A stretch of DNA of 54,187 nt from Candidatus Velthaea sp. (GCA_050012475.1 JBEKHC010000023.1:1-54187), one strand, 5' to 3'. Numbered from the stretch's first letter, positions 1-54,187 are shown. The notes: generated by a model not told the origin, from the sequence alone. Numbers and translations are program-made.

Positions 1-1
1 C

Positions 2-967
2 GGGATTGGCGTGGACTTGCGCGATACCGCGCATGATCTGGCGCACCGTGCCCATGACGACCGCGGCTTCCAGTCCGCTGCCCGCAACGTCGCCGATCGA
101 TACCAAGATGCGGCCGTCGACGAGCCGCACGGCATCGTACCAATCCCCGCCGACGTTGGCGTCGTTGGTTCCGACTTCGTACACGGCGTCGAACGAACAC
201 CCCGAAATCGAAGGCAGCCGCGGCGGCAGCGTCGCGCGTTGAAACGAACGCGACCAGACGCGGCTCTGCTCGAAGAGCAAATCGCGTTCGCGCCGAACGG
301 TCTCGGAGCGCATCCGCGCGCGACCGACGCTGACTTGATGCCGGGCGACGAAGGCGATCGAGACGCCGCCCAGCACCACCGCCGCACCAAACAAGAACGC
401 GATGAGGGCCAGCTGCGACTCCGTCGAATCGACGTCGCGTTTGATCCGCGCAGCGATCGCGAAGACCATGGCGTCGCTGGCGTGGCGGAAATCGTCGATC
501 AGCTGCTTCTCGCGAAACTGCAGGTAGCGCGCGAGGGCGGGGGTATGGCGGCGGGAGATCAGCGGACGGGCTACTTCCGATCGCCAGAGCGCGTGCAGAC
601 GCTGCATCTTGGCGACGAGCTCCGTGCCGCCGGCGACGCGCATGTCGCGGGCTCCAGCGCGCAGCCGCGCCAGCGATTCCTCGAGCGCGCGTTCGTTCGA
701 CCGAAATTCGCGCAGCAGCACGGGCCGCCGCAGCGCCGCATATTCGCGCGCGTTCGCGTCGGCGTCGAGCTGGAAACGCAGGCTGGCGGCGCGCTCGCCG
801 ACGAGATGAATGGCACGGCGCTCGAAACTTACCGCATCGTGCAGTTGCCAGATCCCGCAAATGCCCGCGACGAGCGCGAGCAGCAACGTGATTGCCGCGA
901 GCGCCATCGCGGGGATCGGTGTCGCGAGTTTTAACTCACCGACCGATGCGCTCGCCCGTAGCGTCAT
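2..967 (-). CDS. Membrane sensor SpoIIE/PP2C-family phosphatase, partial (3' end runs off the left edge)
   Basis: Absent from the ORF track (no stop in the window). Manual translation from ATG 967: MTLRAS..., TM (AITLLLALVAGICGIW), CHASE3-like helical region, TM (LALIAFLFGAAVVLGG), then FQRATLPPRLP...VGGDWYDAVRLVDGRILVSIGDVAGSGLEAAVVMG...HANP. Confidence 0.9.
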   Translation of the reverse strand, partial: MTLRASASVGELKLATPIPAMALAAITLLLALVAGICGIWQLHDAVSFERRAIHLVGERAASLRFQLDADANAREYAALRRPVLLREFRSNERALEESLARLRAGARDMRVAGGTELVAKMQRLHALWRSEVARPLISRRHTPALARYLQFREKQLIDDFRHASDAMVFAIAARIKRDVDSTESQLALIAFLFGAAVVLGGVSIAFVARHQVSVGRARMRSETVRRERDLLFEQSRVWSRSFQRATLPPRLPSISGCSFDAVYEVGTNDANVGGDWYDAVRLVDGRILVSIGDVAGSGLEAAVVMGTVRQIMRGIAQVHANP

Positions 968-1071
968 GGGTGCGGCTTCGGCTGCCGACCTACTGCTCCT
1001 CGACTGCGTGCGCGCGGCTCGCGCAGCGCGCGCGCAGCGGCGCTGAATCTTAGCCGCTACTTAACGCCGCG

Positions 1072-1853
<782 letters not shown>

Positions 1854-1854
<1 letters not shown>

Positions 1855-2852
1855 CACGCGGTCGCCAAGCGCCGTTTGCGCCAGTGATCGATATACACGA
1901 ACGCGATGAGCAGCGCGCCTTCGACGATGCGCGCAACTTGCGGGTCGAAGTTGAGCAGGTTCAAGCCGTTGGTGAGAATTTGCACGAGCAGCACTCCCAA
2001 GAAGGTGCCGATGATCGAGCCGCGCGCACCGAACAAGCTCGCTCCGCCCAGCACGGCGGCGGCGATCGCGTCGAGTTCGTAGCCGGTGCCCGCGTTGGGA
2101 TCGCCCTGTGCTTGACGCGCGGTCAGCAAGAGTCCGGCGATGCCCGCGAGGAAACCGCTGATCGCATAGACGAACAGCGTCGTGCCGCGCACGTTGATCC
2201 CGGCGCGCCGCGCGCCTTCGAGATTGCTGCCGATGGCGAACACGTGCCGGCCTCGCCGGGTGAGATGCAGCAGATAACCGGCCACGAGCGCGATGAGGAT
2301 CAACATCCAAAACAGCTGCGGGATGCCCAGAAAGTTATCCGCGGCAAAGTCGGTGAAGGCCGAATTGCCGAAGCCGATCTGTTGGCCGTTGCCGAAGATC
2401 TGGGTGAAGCCGCGCAGGATGCCCAGCATCCCCAGCGTGACGATGAACGGCGGCAGCGCCGCCGTGTCGATGAGCAGCCCGTTGAAGAGTCCGAGCAGAG
2501 TCGCGATGACGAGTACGCCGGCGAGCGCGAGCGGAATGGCGATCCCGTGACTGAGTGCCAGCGCGATGAGGATGCCGCTGAAGCCCAACATCGATCCGAC
2601 CGACAGATCGATGCCGGCCGTGATGATGACGAACGTTTCGCCGATCGCCAGAATGCCGATGACGGCCATCTGACGTTCGTTGTTTTCGAGATTCTGCGGA
2701 CTGAGAAAGCCGGGCGCCGTGAGCGTAAAGACGATCGCCAGCACGATCACGATGCCCAGCAATCCCAAGCGCAGCGCGACGTCGAGACTCAGGCGCGGGC
2801 GCGCCGCTGCACGAGGGTCCGCCGGCGGCGCGCCTGTCGCCGATTGCGACAC
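1854..2852 (-). CDS. Sugar ABC transporter permease (RbsC-like)
   Basis: Multiple TM helices; GIDLSVG, PPFIVTLG, AIGSNLEGARRAGI, YELDAIAAAVLGG motifs. Confidence 0.95.
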
Positions 2853-2886
2853 CAGCCTTAGTGTCCCGACTCAGAAGTTCGTGGCA

Positions 2887-3933
2887 CTAGCTGAAGCCGA
2901 AGTGACGCTGCGTCATCGGATTGAGCAGCGCTTGGGTGAGCGCGGAGTTCGCGTTGTCCGGCGTGGCCGCGGTGACGCCGGTGTTGAGGAACTTGGGCAC
3001 GTTGATCCCGGCTGCTGCGACGATCCCGTACAGCACCCCGCCGAAACCCATCTGATAGGGGTCCTGCAGGATGATGCCGTCGACCGCGCCGGCCTTGAGG
3101 TCGGCGACCAGCTTCGTCGACGGATCGAAGCCGACCAGCGAGATTTTCTTGGGGTCCGCATGGTTCTCGCGAAACGCCGTGGCCGCGCCTTCGAGCGTGT
3201 AGAGGTTGTCGGCGAACACGCCGGCGAGCTTCGGAAACCGCGTGAGCAAATCCGAGACGACGCCGATGGGCTTCTGGGACTGATCGCCGCCCGCGTCCTG
3301 ATGGCCGACCACCGAGATTTGCGGGTAGGCCTTGATGCCGTCGAGGAAGCCCTGGTCGCGCTGCGTGAGCGATCCGACGCCGCTTAGAAACGTCACGTAC
3401 GCAACCTGTCCGGCCGCCTGACCGGTCTTCTTTTTGATCGCTTCGGCCAGCGTCTTGGCGGCCAGCACGCCGCCGGCGTGATTGTCGGTGGCCAGGAACG
3501 CGTCGAAGTTGTCGGTGTTGGCGCTCGAATCGATGAGGATCGTTTTGATCCCCGCTTTGTAAACTTTGTCGATCGTGGCGTCGAGCGCATTGGCGCTGGT
3601 CGGAGCGAGCACGAGAAAATCGGGCTTCTTGGCCAACGCGTCCTCGACCAGCGCGATTTGGCCCTGGATGTTGGCCTCGGAATTGGCCCCGGTGAATTGC
3701 AGCCCTTTGAGCCCGAGCTGCTCCTGCGCCGCCTTGCCGCCGGCGATACAAGTCTGCCAATAGTCGGAATTTACGGTCTTGACGATGAACACGAAGCGCA
3801 GATCGGTCAACGATTTACCGGCGGCGAGGGCGGCGTTTGCTACCAGCGAGCCGCCTGTTGCAGTGAGCGCTCCGAGTGCCGAGCCGAGGCCAAGAAAGCC
3901 GGCGCGGTTAAAAGTCCCGTTTCGATCGGTCAT
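2887..3933 (-). CDS. Sugar ABC substrate-binding protein (RbsB-like) with Tat-like signal
   Basis: KTVNSDYW, ATDNHAGG, LVGFD, ILQDPYQMG motifs; N-terminal FNRAGFLGLG followed by a hydrophobic stretch. Confidence 0.93.
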   Translation of the reverse strand: MTDRNGTFNRAGFLGLGSALGALTATGGSLVANAALAAGKSLTDLRFVFIVKTVNSDYWQTCIAGGKAAQEQLGLKGLQFTGANSEANIQGQIALVEDALAKKPDFLVLAPTSANALDATIDKVYKAGIKTILIDSSANTDNFDAFLATDNHAGGVLAAKTLAEAIKKKTGQAAGQVAYVTFLSGVGSLTQRDQGFLDGIKAYPQISVVGHQDAGGDQSQKPIGVVSDLLTRFPKLAGVFADNLYTLEGAATAFRENHADPKKISLVGFDPSTKLVADLKAGAVDGIILQDPYQMGFGGVLYGIVAAAGINVPKFLNTGVTAATPDNANSALTQALLNPMTQRHFGFS

Positions 3934-4010
3934 GGGTGTTCTCCAAAAAATGACGGGCGAGAGAACATTTCTCCGGCGAAGTGCGTTGGCGAAGGAAAAC
4001 CTTTACTGCG

Positions 4011-4040
4011 ACGTTAGCCGCAGCGTTACAAACTTGTCAA
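4011..4040 (-). promoter_or_regulatory. Putative sigma70 promoter of the ABC operon
   Basis: TTGACA-N18-TAACGT on the minus strand; the spacer holds TGTAACGCT, resembling a LacI-family half-site. Confidence 0.45.
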
Positions 4041-4105
4041 GCCATCTTAACCCGGAGCCGGCCGCCGCGCCGGTGCCGGCGACGGCGGTAGTGAAATTGA
4101 GGCAC

Positions 4106-5323
4106 ATGGCGACCCTGAACATCTCATCGGATTCCGTTCGCGCAGCGGCCCAACGCATCGCTTCGGGCATACAGCGCACGCCGGCCTCGTTCTCGCGCGC
4201 GCTTTCGGCGGTGACCGGGGCCGACGTTACGCTCAAGATCGAGACGCGCCAAACGACGGGGTCGTACAAAGAGCGCGGAGCGCTCAACGCGATGCTGATG
4301 CTCGGGGCCGAGCAGCGCGAGCGCGGCGTGGTGACGATGTCGGCGGGCAATCACGGGCAGGCGGTGGCGTATCACGGAATGCGGCTGGGAATCGGCACCA
4401 CCGTCGTGATGCCGCAGACGACACCGTTCCTCAAGATCCGCCGGACCCGCGACTTCGGCGCGACCGTGGTGCTGACGGGCGACACCTTCGACGAAGCGGC
4501 GGACTACGCACGCTCGCTTGCCGAACGGACGGGCGCGACGATCGTGCACCCCTATGACGATGCGCAGGTCATCGCCGGGCAGGGCACCGCGACGCTCGAA
4601 CTGCTCGAAGACGGCGGCGACTTCGACGTCTTGCTCGTCCCCGTCGGCGGCGGCGGACTCATCGCAGGTGCCGTGCTGGCTGCGATGGCGGCGAATTCAC
4701 GCGCCGAGGTCGTGGCGGTCCAATCCGCGTTCTATCCCAGCATCGTCACGGCTCGCGATGGGTTGGCCGACGGGGTGGGCGGGCCGACGATCGCCGAGGG
4801 CATCGCGGTCAAGCGCATGGGTGCGCTGCCGCTGGCGGTCATCCGGGATGTCGTGCGCGAGGTCATCACCGTTTCCGAAGCAGCGATCGAGACCGCGATC
4901 GTGACCCTGATCGAAGAAGAGAAGCTGGTGAGCGAAGGCGCCGGCGCGGCAGGTGTGGCAGCGCTCCTCGCCGATCCCGGGCGCTTCACCGGGTTGCGGG
5001 TCGGGACGCTCGTCTGCGGCGGCAATATCGATCCGGGGATGCTCGCGTCGGTCATCGTGCGGCATCGGATGCGTTCGGGCCGCGTGATCCGCATTCGCGT
5101 TCACATGGTCGACAAGCCGGGCGAACTGGCAGCGGTTGCAACCGCGATCAGTGCTGCCCGGGCCAACGTTTTGGACGTGACGCATCACCGCGTGTTCGGC
5201 AGCATCTCGGCCAAGCACGCCGAACTCGATCTCACCGTCGAAGTCGAGCGCCCCGAAGACGTCAAAGCGATCATGGCGTCACTGAAGGGGTGCGGCTTCG
5301 ACGCGGAAGTCGTGACCGAATGA
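4106..5323 (+). CDS. ilvA: Threonine ammonia-lyase with C-terminal ACT domain
   Basis: PLP lysine motif TGSYKERGA, SAGNHGQ, PVGGGGL, EGAGA, CGGNID; ACT motif DKPGELA. Confidence 0.9.
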   Translation: MATLNISSDSVRAAAQRIASGIQRTPASFSRALSAVTGADVTLKIETRQTTGSYKERGALNAMLMLGAEQRERGVVTMSAGNHGQAVAYHGMRLGIGTTVVMPQTTPFLKIRRTRDFGATVVLTGDTFDEAADYARSLAERTGATIVHPYDDAQVIAGQGTATLELLEDGGDFDVLLVPVGGGGLIAGAVLAAMAANSRAEVVAVQSAFYPSIVTARDGLADGVGGPTIAEGIAVKRMGALPLAVIRDVVREVITVSEAAIETAIVTLIEEEKLVSEGAGAAGVAALLADPGRFTGLRVGTLVCGGNIDPGMLASVIVRHRMRSGRVIRIRVHMVDKPGELAAVATAISAARANVLDVTHHRVFGSISAKHAELDLTVEVERPEDVKAIMASLKGCGFDAEVVTE

Positions 5324-5327
5324 TACC

Positions 5328-5793
5328 TTATGGCAAGGCGCGCGCGCATTCGACGATTAGGGCATACGCGAGATGCGAGACAACCGCATTGGAACGCTCA
5401 CCGATGCTGTAGCGCGACCACGGCCGCCCCAACTTCAAGAGTGGAATCAAGATCCGATCGCTCAGCAGCCAGAGCGCGATGCCGAAGGCCGCTCCGCGCA
5501 GCAGTGACGGCCGCCGGCCGGGCCAGAGCCGCAGATACGCCGTCGCAAATGCCACTGGCGAAAAAGTAATGAACGACGTGCCCGGTCGCGGCGGCGTTCG
5601 CCCTCGGGAAGATTCGCGGGGCGAGATTTCCGAGCAACGTGACGACCCGGCCGATCGCCTCTGTTTCTTCATCCTGTTCGTCGTTTGCCCGATGCTGCTC
5701 GAAGGTTCGGGCCCAGGCGTACTGGACGATGTCCATCGCCAGCGAGCCGGCGCTGCCGCCGGCGATCGGGGCGTACAAGCGGCAGCGCGGCAT
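5328..5793 (-). pseudogene. DUF1440-like membrane protein split by a 1-nt frameshift
   Basis: N-half (GGSAGSLAMDIVQ...GHVVHYFF) and C-half (VAFATAY...GAAFGIALWLLSD...SHLAYA) lie in adjacent frames and join near 5555-5565. Confidence 0.7.
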
Positions 5794-5837
5794 CACCTGA
5801 ACGTAGACGACGGTGCAGGGTCGCCGGTTTCGCGACG

Positions 5838-5963
5838 TTAAGCCAGGTGCGGAACCGCGCGGGTCGGCGCGGTGCGCCGTGTCGACTGCGCGCGATACAT
5901 CGCGAAGATCCCGCAAAACACGATCGGGAACGTCGTAGCGAACTGAAGACCGGACAAGGTCAT
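5838..5963 (-). CDS. Small (41 aa) single-TM protein
   Basis: MTLSGLQFATTFPIVFCGIFAMYRAQSTRR...; strong SD AAGGAG 8 nt before the ATG. Confidence 0.55.
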   Translation of the reverse strand: MTLSGLQFATTFPIVFCGIFAMYRAQSTRRTAPTRAVPHLA

Positions 5964-6124
5964 GACGTTGTCTCCTTGTCCGTAGTATCGTACGCCGTGC
6001 TGGGTCGGCGAAGCGCGCACCAAGCACGGGGAAGAAAATTTACGCTTTGCGTGACCCGGGCAGAAGCCCCGCCGTACGGTGTCGAACGGACGGCGGACTA
6101 TCACACCGGCATCGGGAGAATTGC

Positions 6125-7948
6125 ATGGTTGAAACAGAAACGGCGCCGCCGGCGGTCGCGGACACGCCGACGATGCGGGCGACCGCGTGGCTTCGCTCAT
6201 TCGAAGATGCGCTCGTCCGCACCGACGTCGCGGCCGCCGCGGCGCTTTTCGTCGAGCAGAGTTACTGGCGCGATCTGGTCTCATTCACGTGGAACATCAC
6301 GACGCTCGAAGGCCGCGCCGGCATCTCGGCGATGCTGCTGGCAAATCTTCCCGGCGTTGCGCCCAGCGGCTTTCGCCTCGACGGCGAGGCGACCGAAGCC
6401 GGCGGCGTGATCGAAGCCTGGTTCACGTTCGAGACGGCAGTTGGGCGCGGCGAGGGCCTGGCGCGACTGAAAGCCGACGGCTGCTGGACGCTCTTGACCG
6501 CGCTCTACGAACTCAAAGGCTTCGAGGAACGCAAGGGCGAGACGCGCGAGCGCGGTGCCGAACACGGCGCCGAACGCGACCGCAAGAGTTGGCTGGAACG
6601 CAAGACGCGCGAAGAAGCCGAACTGGGCTACACGCGGCAGCCGTATTGCGTCGTGATCGGCGGCGGCCAGGGCGGTATCGGCTTGGGCGCGCGTCTCAAA
6701 CGGCTGGGCGTGCCGACGCTCATCATCGACAAGCACGAACGGCCGGGCGATGCGTGGCGCAAACGCTACAAGTCACTGTGCTTGCACGACCCGGTATGGT
6801 ACGACCATCTTCCCTATTTGCCGTTTCCCGATCACTGGCCGGTCTTCGCGCCCAAAGACAAGATCGGCGATTGGCTCGAGATGTACGCCAAGGTCATGGA
6901 GCTCAACTATTGGTCGGCGACCACGTGCAAAAGTGCGGCATACGATGAAACCACCCGAGAATGGACGCTCGTCGTCGACCGCGACGGAGAACCGGTGACG
7001 CTGCATCCCAAGCAGCTCGTGCTTGCGACGGGCATGTCCGGCATCCCCAATATCCCCGTCTATCCGGGCGCCGAGACGTTCGCGGGCGTGCAGCACCATT
7101 CGAGCAGCCACCCCGGCGGCGAGGAATTCGCCGGGAAAAAATGTGTCGTGATCGGATCGAATAACTCAGCGCACGACATCTGCGCGGATCTGTGGGAACA
7201 CGGCGCCGACGTCACGATGGTTCAGCGTTCGTCGACCCATATCGCGCGCTCGGACACGCTCATGGACCTGGCGCTAGGCGGGCTGTACTCCGAGCGAGCC
7301 GTGAAGTCGGGCGTGACGACCAAGAAAGCCGATCTCATCTTCGCCTCGATCCCGTATCGCCTCATGGCCGAGTTCAACATCCCGGTTTACAAGCAGATGG
7401 CCGAACGCGATGCGGACTTCTATGATCGCTTGACCAAGGCGGGGTTCATGCTCGATTTCGGCGACGACGGTTCGGGGCTGTTCATGAAATATTTGCGCCG
7501 CGGATCGGGCTATTATATCGACGTCGGTGCCTCGGAGTTGGTCGCCAGCGGTGAGATCAAACTCAAGAGCGGCGTCGACGTCGTCGAAATCAAACCGCAT
7601 TCCATCGTGCTCAGCGACGGGACGGAACTGCCTGCCGATCTCATCGTCTACGCGACGGGCTATGGTTCGATGAACGGTTGGGCGGCAAAACTGATCTCGC
7701 AAGAAGTTGCCGACAAGGTTGGCAAGTGTTGGGGACTTGGCTCGGATACTTCCAAGGACCCCGGGCCGTGGGAAGGCGAGCTGCGCAACATGTGGAAGCC
7801 GACGCGCCAAGAAGCGCTATGGTTCCACGGCGGCAACCTGCACCAGTCGCGGCACTACTCGCTGTATCTCGCACTCCAACTCAAAGCGCGAATGGAAGGC
7901 ATTCCAACGCCCGTGTACGCGCTGGCCGAGGTGCATCACACCAAGTAA
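6125..7948 (+). CDS. Flavin-containing monooxygenase (type II FMO-like, N-terminal NTF2/SnoaL-like extension)
   Basis: GGGQGG Rossmann motif, WRKRYKSLCLH, LATG, FAGVQHHSS, GSNNSAHD, YATGY; SD GGGAGA. Confidence 0.9.
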   Translation: MVETETAPPAVADTPTMRATAWLRSFEDALVRTDVAAAAALFVEQSYWRDLVSFTWNITTLEGRAGISAMLLANLPGVAPSGFRLDGEATEAGGVIEAWFTFETAVGRGEGLARLKADGCWTLLTALYELKGFEERKGETRERGAEHGAERDRKSWLERKTREEAELGYTRQPYCVVIGGGQGGIGLGARLKRLGVPTLIIDKHERPGDAWRKRYKSLCLHDPVWYDHLPYLPFPDHWPVFAPKDKIGDWLEMYAKVMELNYWSATTCKSAAYDETTREWTLVVDRDGEPVTLHPKQLVLATGMSGIPNIPVYPGAETFAGVQHHSSSHPGGEEFAGKKCVVIGSNNSAHDICADLWEHGADVTMVQRSSTHIARSDTLMDLALGGLYSERAVKSGVTTKKADLIFASIPYRLMAEFNIPVYKQMAERDADFYDRLTKAGFMLDFGDDGSGLFMKYLRRGSGYYIDVGASELVASGEIKLKSGVDVVEIKPHSIVLSDGTELPADLIVYATGYGSMNGWAAKLISQEVADKVGKCWGLGSDTSKDPGPWEGELRNMWKPTRQEALWFHGGNLHQSRHYSLYLALQLKARMEGIPTPVYALAEVHHTK

Positions 7949-8050
7949 CGAGCGCCGGCGCGCGGCTCGACAGTCGCTGCGCGCCGAATCTTTACCCTCG
8001 CGCGACAAAGACTTGCCGCGCGAGGGTTGCGGCGCGAACGCACGGGCGGC

Positions 8051-10834
8051 ATGCTGAACAGCGTGAGTCTCAGTCTGCTCCTCACCAGCGAGGTCGCGTA
8101 TCGTTTGCTCGTCGGCGGCGAGATCGAACTCGCGGTCTTCCTCATCGAGGCCGACGGGACGGTCGCCACCTGGAACGCGCCGGCGCAACGCGTCGCCGGA
8201 TTCGAGCCATGCGAGATCATCGGTCAGCCGGTTGCCCGGATGTTTCCCGCGCCGGATATCGCGCGCGGCGAGCCCGACCGCATCTTGAGCGAAGCGCGTA
8301 AAACCGGACACTACAAGGGCACGGGCTGGCGCATTCGCAAGGACGGCAGCCGCTACTGGGCGAGCGTCGTGATCGACGCGCTGCACGACGACGACGGTCA
8401 GCTGATCGGGTTCGCGCAGCTCATGCGCGACGTAACCGAACGCTCCATCAAGGGCGATCAGCGCCGCGCGATCGTCGACGCTGCTGCCGAGGGCATCCTC
8501 ATCATCGACGAAACCGGCGCGGTCGTTTTGGCGAACCAGCAGGCGGAACGGCTGTTGGGCTACGCTCCGGGAGCGCTGGCGGGGCTCGCGATCGAGCGGC
8601 TCTTGGTGCCGGATCCGAGCGCCCGGGAAGCACCGGCGAATTCCGCAGACGCGGACTGCGCGACACTGGCGGAACTGCGCACGAACGGCGAGCTTTCCGG
8701 ACGACGCCGTGACGGCGATCGGATCCCGCTCGCCGTGCGCTTCAATGTGACGGCGACGGCAAGCGGTTCGGTCACGGTGGCGGCGTTCACGGATATCAGC
8801 GAACGGCGTCGAGCCGAGGCGGAACGCCGGCGTTCGGAAGCAGCGCTGGTCCGAGCGAACCGCTTGATGTCGATGGCCGAAGAGATCGCGCGTTGCGGTC
8901 ACTGGCACGTCGATCTCGTCACCGGCAACGTCACCTGGTCGGACGACGTGTACCGAACGTTCGGCCTTTCGCCGGCAACCTACACGCCGGAGGTCAAGAC
9001 GAACGTCGCGGCGTTCGATCCCAACGGCGTCGACGTTGTCGCCGTCATGGCCCAAGCCGCGCGCGACGGCCTCCCGTATACGTTCGAGACGCGCGTCCGC
9101 CGTCCGGACGGAACGTTTCGCGACGTGCGCTGCGCCGGACGTCCCGAACTCGATGCCGCCGGCCGGGCCGTTGCGATCGTCGGGATCATCCAAGACATCA
9201 CCGAGGCCAAGAATGTCGAGCGCGAACGCGAGCGCCTGCTCGAGCGGGTAACGCTGGCGAACCAAGCAGCCAACGTCGGAATTTGGGAATGGTCGCTCGT
9301 CAGTGGGGCGTTGACCTGGGACGCGCAAATGTTCGTGCTCTACGGACTCGATCCGGCCGGACCGGTGCCGACGCTCGAACAGTGGCAAGATTCGATCTGG
9401 CCCGGCGATCGTGGGCGAATCGTCTGCGAGCTGAGCAGCGCGCTGGCAAAACGCGCGCCGTTCGATTTCGAGTTTCGGATCGCCGGGCCCAATGGCGAAA
9501 TCCGCACCATCCGCGGACAGGGGACCGTCGTCTGCGATACGGCCGGCGAGGTCATGCGCATGGTCGGCACCAACACGGATATTTCCGAGTTGCGCAACCT
9601 TTCCGAGCAGCTGCAGGAAGAACGGGCGCGCCAGCTCGCCTACGAACGCGAACGTCTCTACGAACGCGAGCGAAAATGGTCGACGACATTCCAGCGCGCG
9701 GTGCTGCCGTTGGCGCTGCCGGAGGTCGCCGGATGTACGTTCGATGCACTCTACGAGCCGGGGCTGGGTGAAGCGCAAGTGGGCGGCGACTGGTATGACG
9801 CGGTGCACCTCATCGATGGCCGGATCCTCGTTTCCATCGGCGACGTCGCGGGCAGCGGACTCGAAGCCGCCGTGGTCGTCGGCGTGGCACGCCAGATCAT
9901 GCGCGGCATCTCGCAGCTTCACGCCAACCCGATGCTCATTCTCGACGCCGCCGACCGCGCGTTGTGTCTGGAATATCCGGGCGTGTACGTTTCGGCGTGG
10001 GTCGGTCTGATCGATCTCGTGACCCGCACGATCACCTATGCCTCGGCGGGGCATCCGCCGCCGCTCCTGGTCTCGAGCACCGGCAAGGTGCGCGAACTCG
10101 ACGATGCGAGTACCCTATTGATCGGCCTGCGCGAGAACCATTACGGTCAGGCGAGCGCGGTTGCGCTCGAACCGAACGATACGCTCGTGCTCTACACGGA
10201 CGGACTCACGGAGGCCGGGCGCGATGTCATCGCGGGCGGCCTGTCGCTGCGCGAAGCTGCGGCGGCCTACGCACCGGAGCCCTATCGCCGGCCGGCCGGC
10301 GCCATCCGCAGCCAAGTCATTCCGACGGGTTCACTCGACGACGTCGCGCTGCTGGTCGTCCGCACCGACGTGCTTGCCGCCGAACGATGTATCGAGCGCT
10401 GGCGCTTCGACGTTCGCGATGCCGGCGCGGCCGGTGCGGCGCGCGCGCAGTTCGTCGCGTCGCTCGAGCGCCGCGCGTTCAGTACCGAAGAGCGCGCTGC
10501 GGCCGAATTGGTGTTCAGCGAATTGATCGGCAACGTGGTGCGGCACGCCGCGCAGACCACCGAAGTGGAAGTTGCGGTCGATCACGGTGGACCGCACAGC
10601 GTGCTGCACGTGTTGGACCGCGGCAGCGGCTTCTATCATGTCGGGCGCTTACCGTCCGACCCGTACGCCGAAAACGGACGCGGTCTGTTCCTCGTCGCGG
10701 CCCTGAGCGTGGACTTTACCGTTTCCGAACGTCCCGACGGCGGCAGTCACGCGCGCGTCGTTCTGCGCCGCGATGCCGCAGCGCGCGCCGCCCAGCGACG
10801 GCCGGCGCGACAAACGGCCGGCGCGAGCGCGTAG
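8051..10834 (+). CDS. Multi-PAS SpoIIE/PP2C phosphatase with C-terminal RsbW-like HATPase domain
   Basis: Four PAS/PAC repeats (RKDGSRYW, RRRDG, RRPDG, GPNGEIR); GGDWYD, IGDVAGSG, SAGHPPP, YTDGLTE, DDVA; SELIGNVVRHA...DRGSG...GRGLFLV. Confidence 0.92.
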   Translation: MLNSVSLSLLLTSEVAYRLLVGGEIELAVFLIEADGTVATWNAPAQRVAGFEPCEIIGQPVARMFPAPDIARGEPDRILSEARKTGHYKGTGWRIRKDGSRYWASVVIDALHDDDGQLIGFAQLMRDVTERSIKGDQRRAIVDAAAEGILIIDETGAVVLANQQAERLLGYAPGALAGLAIERLLVPDPSAREAPANSADADCATLAELRTNGELSGRRRDGDRIPLAVRFNVTATASGSVTVAAFTDISERRRAEAERRRSEAALVRANRLMSMAEEIARCGHWHVDLVTGNVTWSDDVYRTFGLSPATYTPEVKTNVAAFDPNGVDVVAVMAQAARDGLPYTFETRVRRPDGTFRDVRCAGRPELDAAGRAVAIVGIIQDITEAKNVERERERLLERVTLANQAANVGIWEWSLVSGALTWDAQMFVLYGLDPAGPVPTLEQWQDSIWPGDRGRIVCELSSALAKRAPFDFEFRIAGPNGEIRTIRGQGTVVCDTAGEVMRMVGTNTDISELRNLSEQLQEERARQLAYERERLYERERKWSTTFQRAVLPLALPEVAGCTFDALYEPGLGEAQVGGDWYDAVHLIDGRILVSIGDVAGSGLEAAVVVGVARQIMRGISQLHANPMLILDAADRALCLEYPGVYVSAWVGLIDLVTRTITYASAGHPPPLLVSSTGKVRELDDASTLLIGLRENHYGQASAVALEPNDTLVLYTDGLTEAGRDVIAGGLSLREAAAAYAPEPYRRPAGAIRSQVIPTGSLDDVALLVVRTDVLAAERCIERWRFDVRDAGAAGAARAQFVASLERRAFSTEERAAAELVFSELIGNVVRHAAQTTEVEVAVDHGGPHSVLHVLDRGSGFYHVGRLPSDPYAENGRGLFLVAALSVDFTVSERPDGGSHARVVLRRDAAARAAQRRPARQTAGASA

Positions 10835-10849
10835 GTCCGGCTCCCGTCG

Positions 10850-12544
10850 CTAACTGACGACCGACTTCGGAACCGGACGGCCTTGGGTCGACGCGGCCGA
10901 GGCCTCCGGCCAGTACGCCAACCGCGCGTATTGCGCGACCATCCGCTGGGTGTTGAAGAACGAGCCGTTCACGGCGATCGAGTGTCGCATCATCTCGCCG
11001 TACGCGTCAGGCGATGCCGCGAGAAACCGCGCCGCGTGTTCGATTTTCTCGTAGATGCTCTCGTCGCTGTTTTCGTCGATTGCCCAGCCCGTCCGATCCT
11101 CGATGCAGCCTTCGATCCACCAGCCGTCGAGCACGCTCAAACTCGGGATGCCGTTGAGCGCCGCTTTCATGCCGCTCGTTCCGGACGCTTCGAGCGGCGG
11201 CTGCGGATTGTTGAGCCAGATGTCGACGCCCGAAATGATGTACTTGGCCAGCGTCATGTCGTAGTTCGGCACGTAGACGACGTCGATCACGTCGCGCAGC
11301 GCCGCGCGCGCTTCGAGCACGTGACGAATCGCGGCTTTCCCGGGTTCGTCGTGCGGATGCGCTTTGCCGCCATACACGACTTGCAGCCGCCCGACCTTCG
11401 CGCACAACGCGCGCAGGCGGACCGGATCGTGAAACAGCCAATCCGCGCGTTTGTAGCCGGTGGCGCGCCGGGCGAAGCCCAGCGTCAAGACATCGGGTGC
11501 GAGCCGCACGCCGGTGCGCTCATACACTTCGGTGATCAGCGCGAGCTTGGCCTCGGCGTGCGCGGCCTTGAATTCATCGAGATGGATACCCGTCGCGTGA
11601 CGCAGCTGATAGTTGTCGCGGCGCCATTCGGGAATGGTGCGGTCGAAGAGATGCGCGAACGGCGGCGCGACCCACGTTTCGGCGTGAACGCCGTTGGTGA
11701 TCGCGGAGATCTCGTAGCCCGGAAACATATTGCGCGAAACTTCGCCGTGGCGCATCGCAACCGCGTTGCAGAAACGCGAGGCGCGCAACGCGAGGTGCGT
11801 CATGTTCAGGGTACCTTTTTCGATCAGCCCCAGCCGGCGCAGACGCTCGGTCGGCTCAGGCCCCAGCACGCTGCGCAGCAGCACGGCGTCGAAGCGGTCG
11901 TGACCGGCCGGGATCGGGGTGTGCGTGGTGAACACGCAGTACGGCTTGACCGCATCGAGGGAGACCAGCGCGGTGCCCGGCGTACGCTCGAGCAGTTCGA
12001 GTGCGACGAGCGCCGCATGCCCCTCGTTCATGTGGTACGTTTGAATTGAACGATGTCCGAGCGCCTCGAGCATCCGGCCGCCGCCGATGCCCAAGACGAT
12101 TTCTTGCGAGAGCCGGTAACGAGCGTCGCCGCCGTAGAGGCTGGCTGTGATCGTTCGGTCCTCCGGCGTATTGTCGTCGAGATCGGTGTCGAGCAGGTAG
12201 ACGGGCACGACATGGCCGTCGACGCCGACCACATCGTAGTGCCAGGCAGCGATGCGAACGGCGCGGCCTTCGATCGTCACCGTCACCCGCGCCGAAACGC
12301 GCTCCAGAAGCTTGGCGGGCGACCACTTGTCGGGTGCCTCGTGCTGTTTGCCATCGGCATCGAGACTCTGGCGGAAGTACCCGTTGGGATACGCCAATGT
12401 TATCGCGACGAGCGGCAAGCCTAGATCCGCGGCGGAGCGCAGCGTATCGCCGGACAGAATGCCCAGACCCCCGCTATACGTAGAAAAGCGTTCGTCGAGG
12501 GCGATTTCCATCGAGAAGTAGGCAATTTGCGCTGCTGCTGACAT
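10850..12544 (-). CDS. glgP: Alpha-glucan (glycogen/maltodextrin) phosphorylase
   Basis: AYFSME, YSGGLGILSGD, HMNEGH, FTTHTP, ITNGVH, FARRATGYKR, EASGTSGMKA; start could be 12559. Confidence 0.95.
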   Translation of the reverse strand: MSAAAQIAYFSMEIALDERFSTYSGGLGILSGDTLRSAADLGLPLVAITLAYPNGYFRQSLDADGKQHEAPDKWSPAKLLERVSARVTVTIEGRAVRIAAWHYDVVGVDGHVVPVYLLDTDLDDNTPEDRTITASLYGGDARYRLSQEIVLGIGGGRMLEALGHRSIQTYHMNEGHAALVALELLERTPGTALVSLDAVKPYCVFTTHTPIPAGHDRFDAVLLRSVLGPEPTERLRRLGLIEKGTLNMTHLALRASRFCNAVAMRHGEVSRNMFPGYEISAITNGVHAETWVAPPFAHLFDRTIPEWRRDNYQLRHATGIHLDEFKAAHAEAKLALITEVYERTGVRLAPDVLTLGFARRATGYKRADWLFHDPVRLRALCAKVGRLQVVYGGKAHPHDEPGKAAIRHVLEARAALRDVIDVVYVPNYDMTLAKYIISGVDIWLNNPQPPLEASGTSGMKAALNGIPSLSVLDGWWIEGCIEDRTGWAIDENSDESIYEKIEHAARFLAASPDAYGEMMRHSIAVNGSFFNTQRMVAQYARLAYWPEASAASTQGRPVPKSVVS

Positions 12545-12771
12545 GGCCTCATGTTTCATGGGATGCGATTTGACGTTGATCGGGCATCTTGCTTCGGCGC
12601 TACGGGAAGCCGTCGCCTTTTCGCCTGACATGCTACTCGCGCCGGAGCGGGGCGTTGTTGTGGGAATCGGCCGCTCCGTAAAAAGGCCTTAGCTTCACCG
12701 CGGCGGCCCCAGGTGACTTCAACGGAGTTCCGACCAAAAGATTTTCACAGGTACGTTGTGCTTCGAATTCG

Positions 12772-14832
12772 GTGCGCCGAATTATACAGCAACGGCGTCT
12801 GCCCCGGGCGCCAGCATCTGCCGACGCATCGAGAGGTAGGGAGACCGCTATCGGCCAGGACCTGCAAGCATTGCGCCTGTCAGCGTCACGGTATTTCGTA
12901 CCGCTGCTCTGGCTGCACGTGCCCGTGATCGCCGGCATCGCGTATGCCGACCGCATGCCCATCGTGCGCGCGACGTCGATCATGGCACTGGCCGCGACGT
13001 TGGCGTGGATCGCGGTCTGGCGCTGGGGGGGCAAACTCCCCGCCCGGCTGACCGTCGCCGCCGCGCTGACAGCGGCACCGATCCTGATGGTCTACGTCGG
13101 GTCGGGAACCTGGCAAGTCGATTGGCACATGTATTTCTTCGTCATTTTCGGGATGCTGGTCGCTTATGTCGATTGGCGGCCGATTGCGCTCTCGGCGGCG
13201 CTGACGGCGGCTCATCACGCCCTGTTGGCGTTCATCTTTCCGCAGGCAGTTTTCCCCGAGTCGGACTTCGGCCGCGTCCTGCTCCATGCTTCGATCGTCT
13301 TGGTCGACGCGTTCGTCCTGTTCTGGATCGTGCGCCAGATGGCGCTCCTGTTCGCCCGGATCGCCCAAACGCAGCGTATGCTCGAGGAGCGCATTACCGA
13401 TCGAACGCTGCAAGTCAGCCAGCTCAATCGGGAACTCGCCGGCAAGGTGGCGCAACTGCAAGACGCCTTCGTCGAACTCGAGCGCGATGCGGCAGAGCGC
13501 AAGCTCGCTGCCCGGCGGCTCGAACACCTGGCGCACCACGACGCCGTGACCGGGCTGCCCAATCGAGCATTGCTGATGGATCGCATGGCGATCGCGCTTG
13601 CGAACGCGGCACGCGCGCAGACCGCCGTGCTCGTGATGTATCTCGACCTCGACGACTTCAAGCACGTCAACGATATCTTCGGGCACGCCGCAGGCGACAC
13701 GGCGCTGGCGACGGTCGCGACCCGCTTGCGCAAGTGCATTCGCACCGGCGACACGGCGAGTTGCGTCGGCAGCGATGAATTCGTCATCGTCTGCGGCACC
13801 CCCGACGCGAGCACGGATACGGCGCAAATTGCCACACGGATCCTGGACGCCGTGGCCGAGCCGATCGTTAGCGGCTCGCGCACGATGAACCTCACCGCGA
13901 GCGTCGGCATCAGCGTCTTTCCCGGCGATGCCCGGAGCGCCGAAGAACTCATCGCGCGCGCCGATGCGGCGATGTACCGCGTCAAACAGCGCGGGCGCAA
14001 CGGGTATCATCTGTACACCCAGGCGCTGCACGCCGAGATCATGTCCCGCAGCACGCTCAAAGCCGATCTCGAGCGAGCGGTCGAACGCGATGAGTTCGTC
14101 GTTTTCTACCAGCCGGTGATCAGCCTGACCTCGCGCGCAATTATCGGCGCCGAAGCGCTCGTGCGTTGGCAGCATCCGACGCGCGGGCTGCTGCCGCCCA
14201 GCGAATTCATTGAATTCGCTGAAACCAACGATTTGATCGCGCCGATCGGTGAGGCGGTGATGCACGCGGCATGCGGTCAGCTCAATCGCTTCATGCTCAG
14301 GCCCGATGATGAGTTCACGATGGCGGTGAACGTCTCGGCGGTCCAGTTCCGGCGCCCCGGCTTCATCGATTCGGTTTTGGCGGTCCTGGCCCAGCACCAG
14401 ATCGATCCGCTGCGCTTCGAGTTGGAGATCACCGAGAGTGCGGTCATGAACGACACGAACACGGCCATCCGGACGCTCACCGCGCTCGATGCGCTGGGCG
14501 TCAAGCTGTCGATCGACGATTTCGGAACCGGTTACAGCTCGCTCGCCTACATCAAGACCTTCCCAGTGCAAACCTTGAAGATCGACCGGTCGTTCGTGCG
14601 CGACATCGCCGAGAATGCGACCGACCAAGCGATCGCGGCAACCATCATCACCCTGGCGCACAATCTCGGAATGCGCGTGATCGCCGAAGGGATCGAAACC
14701 GAGCAGCAATTCGATCAAATGCGCGCGCTGGGCGCCGATGACATGCAAGGGTATCTCATCAGCCGGCCCCTGAGCGCGGCGGACTTCGAGCGTTTCATGT
14801 GCGCGTACGGGTCATTCCGACTGGCGGCGTGA
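12772..14832 (+). CDS. Membrane-anchored GGDEF-EAL protein, probably a c-di-GMP phosphodiesterase
   Basis: Several TM helices (WHMYFF, AAHH); HDAVTGLPNR, DLDDFK, degenerate GSDEF; EALVRW, ELEITES, DDFGTGYSS, KIDRSF, AEGIE. Start uncertain. Confidence 0.92.
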   Translation: MRRIIQQRRLPRAPASADASRGRETAIGQDLQALRLSASRYFVPLLWLHVPVIAGIAYADRMPIVRATSIMALAATLAWIAVWRWGGKLPARLTVAAALTAAPILMVYVGSGTWQVDWHMYFFVIFGMLVAYVDWRPIALSAALTAAHHALLAFIFPQAVFPESDFGRVLLHASIVLVDAFVLFWIVRQMALLFARIAQTQRMLEERITDRTLQVSQLNRELAGKVAQLQDAFVELERDAAERKLAARRLEHLAHHDAVTGLPNRALLMDRMAIALANAARAQTAVLVMYLDLDDFKHVNDIFGHAAGDTALATVATRLRKCIRTGDTASCVGSDEFVIVCGTPDASTDTAQIATRILDAVAEPIVSGSRTMNLTASVGISVFPGDARSAEELIARADAAMYRVKQRGRNGYHLYTQALHAEIMSRSTLKADLERAVERDEFVVFYQPVISLTSRAIIGAEALVRWQHPTRGLLPPSEFIEFAETNDLIAPIGEAVMHAACGQLNRFMLRPDDEFTMAVNVSAVQFRRPGFIDSVLAVLAQHQIDPLRFELEITESAVMNDTNTAIRTLTALDALGVKLSIDDFGTGYSSLAYIKTFPVQTLKIDRSFVRDIAENATDQAIAATIITLAHNLGMRVIAEGIETEQQFDQMRALGADDMQGYLISRPLSAADFERFMCAYGSFRLAA

Positions 14833-15062
14833 GGCCGACGGGGCGGCTGATGGGGCGCCCGCAAGAAACGGCAATCGTTGTACGTTGAGCCCGCTTGGTT
14901 GGTGAAATCTGACGCCGGAGGGCGTTTGGCAATACGTTGCCGGCGAAGCGCCGCGGCCGCCCGGTCGACCGACGGCGTCCGAGGGTAAGCCGGCCTGGGT
15001 TTGCAATCGGCCAATTGCGGCAACGACCATCGCGTGACTAGTCCGCCTCTGCAGCCGCATCG

Positions 15063-16634
15063 ATGGTGACGGCTCAGGCTGCGCGAATGACCGCGCAGCG
15101 TTTCGCTGTTCCCGAGGTGACGCCGCGTCCGCAGCCCGGTCTGCGAGGTGTCGCGATCGTCGTGTCCGCCGTCCTCGCCATCCTGGTCGATCAGACGTCG
15201 ACGTCGATCGTGAATACCGGTTTGCCGTATCTGCAAGGCATCACCGCCGCGTCGCCGGACGAAGGCTCGTGGATCGTCACCTCGTTCAACGCCGCGTATT
15301 ACGCGTCGATCCTCTTCAGTCCGTGGCTGATGGCTCACACCGGGCGCAAGCTGCTCATGGTCGTCGCGCTGGCCGGCTTTTCGCTGGTCTCGCTGATCTT
15401 GGCGGCCACCGCCGACTACCATCTGCTGCTCGTTTTGCGCTTCGTTCAGGGGGCGTTGCTGGGGTGTGTGTTCGTGCCGGCCGCGCTGTTGCTGTTCACC
15501 TCCCTGCCGATGCGCGCGCTCAAGTACGCACCGCCGGCATTCGTCCTGGTGTCGCTGAGCGGTTCGACGTTGGGAACGGTGATCGGCGGATATTTTGCCG
15601 ACGCGTTCGGCGGGAGCTCGGTGTTCGTTCCCGGGTGCGTGGCCACGCTCGCGACGGCGCTGCTGATCGCGTTCGCGGTCAATGCGCCCGATCGTGCGCA
15701 GCCAGGTCTCCGCTTTGACGCCGTGGGTCTGACACTGTCGGTGATCTCGTTCGGGGCGATGCAGTATTTAGCCAACGAAGGCGAGCGGCGCAATTGGCTC
15801 GACGACTCCTCGATCGTTTTGGGGATCGCGGTGCTGGCCGTCGCGCTGCCGGCGTTCATCATCTACGAACTCTATCTCACCCGCGATCCGCACGTCGATT
15901 TTCGAATGTTCGCCGCCCACCGGAATCTGTCGGTCGGCGGCGTCATCAACATCGCGATCGGGGCGATCGGCTACTCGGTGACGGTTTTCGTCGCCTACTT
16001 GGAAGCGGCCCTGGGGGCGACGCCGACGGACGCCGGGGCGCTCGTGCTGGTCCGATTGGCAACGTACGCGATCGGCGTGCCGGCCGCGTTCGTCCTCATC
16101 ACCGCGCTGCGGCTCGATATCCGGGCCGTCGTGATCATCGGCGTGCTGGGCTCGGCGGTCGGGCTCACCGGGTTCGCGCACGCGATGACGACGACCGCCG
16201 AGCTGAGTTCGTTCATCGGTTTGTCGCTGCTCTTCGGGTTGTTCTTCGGCATGATGAATCAGCCGCTGGGCGCTCTGGTCATCGGCAGCATGCCGCTGCC
16301 GCTGTTGGCAGCCGGAGTATCGATCTATAAATTGACGTCGCCGGTCGGACTGATGATTGCGACGGGCGGGATGCAGGCGGTGCTCGACCACCGCACCGCG
16401 GCGTTCCGCTCGGCGATCGCCGAAAATCTGTCGCTGGGCCGCGCCGTCGTGGACCGCTACGTGATGATGCACCACGGCAGCGCGGCCGGATTGGCGGAGC
16501 TGGCCGCTGCGCAGGCGCAAACCTTGTCGTACGCCTCGGTGATGCGGCTGTTTGGGTTCATCTTGCTGGCCGTCATTCCGATCGTGTTCCTCGCCAAAGT
16601 CCAGAAACCGGCAGCGCCCCCGTCCAATGTTTGA
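15063..16634 (+). CDS. MFS transporter, DHA2/EmrB-like
   Basis: About 14 TM; SWIVTSFN, LRFVQG, EGERRNWLD. Confidence 0.88.
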   Translation: MVTAQAARMTAQRFAVPEVTPRPQPGLRGVAIVVSAVLAILVDQTSTSIVNTGLPYLQGITAASPDEGSWIVTSFNAAYYASILFSPWLMAHTGRKLLMVVALAGFSLVSLILAATADYHLLLVLRFVQGALLGCVFVPAALLLFTSLPMRALKYAPPAFVLVSLSGSTLGTVIGGYFADAFGGSSVFVPGCVATLATALLIAFAVNAPDRAQPGLRFDAVGLTLSVISFGAMQYLANEGERRNWLDDSSIVLGIAVLAVALPAFIIYELYLTRDPHVDFRMFAAHRNLSVGGVINIAIGAIGYSVTVFVAYLEAALGATPTDAGALVLVRLATYAIGVPAAFVLITALRLDIRAVVIIGVLGSAVGLTGFAHAMTTTAELSSFIGLSLLFGLFFGMMNQPLGALVIGSMPLPLLAAGVSIYKLTSPVGLMIATGGMQAVLDHRTAAFRSAIAENLSLGRAVVDRYVMMHHGSAAGLAELAAAQAQTLSYASVMRLFGFILLAVIPIVFLAKVQKPAAPPSNV

Positions 16635-17466
16635 ACGCGTCGTCGCCATCGTCGACGGATCGCCGACCGCGCAGTACGCCGTCGGCGCCGGCATCACCGT
16701 GGCCCGCGAGGATGCCGACGAGTTGACGTTCTGCGTGACGATCGATCCGGAACTCGGCGCCGACGGCGTGGGCACGACGTGCTTCGAGCAAATGGCCGTC
16801 CAGCTCAGCCGGCAGATGCTCGACGAGGCGCTCGAGCGTGCCCGGACGTCGGGCGTCCCGCGCGCGACGGGGAAGATTTTGCAGGACGAACCAGCGCGCG
16901 GCGTCGTCGCCTTCGCGCGCGCCGAACGTGCTGGTCTCATCATCCTGGGGCTTGCGCCGCGTATCGGGATCTTGCGCCCGTTCATCCGCAGCCTGGCCGA
17001 AGAGATTCTGCGCGAAACGACGATCCCGCTGTTAGCGGTGCGCCGGCCCGCGCGCGGCAAGCTCAACCGGCGCATCCTCGTGCCGATCGTCGACGACGAC
17101 CTTTCGCACCTGGCCGTGACCTATGCCGTTGCGCTCGCGCAAAACTTTCGTTCGTCGCTGTTTTTCTGCACCGTTCAGGATGCGTCGGGCGAGCACGCAG
17201 CGATGCACGCGCTCAACCGCGCGCGGCGCGACGCGGAAGCCGGGGGCGTCGCTTCGGACGAACTGCTCCTGCCGCGCGGCGACGACATCACGGCGGCGAT
17301 CGTGCGCAACGCGGACGTGCACGCGTGTGATTCGATCGTGATGGCCACGCATCTGCGTGAAGGGCTGCCGCGGCTCATCGAAGGCAGCGTGACCGAAGCC
17401 GTACTCTATGCCAGCGAAGTCCCCGTCGTCATCGTGCGCGCGCCGCATCCGTCAGCGGTCCGCTGA
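16627..17466 (+). CDS. Universal stress protein with tandem USP domains
   Basis: MFERVVAIVDGS; RRILVPI; IVMATH...EGSVTEAVL...PVVIV; start overlaps the MFS stop. Confidence 0.88.
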   Translation: MFERVVAIVDGSPTAQYAVGAGITVAREDADELTFCVTIDPELGADGVGTTCFEQMAVQLSRQMLDEALERARTSGVPRATGKILQDEPARGVVAFARAERAGLIILGLAPRIGILRPFIRSLAEEILRETTIPLLAVRRPARGKLNRRILVPIVDDDLSHLAVTYAVALAQNFRSSLFFCTVQDASGEHAAMHALNRARRDAEAGGVASDELLLPRGDDITAAIVRNADVHACDSIVMATHLREGLPRLIEGSVTEAVLYASEVPVVIVRAPHPSAVR

Positions 17467-17949
17467 AGGGGCGCCCGCGTTGGCCGTCGGCGCCCGGCGC
17501 GGAACGAACAGATTGGCCGTCAGCTCCTGGACGACCGCACCGGCTTGATTGATCGTGCGCGAACGCACCGTGACCATGCCCGTGTCGGGACGCGAGCGCA
17601 GCGGCCGCGTCGCCAGGACTTCGCTCTCGACGTGGATCCGGTCTCCGGGCCGCAGCACGGCCGGCCATTTGATCTCGCCCCCGGCTCCGATCAGTCCGCC
17701 GCTGATGGCCAGACCCGACTCGACCAGCAGGCGCATCGTCAGCGCCGCCGTGTGCCAGCCGCTGGCGACTTGCGCCCCAAAAAACGAAGCCGCACCCGCT
17801 TGCGGATCGAGATGAAACGGCTGCGGATCGAACTCGCGGGCGAAGCGTTCGATCGCGGTGCGGTCGACGCTGATCTCGGGCGAACGAAACGTCATGCCCA
17901 GCGAGAAGTCCTCGAAGGCATTGGTGGCCGTCTGGGCGGTCGTGTCCAC
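17452..17949 (-). CDS. MaoC family dehydratase
   Basis: FAREFDPQPFHLD, ASGWHTAA, LRPGD; SD AAGGAG before the GTG. Confidence 0.9.
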   Translation of the reverse strand: MDTTAQTATNAFEDFSLGMTFRSPEISVDRTAIERFAREFDPQPFHLDPQAGAASFFGAQVASGWHTAALTMRLLVESGLAISGGLIGAGGEIKWPAVLRPGDRIHVESEVLATRPLRSRPDTGMVTVRSRTINQAGAVVQELTANLFVPRRAPTANAGAPSADR

Positions 17950-17962
17950 GGTGTCGGGCTCC

Positions 17963-19498
17963 TTATTCTGCGGCGAGCGCGGCCGGTGCGACCGCGTGCT
18001 TGCGTGGGCGCAACAGGACCACGAAACATGCGGCGCCGGCGGCCAACGGTACGAGCACGTAAATCGCGTCGGCGAACCCGGCGTTCGTGGCTTGGGTCGC
18101 GATGGCGTGGGCAATGCGGGCCGGCGACGCACTGCCGTGCAGCAGCCGGTCCAGATTGGGGTTGGCGAGCGTGGCGAAGCTGCGGTAGACGTCCGAGTGG
18201 AACGACGTTCGCCGATCGAAAACGGTGACGAGCGCGGTACTGACGATCGATCCGCCGAGCTGCACGGATAAGCTGATGAAGGAGCTTGCCTTGGGCGAGT
18301 CGAGCGGCGACACCGTGCCGATGACGCTGACCAACAGCGGAACGAGCAGCATCGACTGACCGATCCCGCTGATGACGAGCGCAAGCTGGAAGGTGCCGAA
18401 GTCACTGACCGGCGTCATGCGCGCGCCGATTGCCGCGAAGCTCAGCGCGCTGAGCAAGAAGCCCGCAGCGAGCAGCAAGCGCGTGTCGATGCGGGTCGCG
18501 AAACGGGCCACCAGCGGCGTGAGCGCGAGCACCGGCAGCGCGCGCGTGAGGATCAACAGACCGCTGAGCGTCGCGGTGAAACCCAGCACGTTCTGCACGT
18601 ATTGCGGCAGCATCACCGTCGGGCCGAAAATCACCATCCCGAGCAAGATCGCGCAGACCGTTCCGACCCGCACGTTGGCGTAGCGAAAGATGCGCAAATC
18701 GACGATCGGGTTGCGCGCGCCGCGCAGTTCCCAGACCACGAATGCCGCGAGGCCCGCCAGCGCCGTCAGCGCGAAGCACACGATGCGGGTGTCGTCGAAC
18801 CAGTCGTTGCGCTCGCCTTCGTCGAGCACGTATTGCAACGAGCCCAAGCCCAGCGCCAGCAGGCTCACACCGATCCCGTCGAACGGAATCCTGCGCGGCG
18901 GCGCCGGATTCCGCAGCATCGTGAGCATGATCGCGAGGGCGATCGCGCCCGGAACGATGTTGATGTCGAATACCCAAGGCCAAGAGAAGTTGTCGGTCAG
19001 CATACCGCCCAGCGTCGGGCCCAACGCGGGTCCGACGGTGAGCGCGACGGCGAAAAGCGCCGAACTCGTCCCGAGCTTTTCGGGCGGAAACGTGTCGCGC
19101 AAGATGATTTGGGACGTCGCGATCAGCCCGCCGCCGAACGCGCCTTGAAGAACGCGAAACAGCACCAGAGTGGTGAGCGACGTTGCCGTGCCGCACAAGA
19201 ACGACGCGACCGTGAACCCGGCGATGCACAGCGAGTAATAGCGGCGGCGGCCCAGGCGCTGCAGCGCAAAGGGCGCGAGCGGGATCGCGATCACGTTCGA
19301 GATGATGTAGCCGGTGATGATCCAGGTGCCGTCGTCGATCGACGCGCCGACGTTCCCTTCGATGGTCGGTAAGGCGACGTTGACGATCGTCGCGTCGAGT
19401 GTCTGCAGCAGCGCGGCCAGCATGACGCCGGCGACGATGAGGTAGCGCCGGCGGCCGTATTCGACCACGTCGACCGGCGCGGCGGAGGCCGCACTCAC
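17963..19498 (-). CDS. DHA2 family MFS efflux transporter
   Basis: LDATIVNVALP, WIITGY, FRVLQGAFGG, GPALGPTLGG, WPWVFDIN; GTGA overlap with the TetR stop. Confidence 0.93.
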   Translation of the reverse strand: MSAASAAPVDVVEYGRRRYLIVAGVMLAALLQTLDATIVNVALPTIEGNVGASIDDGTWIITGYIISNVIAIPLAPFALQRLGRRRYYSLCIAGFTVASFLCGTATSLTTLVLFRVLQGAFGGGLIATSQIILRDTFPPEKLGTSSALFAVALTVGPALGPTLGGMLTDNFSWPWVFDINIVPGAIALAIMLTMLRNPAPPRRIPFDGIGVSLLALGLGSLQYVLDEGERNDWFDDTRIVCFALTALAGLAAFVVWELRGARNPIVDLRIFRYANVRVGTVCAILLGMVIFGPTVMLPQYVQNVLGFTATLSGLLILTRALPVLALTPLVARFATRIDTRLLLAAGFLLSALSFAAIGARMTPVSDFGTFQLALVISGIGQSMLLVPLLVSVIGTVSPLDSPKASSFISLSVQLGGSIVSTALVTVFDRRTSFHSDVYRSFATLANPNLDRLLHGSASPARIAHAIATQATNAGFADAIYVLVPLAAGAACFVVLLRPRKHAVAPAALAAE

Positions 19499-20127
19499 GT
19501 CGGCTGCGCGCGCTGGGCGTCGACGTACGATGAGATCTGATCGATCACCGTGCGCATGCGTTGCGGTTCCCGGTACAGCTTGGCCAGCAAGATGCCGCCT
19601 TCGAGCGCCGCGACGATCGTGTTCGCCACGGCGGCGGCGTCGAGGTCGGCGCGAAACTGTCCGGCGAGGCGACCCGCCTCCAGCGCCTCGACCACCAAAC
19701 GCAGCCACCCGTTCATCGCGGCGCGTGCGCGCCGCAGCAGCGCCGGATGCGTATCGTCGGCTTCAACGGCGGTGTTGAGAATCGGGCAGCCGCCTTTCAA
19801 GAACGGTTGCTCGGAGAGCACGCGATAGACATCGAACATCGCGCGCAGCCGGTCAGCGCCGTCGGCGTGGGCGCGGAACGCGGTCTCGAGACGCTCGCGC
19901 AACACCGCTGCGGCATAATCAAAGGCCGCCAACGCGAGATCGTCCTTCGAGCCGAAATGGTTGTAGACGCCGCCTTTTTCGAGTCCGGTGGCCGCCGACA
20001 CGTCGGCTACCGAGGTTCCGGCGAAGCCGCGCGTGTTGAACAAGCCGGCCGCCTCCCGCACGATGCGCCGTCGCGTCCGCTCACCTTTGCGTAGCGCGCC
20101 GCCGCGGGCGTCCGTTGCGTCATCCAT
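19495..20127 (-). CDS. TetR/AcrR family regulator
   Basis: GERTRRRIV...GFAGTSVADV...KGGVYNHFGSKDDL; C-terminal GGCP. Confidence 0.95.
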   Translation of the reverse strand: MDDATDARGGALRKGERTRRRIVREAAGLFNTRGFAGTSVADVSAATGLEKGGVYNHFGSKDDLALAAFDYAAAVLRERLETAFRAHADGADRLRAMFDVYRVLSEQPFLKGGCPILNTAVEADDTHPALLRRARAAMNGWLRLVVEALEAGRLAGQFRADLDAAAVANTIVAALEGGILLAKLYREPQRMRTVIDQISSYVDAQRAQPT

Positions 20128-20177
20128 CGCCCTACGGTAACGAGTCGCCGGAAAAAAGTCAATACGGTCGGTTTTTT
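20128..20177 (-). promoter_or_regulatory. Leaderless sigma70 promoter of the tetR-MFS-maoC operon with probable operator
   Basis: TTGACT-N17-TACCGT-N6-ATG with no SD; adjacent AAAAAACCGACCGTATTGACTTTTTT. Confidence 0.6.
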
Positions 20178-20375
20178 GGTGTGTCCGGAGCTGGTTACAC
20201 GCACGTCGGATCAGCGTTTAACATGGTACGGCTTGCGCTCAGCCGACTGGTTGGATTCTGTCTTGCGGACCATTCCTGGCGGCTTTTGCGAACGATCTTC
20301 ACTTGGGCAAACAAGACGGCGACCGTGCAGAATGCGAAACGGACGGCGACCCCGCTCATGCGAATGGCTTCGTCC

Positions 20376-20702
20376 ATGCGCGACGACATCTGCGTCGAGC
20401 CGGTTGAGGGACTGCCCGAGGAACCGGATCGCGACCTGGTCTTGCGCAGCCTCGACGCCGCCGACCGCACGCGTGCATTCATCGCTGCGTACGGTCTCAC
20501 GGACGTCGATCGAGGCCGCCTGCTGGACTCCGCCGTTTTGCGCTGCACGCGCGTCTGGCACGCGATGCGTTACCGGGCCGAACACGAGGGCGGCGGCTGG
20601 GCTCGGATGTGGAACGAAGGCGTCGGCGACGTCCTGGTGCGCAGCAAAGCTTGGCTCGAACGCGAACGCCAATCGCTCGAAACGGCAATCGGGCGCTCGT
20701 GA
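20376..20702 (+). pseudogene. C-terminal fragment of an aminoglycoside-phosphotransferase-like protein
   Basis: RAFIAAYGL...RCTRVWHAMRYRAEHEGGGWARMWNEGVGD...AWL resembles APH-family C-termini; no HxD/DFD catalytic core upstream. Confidence 0.5.
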
Positions 20703-20881
20703 GACGGGCCGCCGTCATCGATGGGTGTGCGCGTTGCGTCGGCGTGGCCGGACGATGCGGCGAGCCGCGGTCCCCGTTCGCGAGAGGCGCTTTTGCATTT
20801 TGCGATCGCTGGCACAGTTGCGGCTCCGATGACCGAAGTTGCGCCGAAAGCAACGTCAACTTTTAAGGAGAAGCAAGCCGT

Positions 20882-21322
20882 ATGGCGGATGAACTCCAGT
20901 ACCACGGGGCGCAAAATGACGGTTACGAGATAAGCACCGACCCCTCGCGAATCGACATCGATACGGTCGAGCGATTCCTCCGCGCTTCGTACTGGGCGTC
21001 GCAGCGGCCCCGGTCGAAGATCGCACGGTCGATCGAGACTTCGATCGTCTTCGGCGTTTACGAAAACGTTCGTCAGATCGGTTTTGCTCGCGTCGTGACC
21101 GACCGCGTGGATTTCGCTTGGCTATGCGACGTCTGGATCGATTCCGAATTTCGCGGCCATGGGATCGGAAAATGGTTGATGGAAACGGTGTTGTCGCATC
21201 CGGACTTGCAGAATCTCCGGCGCTGGATCCTCGCGACCAAAGACGCGCACGGGCTTTACGAGCAGTTCGGGTTCGTCCCGCTGGGCGACCCGAAAGTCTG
21301 GATGGAACGCACGAACAGCTAA
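20882..21322 (+). CDS. GNAT N-acetyltransferase
   Basis: QIGFARVVTD, WLCDVWI, FRGHGIGKWL, DAHGLYEQFGF; SD AAGGAG. Confidence 0.95.
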   Translation: MADELQYHGAQNDGYEISTDPSRIDIDTVERFLRASYWASQRPRSKIARSIETSIVFGVYENVRQIGFARVVTDRVDFAWLCDVWIDSEFRGHGIGKWLMETVLSHPDLQNLRRWILATKDAHGLYEQFGFVPLGDPKVWMERTNS

Positions 21323-21328
21323 CTTCGT

Positions 21329-21364
21329 GCGCGATGTTTAACCGTAACCGTTGCAACATCGCGC
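21329..21364. terminator. Stem-loop between convergent GNAT and cfa genes
   Basis: GCGCGATGTT...AACATCGCGC perfect 10-bp inverted repeat just after the GNAT stop; no U-tract. Confidence 0.4.
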
Positions 21365-21540
21365 CGGCCACGCCTTCGTTTCTCGAATACACGACCTCGC
21401 GGGGGCGAATGTGCTTGGCGCTGCGTGGCGCGCTGTGCATGTCGTTTGGCGGCTTTGGCATACCGTCTCGCGCTGGAAAACGACGGCGCCGCCCATGACG
21501 ACGTGTGCACCACGATCGAACCGGTGTAGCGGCGCCCGAC

Positions 21541-22836
21541 TCAGCCCGCCGGCGGGGGATAGAGATGCGCCCGGGTCGGCGGCAGCGATGCTTTGCCGTC
21601 AACGTTCCGTTTGGCGAGCAGCGTTTGGTACAGTGCCATGCGCCCGCGCGCGAACCCCTGAGCGCTGCCGGCGAGGTACAAGCGCCAGACCCGATACGTA
21701 CGTTCGCTCGCCGCGGCGATCGCGGCGGTGCGGTGTGCTTCGAGGTTGCGCGACCAGGCCCGCAGCGTATGCGCGTAGTGCTCGCGCAGATTCTCGACGT
21801 CGCGCAGCTCGAAGCCGGCGCGTTCGGCGCTGCGGATCAACTCGCCCACGGGCAGCAGATCGCCGTCGGGGAATACGTAACGGGCCATGAAGCCCGATAC
21901 GCGGTAGCCGCGCTGGTCGTCGAGCTGCCCGATGCCGTGATTGAGAAACAACCCGCCCGGTCGTAAGGCGCGAAAGGCCGTCGCAAAGTACTCGGACAGC
22001 CGTTCCCGTCCGACGTGCTCGACCATGCCGATGCTGACGATCTTGTCGAAGCGCCGGTCGCCCAACTCGCGATAGTCCCGATATTCGATCGATGCCCGGC
22101 CTTCGAGTCCTGCCGCCGCAATGCGGCGCAATCCTTCAGCGTGCTGCTCGCGGCTGAGCGTGATCCCAACGACCTTCGCGCCGAAGTGCGTGGCAGCGCG
22201 TAACACGAGCGCTCCCCACCCGCAGCCGATGTCGAGCAGCGTCTCTCCCGGCTGCAGACAGATCTTGCGCAAGGTGTGGTCGATCTTCGCCGTCTGGGCG
22301 TCGCCCAGCGCGGTGATGCCGTCGGCGAAGTAAGCGCACGAATAGATCATGCCGTCGTCGAGAAACGAACGGTAGAAGTCCAACGGCTGATTGTAGTGAA
22401 ACTCAATCGCCGCAGCGTCGCGCCGGCGCGTGTGCGGACGCCCGTTGAGCGTTGCGCGCGGCATTTCGGAGCGAGCCGGCGGCTTGGGCAACCGCAACAG
22501 TTCGGCCAGCACCCGTGCGACCTTCGTTTTGGATAGCCCATCGAGCGCCGCCGCCAGCGCGTCGACGGCAGCTTCGACGTCGCCCTGCACGTCGATCCAT
22601 TTCTCGACGAACGCGCGGCCGGGGTTGAGATCGAGCGGGGGCAGAAACGCCGCGCGCAGCGCATACGGCTGCGACACGACGAACGTGAACCGCTCGCGCG
22701 CGGCGGCCGGAATGCGCACGCCGCCCCAAAGCTGCACGGAAAAATCTTCAGCAAATGAAGGGCCGAACACCAGTCGTAAAATATTAATCGTTCGATCAGC
22801 GTCGGACGTTACCGCCGGCGAAACCAAAAGAGCCAT
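21541..22836 (-). CDS. cfa: Cyclopropane-fatty-acyl-phospholipid synthase
   Basis: FHYN, MIYSCAYF, LLDIGCGWG, SIGMVEHVG, YVFPDG, HYAHTLRAW. Confidence 0.93.
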   Translation of the reverse strand: MALLVSPAVTSDADRTINILRLVFGPSFAEDFSVQLWGGVRIPAAARERFTFVVSQPYALRAAFLPPLDLNPGRAFVEKWIDVQGDVEAAVDALAAALDGLSKTKVARVLAELLRLPKPPARSEMPRATLNGRPHTRRRDAAAIEFHYNQPLDFYRSFLDDGMIYSCAYFADGITALGDAQTAKIDHTLRKICLQPGETLLDIGCGWGALVLRAATHFGAKVVGITLSREQHAEGLRRIAAAGLEGRASIEYRDYRELGDRRFDKIVSIGMVEHVGRERLSEYFATAFRALRPGGLFLNHGIGQLDDQRGYRVSGFMARYVFPDGDLLPVGELIRSAERAGFELRDVENLREHYAHTLRAWSRNLEAHRTAAIAAASERTYRVWRLYLAGSAQGFARGRMALYQTLLAKRNVDGKASLPPTRAHLYPPPAG

Positions 22837-22908
22837 GCTGTCGTATTTCCGTGCGCCAGCACAAGCGAACCCAAACTGCAAAAATTGGGGAACTAACCTC
22901 GGGGCGGC

Positions 22909-23232
22909 TTAGTCGGCATGGAACACCTCGGTCATGTCGGCCCACCAATGGCCGGGAGCGCGGGTTTCGCACGGCACTTGCAACGGCGCCGTCAAGGCCC
23001 ACCACTCCTGCGTTTTTACATCGTCCGCCATGACGGCCATGTCGCGAGCGAAGTCCGTGCCGACATACTCGAAATACGCAAAGAGCGTCGTGCCCAAACG
23101 GAAGATCGAATAGTTGCGAATATTGCAGCGCACGATCGTTGCCAACACCTGGGGCCAGACGGCGGCATGCAGTTCGTCGTAGCGCGCGACCGCTTCGGGT
23201 TTCAGGCCGATGACTTGACCGTAACGCCGCAT
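22909..23232 (-). CDS. rhaM: L-rhamnose mutarotase family protein
   Basis: YDELHAAVWP, NIRNYSIF, LFAYFEY, TQEWW, MTEVFH. Confidence 0.88.
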   Translation of the reverse strand: MRRYGQVIGLKPEAVARYDELHAAVWPQVLATIVRCNIRNYSIFRLGTTLFAYFEYVGTDFARDMAVMADDVKTQEWWALTAPLQVPCETRAPGHWWADMTEVFHAD

Positions 23233-23249
23233 GTGCGAAGAACGCCGAG

Positions 23250-24167
23250 TTACTTCGTTGCCGGCAGCGGTTCGCCGACAACGGGCGGATTGTCGCGCAG
23301 CCCCGCAGCGTTCGCCAACGCATAATAGAGAATCGCAAAGTCGCGGTCACCCAGACCTTGACCGCGCGCCGCGGAGAGCATCTCGCGGCTGACGGCGGTA
23401 ACGAAGAGCGGAACGCCCAATTCACGGCCCAGCGTCAAGGCGAGATCGCAATCTTTCTGCATCATGCCCACGTCGAACCAGGCCTTTGCCGGCATCTCTT
23501 CGATGAACGGTGCGCGATACTGTAGCATCGGCGACGCCATCGCTCCCGCCAACATGACTTCCAGCGCCCGGCTGCGATCGATGCCGCTCTTTACCGCTAG
23601 GAGCAATCCTTCGCTCAGGGCCAAGATCTGGGCGGGTAAGTTCAGGTTCAAAGCGATCTTCATGACCTTCGCCTTGCCGATCGATCCCATCGCGACGACG
23701 CGCGGACCGAGGTCTTCGAGCACGGGCCGAGCCGTCGCAATCACCGCATCGTCACCGGCAACCATAATCACGAGTTTTCCTTGGCGTACCGTCAACGGGC
23801 TGCCCAGGACCGCAGCGTCCACGAGTTCGCCGCCGGCCTGCACGACGCGCGTGTGCAACGCGATGATGTCATCCGCAGCGATCGTGCTCAGCTCGACGAG
23901 AATCTTGCCCGAAAGCCCGGCTAGGATGCCGTCTGGTGCGTCGGCGACCGCAGCCAAAGCGGCACCGTTCGTAAGCATGCTGAGAACGACGTCGGACTGA
24001 CGCGCCACATCGGCCGCCGTCGGCGCCCACCGCATGCCGCGCGCGAGGAGAGGTTGGACCTTGGCCTTGGTGCGGTTCCAACCAACGACCGTGCGCCCGG
24101 CGTCGAGCAGACGCTCGACGAACGCGCTCCCCATCTCACCGATGCCCACCATTCCCACCGTTGTCAT
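23250..24167 (-). CDS. NAD(P)-dependent oxidoreductase, 3-hydroxyisobutyrate dehydrogenase family
   Basis: VGMVGIGEMG, WNRT, DAAVLGS, MKIALN, MQKD; SD AAGGAG. Confidence 0.9.
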   Translation of the reverse strand: MTTVGMVGIGEMGSAFVERLLDAGRTVVGWNRTKAKVQPLLARGMRWAPTAADVARQSDVVLSMLTNGAALAAVADAPDGILAGLSGKILVELSTIAADDIIALHTRVVQAGGELVDAAVLGSPLTVRQGKLVIMVAGDDAVIATARPVLEDLGPRVVAMGSIGKAKVMKIALNLNLPAQILALSEGLLLAVKSGIDRSRALEVMLAGAMASPMLQYRAPFIEEMPAKAWFDVGMMQKDCDLALTLGRELGVPLFVTAVSREMLSAARGQGLGDRDFAILYYALANAAGLRDNPPVVGEPLPATK

Positions 24168-24309
24168 CGACGGACTCTCCTTCGCAAATCTGGCTGCCCG
24201 TCTTTTCGACGACCGCCTGCCGGCGCACGTGGACGAACCCCGAAGCAAAATTCGACGAGGCGGTCGAACACGCCGGAGCGCCGGTGTGGCGCCGGGCGAA
24301 AGGACGGCT

Positions 24310-24972
24310 TTAAAACTCGGCTTGGAGTTCGAGTTCAGCCAAATCGTCGGGCTCGGCTTTTGCCCCCTCGACCCACTCAACCATCACCGGCAGTTCCATG
24401 ATGCGGCGGCAATACGCCGCGCATTGCGCATCCAAGGCCACGTGGTACGTGGTGAAGCGCGTCACGGTCGCGGCGAACATGGCATCGGCCATGGTCAGCT
24501 TGCTGCCGAAAAGATACGGGCCTTGGTAGGCGGCAAAGCACTCGTGCCAGATGGTTGTTATCCGATCGATATCAGCTTGGGCACCGGCCCAAACGACGAA
24601 TCCGGGATAGTCCGCTTTGAGGTCCATCGGCAGTGCGGCGCGCAAATTACTGAACCCCGCATGCATCTCGCCCGTGACCGACCGGCAGTGGGCGCGCATC
24701 GCGCGCGATTCGGGAAATAGTCCGCTCTGCGGCCGAACTTCACCCAGGTACTCGGCGATCGAGAGCGTGTCCCACACCTTGATCCCTTCGTGGTTCAAAC
24801 ACGGGACCAAGAACGACGGCGACAAAAGCAACAACTCCGCGCGCGTCGCCGGATCGTCCATGGGCAGATGATCTTCGACGAACGGGAGACCCGCAATTTT
24901 GCAGAGCATCCAGCCGCTCAGGCACCAGGATGAATAGTTTTTGCTGCTGATCGTGAGGGTCGTATTTGGCAT
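24310..24972 (-). CDS. Glutathione S-transferase family protein
   Basis: SKNYSSW, SPSFLVPCL, WDTLSIAEYL, EMHAGF, TMADAMFA. Confidence 0.92.
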   Translation of the reverse strand: MPNTTLTISSKNYSSWCLSGWMLCKIAGLPFVEDHLPMDDPATRAELLLLSPSFLVPCLNHEGIKVWDTLSIAEYLGEVRPQSGLFPESRAMRAHCRSVTGEMHAGFSNLRAALPMDLKADYPGFVVWAGAQADIDRITTIWHECFAAYQGPYLFGSKLTMADAMFAATVTRFTTYHVALDAQCAAYCRRIMELPVMVEWVEGAKAEPDDLAELELQAEF

Positions 24973-25378
24973 TGTGCCTCTCCCCAAGCTTGGCTGGAGT
25001 TTTCTCGGTTCGACTCCGGCTGCCTTGTTCTTCAGAGACGATGCGCAGCGCCCGTCGTGGTTCAAATGTCGGAGAGCCATCGCCGCGGTGCCGGCTCCCG
25101 GCAACGCCGGCGGCTTCCTCGGCGCCGCTCGAAGACACGAACGACCGCCAGCCGCCCGAATTCGGCGGCACGCGTCTTCGCCGACCCGGCCCGGAGCTTG
25201 AGCGTATGGCCGGACGTCGAGCGCGCTGAATCGACGGTCCTGGGCTCGCCGGCGGAGTGTCAAGTCGTTGTAATCGCGCGGAAGTGCGGATAGAACGTTC
25301 GCATTGCCGGTTACACTTAAAATATTCCGCACCGAGGTCGCGCCGAACCGGCTGCGTCGGGATGTTCATCGAGACGAG

Positions 25379-25406
25379 TAAGCCGGCTTCGATCGAACGC
25401 CGATAC
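25379..25406 (+). promoter_or_regulatory. Putative sigma28 (FliA-type) promoter
   Basis: TAAG-N16-GCCGATAC, close to the consensus TAAA-N15-GCCGATAA. Confidence 0.45.
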
Positions 25407-25422
25407 GTGCAGGGTACCCTCC

Positions 25423-26214
25423 ATGAAACGTGTTTTTATTGTCGCGGTCATAACGACGCTTTTGAGCGCAGCGTTTATGTTGCCCAGCTTCGCTGCGCCG
25501 ACGGTGTTTCGCATCTCGTTCCCGCTGCACATCGGCGGGCACGTTGGCGGGGAACGTGGACACCTCGCAACGGCGGCCGAAATGAAGATGGAAAATCGTT
25601 TGCGGCTCGCACGGTACGGTTTTCAGCTTGCCGACGCGATCGTCAGCGCCATCGGCTACAAAGCATACGCGCGATGTCTGTCGTGTCTGGCCTATCCGGG
25701 CGGGGGACCGTTGGGGAGTGCACCATTGTCGGTTGCCAATCTAAGCGGGGACCGGCCGGCGGAATCGGATCCGCTCATTCAGCCGTTTAGCCGCGGCGGC
25801 ATCGTGTCGCTCGCGCTGGGGGCCCTGGCATACGATGTTGCCGACGACCGAATCGAGCGGCACTGGTCGATCGAGCGCCGCGCAACGGCGGATGCGGCCG
25901 AGATCGGTGCGCACATGTGGGGCATTTCAACGTGGTTTGGAGAGCTGAAAAGCATTCATCGAGATACCGCGATTGCAACCGCGTGCGGCGCGCAGTGGCG
26001 GGCAAGAGAATTCGGTGCCGCATTCTCCGACGGTTGCGTCAACGAGTACTATCGAGCCGGTCCGCTTCCCGCGCAGCCGGCGGCGGGCGCGCCGGTTACG
26101 GCCGTTTGCGCACCAGCACAGTTCAAGGCCGGAACGTATTTATTCGCGACGCCGGACGATTATGTCATCGCCAGCGGGGTACCGTGCGCGAATCTGCACT
26201 CGCCGTTTCCGTAA
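25423..26214 (+). CDS. Hypothetical secreted protein
   Basis: Signal peptide MKRVFIVAVITTLLSAAFMLPSFAA; six Cys in the mature part. Confidence 0.75.
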   Translation: MKRVFIVAVITTLLSAAFMLPSFAAPTVFRISFPLHIGGHVGGERGHLATAAEMKMENRLRLARYGFQLADAIVSAIGYKAYARCLSCLAYPGGGPLGSAPLSVANLSGDRPAESDPLIQPFSRGGIVSLALGALAYDVADDRIERHWSIERRATADAAEIGAHMWGISTWFGELKSIHRDTAIATACGAQWRAREFGAAFSDGCVNEYYRAGPLPAQPAAGAPVTAVCAPAQFKAGTYLFATPDDYVIASGVPCANLHSPFP

Positions 26215-26249
26215 ATTAACGCCGCAAGTCTCGGGAAGCAATAATAATT

Positions 26250-26276
26250 TAAGCTGCGACACTTCTTTTCCGATAC
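26250..26276 (+). promoter_or_regulatory. Putative sigma28 (FliA-type) promoter
   Basis: TAAG-N15-TCCGATAC upstream of the 26342 ORF. Confidence 0.4.
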
Positions 26277-26341
26277 TAGCGGTAACAACGGCTCGCGCGC
26301 ATTGCGTGCGGCGTCCACCTCGGGTTCATAGGACCAGTCCG

Positions 26342-26767
26342 ATGATGCACGATCTCCCGTCCCGGATCGCTCCCGTCCTCAACCTCACGCGCAATCAAAT
26401 GGAGCTGGATGCGAACATCCACAGCGACTTTCTGGCGATCGTTTCGGGCCGGGACGAGACGCAGGTGCTGCAATTCGACGGTGCCGCGTTCGACCGCATG
26501 ATGTCCGACGAGATTCTGGCGCTGGTGCGCGAGATCCATGCCTTGTGCGTGATCGTCAGTTCGCCGTCCCATGAGTCCAGCGGTTTCGGCGCTGTCGTCA
26601 CGGTCGTCGATCGGCACATCGAGTCATTTTTCGCGCCCATCGTGCGCATCCGCAACGCCGACTCGATGGTCGGTGATTTCCGGCCGGCGGACGTCCCCTA
26701 CCCCACCCTGTTCGAGCGCATTCACGCCGAGCTGAGTGTCAACTGGCTGGAAAACAGCGGCGACTAA
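26342..26767 (+). CDS. Hypothetical protein
   Basis: Protein-like composition from MMHDLPSR; SD-like AGGA upstream. Confidence 0.65.
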   Translation: MMHDLPSRIAPVLNLTRNQMELDANIHSDFLAIVSGRDETQVLQFDGAAFDRMMSDEILALVREIHALCVIVSSPSHESSGFGAVVTVVDRHIESFFAPIVRIRNADSMVGDFRPADVPYPTLFERIHAELSVNWLENSGD

Positions 26768-27015
26768 CCGAGTTCGGCTGCGCCGAACCCTTGATGTTGG
26801 CGCTGCGCGCAAGCCGCCCGCGGATGCGCTGCGCGCAAGCTGCGCCGGCATCGGCGCTGCGCGCGATCCGCGCGGGCGTTGGCGTGGCGCCCGAAGGACG
26901 GTAGCGGGTAGAGTGCCGGGCGCACGCGGGCAACCGCCATCGCGAGCCGAGCGGCAGCGCGAACGTTGGCGAGACGGGTAGGCTTCGTGCGGCGAGACGG
27001 GCGAAGTCAGACGGC

Positions 27016-27966
27016 GTGGAACCAAGTCACGCCGCGCTGATCGGACTTGACTGGGGCACGTCGCGGCTGCGCGCCTATCTTTTCGATGCCGAGGGCGCGG
27101 TAGCGGAGTTCAAAGACCGGCCGTGGGGCGTGCTTTCGCCGCCGGACGGCGGTTTCGAGCGGGCCTACCATGACGTGACGGGCGAATGGCACGCGCGCCG
27201 GCCCGGCCTGCCTGCCGTCGCCTGCGGCATGATCGGCAGCACCGTCGGCTGGGTCGCCGCGCCCTACTGCGCTTGCCCCGCCGGTCTGCAGGAACTTGCC
27301 GCCGCCGTCGTCGCGGCAACCACCCAGCAAGGGGTCCTTCACGTCATCCCGGGGGTCGAACTGCGCGGCGCCACACCCGACCTCATGCGCGGCGAGGAAA
27401 CGCAGATCGCGGGCGCGCTGGCCCTGCATCCGGACTTAGCCGCGAGCGGAACGTTCGTGCTGCCGGGGACGCACGCGAAGTGGGTGGCAGTGCGGGACGG
27501 GCGGATCGCGCGCTTCACGACGTATTTGACCGGCGAGCTCTTCGCGCTGTTGAGCGAACGTTCGATCTTGAGCCGCCCGCTGCGGACGGCGGTCCCGGCC
27601 GGCGCAGGCGAGGTCGCGTGGGACACGTTCGAGCGCGGGGTGCGCGCCGCGCGCGATAACCCCGCAGGCGGCATCGCACCACTGCTGTTTCGCACCCGTT
27701 CGCTGGTGGTGCAGGGAGCGCTGCGCGCCGAGGAAAGCCTGGAGTATCTCTCCGGATTGCTCATCGGCGACGAGATTTGCTCCGGGTCGCTCGACGCCAC
27801 GCCGGAACTTGCGCTCGTCGGGGAAACGGCGCTGTGCGAACGGTACCAGCGGGCGCTGGGGCTTTTCGACATCGCGGCGCCGGTCGTCGACGGGGCTACA
27901 CCCGCGGGCCTGTGGCAGATCGCCGGCCGGCTGGGACTCGTTTCCGCGGCCGCAACGCATGGCTGA
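27016..27966 (+). CDS. dgoK: 2-dehydro-3-deoxygalactonokinase
   Basis: LDWGTSRLRA, GMIGS.VGW, DLMRGEETQ, LPGTHAKW, TGELF, YLSGLLIG. Confidence 0.95.
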   Translation: MEPSHAALIGLDWGTSRLRAYLFDAEGAVAEFKDRPWGVLSPPDGGFERAYHDVTGEWHARRPGLPAVACGMIGSTVGWVAAPYCACPAGLQELAAAVVAATTQQGVLHVIPGVELRGATPDLMRGEETQIAGALALHPDLAASGTFVLPGTHAKWVAVRDGRIARFTTYLTGELFALLSERSILSRPLRTAVPAGAGEVAWDTFERGVRAARDNPAGGIAPLLFRTRSLVVQGALRAEESLEYLSGLLIGDEICSGSLDATPELALVGETALCERYQRALGLFDIAAPVVDGATPAGLWQIAGRLGLVSAAATHG

Positions 27967-28606
27967 AGCCGCGGGACGGCCGCCGTTCCGGGCCTTTCTG
28001 GCCCGCTTGCCGTTCGTTGCGATCCTGCGCGGCGTGACGCCGGATGCGGTCGTGCCGATCGGCGAAGCGCTCGTCGCGGCAGGATTTGCCGTCATCGAAG
28101 TGCCGCTCAACTCGCCCGACCCGCTCGAAAGCATTCGGCGCTTGGCTGCGGCGCTGCCGCCCGGCTGCTTGATCGGCGCCGGCACCGTTACGGCTGTCGC
28201 CGACGTCGGAGCACTCGCGGCGGCGGGCGGCCGCCTGGTGGTCATGCCGCACGGCGATCCGGCGATCGTGCGGGCCGCGAAGGGAGCCGGCCTCTATTGT
28301 GCGCCGGGCGTGGCGACGCCGACCGAAGGGTTCGCCGCGCTCGCGAACGGGGCCGATGCGCTCAAGCTGTTTCCCGCCGAACTGCTCGGCCCGCCAGTCC
28401 TCAAAGCGTGGCGCAGCGTTTTTCCGCGGGACACCGTGTTCTTGCCGGTCGGCGGTCTTACACCGGCGTCGCTCCAGCCGTTTCTGGCGGCCGGTGCCGA
28501 TGGATTCGGGCTCGGCTCCGCGCTCTACATACCGGGCATGACCGCGGCGCAGGTTGCCGTCAATGCCGCTGCATTCGCGGCGGCATTTCGGGCCCGCCCG
28601 AACTGA
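27959..28606 (+). CDS. dgoA: 2-dehydro-3-deoxy-6-phosphogalactonate aldolase
   Basis: VAILRG, IEVPLNSP, IGAGTV, TPTE, LKLFPA, PVGG; overlaps dgoK. Confidence 0.95.
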   Translation: MAEAAGRPPFRAFLARLPFVAILRGVTPDAVVPIGEALVAAGFAVIEVPLNSPDPLESIRRLAAALPPGCLIGAGTVTAVADVGALAAAGGRLVVMPHGDPAIVRAAKGAGLYCAPGVATPTEGFAALANGADALKLFPAELLGPPVLKAWRSVFPRDTVFLPVGGLTPASLQPFLAAGADGFGLGSALYIPGMTAAQVAVNAAAFAAAFRARPN

Positions 28607-28619
28607 ACGGGCGGCTCAC

Positions 28620-28772
28620 GCGCGACGACAGGTCGGCTCCGAACGAGATCGGTTTGCCATCCAGGCGCGCGAGGAGATGCGTGTGACGGTCGATGAGCCC
28701 CGACGCGAGCGTCAGTGCGCCCATGTCGATGCGCGGCAACTCAGCCGCCGCGCGTTCATCGCATAAGCGCAC
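28620..28772 (-). pseudogene. Short amidohydrolase N-terminal remnant
   Basis: IDMGALTLASGLIDRHTHL resembles the IDxxxxTLxPGLIDxHxH motif; nothing follows in frame. Confidence 0.4.
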
Positions 28773-28876
28773 GATCCCTCGAGGGCCGTTCTGGCGCGCG
28801 GCGCGGGTGGGCTTACGTCAAGGACCGCACCGGCGATGAGAGCGCAGTCAACCGCGGGCTCGTTCACGCTGCCGGG

Positions 28877-30544
28877 TTACGCGTCGGCGCGGCGCAGCAG
28901 ATAATCCAGGCCCCCCACGCGATACCAACGATAACCATACGGCTCGAGCACGATCGTGTGCCGGCCGTCGGCGCCGGTCGGACTGTGGTCGTCCGACAAC
29001 ACGTTCACCAACAAGCCGTCTTGGCTGCCTTCGGCACCCGGCCGCAAAGTAATCTCGCGCGGCTCCGCGCAGAGATTGTGTACGAACAAAACGGAATTGT
29101 TGCGCCAGTCGTAACGCACGGCGAGCACCTCCTGGGTGCCGGCGTCGACGATCGCAAAATCGCCCACGCCGATCTCCGGAATTTCTTTGCGCATGCGGAC
29201 CACGCGTTCGGTCCAGTTCAAAAGCGAATCGGGGTCGCGACGCTGCTGCGCGACGTTCACGTGTTCGAATCCGTACGGGCCGCCCGAAATCACCGGCAGC
29301 ACCGGCGTGTCGGATTTGGTGAACCCGCCGTGCTCTTCGGTCGACCATTGCATCGGGGTGCGCGCACAGTTGCGTTCGGGCAAACGCAGGTCGTCGCCCA
29401 TCCCGATCTCGTCGCCGTAATGCAGCACGACGGTGCCAGGCAGGGTCAACATTAGGCTGTAGGCGAGTTCGATCCGGCGGCGATCGCCTTGCAGCATGGG
29501 TGCGAGCCGGCGCCGGATGCCGCGATCGTAGAGCTGCATGTCACGCTCGGGTCCGAAGGCGTCGAAGACCGTCTGGCGTTGTCTGGCGCTCAACCGGCCC
29601 AGATCGAGTTCGTCGTGATTGCGCAGGAAGATCCCCCACTGCGCGATGGCCGGCCGCGGCTTGGTCGCATTGAGCGCTTTGATCAGAAGCCGGTTATCGC
29701 CGGCCGCCAGCGCGTAGAACAGCGTTTGATTGACCTCGAAATTGAACAGCATCTGGACCCGCTCGCCGGCATCGCCGAAGTAGTGCATGTCGGTTGCGGG
29801 CAAGACATTGGCTTCGGCTAAGATGATGGCTTCGCCGTCGCGCCACTGCAAAAATTCGCGGAACTCACGCAGCATATCGTACTGCTCGACCGGTTTGGTG
29901 ACGTCGGCGCCTTTGGTCGCGATGACGAACGGCACGGCGTCCATGCGAAATCCCGCGACGCCGAGTTGAATCCAAAAGCCCATGATCTTGAGAATCTCGG
30001 CCTGGACGTTGGGGTTGGCCGTGTTGAGATCGGGCTGGAAATCGTAGAAACGGTGAAAGTACCACGCGCGGGCGACTTTGTCGTACGTCCAGGTCGATTT
30101 CTGCACGCCGGGAAAAACGATGCCCTCGCGGGCGTTGGCGGGTTCCTTGTGGGACCAAACGTACCAATCGCGATACGGTGAGTGCGGGTCTTTGCGGGCG
30201 GCGAGAAACCACGGATGCTGATCGGAGGTGTGGTTCACGACTAAGTCGATGAGCACCCGGATCCCGCGTTGCCGGCAGCCTTGCGTGAACTCGACGAAGT
30301 CGCCGAGTGTGCCGTAGGACGGATCGACGCCGTAGTAGTCGGCGACGTCGTAGCCGTCGTCGCGGCGCGGCGAGGGTTGAAAGGGCATCAGCCAAATCGT
30401 CGTGACGCCCAGCCCTTGCAGATAATCGAGCCGCCGCATCAAGCCGGTGAAGTCGCCGATTCCGTCACCGTTGGCATCGAGATAGGTGGCGACGGAGAGT
30501 GAGTAGACGATCGCGGTTTTATACCAGCGTTCGGAACTATCCAT
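28877..30544 (-). CDS. GH13 trehalose-synthase-like / alpha-amylase family protein
   Basis: WYKTAIVY, DANGDGIGDF, DDGYDV, DLVVNHTS, GFRMDA, LAEAN, FLRNHDEL, GIRRRLAPM. Confidence 0.9.
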   Translation of the reverse strand: MDSSERWYKTAIVYSLSVATYLDANGDGIGDFTGLMRRLDYLQGLGVTTIWLMPFQPSPRRDDGYDVADYYGVDPSYGTLGDFVEFTQGCRQRGIRVLIDLVVNHTSDQHPWFLAARKDPHSPYRDWYVWSHKEPANAREGIVFPGVQKSTWTYDKVARAWYFHRFYDFQPDLNTANPNVQAEILKIMGFWIQLGVAGFRMDAVPFVIATKGADVTKPVEQYDMLREFREFLQWRDGEAIILAEANVLPATDMHYFGDAGERVQMLFNFEVNQTLFYALAAGDNRLLIKALNATKPRPAIAQWGIFLRNHDELDLGRLSARQRQTVFDAFGPERDMQLYDRGIRRRLAPMLQGDRRRIELAYSLMLTLPGTVVLHYGDEIGMGDDLRLPERNCARTPMQWSTEEHGGFTKSDTPVLPVISGGPYGFEHVNVAQQRRDPDSLLNWTERVVRMRKEIPEIGVGDFAIVDAGTQEVLAVRYDWRNNSVLFVHNLCAEPREITLRPGAEGSQDGLLVNVLSDDHSPTGADGRHTIVLEPYGYRWYRVGGLDYLLRRADA

Positions 30545-30651
30545 CGGCGGCACGGGCTGCTGGCGGCTTCACGCTGGGCTTGTGCCCAACGCGCGCCCGA
30601 ATATGCCCTCGGGACCCGAACGCGTTGCCGTGGGAGCCCGGCATGGCGGCT

Positions 30652-30701
30652 AAAAATGCCCAACGCTCCAAAGCGGTAAAAGTTCCGTCCACGGCTACCC
30701 C
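30652..30701 (-). repeat. Left copy of an ~50 bp inverted repeat (Tn3-like terminus)
   Basis: Reverse complement GGGGTAGCCGTGGACGGAACTTTTACCGCTTTGGAGCGTTGGGCATTTTT matches 34227-34273. Confidence 0.85.
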
Positions 30702-31037
30702 AATGGGTCATCCGGCGCTTCGGTGAAGGCGCGATTCCAGAAGGCCGGATCGGAAAAAGCGAGCTGCGAGGTCATCGATGTCGACCGGCGATTCTGCCTG
30801 ATCGAAGTCGAAGGCGCCTTTTCTTGTTGGCATCGATGCCGACAATGAAGTGCGTGATGAACGGGAAGAGGTGGTTTACTCGACGTAGTGTGATGATGGC
30901 CTAGGCGGAGGGCAGGGCAATGCTGGAGCGCCGACTTGGGGGCCGGAAACCGAGGCGGGACGTGCGTTTGCGCGTCTCTCTTCGTTTCGTGGACACCTCG
31001 GGACCGGCATCATGCGTTAAACTCATCGTTGGTGTGC

Positions 31038-31240
31038 TCACGCTGCCGCAGGTTGCTGCGATGTGACCTTGACGACAGAAGCGATGGCCCAGATGAAGCC
31101 GAGCAGTTCGCGGCCGATGGCGACCACCGTCTGGTGCTTGGTCTTTCCGCGAACCAGTAGATGGCGATACCGCTTGTTGAGCCTTTGTTGTGCATTCCAG
31201 GCGATTGTGCAGGCTGCTGCTGGGGCTTCGAGTTGGCGTT
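31038..31240 (-). mobile_element. IS110-family transposase C-terminal remnant
   Basis: IAWNAQQRLNKRYRHLLVRGKTKHQTVVAIGRELLGFIWAIA is the characteristic IS110 C-terminus; the rest of the gene is missing. Confidence 0.8.
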
Positions 31241-31349
31241 TCCGAAGTGCCCGGCGGCAACGCGGGACGGCGTTCCGGGTTTCAGACGCACGCGGCCGTT
31301 TAGCAGTAAGCAAGCGTGGCCGTTTTGCACACCTTCGTTGTCACTGGGC

Positions 31350-31573
31350 CATTAGGTGACACTGTGCTCGATTATTTGATCGGTGCTCGACATCGGCGCC
31401 GTCTGCTCAAGTCAATAAAACTCGCTGCTGGATGCCGAACCCCTTGGCGGGCCGTGCCACCATCGCGCCCCAAACCGACCTGACCTGACCCGGGGAGCCG
31501 CCTGCATGCCTCATCCGAACCGGCGAACTGGCAGCCGATGAGCCAAATGCCGCTCGTCGCCGGCCTCATCGAC
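31350..31573 (+). repeat. Direct repeat copy A (224 bp)
   Basis: Near-identical to 33989-34226, from CATTAGGTGACACTGTGCTCGA to GCCGGCCTCATCGAC. Confidence 0.92.
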
Positions 31574-31853
31574 ACCGCTCTCAGGGACACTCGCGACCAT
31601 CTCCACGCAGGCATTAAAGGTGGTTTTCGACCAGATCGTCGACCGCCTCGCAGCCGAAGACCGACAGAATCCTTACATGCGTTTGATCAAAGAGATGCGC
31701 GAGGCGGCTCAACCTCAACGCGTAATTTCAGCGGGCGCAAAGATCCTCGTCGCACGGTGACAGCGACAACCGTTGTATCGTCCGAGCCGGTGAAGGGGTG
31801 CTTGGTCGCGGGATTGCCACGGTCAAAAGCACGTTAGCGTTGTCGTCCGTGTT

Positions 31854-33176
31854 TCATGCCGCGCGTAAGGGATCCAATACGTTTAGCGTTCTGCCGCGAG
31901 TTTCGGGGCCGATGAAAACCATCGTCAACGATAGCGCATTCCAGCAGCCGACAATGGCGACGACACTCCATGGGGAACCATTGAACGTCCGCAAGAGCCA
32001 AACAGCAAGCGCAGGCAGCGTCGCGCCGGCAAGGAGATTCGCTGCGCTATACGCCAATGCAGACCCGGAGTAACGAACATTCGTCGGAAACGCTTCCGCG
32101 AAATAGACCGGTTGAATACCACTTTGAAACTGGGTGAACCCGAGCAGTAACCCCATGGCGGCAAATATGATCGCAGCGCTTTTGGTCTCCAACATTGGGA
32201 AATAAAAGAAAAGCAGCACGAGCGTCGTTACCGAACCCAGGAGTAATGCTTTTCTGCGACCGATCTTGTCGCTGAGTATTCCGCCGCCGAGAGCGCCGAA
32301 AATGGCGCATACATTGGCCCCCATGAGCGTTGCGAAGCCGGTCTGCTTTGGGACGCCAAGTGTTCCGGTCAGATATCCTAGCGAAAACACCACAACTAAA
32401 TAGAATAATGCGGTCGGGCCGCAAAAAAAGAGCATCAGCCGCAAAATATCCTTCCAGTGAAATTTGAGCGCATCGCGCAGCGGGCTGCTGACTTCTATGA
32501 CTTCGGCCTGTTGCATCTGCACGAAGGACGGGGTTTCGCTGACGCGCAGACGGATGTAAATCCCGACTAAGAGCAAGATGAAACTCACCAAGAACGGGAT
32601 TCGCCACCCATATGTCTCGAAAGCCACGGGCGAAAGAGCCGCCGCCAACAAGAGCAACGCGCCGTTTGCCAGTATCTGACTAATCGGCGAGCAAATTCCA
32701 AGCAGGCCGGAGTATCTTCCGCGTCGGTCATTGGCGGCGTGCTCGAGGGCCATGAGCTGAGCGCCTGTGGATTCGCCGCCCAGCGCGAAGCCTTGGACGA
32801 TGCGTAAAATAACAAGAAGAATAGGCGCCCAGAGACCCAGCTGGTTATACGTGGGAAGCAGCCCCATGAGCACTGACGCCGTTCCCATGATCGTCACCGT
32901 AGCCAACAGCAGGTTACGCCGTCCGAATTTGTCGCCCAAATAACCGCAAGTCACGGCGCCCAGGGGTCTCGCCGCGAGGCCGGCTCCGAAGGCGGCCAGC
33001 GAGGCGAGAAGTCCGGACGTGGGGTCTAGCGTCGGGAAGAAAAGCTTTGGGAAAAGTGTCGCGGATACCACGCCATAGAGCGAAAAGTCGAACCATTCAA
33101 GAGCGGTGCCGATCGTCGCGGCCATGACCGCTCTTGCGGACATCGCCATATCTCTGGATTCGCTGGAGCCCTTCAT
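31854..33176 (-). CDS. MFS metabolite:H+ symporter (ProP/ShiA-like)
   Basis: GTALEWFDF, RPLGA, GDKFGRR, QGFALGGE, WRIPF, ETPSF, FPTNVRYSG; lower GC than the flanks. Confidence 0.93.
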   Translation of the reverse strand: MKGSSESRDMAMSARAVMAATIGTALEWFDFSLYGVVSATLFPKLFFPTLDPTSGLLASLAAFGAGLAARPLGAVTCGYLGDKFGRRNLLLATVTIMGTASVLMGLLPTYNQLGLWAPILLVILRIVQGFALGGESTGAQLMALEHAANDRRGRYSGLLGICSPISQILANGALLLLAAALSPVAFETYGWRIPFLVSFILLLVGIYIRLRVSETPSFVQMQQAEVIEVSSPLRDALKFHWKDILRLMLFFCGPTALFYLVVVFSLGYLTGTLGVPKQTGFATLMGANVCAIFGALGGGILSDKIGRRKALLLGSVTTLVLLFFYFPMLETKSAAIIFAAMGLLLGFTQFQSGIQPVYFAEAFPTNVRYSGSALAYSAANLLAGATLPALAVWLLRTFNGSPWSVVAIVGCWNALSLTMVFIGPETRGRTLNVLDPLRAA

Positions 33177-33299
33177 TCATGGTCTCCTGACAGTTCTCGA
33201 GAACTTGGCTGAATGTTGGAGGGCGATACCACGACGACGGCGCACCGGCCTGGTTCGTCCGTCGGCGCTGGCGCGGAACCGATCGACTCGCTCCCGGCC

Positions 33300-33700
33300 A
33301 TGACCGTCCCGCTCATCACGAATCAGTTCTCGTAGCGCCGCTTCGCCCGGCGAAAACGAGGCCGTCCTGGCTCATCGACATCGCCAGCGTCTCGGCGGGG
33401 CGGCCGCTTTCCGGCGTGGTCGCTTAGGCCGCCGCGAAGGCAGCGGTCGTGAATCTGACCCAGTTTCTCGCGCGCGAATGGGCCCGGCGAGCACCGGCGG
33501 CTGCTTTTCGACTCCGACGGTACGCCGACTGCGTGCGTCCGATAGCATCTTGCGACACACACCAATGTCGCGTTTCGGCGTGCCCGCGGAACTCGCAGGC
33601 GCCGCGATCTTCCTTGCCGTGAAAAGGCAGCCGGCTTCGCTACCAGAATCGACTTGCGCGTCGACGGCGGCTTTCTCTCTTGTGAGAACGGGAAGAGGAT
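33300..33700 (+). pseudogene. Decayed SDR oxidoreductase (C-terminal half)
   Basis: Pieces across frames: IDIASVS, PLSGVVA*AAAKAAVVNLTQFLAREW (catalytic Tyr codon now TAG), HTPMSRFGVPAELAGAAIFLA, LRVDGGFLS. Confidence 0.8.
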
Positions 33701-33988
33701 GCGACTAGGACCGACACGTTCGGTGAGCCGTTCGCTGCCGAAGCCTAAATCGTGGGCCCGCAGCGAAGATTCTCGGGACGTCAAGCATGAGTGCCGCGTC
33801 CGCTCCCATGAGCAGTTCGACTGGAATTTGAAGCACCGCCGCCGGTAACTCGGCGGCTAACGAATCCGTGTCTGACGTTTCGACCACGTTCCGATAAGTG
33901 TAGCTGCTCGACATCATCGGCGGTCATGCTCGATTTCATCGCCAAATCGTGCTTACATTAACTGACACTGGGCGAGCGCGTTTGCTCA

Positions 33989-34226
33989 CATTAGGTGACA
34001 CTGTGCTCGAATTCTTTGATCGGTACTCGACATCGCCGCCGTCTGCACAAGTCAGTGAAACTCGCTGCCCAGCGACGGTCTGGATGCCGAACCCCTTGGC
34101 GGGCCGTGCCACCATCGCGCCCGAAACCGGTCTGACCTGACCCGGGGAGCCGCCTGCATGCCCTCATCCGAACCCGTGAACTGGCAGCCGAAGAGCCAAA
34201 TGCCGCTCGTCGCCGGCCTCATCGAC
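33989..34226 (+). repeat. Direct repeat copy B (238 bp)
   Basis: Same sequence as 31350-31573 with a 12-bp insert (CCAGCGACGGTC), two 1-nt indels and substitutions. Confidence 0.92.
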
Positions 34227-34273
34227 GGGATAGCCGTGGACGGAACTTTTGCCGTTTTGCGTTGGGCATTTTT
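34227..34273 (+). repeat. Right copy of the ~50 bp inverted repeat (Tn3-like terminus)
   Basis: GGGATAGCCGTGGACGGAACTTTTGCCGTTTTGCGTTGGGCATTTTT; begins exactly where repeat B stops. Confidence 0.85.
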
Positions 34274-34299
34274 GGCTATGGCGGGGTAGGGGAAAGGAC

Positions 34300-35883
34300 G
34301 TGAGCATTGCGGCGAGGCGCTGGTGGCAAGACGCCGTCGTGTATCAGATCTATCCGCGCTCGTTTGCGGACAGCAACGCTGACGGCATCGGTGACGTCCG
34401 CGGAATCATCAGCCGGCTCGACTACCTCGTCGAATTGGGTGTCGATGCGGTTTGGATTTCACCGATCTACCCGTCGCCGATGGCCGATTTCGGTTACGAC
34501 GTGGCCGATTATTGCGGCGTCGATCCGCTGTTCGGAACGCTCGCCGACGTCGATGCGCTCATCGCAGCAGCGCACGGCCGCGGGTTGCGGCTGATCCTGG
34601 ATTTCGTTCCCAATCATAGCTCGAACACGCATCCCTGGTTTATGGCGAGCCGCGCGTCGCGCGATAACCCCAAACGCGATTGGTATATCTGGCGCGCTGG
34701 GGCGCCCGACGGCGGGCCGCCCAACAATTGGCTGTCACACTTCGGCGGCCCGGCTTGGGAATGGGATCCGGCTACCGGTGAGTACTATCTGCACTCGTTT
34801 CTGCGCGAACAGCCCGATTTGAATTGGCGCAATCCCGAGGTCCGGGCGGCGATGTACGACGCCTTGCGCTTCTGGCTCGACCGCGGCATCGACGGATTTC
34901 GCGTCGACGTGATGTGGCTGCTGATCAAAGACGACCAGTTTCGCTCGAATCCGCCCAATCCGGCCCACGCACCCGATCGCGGTTCGTATGACCGGCTGCT
35001 GCCGCTGTATACCGCGGACCGGCCCGAGGTGCACGACATCGTCGCCGAACTGCGCAGGCTCGTCGACAGCTACGGCGATCGCGTGCTGATCGGCGAAATC
35101 TACTTGCCGATCGAACGTCTGATGGCGTACTACGGCCGGGATCTGAGCGGCGCGCATCTGCCGTTCAATTTTCAGCTCATCGATGCGCCCTGGAATGCCG
35201 AAGCACTGGCATCGATCGTGCGCGATTACGAAGCCGCGCTGCCTGCCGGGGCGTGGCCGAATTGGGTTTTGGGCAATCATGATAAGTCGCGCATCGCTTC
35301 GCGGGTGGGCGCGGCCCAGGCGCGCGTCGCGGCGATGCTTCTGCTGACGTTGCGGGGGACGCCGACGCTGTATTACGGCGACGAACTGGGCATGCTCGAC
35401 GTGCCGGTCGCCTCGGAGCGGGTCACCGATCCGGCGGAAAAAAACCAGCCCGGAATCGGCCTCGGCCGCGATCCCGAGCGGACGCCGATGCTCTGGGACG
35501 GCTCACCGCGGGCCGGCTTCACGACCGGCGAGCCGTGGCTGCCGCTCGGCGAGCACGATTGCATCAACGTCGCGGCCGAGCGCGCCCGCCCCGATTCGAT
35601 GCTCGCGCTGCACCGGCGCCTGTTAGCGCTGCGGCGCTCGCATCCCGCGCTGACGCGGGGCGCGCTCCGTTCCATCCGTTCACTCGAAGATGTCCTGATG
35701 TACGAGCGCTGCGCCGGCGACGAGCGCTTGACCGCGGTCTTGAACCTGGGACATGCCGCCCGTGAAGTGCCGCTGGGGCCGGCGCGCATCGTCTTGTCGA
35801 CGCACCTCGACCGCGCTGGCGAAAGCGTCGTCGCGGGGGTGCTGTTTCTGCGCCCGGCCGAGGGAGTTCTCCTAGCCGAATGA
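34300..35883 (+). CDS. GH13 alpha-glucosidase
   Basis: WWQDAVVYQIYPRSFADS, DFGYDV, DFVPNHSS, QPDLNW, GFRVDV, IGE, LGNHD, RDPERTPM; SD AAGGA before the GTG. Confidence 0.93.
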   Translation: MSIAARRWWQDAVVYQIYPRSFADSNADGIGDVRGIISRLDYLVELGVDAVWISPIYPSPMADFGYDVADYCGVDPLFGTLADVDALIAAAHGRGLRLILDFVPNHSSNTHPWFMASRASRDNPKRDWYIWRAGAPDGGPPNNWLSHFGGPAWEWDPATGEYYLHSFLREQPDLNWRNPEVRAAMYDALRFWLDRGIDGFRVDVMWLLIKDDQFRSNPPNPAHAPDRGSYDRLLPLYTADRPEVHDIVAELRRLVDSYGDRVLIGEIYLPIERLMAYYGRDLSGAHLPFNFQLIDAPWNAEALASIVRDYEAALPAGAWPNWVLGNHDKSRIASRVGAAQARVAAMLLLTLRGTPTLYYGDELGMLDVPVASERVTDPAEKNQPGIGLGRDPERTPMLWDGSPRAGFTTGEPWLPLGEHDCINVAAERARPDSMLALHRRLLALRRSHPALTRGALRSIRSLEDVLMYERCAGDERLTAVLNLGHAAREVPLGPARIVLSTHLDRAGESVVAGVLFLRPAEGVLLAE

Positions 35884-35923
35884 AGGACGGTGCAGCGTTC
35901 TCTGCTGCGCCGCCCGCGCTCGT

Positions 35924-36523
35924 TTAGCCGAAGATCTTCTGAGCGGTCTTGGCGACGATCTCGCCTTGATGGCGCGCGCCTTCGAGTTCGATCGCGCTCG
36001 GCTGACGCGAGCCGTCGCCGCCGGCAATCGTGGTCGCACCGTAGGGAGCGCCGCCGACGATCTCGGCCAACGTCATCTGGCCGGCATGGCTATAGGGTAA
36101 GCCGACGACGATCATACCGAAATGGAGCAGGTTGGCGATGATCGAGAAGAGCGTCGTTTCGTTACCGCCGTGCTGCGTCGCGCTCGACGTGAACGCGGCG
36201 CCGACTTTCCCGTTGAGCGCGCCCCGCGCCCAAAGCCCGCCGGCTTGATCGAGGAACGCCGCCATCTGTGAACTCATCCGTCCGAAGCGCGTTCCGGTGC
36301 CGATGACGATCGCATCGTAGTGTTCGAGGTCGCCGATCGCGGCGACCGGCGCGGCTTGGTCGAGCTTGAAATGGTTCGCTTTGGCGACCGCCTCGGGCAC
36401 CGTCTCGGGAACGCGCTTGATGTCGACCAGGGCGCCGGCGGCACGCGCGCCCTCGGCGATCGCGCCGGCCATCGTTTCGATATGGCCGTACGTGGAGTAG
36501 TAGAGGACGAGAACCTTCGCCAT
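35924..36523 (-). CDS. wrbA: NAD(P)H:quinone oxidoreductase WrbA
   Basis: [35 protein letters not shown]. Confidence 0.96.
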
Positions 36524-36525
36524 GG

Positions 36526-36969
36526 CTAGGCCGCCAGCGTTTCATGCCGGCCGGAACGCGCGACGTACCAGGCAACGGGCAGGCCGAAGAAAACGATGTG
36601 GGAGACCAGGCCGACGATCAGCCCCTTGACGGTGAAGGGCTGCCCGGCATGCGCGAGATCGAGCACGATCTCCATCACCGCGTACACCGCGAGACCGAAG
36701 ATGGCGCCCCACAGCGTCGGGTTGTCGATGAGCGCCCGCGAGCGCTCGGCGGCGAACGAATAGGCCAGCGCAAAGGCGATCGAGATCAGGAAGTGCATCA
36801 CCAAGCCGAGGGCGATGTACGAACTCGAGGTGAACGCCACCGGTCCCACGATCGTCGAGGCAATGAATTGGTAGACGCCCGGGAACGGGACGACGCGCGC
36901 GAGGATCAGGAAGAGGTCGACGACGGCGCCGCCGATGAGGCCGGCCGTGACGGCACGAGAAAGATTCAT
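36526..36969 (-). CDS. Four-TM membrane protein (DUF1440-like)
   Basis: Hydrophobic helices; [33 protein letters not shown]. Confidence 0.75.
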
Positions 36970-37084
36970 GGTTATTCTCCGGCTCGCTGCAGCATCAGCA
37001 AGCGACTTACGATTAGTATGTGACTTATTAAAAGCTAGTAAGCCATGTTTTGTCAAGTAGGCGGTCTATGGTAAGATCATTCGG

Positions 37085-37453
37085 ATGGAATCACAGCAGG
37101 AGCGCAGGTTCGACCCCGGACGGCAGCTCTGTCCGCGCTTTCAGCGGGCAACTGAGCTAGTCGGCAAGCGCTGGACCGGCGCGATCGTGCGTGTGCTCAT
37201 GCCCAGCCCGTGCCGCTTCAACGAGCTGCTGGCGCGGGTTCCGGGCATTTCCGACCGGCTGCTCAGCGAGCGTTTACGCGAACTCGAAACCGCCGGTATC
37301 GTCCGGCGCGACGTAACTCCCGGGCCGCCGGTGCGCGTCACCTACGAGCTGACCTGCTCCGGGCACGAACTCGAACCGGTCGTCAGCGCGTTGGAAGCCT
37401 GGGCGCAGAAGTGGATTTCGCCCGAATCGCTCGAGCACGCCGCGGGCTCTTAA
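37085..37453 (+). CDS. HxlR/YodB-family winged-helix regulator
   Basis: LCPRFQRATELVGKRW, RFNEL, ISDRLLSERLRELE, PPVRVTYELT; extended -10 TGgTAAGAT 7 nt before the ATG (leaderless). Confidence 0.94.
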   Translation: MESQQERRFDPGRQLCPRFQRATELVGKRWTGAIVRVLMPSPCRFNELLARVPGISDRLLSERLRELETAGIVRRDVTPGPPVRVTYELTCSGHELEPVVSALEAWAQKWISPESLEHAAGS

Positions 37454-37576
37454 CCGGCCGGCAGATCGGCCGCGTTCCGCGGTGTCGCGCAAGACTTGGC
37501 CGGAGGCACGCTGCCGGCAGTTCGTGCGTTCTGCTGAAGAGCAGGCGATACCACTGCTGAAGATGAGGAGAGACCC

Positions 37577-38233
37577 TTGAGGCACCTTGGTTGGATCGCC
37601 GCGCTTGCTGCGGGTGCAATCGCTTGGCCTTGCGCTTCGGCGGCCCAGCCCGCCCTGCTGCACACGCCGACCCCGGCGCCGTACACTACGACGGTCGGCG
37701 CGCATGCGCGCTATAGCAAAGCCCGCATCAACCTCAATGCGCCGAATCTCGCGTTGCTGGCCGCGGTAATCGCGGCTGGCGGCGGTCCGACGGCGTTCGA
37801 CGCGCAGAAGCTGCTCGGCGTCCTCACCGGGAACGGACCATCCACGCAAACCGAGCTGGCCGCTCTGACGAAACGATTCGGAGCGCAAAACCTCGCGTCG
37901 TTCTTCACCACGTTCCATTTCGTCATCACCGATGCGGTCACGCAGTTTGCGGCCGACGGAATGGCGCTGCCGGCCTCGCCGATCCCGGACCCGACCGACG
38001 GCAAGGCCCTCGCCGCGGCCCTTCTCGCAACTGGGACGGCACCGCGCGGCAGCTTCGACGTAGAGTACTTGCTCGACGGACTTGTCTCGCACGTGGTCCA
38101 CGTTGCAGTGATGAACGACATCGACGCCAACCCGGATCTCGGACCCAAAGCCGACGCAAACTACCACGCCGTGTTCGCGCAAATGATGCTCGACGTGAAA
38201 TCGGCCGATTCGCTTGCGGGCGGTAAACGCTAA
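37577..38233 (+). CDS. Conserved hypothetical secreted protein
   Basis: Signal peptide; AAGGG, DGKALAAAL, FDVEYLLD, SHVVHVAVMNDID, ADANYH; SD GAGGAG. Confidence 0.8.
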   Translation: MRHLGWIAALAAGAIAWPCASAAQPALLHTPTPAPYTTTVGAHARYSKARINLNAPNLALLAAVIAAGGGPTAFDAQKLLGVLTGNGPSTQTELAALTKRFGAQNLASFFTTFHFVITDAVTQFAADGMALPASPIPDPTDGKALAAALLATGTAPRGSFDVEYLLDGLVSHVVHVAVMNDIDANPDLGPKADANYHAVFAQMMLDVKSADSLAGGKR

Positions 38234-38293
38234 CGTTCAACGGGTTGACGCGACGCGACCGGAGAACGCGTCGCGCCTTGCGAAGCGGCCGGC

Positions 38294-38707
38294 ATGAAGA
38301 ATGAAGCGAGCATCGACGGTATCACCGTCGGCGGTCAACCGAGCGCAGCCGACTTGAGTAACGGGATGTTTACCAGCGTCATCAACGTTCGCCGCCATGA
38401 AGAGCCCGGCAATGATACCGAGGTGCTCGTGGCCGGATCGCAGATCAACTACACGGTCGTGCCGTGGACCATCGACACGGTCACCAAAGAGGATATCGCG
38501 ACGATTCGTGCCGCAGTCGATGCGTCGCGCGGTCCGGTGCTCATCCATTGCATGGGCGGAACGCGCGCCGCGCTCGCGGCAGCGATCGTTTCCGCGGAGA
38601 AGGATGGCTCCGGTCCCAGCGGAGCGATTGCGAAAGCCGAGGCCGCCGGTTTCGAGATTCGGGGCACGCCGTACGGGGCGTTCATCGACGAATATTTCCA
38701 CGCCTGA
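38294..38707 (+). CDS. DUF442/BLH-like sulfur-transferase (PTP-fold) protein
   Basis: ITVGGQP, SVINVR, PVLIHCMGGTR (CX5R-like loop). Confidence 0.8.
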   Translation: MKNEASIDGITVGGQPSAADLSNGMFTSVINVRRHEEPGNDTEVLVAGSQINYTVVPWTIDTVTKEDIATIRAAVDASRGPVLIHCMGGTRAALAAAIVSAEKDGSGPSGAIAKAEAAGFEIRGTPYGAFIDEYFHA

Positions 38708-38728
38708 TCACGCTTCGGGGCTTCGACT

Positions 38729-41700
38729 TTAGGACACGGAGCGCAGCGGCCGAACCATCGTTCCCGGTAAGAGTTTGCCGGCGACGTGCAGCGGGTCGTA
38801 CGCGGCGACTTCGACCGTCGCTTCGCTGTCGCCGCTGCGGCGCGACGCTCGCAACGCTTCGATCGCTTCGGGTAGCGCGAACTGCTCCCCAACGTAGCCC
38901 GCTACGAAGCGGCCGCCGCGAATCCCGCCGCGGGCCTCCATCCGGCGCAGCGCGACGAGCAACTCGCGCCACGGCGGGGCGAGGGTTTCCCGCGCGACGA
39001 TGTCGCGAAAGACGACGCCCCAGCGCAGCAGCAGGCGGCGCGCGAAGGCGTCGGCGTCGATGCGCTCGGCGTCCGATTCCAGAATCGTCCACCGCCCGCT
39101 CGACGAACGCGGCCGTGCCCGCTGGCCCTTTTCGCCTAACCGTCGCCGGCGATCGGTCAAGGCCCGCAGCGCGTCGAAGCCGTCGGCGGTCACGAGACCC
39201 GCTGCCACGAGCTGCCAGAGGGCTTCCTCGACTTCAGCCGGGAGCCGCTTCGTCAGCCGGACGATGTCCGGAAAGAACGGCGCGCCGCGGGCTTCAATCA
39301 CGGCGTACACCTCGCGCGCTGCATGCGACAGCGCGCTCGGCTCGAACGGCCGGCGGACGACCAGCGACGGCGCATCGTCGCGAGTGAAGAGCGCGATCGG
39401 CGCAAGTTTCGTCGGCCGAATTCGCCGCACGGGGGTTCCGGCGGGGGCACCCAACGCCGGATGCGCCGACAACCGGCCCCACATCACGTCGCCGGCATGA
39501 CACAACTGATCGAGATACTCGCGTCGATAACCGGCGATGCGCGCCGGCAGCACGGTCGATTCCCAGGCCGCCGCCGGGATTTCGTACCCTTCGAGTTGAC
39601 GGATGACGTGCAGCGTGCCGTCGATGCCGTGCAGACGCGTTGACGGCGCGACGTGCTGCCAGCGAAACAGAAAGCGCACGTAATCGGACGTGCTGACCGG
39701 TTCGATCTCGCGGCGCAGTGCGCCCAGCGTAAGCCGATGGATTCGTGCGAGCACCCGGCGATTGCACCACTCCTCGGCTTCGCCGCGAAAACGACCGCGA
39801 AGAACTTGGCCTTCGGTTTCGAGTTGAATCAGAGCCGTCGCGATGAGCACCGGATCGACGGCGAACCGCAGCGCTAACTCAGCGGCCGTGACCGGTCCGC
39901 TCGATTCCAGCCAGCCGCGCAGCACTTCGGCAAACGCCGCTTCGCGCGTCTCGGGCAGTGGCTGGGATGATGCAACTTCGGCGATCGCGGGTTGCGCGCC
40001 GGCGTGCGGATACGCGACCCGCGCGAGCGCGAGCCGTTCGGCGCAGGTCCAAAACGGTATGCCGCCGGCGTCGAGCAGCGTCGCGCGCTGCTGGGCGACA
40101 AGCTGTTCGAACCAGCCCTCCCATTCGGTTACCGGCGGCAAAACGGTGAGTGTCGCGAGCGCGTCGTGCAATTCGTCGGCATCGCGCACCAGCGGCCAGG
40201 CGGTTTCAGCGACTTCGGCGATGGCCGCGGGGTCGAGGACGCCGTGCTCGCCGGCTTCGACGTGCGACGTGCGACGCAGCGTGACGGCGCGCGCGCGCCG
40301 CTCCTCGAGCGGCGCGTCGTCGAGAAACGCGTACGGGTTGGCGTTGAGAATTTCGTGGCTGAACACCGATGGTTCGGCCGTGTCGACGGCCAGCGTCGCG
40401 ATCGCGCCGGACTCGATCCCTTGCAGCACCGTGCGTAGGCCGTCGAGATCCATCGCTTCGTGCAGGCAGTTTGCGATCGTCTCGCGGACCAGCACGTGAT
40501 CCGGCACCTGCAGTGGCCCGCTGCGGTTTTCACCGCATGCGGCGGCGTCGGGAAAGCACGCGGCGAGCAAATCGTCGGCGCGCATGCGCTGCAGCTGCGG
40601 CGCGACCTTGCGCCCTGCCCGCATGCGCAAGATCGCCAGGGCCCGAGTGGCGTTCCAGCGCCAGCGGGCGCCGAACATCGGCGCCGTCAGCAGCGCTTGC
40701 GTGAGGGTTTGCTCGACGCTGGCCGATTTGACGAACTCGAACACGATCTCGAGCGGAAAGGCGTGCTGATCGGTCAACGAGAGGACAATCCCGTTGTCGG
40801 TTGCCGCGGCTTGCAGTTCCAAATCGAACGAGCGGCAAAATTTCTTACGCAGGGCCAGACCCCATGCCCGATTGATGCGCGCGCCGAAGGGTGCATGCAC
40901 GATCAACTGCATCCCGCCGCCCTCGTCGAAGAAGCGTTCCGCGATCAGCGTCGTGTCGGTGGGAACCGCGCGCAACACGGCTTTCCCGGCGCGCACGTAG
41001 GCGATGGCTTGGGCAGCGCCAGCGGCATCGAGTCCGCACTGCGCGAGCAGCAGGGCCGTTGCGGCCGCATCATCGCGCTCGTCGATCGCCGCCCGAAGCG
41101 CCGCCACTTCGCGCGAAAGTTCGACCGTTCGTCCGGGGCCCTCGCCGTTCCAGAACGGGATCGTGGGCGGCGCACCGTGCGCGTTCGCGACCCGCACGAC
41201 GCCCGTTTCGACGCGCCGAATTTGCCACGAAGTCGTGCCGAGCAAAAACACGTCGCCGGCCAAGCTCTCGATCGCGAAATCTTCGTCAACCGTGCCGATG
41301 ACCTGCCCGTCGGGTTCGGCGACGACGTTGTAGTTTGCGGTCTCGGGGATTGCGCCGCCGGAGGTGATCGCGGCCATGCGCGCTCCGCGCCGCGCGCGAA
41401 GGCGGCCGTTCACGCGATCGTAGTGCAGAAAGGCGCCGCTGCGCCCGCGCGCCGTGGCGACGCCGTCGGCGAGCATCGCAACGACGGCATCGAAATCAGC
41501 GCGCGCGAGGTCGCGATACGGGTAGGCCGTGCGCACCGCCGCGAAAAGCCCGTCGGCGTCCCATTCGCCGGTCGCGCAGGTTGCCACGATCTGCTGTGCG
41601 AGGATGTCGAGCGGTGCAGCCGGGATCGTGAGGGCGTCCATCGCGCCGCTGCGCATCGCGCCCACGAGGGCCGCGCATTCGAGCAGCTCGTCGCGCGTGG

Positions 41701-42844
41701 TCGCAAAAAGCCGGCCTTCGGGCCGAGCGCCGACCCAGTGACCTGAACGGCCGACGCGCTGCAGCGCGACGGCGATCGAGCGCGGCGTGCCGAGCTGAAT
41801 CACCAAGTCGACGGCGCCGATATCGATCCCTAGCTCGAGTGAGGCGGTCGCGACGACCGCGCGCAGCGAACCGCTCTTGAGCCGATCCTCGGTTGCAAAG
41901 CGAATCTCGCGGGCCAAGCTGCCGTGGTGCGGCAACACCGCGCCTTCACCCAGCCGCGTGCCCAGCGCGAACGCGACGCGTTCGCTCATCCGCCGGGTGC
42001 CGACGAAGATCAGCGTCGTCTTGTGGGTTTGGACGAGCTGGGCCACGCGGTCGTAGATCTGACCCCACATCTCGCTGCTGGCGACGGCTCCCAGCTCATC
42101 GCCGGGGACCTCGACTGCGAGCGTCATCGCACGGCGATGACCGACATCGACGACCGTCGCCCCCGGCGCGCCGGGACTCAAGAACTGCGCGACCGGCGAC
42201 AGCGGCCGAATCGTCGCCGACAAGCCGATGCGCTGCGGTTTCGCGCCGCCCGCAGCCCGCACGAGCTCGTCCAGGCGTGCGAGCGTCAGCGCGAGATGCG
42301 ATCCGCGCTTGTCGGCGGCGAGTGCGTGAATCTCGTCGACGATGACGGTCTGCACACGCGTGAGCAGCGCGCGCGACTTCTCCGCGGTCAACAGAATGAA
42401 GAGCGACTCGGGCGTCGTCACCAGAATGTGCGGCGGCTTGCGCAGCATGCGCGCGCGCTCGCTCGCCGTGGTGTCGCCCGTGCGCGTCGCGGTGCGGATC
42501 GGTGCGAGCGCCAGGCCGGTTTGCTCGGCTCGGGCGAGCAGTTCGCCCAGCGGCGCTTCGAGATTCTTGCGCACGTCGTTCGTGAGCGCTTTGAGCGGCG
42601 AAACGTAGACGACGAGCGTCGCGTCGGGGAGCGGGCCTGATTGCGCGTCCCGAATCAAGCCGTCGAGTGCGAGCGTAAATGCCGCCAGCGTCTTGCCCGA
42701 ACCGGTTGGTGCCGAAACCAAAACGTCACCGCCCGCTCGAACGAGCGGCCATGCGCGCACTTGGGGTTCGGTCGGCTCGCCGAACCGCTCGGCAAACCAG
42801 CCGGCAACGAGGGGCGAGAAGAAGTCGATCACCGTCTCCAACAC
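38729..42844 (-). CDS. lhr: Long-form Lhr DNA helicase (SF2 core plus winged-helix/glycosylase-like CTD)
   Basis: APTGSGKT, SPLKAL, TTPES, DEIH, SAT, HHGSL, LELGIDIG, QRVGRSGH; CTD WESTVLPARI, RGGRFVAG.GEQFA. Confidence 0.95.
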   Translation of the reverse strand: MLETVIDFFSPLVAGWFAERFGEPTEPQVRAWPLVRAGGDVLVSAPTGSGKTLAAFTLALDGLIRDAQSGPLPDATLVVYVSPLKALTNDVRKNLEAPLGELLARAEQTGLALAPIRTATRTGDTTASERARMLRKPPHILVTTPESLFILLTAEKSRALLTRVQTVIVDEIHALAADKRGSHLALTLARLDELVRAAGGAKPQRIGLSATIRPLSPVAQFLSPGAPGATVVDVGHRRAMTLAVEVPGDELGAVASSEMWGQIYDRVAQLVQTHKTTLIFVGTRRMSERVAFALGTRLGEGAVLPHHGSLAREIRFATEDRLKSGSLRAVVATASLELGIDIGAVDLVIQLGTPRSIAVALQRVGRSGHWVGARPEGRLFATTRDELLECAALVGAMRSGAMDALTIPAAPLDILAQQIVATCATGEWDADGLFAAVRTAYPYRDLARADFDAVVAMLADGVATARGRSGAFLHYDRVNGRLRARRGARMAAITSGGAIPETANYNVVAEPDGQVIGTVDEDFAIESLAGDVFLLGTTSWQIRRVETGVVRVANAHGAPPTIPFWNGEGPGRTVELSREVAALRAAIDERDDAAATALLLAQCGLDAAGAAQAIAYVRAGKAVLRAVPTDTTLIAERFFDEGGGMQLIVHAPFGARINRAWGLALRKKFCRSFDLELQAAATDNGIVLSLTDQHAFPLEIVFEFVKSASVEQTLTQALLTAPMFGARWRWNATRALAILRMRAGRKVAPQLQRMRADDLLAACFPDAAACGENRSGPLQVPDHVLVRETIANCLHEAMDLDGLRTVLQGIESGAIATLAVDTAEPSVFSHEILNANPYAFLDDAPLEERRARAVTLRRTSHVEAGEHGVLDPAAIAEVAETAWPLVRDADELHDALATLTVLPPVTEWEGWFEQLVAQQRATLLDAGGIPFWTCAERLALARVAYPHAGAQPAIAEVASSQPLPETREAAFAEVLRGWLESSGPVTAAELALRFAVDPVLIATALIQLETEGQVLRGRFRGEAEEWCNRRVLARIHRLTLGALRREIEPVSTSDYVRFLFRWQHVAPSTRLHGIDGTLHVIRQLEGYEIPAAAWESTVLPARIAGYRREYLDQLCHAGDVMWGRLSAHPALGAPAGTPVRRIRPTKLAPIALFTRDDAPSLVVRRPFEPSALSHAAREVYAVIEARGAPFFPDIVRLTKRLPAEVEEALWQLVAAGLVTADGFDALRALTDRRRRLGEKGQRARPRSSSGRWTILESDAERIDADAFARRLLLRWGVVFRDIVARETLAPPWRELLVALRRMEARGGIRGGRFVAGYVGEQFALPEAIEALRASRRSGDSEATVEVAAYDPLHVAGKLLPGTMVRPLRSVS

Positions 42845-42880
42845 AACCCGGTTCGCGCCGACGAAGTTGAGGTCCGGATG

Positions 42881-43255
42881 CTATTTGCGCTGGTGAAGGA
42901 TGAACGTGTTGCCTTCCGGATCGCCGGCGAACGCCATGAAACACGCCGGCGTTTCTTCGATCGCTCCGTCGTCCTCGAAGGCCACGCCGCGTTTTTTGAA
43001 CTCCGCGACGGCCGACGCGAGGTCGTCGACGGCGAACATGATCCCGCGCGTCGGCTCGAAGGAACCGTCGGTCATTTTCCAGACCCCGAAAGTCGTTCCG
43101 TCCGTCAACTCGAACTCGGCTCCTTGCGATCCGTAATCGGTTGTGACGCGAAGACCCAAGGTATCGCGGTAGAACGCTTTCGCGCGGTCGGCATCTTGCG
43201 CCAGATAGGTGACGATGTCGATCCCTTTGATGACGGTCAAGCCGGCAGCGGACAT
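42881..43255 (-). CDS. VOC (glyoxalase/bleomycin-resistance) family protein
   Basis: RAKAFYRDTLGL, FAVDDL, GVAF, DPEGN; SD AGGAG. Confidence 0.92.
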   Translation of the reverse strand: MSAAGLTVIKGIDIVTYLAQDADRAKAFYRDTLGLRVTTDYGSQGAEFELTDGTTFGVWKMTDGSFEPTRGIMFAVDDLASAVAEFKKRGVAFEDDGAIEETPACFMAFAGDPEGNTFILHQRK

Positions 43256-43277
43256 GTGAATTCTCCTAACGTGGCGT

Positions 43278-43313
43278 TCGAGCAGCCACCGCTTTTCGAG
43301 CGGCTACCGCTTT
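43278..43313. repeat. 18-bp tandem repeat in the leader of the VOC gene
   Basis: TCGAGCAGCCACCGCTTT / TCGAGCGGCTACCGCTTT. Confidence 0.75.
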
Positions 43314-43389
43314 TTCTGGACCCGGAAACTTCAGCGGACCGTCCGCTTCAGCGACGGGAAAAGTTATAACTCCGGATCCGACAGAGGAA

Positions 43390-43419
43390 AGAATAGCGAA
43401 CACGTGTTCGACTTGTCAA
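43390..43419 (-). promoter_or_regulatory. sigma70 promoter with a LexA (SOS/Cheo) box in the spacer
   Basis: TTGACA(43419-14)-N18-TATTCT(43395-90); the spacer contains the perfect palindrome CGAACACGTGTTCG (43397-43410). Confidence 0.8.
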
Positions 43420-43666
43420 GCAGCCAGCCTTTTTCGGCGAGCCCGGATAGACGGGCTCTCAGGCGGGCTCTGTTGTTGCGCCGTCGACCGAGCGAACCGC
43501 TCCCACCGGTCAGCGTGAAATGGAAGCGTCGATTTCAGGTTGCTACGGGCGAAGCTCTCAGCTTCAGGCGCTATATCGTTAAGCGACGATGAAAATTTGG
43601 GACGCCGCGGCGATCCGCCGCCGCGCGAGGCTGAACGCAATCCCGGCTGCGCGAACGAGGACGGCC

Positions 43667-45682
43667 ATGTCGTCGCGCCGTTGGATCGGAATCGTCCTGA
43701 GCCTCGCACTCGTGGCCGCCGATGTGCCGTGCCCGGCGGCAGCCGGTTTGTCGACCGGTCAGGAAGTCCAGCTGGGCAAGCAAACCGACAAGCAGGTGAC
43801 GGACTCCACCAACGTGGTGACGGATCCGCTGCTCAATGCGTGGGTGACCGGCATTACCGCGAAGCTCTGGGCCCAAGTCGCGCGCAAAGACGTGCCGTAC
43901 AACATCAAGATCTTGGATGTTTCCGACGTGAACGCGTTCTCGACGTTGGGCGGCTACGTGTACGTGAACGAAGGCACGCTGGACTTCGTGCAGTCCGATG
44001 ACGAACTCGCCGGCGTGCTCGGTCACGAGACGGGCCACATCGAACGGCGGCACGCGGTGACCTCGCAAAACAAGGCGTTGTTGGCCAACGTGCTGCTCAT
44101 GGCCGGCTCGCTGTTTTCTCCGTATCTCGAACCGGTAGGTCAATTTCTCGAAGCCGGGGCGCTGGCCAAGATTTCGCGCACCGATGAGAACGAAGCCGAC
44201 AAGTACGGTTTGATGCTGATGGCGCGGGCCGGCTACGATCCCGAGGCGATGGTGTCGTTCATGCAGCATCTGGGCGCCATCGAAACCGAAGATCACGAAT
44301 TCATCGACAAATATCTCGCCGATCACCCCGGCGTCCCGACGCGCGTTTCGCATCTCGTGGGCTATCCCGAACTCGATCCGACGAAGCGGTCCGTCGAGCA
44401 ACGCGAGGCTGCGGCCTTGCACAATCTCGATGAAGCGCGTTACGCCATCGCGGCGCGCGAGTTCGGCGCCATCGTCCGGGCCCATCCCCAGGACACGGTG
44501 GCGATGTATCACCTCGGCGAAGCGCAGCTTGCGCTGGGCCTGACCGCAAAAGGGGAACAGAATCTCGCGCAAGCAGCCGCCGGCGGCACGCCGCAAACGC
44601 GCACGCTGGCCCTGGGCTTGATCCGCGGTCTGCGCGATAGCGAGCGGCGGTTCGTCGTGATGCGGCCGAGCCTGCAGCCGCTGCGCGATGCGGTCGCGCA
44701 AGCGGTGGCGACGAACAAAGCGGCGGCGGACGCCGCGACGCCGCGTCGCAACGCCGCTCGCGACCAACTCAAATCGCTTTCCGCGCGCGTTACCGACATC
44801 CAAAACGAGATGCCCGATCTCTCGCGTCTGCAGCCGCGCCACGGCGGTCAGTTCGACGCGGTCCTGCGCAATCTGTCGACCATGGGCCGAACGCTCGACG
44901 CCGCGGTCGGCAAGGCGCAGGCGACGATCGGCGGCGTGGGGTCGCTCGAGGCGAACAAAGAGGGCGGGTTGTTCAAAGAGAACGCCGATACGCTGGTCGA
45001 TCTGGCGGAACCGCTCAAGCTCGATGCCCCGCCGCCGCAGGCGCTCGCGACGTTGGCTTTTTATCCGCGCATGGTTGCCGACATTACCGACGCCGACGGC
45101 GATCTCACGCGTGCGCTCGACGGATCCGTCAGCTCGCTGACGCTGCTCAACGGAGCGCTCGGCGATCTCGATGCGTTCGTGCGCGCCCTCGCGCGCGTCC
45201 AATTCGGCGGCGGCGACATCCCAATCGACGATTACAAGAAGCTCGAACCGGCGATGACGGCCGCCACAGATTCCCTCAAACGAGCTGCCGATGCCGCCTC
45301 GCAAGCCAATCAGCTGTACATGATGGCCCGCGCGCGCCAGCTGATGGCGCAGATCGACATGCTGGGCCTCGCGTCATCGCCGGACCGCTATGCGACCCTC
45401 CAGAAAGCCATTGCCTTTCGCTGCGGTAACCACTTGCCGACCTACGAAGAACTCTTGCACGAGAACCTGTCGCCGGGTCAGGTGACGGCGGCAGCGATCG
45501 TCGCCGCGGACACCAACGTGACGCCCGAGGCGATCGAGCAGGACGCCGCTTCGGCGAAGCGGTCGATCGTTGACGTCGCGAATGTCCGCGGCATGAGCGC
45601 CGAGGCGCTCGAAATCATGTTGGGCTTGGTCTATCTCGATTACGCCGACGATCCCGATAAGGAAGCGCGCGGGCGCACGTAA
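43667..45682 (+). CDS. M48 family metallopeptidase with TPR and long helical C-terminus
   Basis: Signal peptide; VNAFSTLGG, ELAGVLGHETGH (HExxH), ENEADKYG, AGYDP, DHP; SD GAGGA. Confidence 0.9.
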   Translation: MSSRRWIGIVLSLALVAADVPCPAAAGLSTGQEVQLGKQTDKQVTDSTNVVTDPLLNAWVTGITAKLWAQVARKDVPYNIKILDVSDVNAFSTLGGYVYVNEGTLDFVQSDDELAGVLGHETGHIERRHAVTSQNKALLANVLLMAGSLFSPYLEPVGQFLEAGALAKISRTDENEADKYGLMLMARAGYDPEAMVSFMQHLGAIETEDHEFIDKYLADHPGVPTRVSHLVGYPELDPTKRSVEQREAAALHNLDEARYAIAAREFGAIVRAHPQDTVAMYHLGEAQLALGLTAKGEQNLAQAAAGGTPQTRTLALGLIRGLRDSERRFVVMRPSLQPLRDAVAQAVATNKAAADAATPRRNAARDQLKSLSARVTDIQNEMPDLSRLQPRHGGQFDAVLRNLSTMGRTLDAAVGKAQATIGGVGSLEANKEGGLFKENADTLVDLAEPLKLDAPPPQALATLAFYPRMVADITDADGDLTRALDGSVSSLTLLNGALGDLDAFVRALARVQFGGGDIPIDDYKKLEPAMTAATDSLKRAADAASQANQLYMMARARQLMAQIDMLGLASSPDRYATLQKAIAFRCGNHLPTYEELLHENLSPGQVTAAAIVAADTNVTPEAIEQDAASAKRSIVDVANVRGMSAEALEIMLGLVYLDYADDPDKEARGRT

Positions 45683-46185
45683 CCGAATTGTGTCTGCGGA
45701 GCGACGCCGCGCGCAAGTGTTTGATACACGACGCAATAGCGCTCGGTCAACTTTTTGAGCGTCGCGAGCTGTTCGCCCGTCGCGTCGGTGTCGAGCTCGA
45801 ATGTCAGACGAATCGCCGTGAACCCGACGGGAGCGTCGCGATCGACGCCGAGCGTTCCGCGAAAATCGAGGTCGCCTTCGGCGCGGATCGTTCCGCCGCG
45901 AACCGCGATGCCCGTCGACGTCGCGACGGCGCGCAGCGTCACGCCGGCGCACGCTACGAGCGCTTGAAGCAGCATGTCGCCCGAGCACGCCAGCGTGCCG
46001 TCGCCGCCGGTAGCCGGATGCAGTCCGGCGGTAACGAGCGCGCGGCCGGTTTCGACACTGCAGCTCAGCGCAGCGGGGTCATCGAGGTTTCCCGCTGCGC
46101 TCAAGGTGATCAAAGCAGCAGCGGGATCTTCGCGATAGCGCGTTTTGAGCGGCGCTTGGGCGGCGCGCAACGTGTCGGCATTCAT
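45640..46185 (-). CDS. OsmC family protein
   Basis: LHPATGG, CSGDMLLQALVACAGVT, EGDLDFRG, ERYCVV. Confidence 0.93.
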   Translation of the reverse strand: MNADTLRAAQAPLKTRYREDPAAALITLSAAGNLDDPAALSCSVETGRALVTAGLHPATGGDGTLACSGDMLLQALVACAGVTLRAVATSTGIAVRGGTIRAEGDLDFRGTLGVDRDAPVGFTAIRLTFELDTDATGEQLATLKKLTERYCVVYQTLARGVAPQTQFGYVRPRASLSGSSA

Positions 46186-46227
46186 CGGACGGCGGTTCGC
46201 GGCGTCCGCCGCGATCTCCCAGCGCGG

Positions 46228-47508
46228 CTACGGCGACGCGCGCATCGGCAGCGCAGTCAAACCGCGAATGACGAAGCCGGCGCCGTACGCCGGCGCAGCG
46301 GTATCGTCGGCGAGCCGCAGTCCCGGGAAGCGCCGCGCCAGGCCGTGCAGGGCGACCTGCATTTCCAAGCGCGCCAGCGGTGCGCCCAGACACCAGTGCG
46401 TTCCCAGACCGAAGGTGAGATGCGGATTTGGATCGCGACGCAAATCGAGTTCGTCGGGGCGCGCAAATTTTGCCGGATCGCGATTTGCGCTCGCGTACAT
46501 CAGGCCGACTTTCGTTCCGGCCTGCAGCGCGAAACCGCCGATCTCTGCCTCTTCGAGCACCCAACGTTCGAAGAGCGGCGCGGGCGTGTCGTAGCGCAGC
46601 AACTCATCGACCGCCGTCGCGAACCGCGGCGGAGCTGATTGCGGCGAGCGGGCCGCCTCGACGAGTTCGTCCCAGGCCGGACGATTGCGCATCAGCGCGA
46701 GGACGCCGGCGGTCAGGCCGTTTACGGTTGCTTCGTGACCGGCGTTGAGGAGGAGCATGCACGTGCCGATCAGCTCGTCTTCGCTGATCCGGTCGCCCTG
46801 TTCTTCGACTTGGGTGAGGGCGGTGATGAGATCGTCGCGCGGCGCGCGGCGGCGTGCCGCGACGAGCGAGCGCAAAAGCGCGTCGAAACCAATTACCGCA
46901 TCGTTTGCGGCGCGCTGCTGTTCGGCCGTGTAGTCGAGTTCGTACAGCTTCACGATCGCGGCCGACCAGGGGCGCAACTGGGCGCGATACTCCGGCTCGA
47001 CCCCGAGCAGGTCGGCGATCACCGTTACCGGCAGCGGCTCGGCGAAACCCGTGACGAAGTCGAACGTTTCGCCTGACGCGAGTTCGGCGAGCGTTGCGTC
47101 GACGATCCCCGCAATGCGGGCTCGCAGTTCTTCGACCCGCTTGAGCGTGAACGCTTTGCCGATCAAACTGCGCAGCCGGGTGTGAACGGGCGGCTCGACC
47201 GACAACAGATGGTTGCTGTCAAACCGCTCGAACGCGGCTTGGCGCGCATCGGGCGCGGGCCAACCCAATTCTTCGCGCGAGCGCAGGTGGAGGATCGAGC
47301 GCCCGAAACGGCGGCTCCGCAACACGTTTGCAATGTCGTCGTAGCGTAGAACGAAGACCAAGCTCGCCTGCGGATCGTAAAACACCGGCGTTTGGTCACG
47401 CAGGCGTGCCAGGGTCGGATACGGATCGCGGATGAACGCGCTGTCGCGCAGGTTCAAGGATCGCCGCGGCAGAGCGGCCGGTGGGGGCGGGAGGAGCGAG
47501 CGGTGCAT
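46228..47508 (-). CDS. Cytochrome P450
   Basis: EPPVHTRLR, NAGHEAT, ELLR (ExxR), SANRDP, heme motif FGLGTHWCLG. Confidence 0.95.
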   Translation of the reverse strand: MHRSLLPPPPAALPRRSLNLRDSAFIRDPYPTLARLRDQTPVFYDPQASLVFVLRYDDIANVLRSRRFGRSILHLRSREELGWPAPDARQAAFERFDSNHLLSVEPPVHTRLRSLIGKAFTLKRVEELRARIAGIVDATLAELASGETFDFVTGFAEPLPVTVIADLLGVEPEYRAQLRPWSAAIVKLYELDYTAEQQRAANDAVIGFDALLRSLVAARRRAPRDDLITALTQVEEQGDRISEDELIGTCMLLLNAGHEATVNGLTAGVLALMRNRPAWDELVEAARSPQSAPPRFATAVDELLRYDTPAPLFERWVLEEAEIGGFALQAGTKVGLMYASANRDPAKFARPDELDLRRDPNPHLTFGLGTHWCLGAPLARLEMQVALHGLARRFPGLRLADDTAAPAYGAGFVIRGLTALPMRASP

Positions 47509-47956
47509 CCTGCCCTTGGTTTCGCCGATGGGTCCGCATCTCCGCGCGTAATGGGGTGCAACGCAAGTCGCGTTGTGAGGCCATTCGGAGCCGTGGCAGC
47601 GAAGCGCGCCGCGGGACCCTGACATTCGGACCGTGCCGCGTGTAAGTGCGCTGGCCGCTTGGCCCTGCGTCAAACGCCGACGCAGGGCCGAGTCAGCATC
47701 GATCCATTCGTTCGCGGCGAGCATGCGAAGCGGTCGCCGCGCCAAAGGCGGCTCAGGTGGGGCGCACGCCGGTGCCTTTGCCGCGACTTCACGTCAGTCT
47801 AAACTTCCTCACGAGGTTGCGATCGGTCACCCGAGCTGTGAATTGAGAAGTGGACTCTCGCATCGCGAACGCCGTGGAATCAAAAGAAAAATAGTCGCGC
47901 TGTCACCACGCGACTTCGTTCATTGATTTTTCCATGCAGTTCTCTTTGATCTAATG

Positions 47957-48073
47957 TCAATGATGCGGATGCAGCAATACATCGTCAAACGTTTGGATAA
48001 CCAACCAGGCACGTCCAATGGAAAAAGCAAGAACGGCTAAGCAGACCAGGACGACAGTCAAACCAGTTTCCAT
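47957..48073 (-). CDS. Small (38 aa) single-TM protein
   Basis: METGLTVVLVCLAVLAFSIGRAWLVIQTFDDVLLHPHH; SD-like GGGGGA 6 nt upstream. Confidence 0.4.
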   Translation of the reverse strand: METGLTVVLVCLAVLAFSIGRAWLVIQTFDDVLLHPHH

Positions 48074-48592
48074 ATGCAGTCCCCCTACCGTCTATCAAAA
48101 ACGTACTCTATAGAGTCACACTCGAGTGTGAACGTCTCGTGAACGGAGGCGGCATCGAAAGAGACTCGCAGCAAATTTGCGACGTTTCGGGCTAACTTAA
48201 GAAGTGCTCAAAAATAAGGCGCGCCAAGCGACATCGCTCGGTAAACATTGCGGCGGTGCTCAGCACGCAAGGGAAATGCGTGAGCATTCGTTCGCAAGCA
48301 CCGATCTAGACAAGCTGACTCTCTCAAGACTAAGGACGAACGCGCGACCGATCACCTTCGCTCGCTCGGTGAGCAGCACTGCTGCCGGGCACTGCACGGC
48401 TGTAGCAGCGCTCTGCTTACGATCTGTGGGGCGTTAAGACGACGAAGGAGGGCAGGCGCTACGTCTGCTCGTCCCGATCGCAGTGGTTCATGAAGGCCCG
48501 CCAGCGGTGACCGTGCGAAAATGCACGGTGTGAGTGTCGGATGAGGGCGTCCTCCGGTCGATGGTCTGTCGGGCCAAGCGCCTGACAATCTT

Positions 48593-49426
48593 CTAATTTT
48601 GCCCGCTTGGCTGGATGCCAACCGGAACAATCACGCGATCGGGAACGGGCACGCATCTCCACCGAGCAGCGGTAAAAGAGCCGCCTTTGGCAGCCGCGAT
48701 CATTGCGTCATCGAGCACCCGGGAACCGGCACTTTGCTCTATATCGACATTCATTACCGTGCCATAAGGCGAAATGTCAACCAGAACTGATGGCTGTTCA
48801 CCGGCCGACCGCTGGACACTTGAGATCGAAATAGACCCGCTCAAAGCCGCTTTCCGATCAGGCTTGCTGCACGGCTCGGGCAAGGTAATCGGAGTTCCTG
48901 CTGGCCGTCGCCCTGGATACCGTACCTTTAGGCCCAAGAGAAGACTAAACTGTGTCAATTCATCGATGACGACCCGGCCGTTTTTTTCATGCTTCAAGTA
49001 GTGTTTGGTAAACCCGACGTCCTCAAATCCATCGACAAAGAATGCTTCAGATGGATCGCAAACTGTCAGGTTGCCATCCCGATCACGCGTCGTGTCAACC
49101 CACGCGCTCACGACTGATTCATGAGTGGGAAGGGTAAACTCAAAGACGCCGCGATCGCTTTCTCGCTCGTATAGCCCGGTCTGAGTCCGCACGATCAAAT
49201 GCGCGCTGCGTATTCTGCGGTCGTATGGTTTCGTCGGCCAGAAAACAGCGGCAAAGAACGGATCACTATTCGGTGATTCGTAGGGTCTTTTGTCAGCATA
49301 ATAAGCGTAGATGCGGCAGCGAGGCAAGACTTGAGCACCGGCGGTGCCATCTGGAACGTCGGCAGCAGCGACGGTAAAAAGCGTCAGGAACGACATAGCG
49401 AACGCGAGCATTAGTCGTTGGATCAT
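48593..49426 (-). CDS. Secreted protein with C-terminal TonB-like domain
   Basis: Signal peptide; C-terminal VLVDISPYGTVMNVDIEQSAGSRVLDDAMIAAA...FTAA...CVPV. Confidence 0.7.
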   Translation of the reverse strand: MIQRLMLAFAMSFLTLFTVAAADVPDGTAGAQVLPRCRIYAYYADKRPYESPNSDPFFAAVFWPTKPYDRRIRSAHLIVRTQTGLYERESDRGVFEFTLPTHESVVSAWVDTTRDRDGNLTVCDPSEAFFVDGFEDVGFTKHYLKHEKNGRVVIDELTQFSLLLGLKVRYPGRRPAGTPITLPEPCSKPDRKAALSGSISISSVQRSAGEQPSVLVDISPYGTVMNVDIEQSAGSRVLDDAMIAAAKGGSFTAARWRCVPVPDRVIVPVGIQPSGQN

Positions 49427-50136
49427 TGTCCACCACTGGCGTAGACGAAGATTTCGACCAGTTGATTGGCGTCAAATGTGATCGCGCCGCCGCTCGCTGG
49501 AAATGACAACCGTGTGCCTGACGCGTCGAGTTGCCCCTGGATTGGGGTGGTCCAAGCAAAAAGGGAGCCATTGGCTTCGGTACTTGTGAGAAAGTAATGT
49601 CGCGAAGCTGCTGTCGGGTCGGAGGGTATGGTAAGCGTAAGAGCCGGCAGTGAAGTCGCATATTCATTACTCGTGAATGAAAAGCCAAGGTACAGTAACG
49701 ATTTGGTTCCCCCGTGTTAGCGGCTGAGTAAAACGGCGCTTATTCGGCGAAGTCATTTGGCTGTGGAAAACGGCGCGATGTCGATGAGCGGGTGGGACGA
49801 CCTGGAGATCGTAGTTCAGACGCCTGGCGGACGTCAGATGCACCCGTGTAGATGATCCGCTCCTCGATTCCTGCCGCAGGAGGCTAGCTCGAAAGGGTTC
49901 CCTTTCGTGCAACATTGAGTTGACCGCTCATCAGCGCATCTGTAGCCTCCGAGGCAAGCCCTCCATCGCTAACTTTGTTTTTGGCAAGGTGACGCGCCTT
50001 AACGGACCGCAATTCCTACGAAATCATTGAGCCCTGAGCCCGGTGATCGGATGACTAGGATTACGGCGACTACCTTCTCGGGCAGACGACGCGTTACCCT
50101 ACACCAAGGCCTCGAGCGGAAAAAGCTGATCGCAGC

Positions 50137-50520
50137 TTAGCCCCGACCTCTAAGCGCCTGTAAAGCTGGCGCGAGAAGCAGATCCGAGAGCTTGGTGTCG
50201 ATCGAGAACGGCAAGCAATGCCACCACCGCCTCGTCGGGCACACCTGTGAGCCGACACGTTGGTGCGAGCACGCAGTCTGTCGCACAACCTCCCCCACGC
50301 CAATCTCATCGGCCGGGTGCGCGAGCCGAATTCCGCCCAGACGACCTCTCACTGCTGAAACATAGCCGGCCTTGCCAAGCTAGTGAACTACCTTCATGAG
50401 GTGGTTCTGGGATATGTTATAAATGTCGCCATCTCGGATATCGAACACAAATCTCATTCGGTCGTGCACCAAGATACATGAGCGTCCGTAGGAGTAATCG
50501 GAGTAGCGAGTCAGCCGCAT
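50137..50520 (-). pseudogene. nsrR: NsrR/Rrf2-family regulator pseudogene
   Basis: Across several frameshifts: MRLTRYSDYS / LRTLMYLGARP / SISEMA / IYNISQNHLMKVVH*LGKAGYVSAVRGRLGGIRLAHPADEIGVGEVVRQT. Confidence 0.85.
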
Positions 50521-50619
50521 GTTCGACGAATACAGATTTACTTTGCATGGTTACATTGTCACAGTCTACTCGGGGTCTTGGTGGCCGAGGCAATCCTTGA
50601 AGCAAACTCAGAAGCTCAG

Positions 50620-52896
50620 CTAAAGAATCGCCGAAGCCTGAAGTGTCGCAACGAGTTGCTCTCCGGGCTTCGATCCGGTCTTAAAGAAAACTCCGGGTTG
50701 CCCTAGCGGTGCCGCGACGGTGATCCATTGTCCGTTCTGCTCTGCAAAAGTACGCTGAGTCCAAAGATGGGTCCAGTTCCCGGCCGGCAGATAGAGACGA
50801 ATCGCTTCAGCGCCCTTGTCTAAGACCGGGGCGATTAAGAAATCCGAGCCGAGCATGAACTGGTACCGGAGGTTATAAACATTCGAGTCGTTCGGATAAT
50901 GCAAGAAGAGGTGACGCACGACCGGATAGCCGATCGCGGCAGCTTGTCCGACAAGTGCTTTGCGGTAGGACGCCAAAGCTCTGTATATCTGGGCGAATCG
51001 AGCGAAATGCGAAAGCGTTTCAGCATCTGTGTCGACTTGGGCGCTAATTGAAGGTACGAGGCCCTCGTGCGTGCGGAATATCGTCGTGAATGCATTCAGC
51101 TCCATCCAACGCATCAACAATTCCTTTGAGCGGGCAATGACCGGAAAACCGGAAATCTTCGCGGCGACGAATCCACCGGTATCACTATGCAGAAGGCTGA
51201 AACCAGAGATGCCTCCCGACAATAGCCCTACAACGGCTGTCTTGATTCCATCGTATTCGTCCCACGTTTGCAGCTGATCGCCCAGCCAGAATGAAGTTGA
51301 AATACCCGGACTCCGCGTGAATCCGGAACGGTTCCATAACACGAAATCGCTGCCCCTGCCAGTTTCCTCAATCGCCTCGCGGTGCACGAGCGCCCACGCC
51401 TCAGGGTAGTGATTATGCCAGACCTGCGGGTCGGCGCCGTCATAGAGCTCAGCGTCGAAGGGAAGGGCTTCGCCGAAATCGGCCATCCAGCCCGACGCTT
51501 TGATGCCAATCAGATTGTTTATGATGAGCTCTTTCACCCAGGCACGTGTGCCGGGATTGCTGAGATCAAACATGCCGGCCCGAATCGATGAATTCGTGTA
51601 GGTGAACGTCGTGCCGCCCCGCTTCACCAGATAGCCTTTGCTCTCGGCTTCGTCGTACAGCGGCCCTGGCACGAGGAACGGATTTATGTAGATCAACACG
51701 CGGGCATTGCGCTGGGCGAGCCTTTCAACAAGCTCGTCCCATTTAGGGTAATGATCTAAGCTTAGCTGCCAGTTCCAGAGGACTTGTTGACCGGCGTCGG
51801 TTGTTTTTGTCCCGGACCAGTCCTGGATCCATAAGCCACAGATCGGAACATTTGCATCAAGCAGTGTGGTCAGTAACGCGTTTACCACTGCCGTGCCGCC
51901 CTGCGCCGCTACCATTGCGCCTTCATGAATCCACGCCGGTAGCGCGCGCATACGCCCGGCATAGGCAGAATATTCTTCGATCAGGTCTAAAGGTGTGTGC
52001 CCAAAGAGTATCCGCCCAGTCATAGCGGGTGAAAATAGCGTGACCGCGACACACTCGGGATCACGCATGTCGAAGACGCTGTATTCGTGGTTTTCAAGAA
52101 ATACAGAGCGAAGGTGGCTCGTTATGTAGTGCGGGGCGGGCGCCTCCGTTAAATACGGTGTGCCGCCCGCTCCGTCATACTTGAGGTCAACGAGCTGAGT
52201 GACGACCGGCAAGCCGCGCCCAATTCCATGCTCTTGAACCAGGATCGGGATGACGTTTCCTTTTTGATTAAAATAGGTCAGCTGCTGACCAAAGCCGAAA
52301 AATGCTTCAGTCGTCGACGACGAATACCTTAGAAAGATGCGGTTAAATGGCTCAGCACCGTGACCTTCAGTGCTGATAGCAAATTGAAGCTGGTTCTCCG
52401 AGAGTGCGCGAAACGCAATTTGGAAGCCGACGATCCATTGAGAATCGGACAAAGAGCCCCGCACGATCAGGGTGTGCGCGTCCGGCGTCACAACGGACCG
52501 GATACTTTGGAACGTGCTCACGTGCGAGAGCGTGTCTTTGACGTCGAAGGATCCGAGCGGATTGCCGTGTTCCCGTATGATCGCGTTGCCGCGGGCAACT
52601 TGCAAGAACGGTTTGTCAGGAACGCTTTCCCAAAGCGAGCGGGCGGGGTCACCCTGATGGCGCACGCGAATTTGCCGCTGCGACACATCGATGAGGAACC
52701 GGCCCGCGGTGTAGCTCCCATTCCGCATAGTGAACAGTCGTTGATCGGCCGACGCTTTTGGCGGCATTGCGTCTGCCGAGGCCGTAGACCAAGGCACGAC
52801 CGCCGCTGTTGTAGCATACACTAGCCCCTTCACGGCAGCGCGCCGCGAAACGGACACGGTTGGCGTGATATCGGCTTCATCGGGTCGATCGCGCAT
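50620..52896 (-). CDS. Tat-exported GH31 alpha-glucosidase, YihQ (sulfoquinovosidase)-like
   Basis: SRRAAVK Tat motif; VQEHGIGR, WIQDW, YINP, GWMADFGE (nucleophile), WLGDQ, HSDTGG, RTHEG. Confidence 0.9.
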   Translation of the reverse strand: MRDRPDEADITPTVSVSRRAAVKGLVYATTAAVVPWSTASADAMPPKASADQRLFTMRNGSYTAGRFLIDVSQRQIRVRHQGDPARSLWESVPDKPFLQVARGNAIIREHGNPLGSFDVKDTLSHVSTFQSIRSVVTPDAHTLIVRGSLSDSQWIVGFQIAFRALSENQLQFAISTEGHGAEPFNRIFLRYSSSTTEAFFGFGQQLTYFNQKGNVIPILVQEHGIGRGLPVVTQLVDLKYDGAGGTPYLTEAPAPHYITSHLRSVFLENHEYSVFDMRDPECVAVTLFSPAMTGRILFGHTPLDLIEEYSAYAGRMRALPAWIHEGAMVAAQGGTAVVNALLTTLLDANVPICGLWIQDWSGTKTTDAGQQVLWNWQLSLDHYPKWDELVERLAQRNARVLIYINPFLVPGPLYDEAESKGYLVKRGGTTFTYTNSSIRAGMFDLSNPGTRAWVKELIINNLIGIKASGWMADFGEALPFDAELYDGADPQVWHNHYPEAWALVHREAIEETGRGSDFVLWNRSGFTRSPGISTSFWLGDQLQTWDEYDGIKTAVVGLLSGGISGFSLLHSDTGGFVAAKISGFPVIARSKELLMRWMELNAFTTIFRTHEGLVPSISAQVDTDAETLSHFARFAQIYRALASYRKALVGQAAAIGYPVVRHLFLHYPNDSNVYNLRYQFMLGSDFLIAPVLDKGAEAIRLYLPAGNWTHLWTQRTFAEQNGQWITVAAPLGQPGVFFKTGSKPGEQLVATLQASAIL

Positions 52897-53490
52897 GTTT
52901 ACTCCGAAAAAGAGGAAACAAGGTAAAATTGAGGGCAGGCAGACCCTGGAATGCCAGAACCGCTGTACCGTCCGAGGTATCTTCCATTCGAAGAAGCGGT
53001 CGACTTTATTTCGGCAGCGTTATTGTACGGAGAGATCTCGAACGGGAGGGGCAGGTACTTGGGCTTTCGCGCGACCAGTGGGACTCAGTGCACTTCGCGA
53101 CGAGTTAAAGGCACTTGTCAAAATTGTTCCCGAAAGAACTGCTCCTAGCCAGATTCTAGACACGAAGGTGGGAGGACATTCGAGCATCAGCTGCTCGCGC
53201 CTTGAAGAGTATGAGCGAGGCACAGCGGATGTTATATTATGCACGCAACGAGAGAGGTGAAGTGGCTCGTGCTTGGCCCGTCAATTTGTCTTCACTTGGA
53301 AACAGGCAGACGCCTGCCCGTAAGGGGTCTCTTGAGATGCCAAAGCGCGAGGGCCGCCCCGTAAAGGATTTCAGGCCGCAAAAGGATCGCGCAATACCCA
53401 AAGGCGTCATTCCGCTCGACGAGCTTCTCACCGCGCACGTCGCCGGCCGCTGTTGGCAGCGGCGTAAAACGGCGCGTATCGGCGGAGAAC

Positions 53491-53979
53491 TCAGGCTGCG
53501 CGGATCGATCGGCCGCGCCTGGATTCCCTCCGAGGCCCAGATCTGCGAAGGCGCAGTGGTGCATGACGAATCCACTGAGCGCACCAACGGCGACAAAAAT
53601 GACAGCTTACCTGGCCGAAACGCGCTTTTTCGTCGGTACTCGATTCGCTCGCGAGCGTCGTTGCCGTCTCCTCAGCCGATGATGGCGTCGACACCTCGCT
53701 CGTCGCGCTCGTGCTAGATACGTCCTGTTCGAGACTCACAACGGAACTATGCTCAGTCACGCTCCTGCATCGCTGGCGATACCGCTGCGCTCGTTCGGCG
53801 TGTTTCAGGCGCCCACGCTCACTGCTCTGGTAACGCCGATCAGACTCGCGCTGCGATCGACGCCGAGCCCCGCGCGCGCATCCATCGGAGCAATAACGCT
53901 GGCCACGATCGCAAGCAGTACAGATATAGGCCACTACGCGGCAGCCAGCGCAGAGATAACGGCGGATTGTCTCTTGCAC
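53491..53979 (-). CDS. Cys-rich hypothetical protein of the type found upstream of IS21-like transposases
   Basis: YLCAGCR...ICTACDRGQRYC...C...RRYQSSERGRLKHAERAQRYR...VTEHSS...CHFC; no istA follows. The family association is recalled, not searched. Confidence 0.6.
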   Translation of the reverse strand: MQETIRRYLCAGCRVVAYICTACDRGQRYCSDGCARGARRRSQRESDRRYQSSERGRLKHAERAQRYRQRCRSVTEHSSVVSLEQDVSSTSATSEVSTPSSAEETATTLASESSTDEKARFGQVSCHFCRRWCAQWIRHAPLRLRRSGPRRESRRGRSIRAA

Positions 53980-54187
53980 CGACGGACAACGCTCAACGGA
54001 CGAACCACCTGCCACGCTGCACTGATGCTGCATTCCGGCGTTTTCCGACGTTGTCGTCAGTCAACCCTCGCTGCGGTAAGCGAGGCTTCCCCATTACTCG
54101 TGGGCCCTGTCCCCTGCCAGTATCCCTCGGTGCTCAGCGACGCCAAGAATGCGCGAGCGATGCTCGCCGCCGGAATTGCGCGTTTTT

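Follow-up and report, generated by a model that had tools for sequence, protein, structure and literature searches.

Organization of the VOC-lhr locus and its promoter

We analysed a 54,187-nt stretch of DNA (the window), in which a promoter with a LexA-type operator, a VOC gene and lhr follow one another. The features are listed below with the evidence for each.

43414..43419, minus strand: VOC promoter, -35 hexamer TTGACA (motif scan and aligned loci)
43397..43410, no strand assigned: LexA-type operator, CGAAC-ACGT-GTTCG, between the two promoter hexamers (exact match, rank, orthologue loci)
43390..43395, minus strand: -10 hexamer TATTCT (promoter scan and aligned loci)
43263..43267, minus strand: AGGAG, ribosome-binding-site-like, 5' of the VOC start (sequence)
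42881..43255, minus strand: VOC-fold protein, 124 aa, Cys-His subfamily (Pfam PF00903, model, conservation, dimer model)
43217-43219, minus strand: VOC Asp13 codon (ORF numbering)
43115-43117, minus strand: VOC Glu47 codon (ORF numbering)
42941-42943, minus strand: VOC Cys105 codon (ORF numbering)
42893-42895, minus strand: VOC His121 codon (ORF numbering)
42845..42880, minus strand: VOC-lhr gap, 36 bp, with no terminator-like match (ORF calls, terminator scan)
38729..42844, minus strand: long-form Lhr helicase, 1371 aa, likely start GTG 42832 (Pfam, 7LHL alignment)

The first-pass annotation had described a palindrome filling the spacer of a TTGACA/TATTCT promoter before the VOC gene, and this arrangement was confirmed at 43419-43390. 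The minus strand reads TTGACA-AGT-box-C-TATTCT with an 18-nt spacer, CGAACACGTGTTCG at 43397-43410 is an exact CGAAC-N4-GTTCG consensus, and the promoter was the sole promoter-like match in 37500-44500. The box motif by itself is not significant, since the window held 7 matches with at most one mismatch against 5.6 expected; genome-wide, 40 exact matches were found, many of them intragenic. What sets the window box above chance is its context: scored with a matrix derived solely from 5 SOS sites, it ranked 10th in the genome (the recA box 13th); no other exact box of the genome lies between TTGACA and TAnnnT; and its footprint was conserved, with TTGACA kept and the box followed by TAnnnT in 8/8 aligned orthologue loci. 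The ~130-nt leader upstream of AGGAG showed no conservation in these loci, varying in both length and sequence. A structured leader or terminator was rejected (leader fold z -1.27, leaders differing among loci).

The reading of the motif as a LexA box was borne out by the genome's own SOS genes. The same motif lies 177 bp upstream of lexA (C95:5694) and 175 bp upstream of recA (C42:29658), and it also precedes imuA-like, imuB-like and dnaE2 genes. PMC9578287 describes CGAAC-N4-GTTCG as the Gram-positive-type SOS box of B. subtilis and S. aureus; the window shares the exact consensus, the promoter overlap and the same box before its own SOS genes, whereas the present host belongs to the Vulcanimicrobiota/Eremiobacterota. 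A search of the 300 bp preceding the window VOC, the genome's other VOC matches and 33 lhr loci did not find the TGCCA-N6-TGGCA damage motif. With high confidence, we predict that LexA represses the VOC promoter.

A long-form Lhr with a shortened C-terminus

The Lhr protein carries the Pfam domains DEAD, Helicase_C, WH_Lhr, DEAD_assoc, WH3_Lhr and WH4_Lhr and matched 7LHL with an E value of 7e-198. Its SF2 core is intact (GSGKT 48, DEIH 170, SAT 209, QRVGRSGH 362), Trp565 is the equivalent of M. smegmatis Trp597, and the C-terminal winged-helix modules (PF23235, PF23234) aligned to 7LHL 1009-1398 (E 2.6e-39). When the 7LHL alignment is read with an offset of one residue, the tetramer-interface residues Arg1286 and Thr1100 are kept, and Asp1366 is replaced by Glu, His1199 by Ala and Arg1206 by Pro. 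The protein ends 15 residues past 7LHL position 1398 of 1508, and the NF007284 match reaches 1438 of 1538 only. It is ~110 residues short of the M. smegmatis C-terminus, as were, similarly, 20/20 relatives checked. The label "long-form" stood for the SF2 core and the winged-helix modules but not for the last ~110 residues. Judged from this length, Lhr likely lacks the AlkZ-like C-terminal beta-barrel and the region of E. coli glycosylase Asp1536.

With Lhr of the M. smegmatis Lhr-Nei2 operon (PMC9841417, PMC8053096) and E. coli Lhr (PMC10953399), the window Lhr shares the core, the Trp597 equivalent and the winged-helix C-terminal domain, and differs in missing the last ~110 residues (the beta-barrel region and that of E. 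coli Asp1536). The locus also resembles the Lhr-Nei2 operon in its damage-linked two-gene arrangement, but has a LexA box and an upstream VOC gene where M. smegmatis has PafBC control and a downstream nei2. The earlier parallel with mycobacterial Lhr was not upheld: PafBC rather than LexA induces lhr in mycobacteria (PMC9841417), and E. coli lhr mutants show no mitomycin sensitivity (PMC10953399); the C-terminus of the window Lhr is also shortened.

The box tracks the VOC gene, with lhr behind it within the genus

Among VOC homologues, the box was present in 8/11 loci at 62% identity or more, compared with 1/149 at lower identity; the 8 boxed loci include L046, whose VOC matches that of the window at 100% identity. 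Three VOC loci at 64-68% identity had no box, nor did the genome's 4 other VOC-subfamily paralogues, two of which adjoin ArsR-AHSA1 or HxlR genes. The distant subfamily member L185 is also preceded by a box. On the VOC tree (a quick tree only, of 151/156 rows with identical rows dropped and 129 columns), the box label required 4 changes and a single origin was compatible, so the L185 box is not proven to be independent.

The annotated VOC and lhr ORFs lie on the same strand 36 bp apart, in agreement with the first-pass annotation; with the aligned start of the relatives, GTG 42832, the gap is 48 bp. A scan of 42845-42880 found no terminator-like element, and one RNA-library contig spanned 42811-43133 with 0 differences, which is weak evidence for a VOC-lhr co-transcript. 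RNA contigs gave zero cover at 43262-43822 and patchy cover of a control stretch, and these data, low-cover contigs without reads from 4 runs of a single study, are uninformative on strand, level and induction. The two genes are probably co-transcribed.

lhr lies directly 3' of the VOC gene in 6/8 boxed loci. Outside the genus, no VOC gene was directly upstream of lhr in any of 30 lhr loci, and a VOC-lhr module conserved beyond the genus was therefore rejected; at L020, lhr has a VOC-subfamily gene without a box 2.7 kb upstream, in the same orientation. The proposed synteny held within the genus and failed outside it; the box tracks the VOC gene and not lhr, and the claim of a two-gene unit survives for a predicted SOS unit in the genus but not for a general two-gene module. 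VOC-lhr is probably a real SOS unit limited to the genus; the box belongs to VOC, and lhr would be a genus-level recruit behind the VOC promoter.

Alternatively, LexA control of VOC may be real and the adjacency of lhr incidental, lhr being expressed independently or merely by read-through and sharing no target with VOC, a reading that fits any VOC mechanism and that we consider possible but do not favour. It is consistent with the 30 outside loci, which had only one strong (19.9) and one moderate (14.6) box, with the second lhr copy of G003 (L008), which has neither box nor VOC, with the congener G002, where the boxed VOC is present and lhr is absent from the locus, and with the missing barrel region of the window Lhr. 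However, VOC-lhr adjacency recurs in 5/7 boxed loci that are not identical to the window (VOC identity 63-81%); in another family, 4 genomes that belong to one genus carry a WYL-VOC pair at a distance of 3-10 kb from the 3' end of lhr, and a fifth genome has a VOC gene abutting lhr; and an exact box likewise marks the 5' end of the genome's short-form Lhr gene.

The VOC protein lacks the canonical metal ligands but has a conserved Cys-His-Asp-Glu set

The VOC structure model had a pLDDT of 93, and the IDIV, GIMF and GNTFIL motifs were confirmed. The canonical metal-ligand slots hold Ile14, Gly57, Gly71 and Ile119, with none of the His, Glu or Gln residues of metal-dependent VOC enzymes (glyoxalase I, FosA), whereas a glyoxalase-I-like control from the same genome has E/H/E at slots 57/71/119; slot 14 had 0 ligand residues in 148 rows. 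The protein is therefore "ligand-less", as first described, at these four slots, but Cys105, His121, Asp13 and Glu47 are conserved. Pattern-free HMM matches kept Cys105 in 146/158, His121 in 144/148, Glu47 in 149/161 and Asp13 in 128/144, with Trp59 (47/161) and Met107 (95/157) as decaying positions. Both Cys and His were kept in 143/149 rows spanning the two positions, and they were invariant in 90 sequences with a mean column identity of 34%; subfamily matches were ranked by an HMM that itself rewards Cys and His. The set of four was complete in 101/122 full rows, and Asp13 was replaced by Ala in 9/122 rows and in 2/4 own-genome paralogues.

By strand register, the modelled strands 105-111 and 117-123 place Cys105 diagonal to His121. 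In the dimer model, which may recall solved VOC dimers, the score was 0.82 (best control 0.00) and His121 contacted Asp13 of the partner chain. The score mark was reached by 20/30 solved pairs and 1/23 single chains, and the runs had at least 92% of contacts in common and a pLDDT of at least 89.

A named family was rejected (best NCBIfam match 25.8 bits, cut-off 140), 90 VOC members gave generic VOC matches only, an Atlas search with the VOC returned generic glyoxalase clusters only, and the Cys-His pattern occurred in no solved structure among the top few alignments displayed. The subfamily, at present labelled simply "VOC family protein", comprised 505 representative sequences at E<=1e-10, with members on Legionella and haloarchaeal plasmids. 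A literature search of the accessible main texts found no publication on this Cys-His subfamily, on a LexA-controlled VOC-lhr pair or on the Eremiobacterota LexA/SOS regulon; regulon tables in supplements might bear on this. By sequence, the window VOC is a member of a wide, apparently undescribed Cys105/His121/Asp13/Glu47 subfamily.

Comparison with drug-binding VOC proteins and MmcA

We compared the VOC model with TnmS1, TnmS2, TnmS3, UcmS2, ZbmA, bleomycin-binding proteins and MRD (5UMQ, 5UMW, 5W27, 6CKY, 4IAG, 2ZHP, 2A4W). The window VOC shares with the TnmS proteins, UcmS2 and ZbmA the VOC fold, the lack of canonical metal ligands and Z scores of 14-15, and its predicted homodimer may form the pocket as in drug-sequestering VOC proteins; unlike them, it has the conserved Cys/His/Asp/Glu set, and its scanned neighbours are not antibiotic biosynthesis genes. 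The suggested likeness to MRD and bleomycin resistance proteins held in part, with TnmS1, TnmS3 and TnmS2 in a tied top group but MRD (Z 10.2) below E. coli glyoxalase I (Z 12.3).

These matches bear on whether the VOC is a passive sponge of the TnmS1-3/bleomycin-binding type that stacks a DNA-damaging antibiotic, with Lhr repairing that drug's lesions. The results that point this way are the top structural matches, TnmS1 (Z 14.9, rmsd 2.5, 115 aligned), TnmS3 (14.8), TnmS2 and UcmS2 (both 14.7) and ZbmA (14.2); TnmS3 as the best single-sequence PDB match (E 9e-5); the absent metal ligands and a pI of 4.5; and Gly at two former ligand slots, which would broaden the pocket. However, identity to the top drug-binder structures was 23-26% only, uncharacterised proteins tied with the TnmS group, and glyoxalase I enzymes equalled or beat TnmS3 in a profile search. 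The aromatic residue of the TnmS3 Pro-Trp-Gly loop has a stacking role, but the window VOC has Pro-Ala-Cys at the aligned position, and slot 104 was Val in 105/159 and Trp in 0/159 covered rows. TnmS3 also has none of Cys105, His121, Asp13 or Glu47 in the alignment. The conserved set and the missing Trp together suggest thiol chemistry over plain stacking, and we regard the passive sponge, weakened in this way despite its TnmS-like fold, as quite unlikely. Trp59 and Phe109 of the VOC could substitute for the Pro-Trp-Gly aromatic.

MmcA is a glyoxalase/dioxygenase-family protein, and we know of no link between it and lhr. Caulobacter crescentus MmcA is reported to be SOS-regulated; it protects against mitomycin C and is "probably a detoxifying enzyme" (PMC9578287, 10.1101/2022.06.10.495655); both proteins are SOS-linked, but MmcA has a different SOS box. 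It is plausible that the window VOC handles a genotoxin, with MmcA as a precedent.

WYL neighbours and other roles for the subfamily

In 10 single-contig genomes, subfamily VOCs adjoined WYL regulators in 8/41 cases (the other 33 were not beside a WYL gene) compared with 0/71 other VOCs, an enrichment whose Fisher p of 2e-4 is overstated because the counted genomes are kin. The WYL activators SiwR, DriD and PafBC sense ssDNA, according to PMC10693628, which also places glyoxalase-like PF18029 genes beside SiwR-type WYL genes; the window-VOC paralogues adjoin HTH_11-WYL-WCX genes, often divergently, whereas the window copy is preceded by a LexA box and has no WYL gene beside it. From this adjacency, WYL genes are putative regulators of the neighbouring VOC paralogues.

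Residues of these four kinds typically coordinate metals, and Cys105, His121, Asp13 and Glu47 might build a new metal site, or might act on aldehydes, quinones or other metabolic electrophiles, in a general detoxification or metal-handling protein. One copy could have been drawn into the SOS regulon because metabolic electrophiles also damage DNA. The 2-11 subfamily copies per genome and their diverse neighbours (ArsR-AHSA1, HxlR, methyltransferases, acetyltransferases) agree with this, as do the damage-linked glyoxalase-like genes of M. tuberculosis, for which methylglyoxal detoxification was proposed (PMC3776920). On the other hand, strand order puts Glu47 on the opposite cleft wall from Cys105/His121, and the enrichment of WYL neighbours and LexA boxes points specifically to DNA damage. 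We consider such a general role rather unlikely.

Proposed mechanism and implications

The motif, its position and conservation, the gene order and the residues are direct observations. In the mechanism that we propose, LexA on the promoter box would silence the VOC gene unless DNA is damaged; in the predicted VOC homodimer, the Cys105-His121 pair, with help from the partner chain's Asp13 and Glu47, would neutralise an electrophilic DNA-damaging compound by attacking it; and co-transcribed lhr, downstream in the genus, would help to clear lesions that still arise. That the VOC target is a genotoxin is about an even call, thiol attack, catalytic or single-use, is a tentative proposal that falls somewhat short of even, and we hold the explanation as a whole just as tentatively. 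A broader reading is doubtful: a widespread VOC subfamily in which a cross-dimer Cys-His-Asp thiol site has replaced the metal centre and destroys or covalently traps DNA-alkylating antibiotics, wired more than once to damage regulators (to LexA in the window copy, to WYL activators in its paralogues) and forming an intercept-and-repair operon with a barrel-less Lhr in this genus.

If the VOC is a plain binder or a general detoxification protein, the locus would be an ordinary SOS gene pair with known precedent. The locus offers a first outline of the LexA regulon in Eremiobacterota, and its Lhr, which probably lacks the barrel by nature, would test whether the barrel is required in crosslink repair. 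If the Cys-His site is reactive, the subfamily would represent a VOC fold that performs thiol chemistry without a metal, and a candidate environmental resistance route to DNA-damaging natural products.

The VOC promoter carries an SOS-type box

The first-pass annotation placed a palindrome in the spacer of a promoter aimed at the VOC gene, with lhr following on the same strand. We mapped the following features.

Features of the unit
43397-43410, within a minus-strand promoter: LexA-type palindrome CGAACACGTGTTCG, identified from sequence
42881-43255, minus strand: VOC gene (124 aa, PF00903)
38729-42844, minus strand: lhr (1371 aa), 36 bp beyond the VOC gene

Both placements were borne out, that of lhr by the ORF coordinates; its likely start is GTG 42832, from the aligned start in relatives. 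The palindrome lies within the 18-nt spacer of a TTGACA/TATTCT pair, and no other promoter-like match occurs within 7 kb around VOC-lhr. The box motif by itself is not rare, with seven one-mismatch matches in the window versus 5.6 expected and 40 exact matches in the 5.36-Mb genome; this is the genome's sole exact box situated between TTGACA and TAnnnT. An M48 peptidase gene (43589-45682, plus strand) lies some 180 bp from the box and runs divergently to the VOC promoter, an arrangement also found in L048 and L050.

The same box had been expected upstream of the genome's own lexA and recA, and it is present 177 bp before the single lexA (TIGR00498 match) and 175 bp before recA, as well as before imuA-like, imuB-like and dnaE2 genes. 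A matrix built from these five sites ranked the window site 10th genome-wide and the recA site 13th. The CGAAC-N4-GTTCG consensus is that of B. subtilis and S. aureus (PMC9578287, in part); the closest titled loci are from Candidatus Velthaea, phylum Vulcanimicrobiota/Eremiobacterota. Judged from sequence, the window box is an instance of its own genome's SOS box, and LexA very probably binds there.

An exact CGAAC-N4-GTTCG (C20:1099) lies at the 5' end of the genome's short-form Lhr (932-aa ORF, G000:C20:1085-3883, L235), which may place both Lhr paralogues in the LexA regulon. Other high-scoring boxes in this genome occur at C7:69077, C31:25781, C55:23283, C4:17714, C73:17048 and C145:8285. 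Near them lie a radical SAM gene like Rv2578c; a hypothetical gene with a 3-methyladenine glycosylase after it; a transglutaminase-like gene (DUF2126); a ribonucleotide reductase carrying an intein-like insert on one side of a box, with a YqeG phosphatase on the other; a chemotaxis receptor; and a motA-like gene.

The box tracks the VOC gene

Among 160 VOC loci, a box scoring at least 17 was found at 8 of 11 with at least 62% VOC identity versus 1 of 149 below 62%, of which 142 had at least 150 bp of upstream sequence. The product of one boxed locus (L046) is the same protein as the window VOC, and the three without a box share 64-68% identity. The promoter alignment comprised the window and seven non-identical boxed loci, selected for possessing the box; TTGACA, box and TAnnnT occur in all eight rows, and flanks and leaders diverge. 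These comparisons tie the box to the VOC. In a distant member of the family (58%), a strong box lies about 20 bp ahead of the start codon (L185:2476-2491), which suggests a leaderless LexA-controlled copy and possibly a second recruitment.

The VOC-lhr pair within and outside the genus

VOC-lhr synteny had been put forward for survey in relatives. It held within the genus but not beyond: in the upstream regions of 33 long-lhr loci, genomes marked unpublished excluded, the gene immediately before lhr encoded a VOC at 2 of the 3 loci from the genus versus 0 of 30 others, so the pair is genus-restricted. The 30 others included one strong (19.9) and one moderate (14.6) box of their own.

That lhr is an unrelated passenger, whatever the VOC does, is less likely than not. 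It lies downstream of VOC in six of the eight boxed loci. G002, an 88% complete genome of the same genus in which a search found no long lhr, keeps box and VOC with an opposite-strand kinase downstream; at L049 just 72 bp are available downstream of VOC, and they are unlike an lhr start. One 337-nt RNA-library contig spans 42811-43133 with no difference from the window; it is compatible with co-transcription, does not imply a single transcript, and could be of DNA origin.

G003 has two long lhr copies (C238:26126-30156 and C242:26852-30892), both recovered as fragments in differing reading frames, from a frameshift or an assembly error, and VOC plus box only at the C238 copy. Converging on the window lhr 3' end are genes for a 218-aa protein without Pfam match and a BLH-type phosphatase-like protein (37577-38233 and 38294-38707, plus strand); lhr of G003 is bordered by comparable genes (L210). 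Within a different family of the class, four genomes from a single genus have a divergent WYL-VOC pair 3-10 kb past the lhr 3' end, and in a fifth genome VOC abuts lhr tail-to-tail (L246, L248, L249, L250 and L247 overall). This proximity may be one chance event.

The window Lhr

The helicase core retains its motifs and the Trp597 equivalent. The C-terminal domain can be aligned to residues 1009-1398 of the 1508 in the M. smegmatis protein and stops 15 residues later, and 20 of 20 relatives examined show a comparable shortfall. In mycobacteria the domain closes with a beta-barrel completing an AlkZ-like fold (PMC8053096, in part), and the E. coli glycosylase residue is Asp1536 of 1538 (PMC10953399, in part); the window protein likely lacks both. 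In mycobacteria, lhr gives protection from mitomycin C and cisplatin, and its induction runs via PafBC, not LexA (PMC9841417, in part); E. coli lhr mutants are peroxide-sensitive, not mitomycin-sensitive (PMC10953399, in part). With the barrel likely missing and the E. coli mutants not mitomycin-sensitive, crosslink repair by the window Lhr is an extrapolation.

A Cys-His VOC subfamily

The VOC had been described as ligand-less. The four canonical metal slots are indeed lost (Ile14, Gly57, Gly71, Ile119; a glyoxalase-I-like protein of the same genome has Glu, His and Glu at 57, 71 and 119), but Cys105, His121, Glu47 and Asp13 are conserved. A word-free profile search gave 505 representatives at E<=1e-10. 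The best 150 matches and the query together supplied 180 domain rows, with some bias since the profile ranking rewards Cys and His; in these, Cys105 was kept in 146/158 covered rows, His121 in 144/148, Glu47 in 149/161, Asp13 in 128/144 and Arg123 in 120/142; Trp59 (47/161) and Met107 (95/157) were less conserved. Both Cys and His are invariant in the query and 89 of the best 150, chosen as near-full-length single domains. Asp13 is replaced by Ala in 9/122 rows and in two of four own-genome paralogues.

In the AlphaFold model (pLDDT 93), Cys105 would face Arg123, diagonal to His121 (strands 105-111 and 117-123). The dimer model, in which His121 of one chain contacts Asp13 of the other, scored 0.82 versus 0.00 for the best control (a mark reached by 20/30 solved pairs and 1/23 single chains), with contacts agreeing at least 92% and pLDDT at least 89; it is possibly a memory of solved VOC dimers. 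Our reading of the models is a predicted Cys-His-Asp site, with Glu47 on the opposite side of the cleft. Natural tandem two-domain forms (P0069-P0072, P0075, P0078, P0083, P0086) mostly have all four residues (Asp, Glu, Cys, His) in each half; in one form an AHSA1/SRPBCC-like domain is fused in front.

Likeness to MRD/BRP-type binders was found only in part: TnmS1 (Z 14.9, rmsd 2.5, 115 aligned), TnmS3 (Z 14.8) and TnmS2 and UcmS2 (both Z 14.7) stand in the top group, tied with uncharacterised proteins; FosA-type matches reached Z 13.5, E. coli glyoxalase I Z 12.3 and MRD just Z 10.2. TnmS proteins sequester tiancimycin (PMC9854587 and PMC6804068, in part), and the ranking, as a model comparison, favours the drug-binder reading of the first-pass annotation. 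Identity to these matches is 23-26%, the Pro-Trp-Gly loop of TnmS3 is Pro-Ala-Cys in the window VOC, and Trp at that slot occurs in 0 of 159 covered family rows. Passive sequestration of a genotoxin by the VOC seems improbable to us. A general or metal-dependent detoxification role is unlikely, if slightly less so.

Family distribution and WYL neighbours

A search of 151 genomes of the phylum found the Cys-His VOC family in 92, which all fall within three families of the class; this tally and two others include unpublished genomes, and no other claim is built on them. Members also occur on Legionella and haloarchaeal plasmids (L206:5001-5363, L207:5001-5363, L208:3995-4390). One Legionella member is near a class D beta-lactamase gene and one follows a thiopurine methyltransferase gene; the haloarchaeal members are near an ArsR-SRPBCC-DHFR cluster.

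An HTH-WYL gene flanks 68 of the 149 similarity-ranked loci below 62% identity, and Pfam confirmed 8/8 such proteins tested. Across 10 single-contig genomes the share was lower: 8/41 family matches lay within 2 kb of a WYL match versus 0/71 other VOC matches (p 2e-4, overstated by kinship of the genomes; family cut-off E<=1e-20, chosen after the lists were seen), and 6/23 WYL genes had a Cys-His family neighbour. The closest own-genome paralogue diverges from a WYL gene; none of the four paralogues has the box upstream. WYL activators are sensors of ssDNA, and the presence of glyoxalase-like genes next to siwR has been noted before (PMC10693628, in part). Given the adjacency and this sensing, the family leans to DNA-damage regulators; most members have no visible tie.

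Proposed role

Under our preferred reading, DNA damage would lift LexA repression of the VOC promoter, the VOC dimer would use Cys105 to neutralise an electrophilic genotoxin, and Lhr, made from the same transcript, would help process the lesions that remain. As a whole, we hold this scheme tentatively, somewhat short of an even chance. Caulobacter MmcA is presumably a VOC protein. Its SOS-controlled detoxification is a known precedent (PMC9578287, in part). In M. tuberculosis, induction of glyoxalase-like genes by SigG is described (PMC3776920, in part). The main text of an S. venezuelae LexA study contains no glyoxalase, VOC or Lhr terms (PMC9380542), and a 2026 crosslink-repair review, in the passages covered, mentions Lhr and not these VOC or glyoxalase-like proteins (PMC13705206). 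Our literature search, supplements and primary TnmS/MmcA papers aside, returned no description of a Cys-His VOC subfamily or VOC-lhr pairing. The SOS-type unit is real and limited to one genus; its box and Lhr are of known kinds, and what is new is the Cys-His VOC subfamily.
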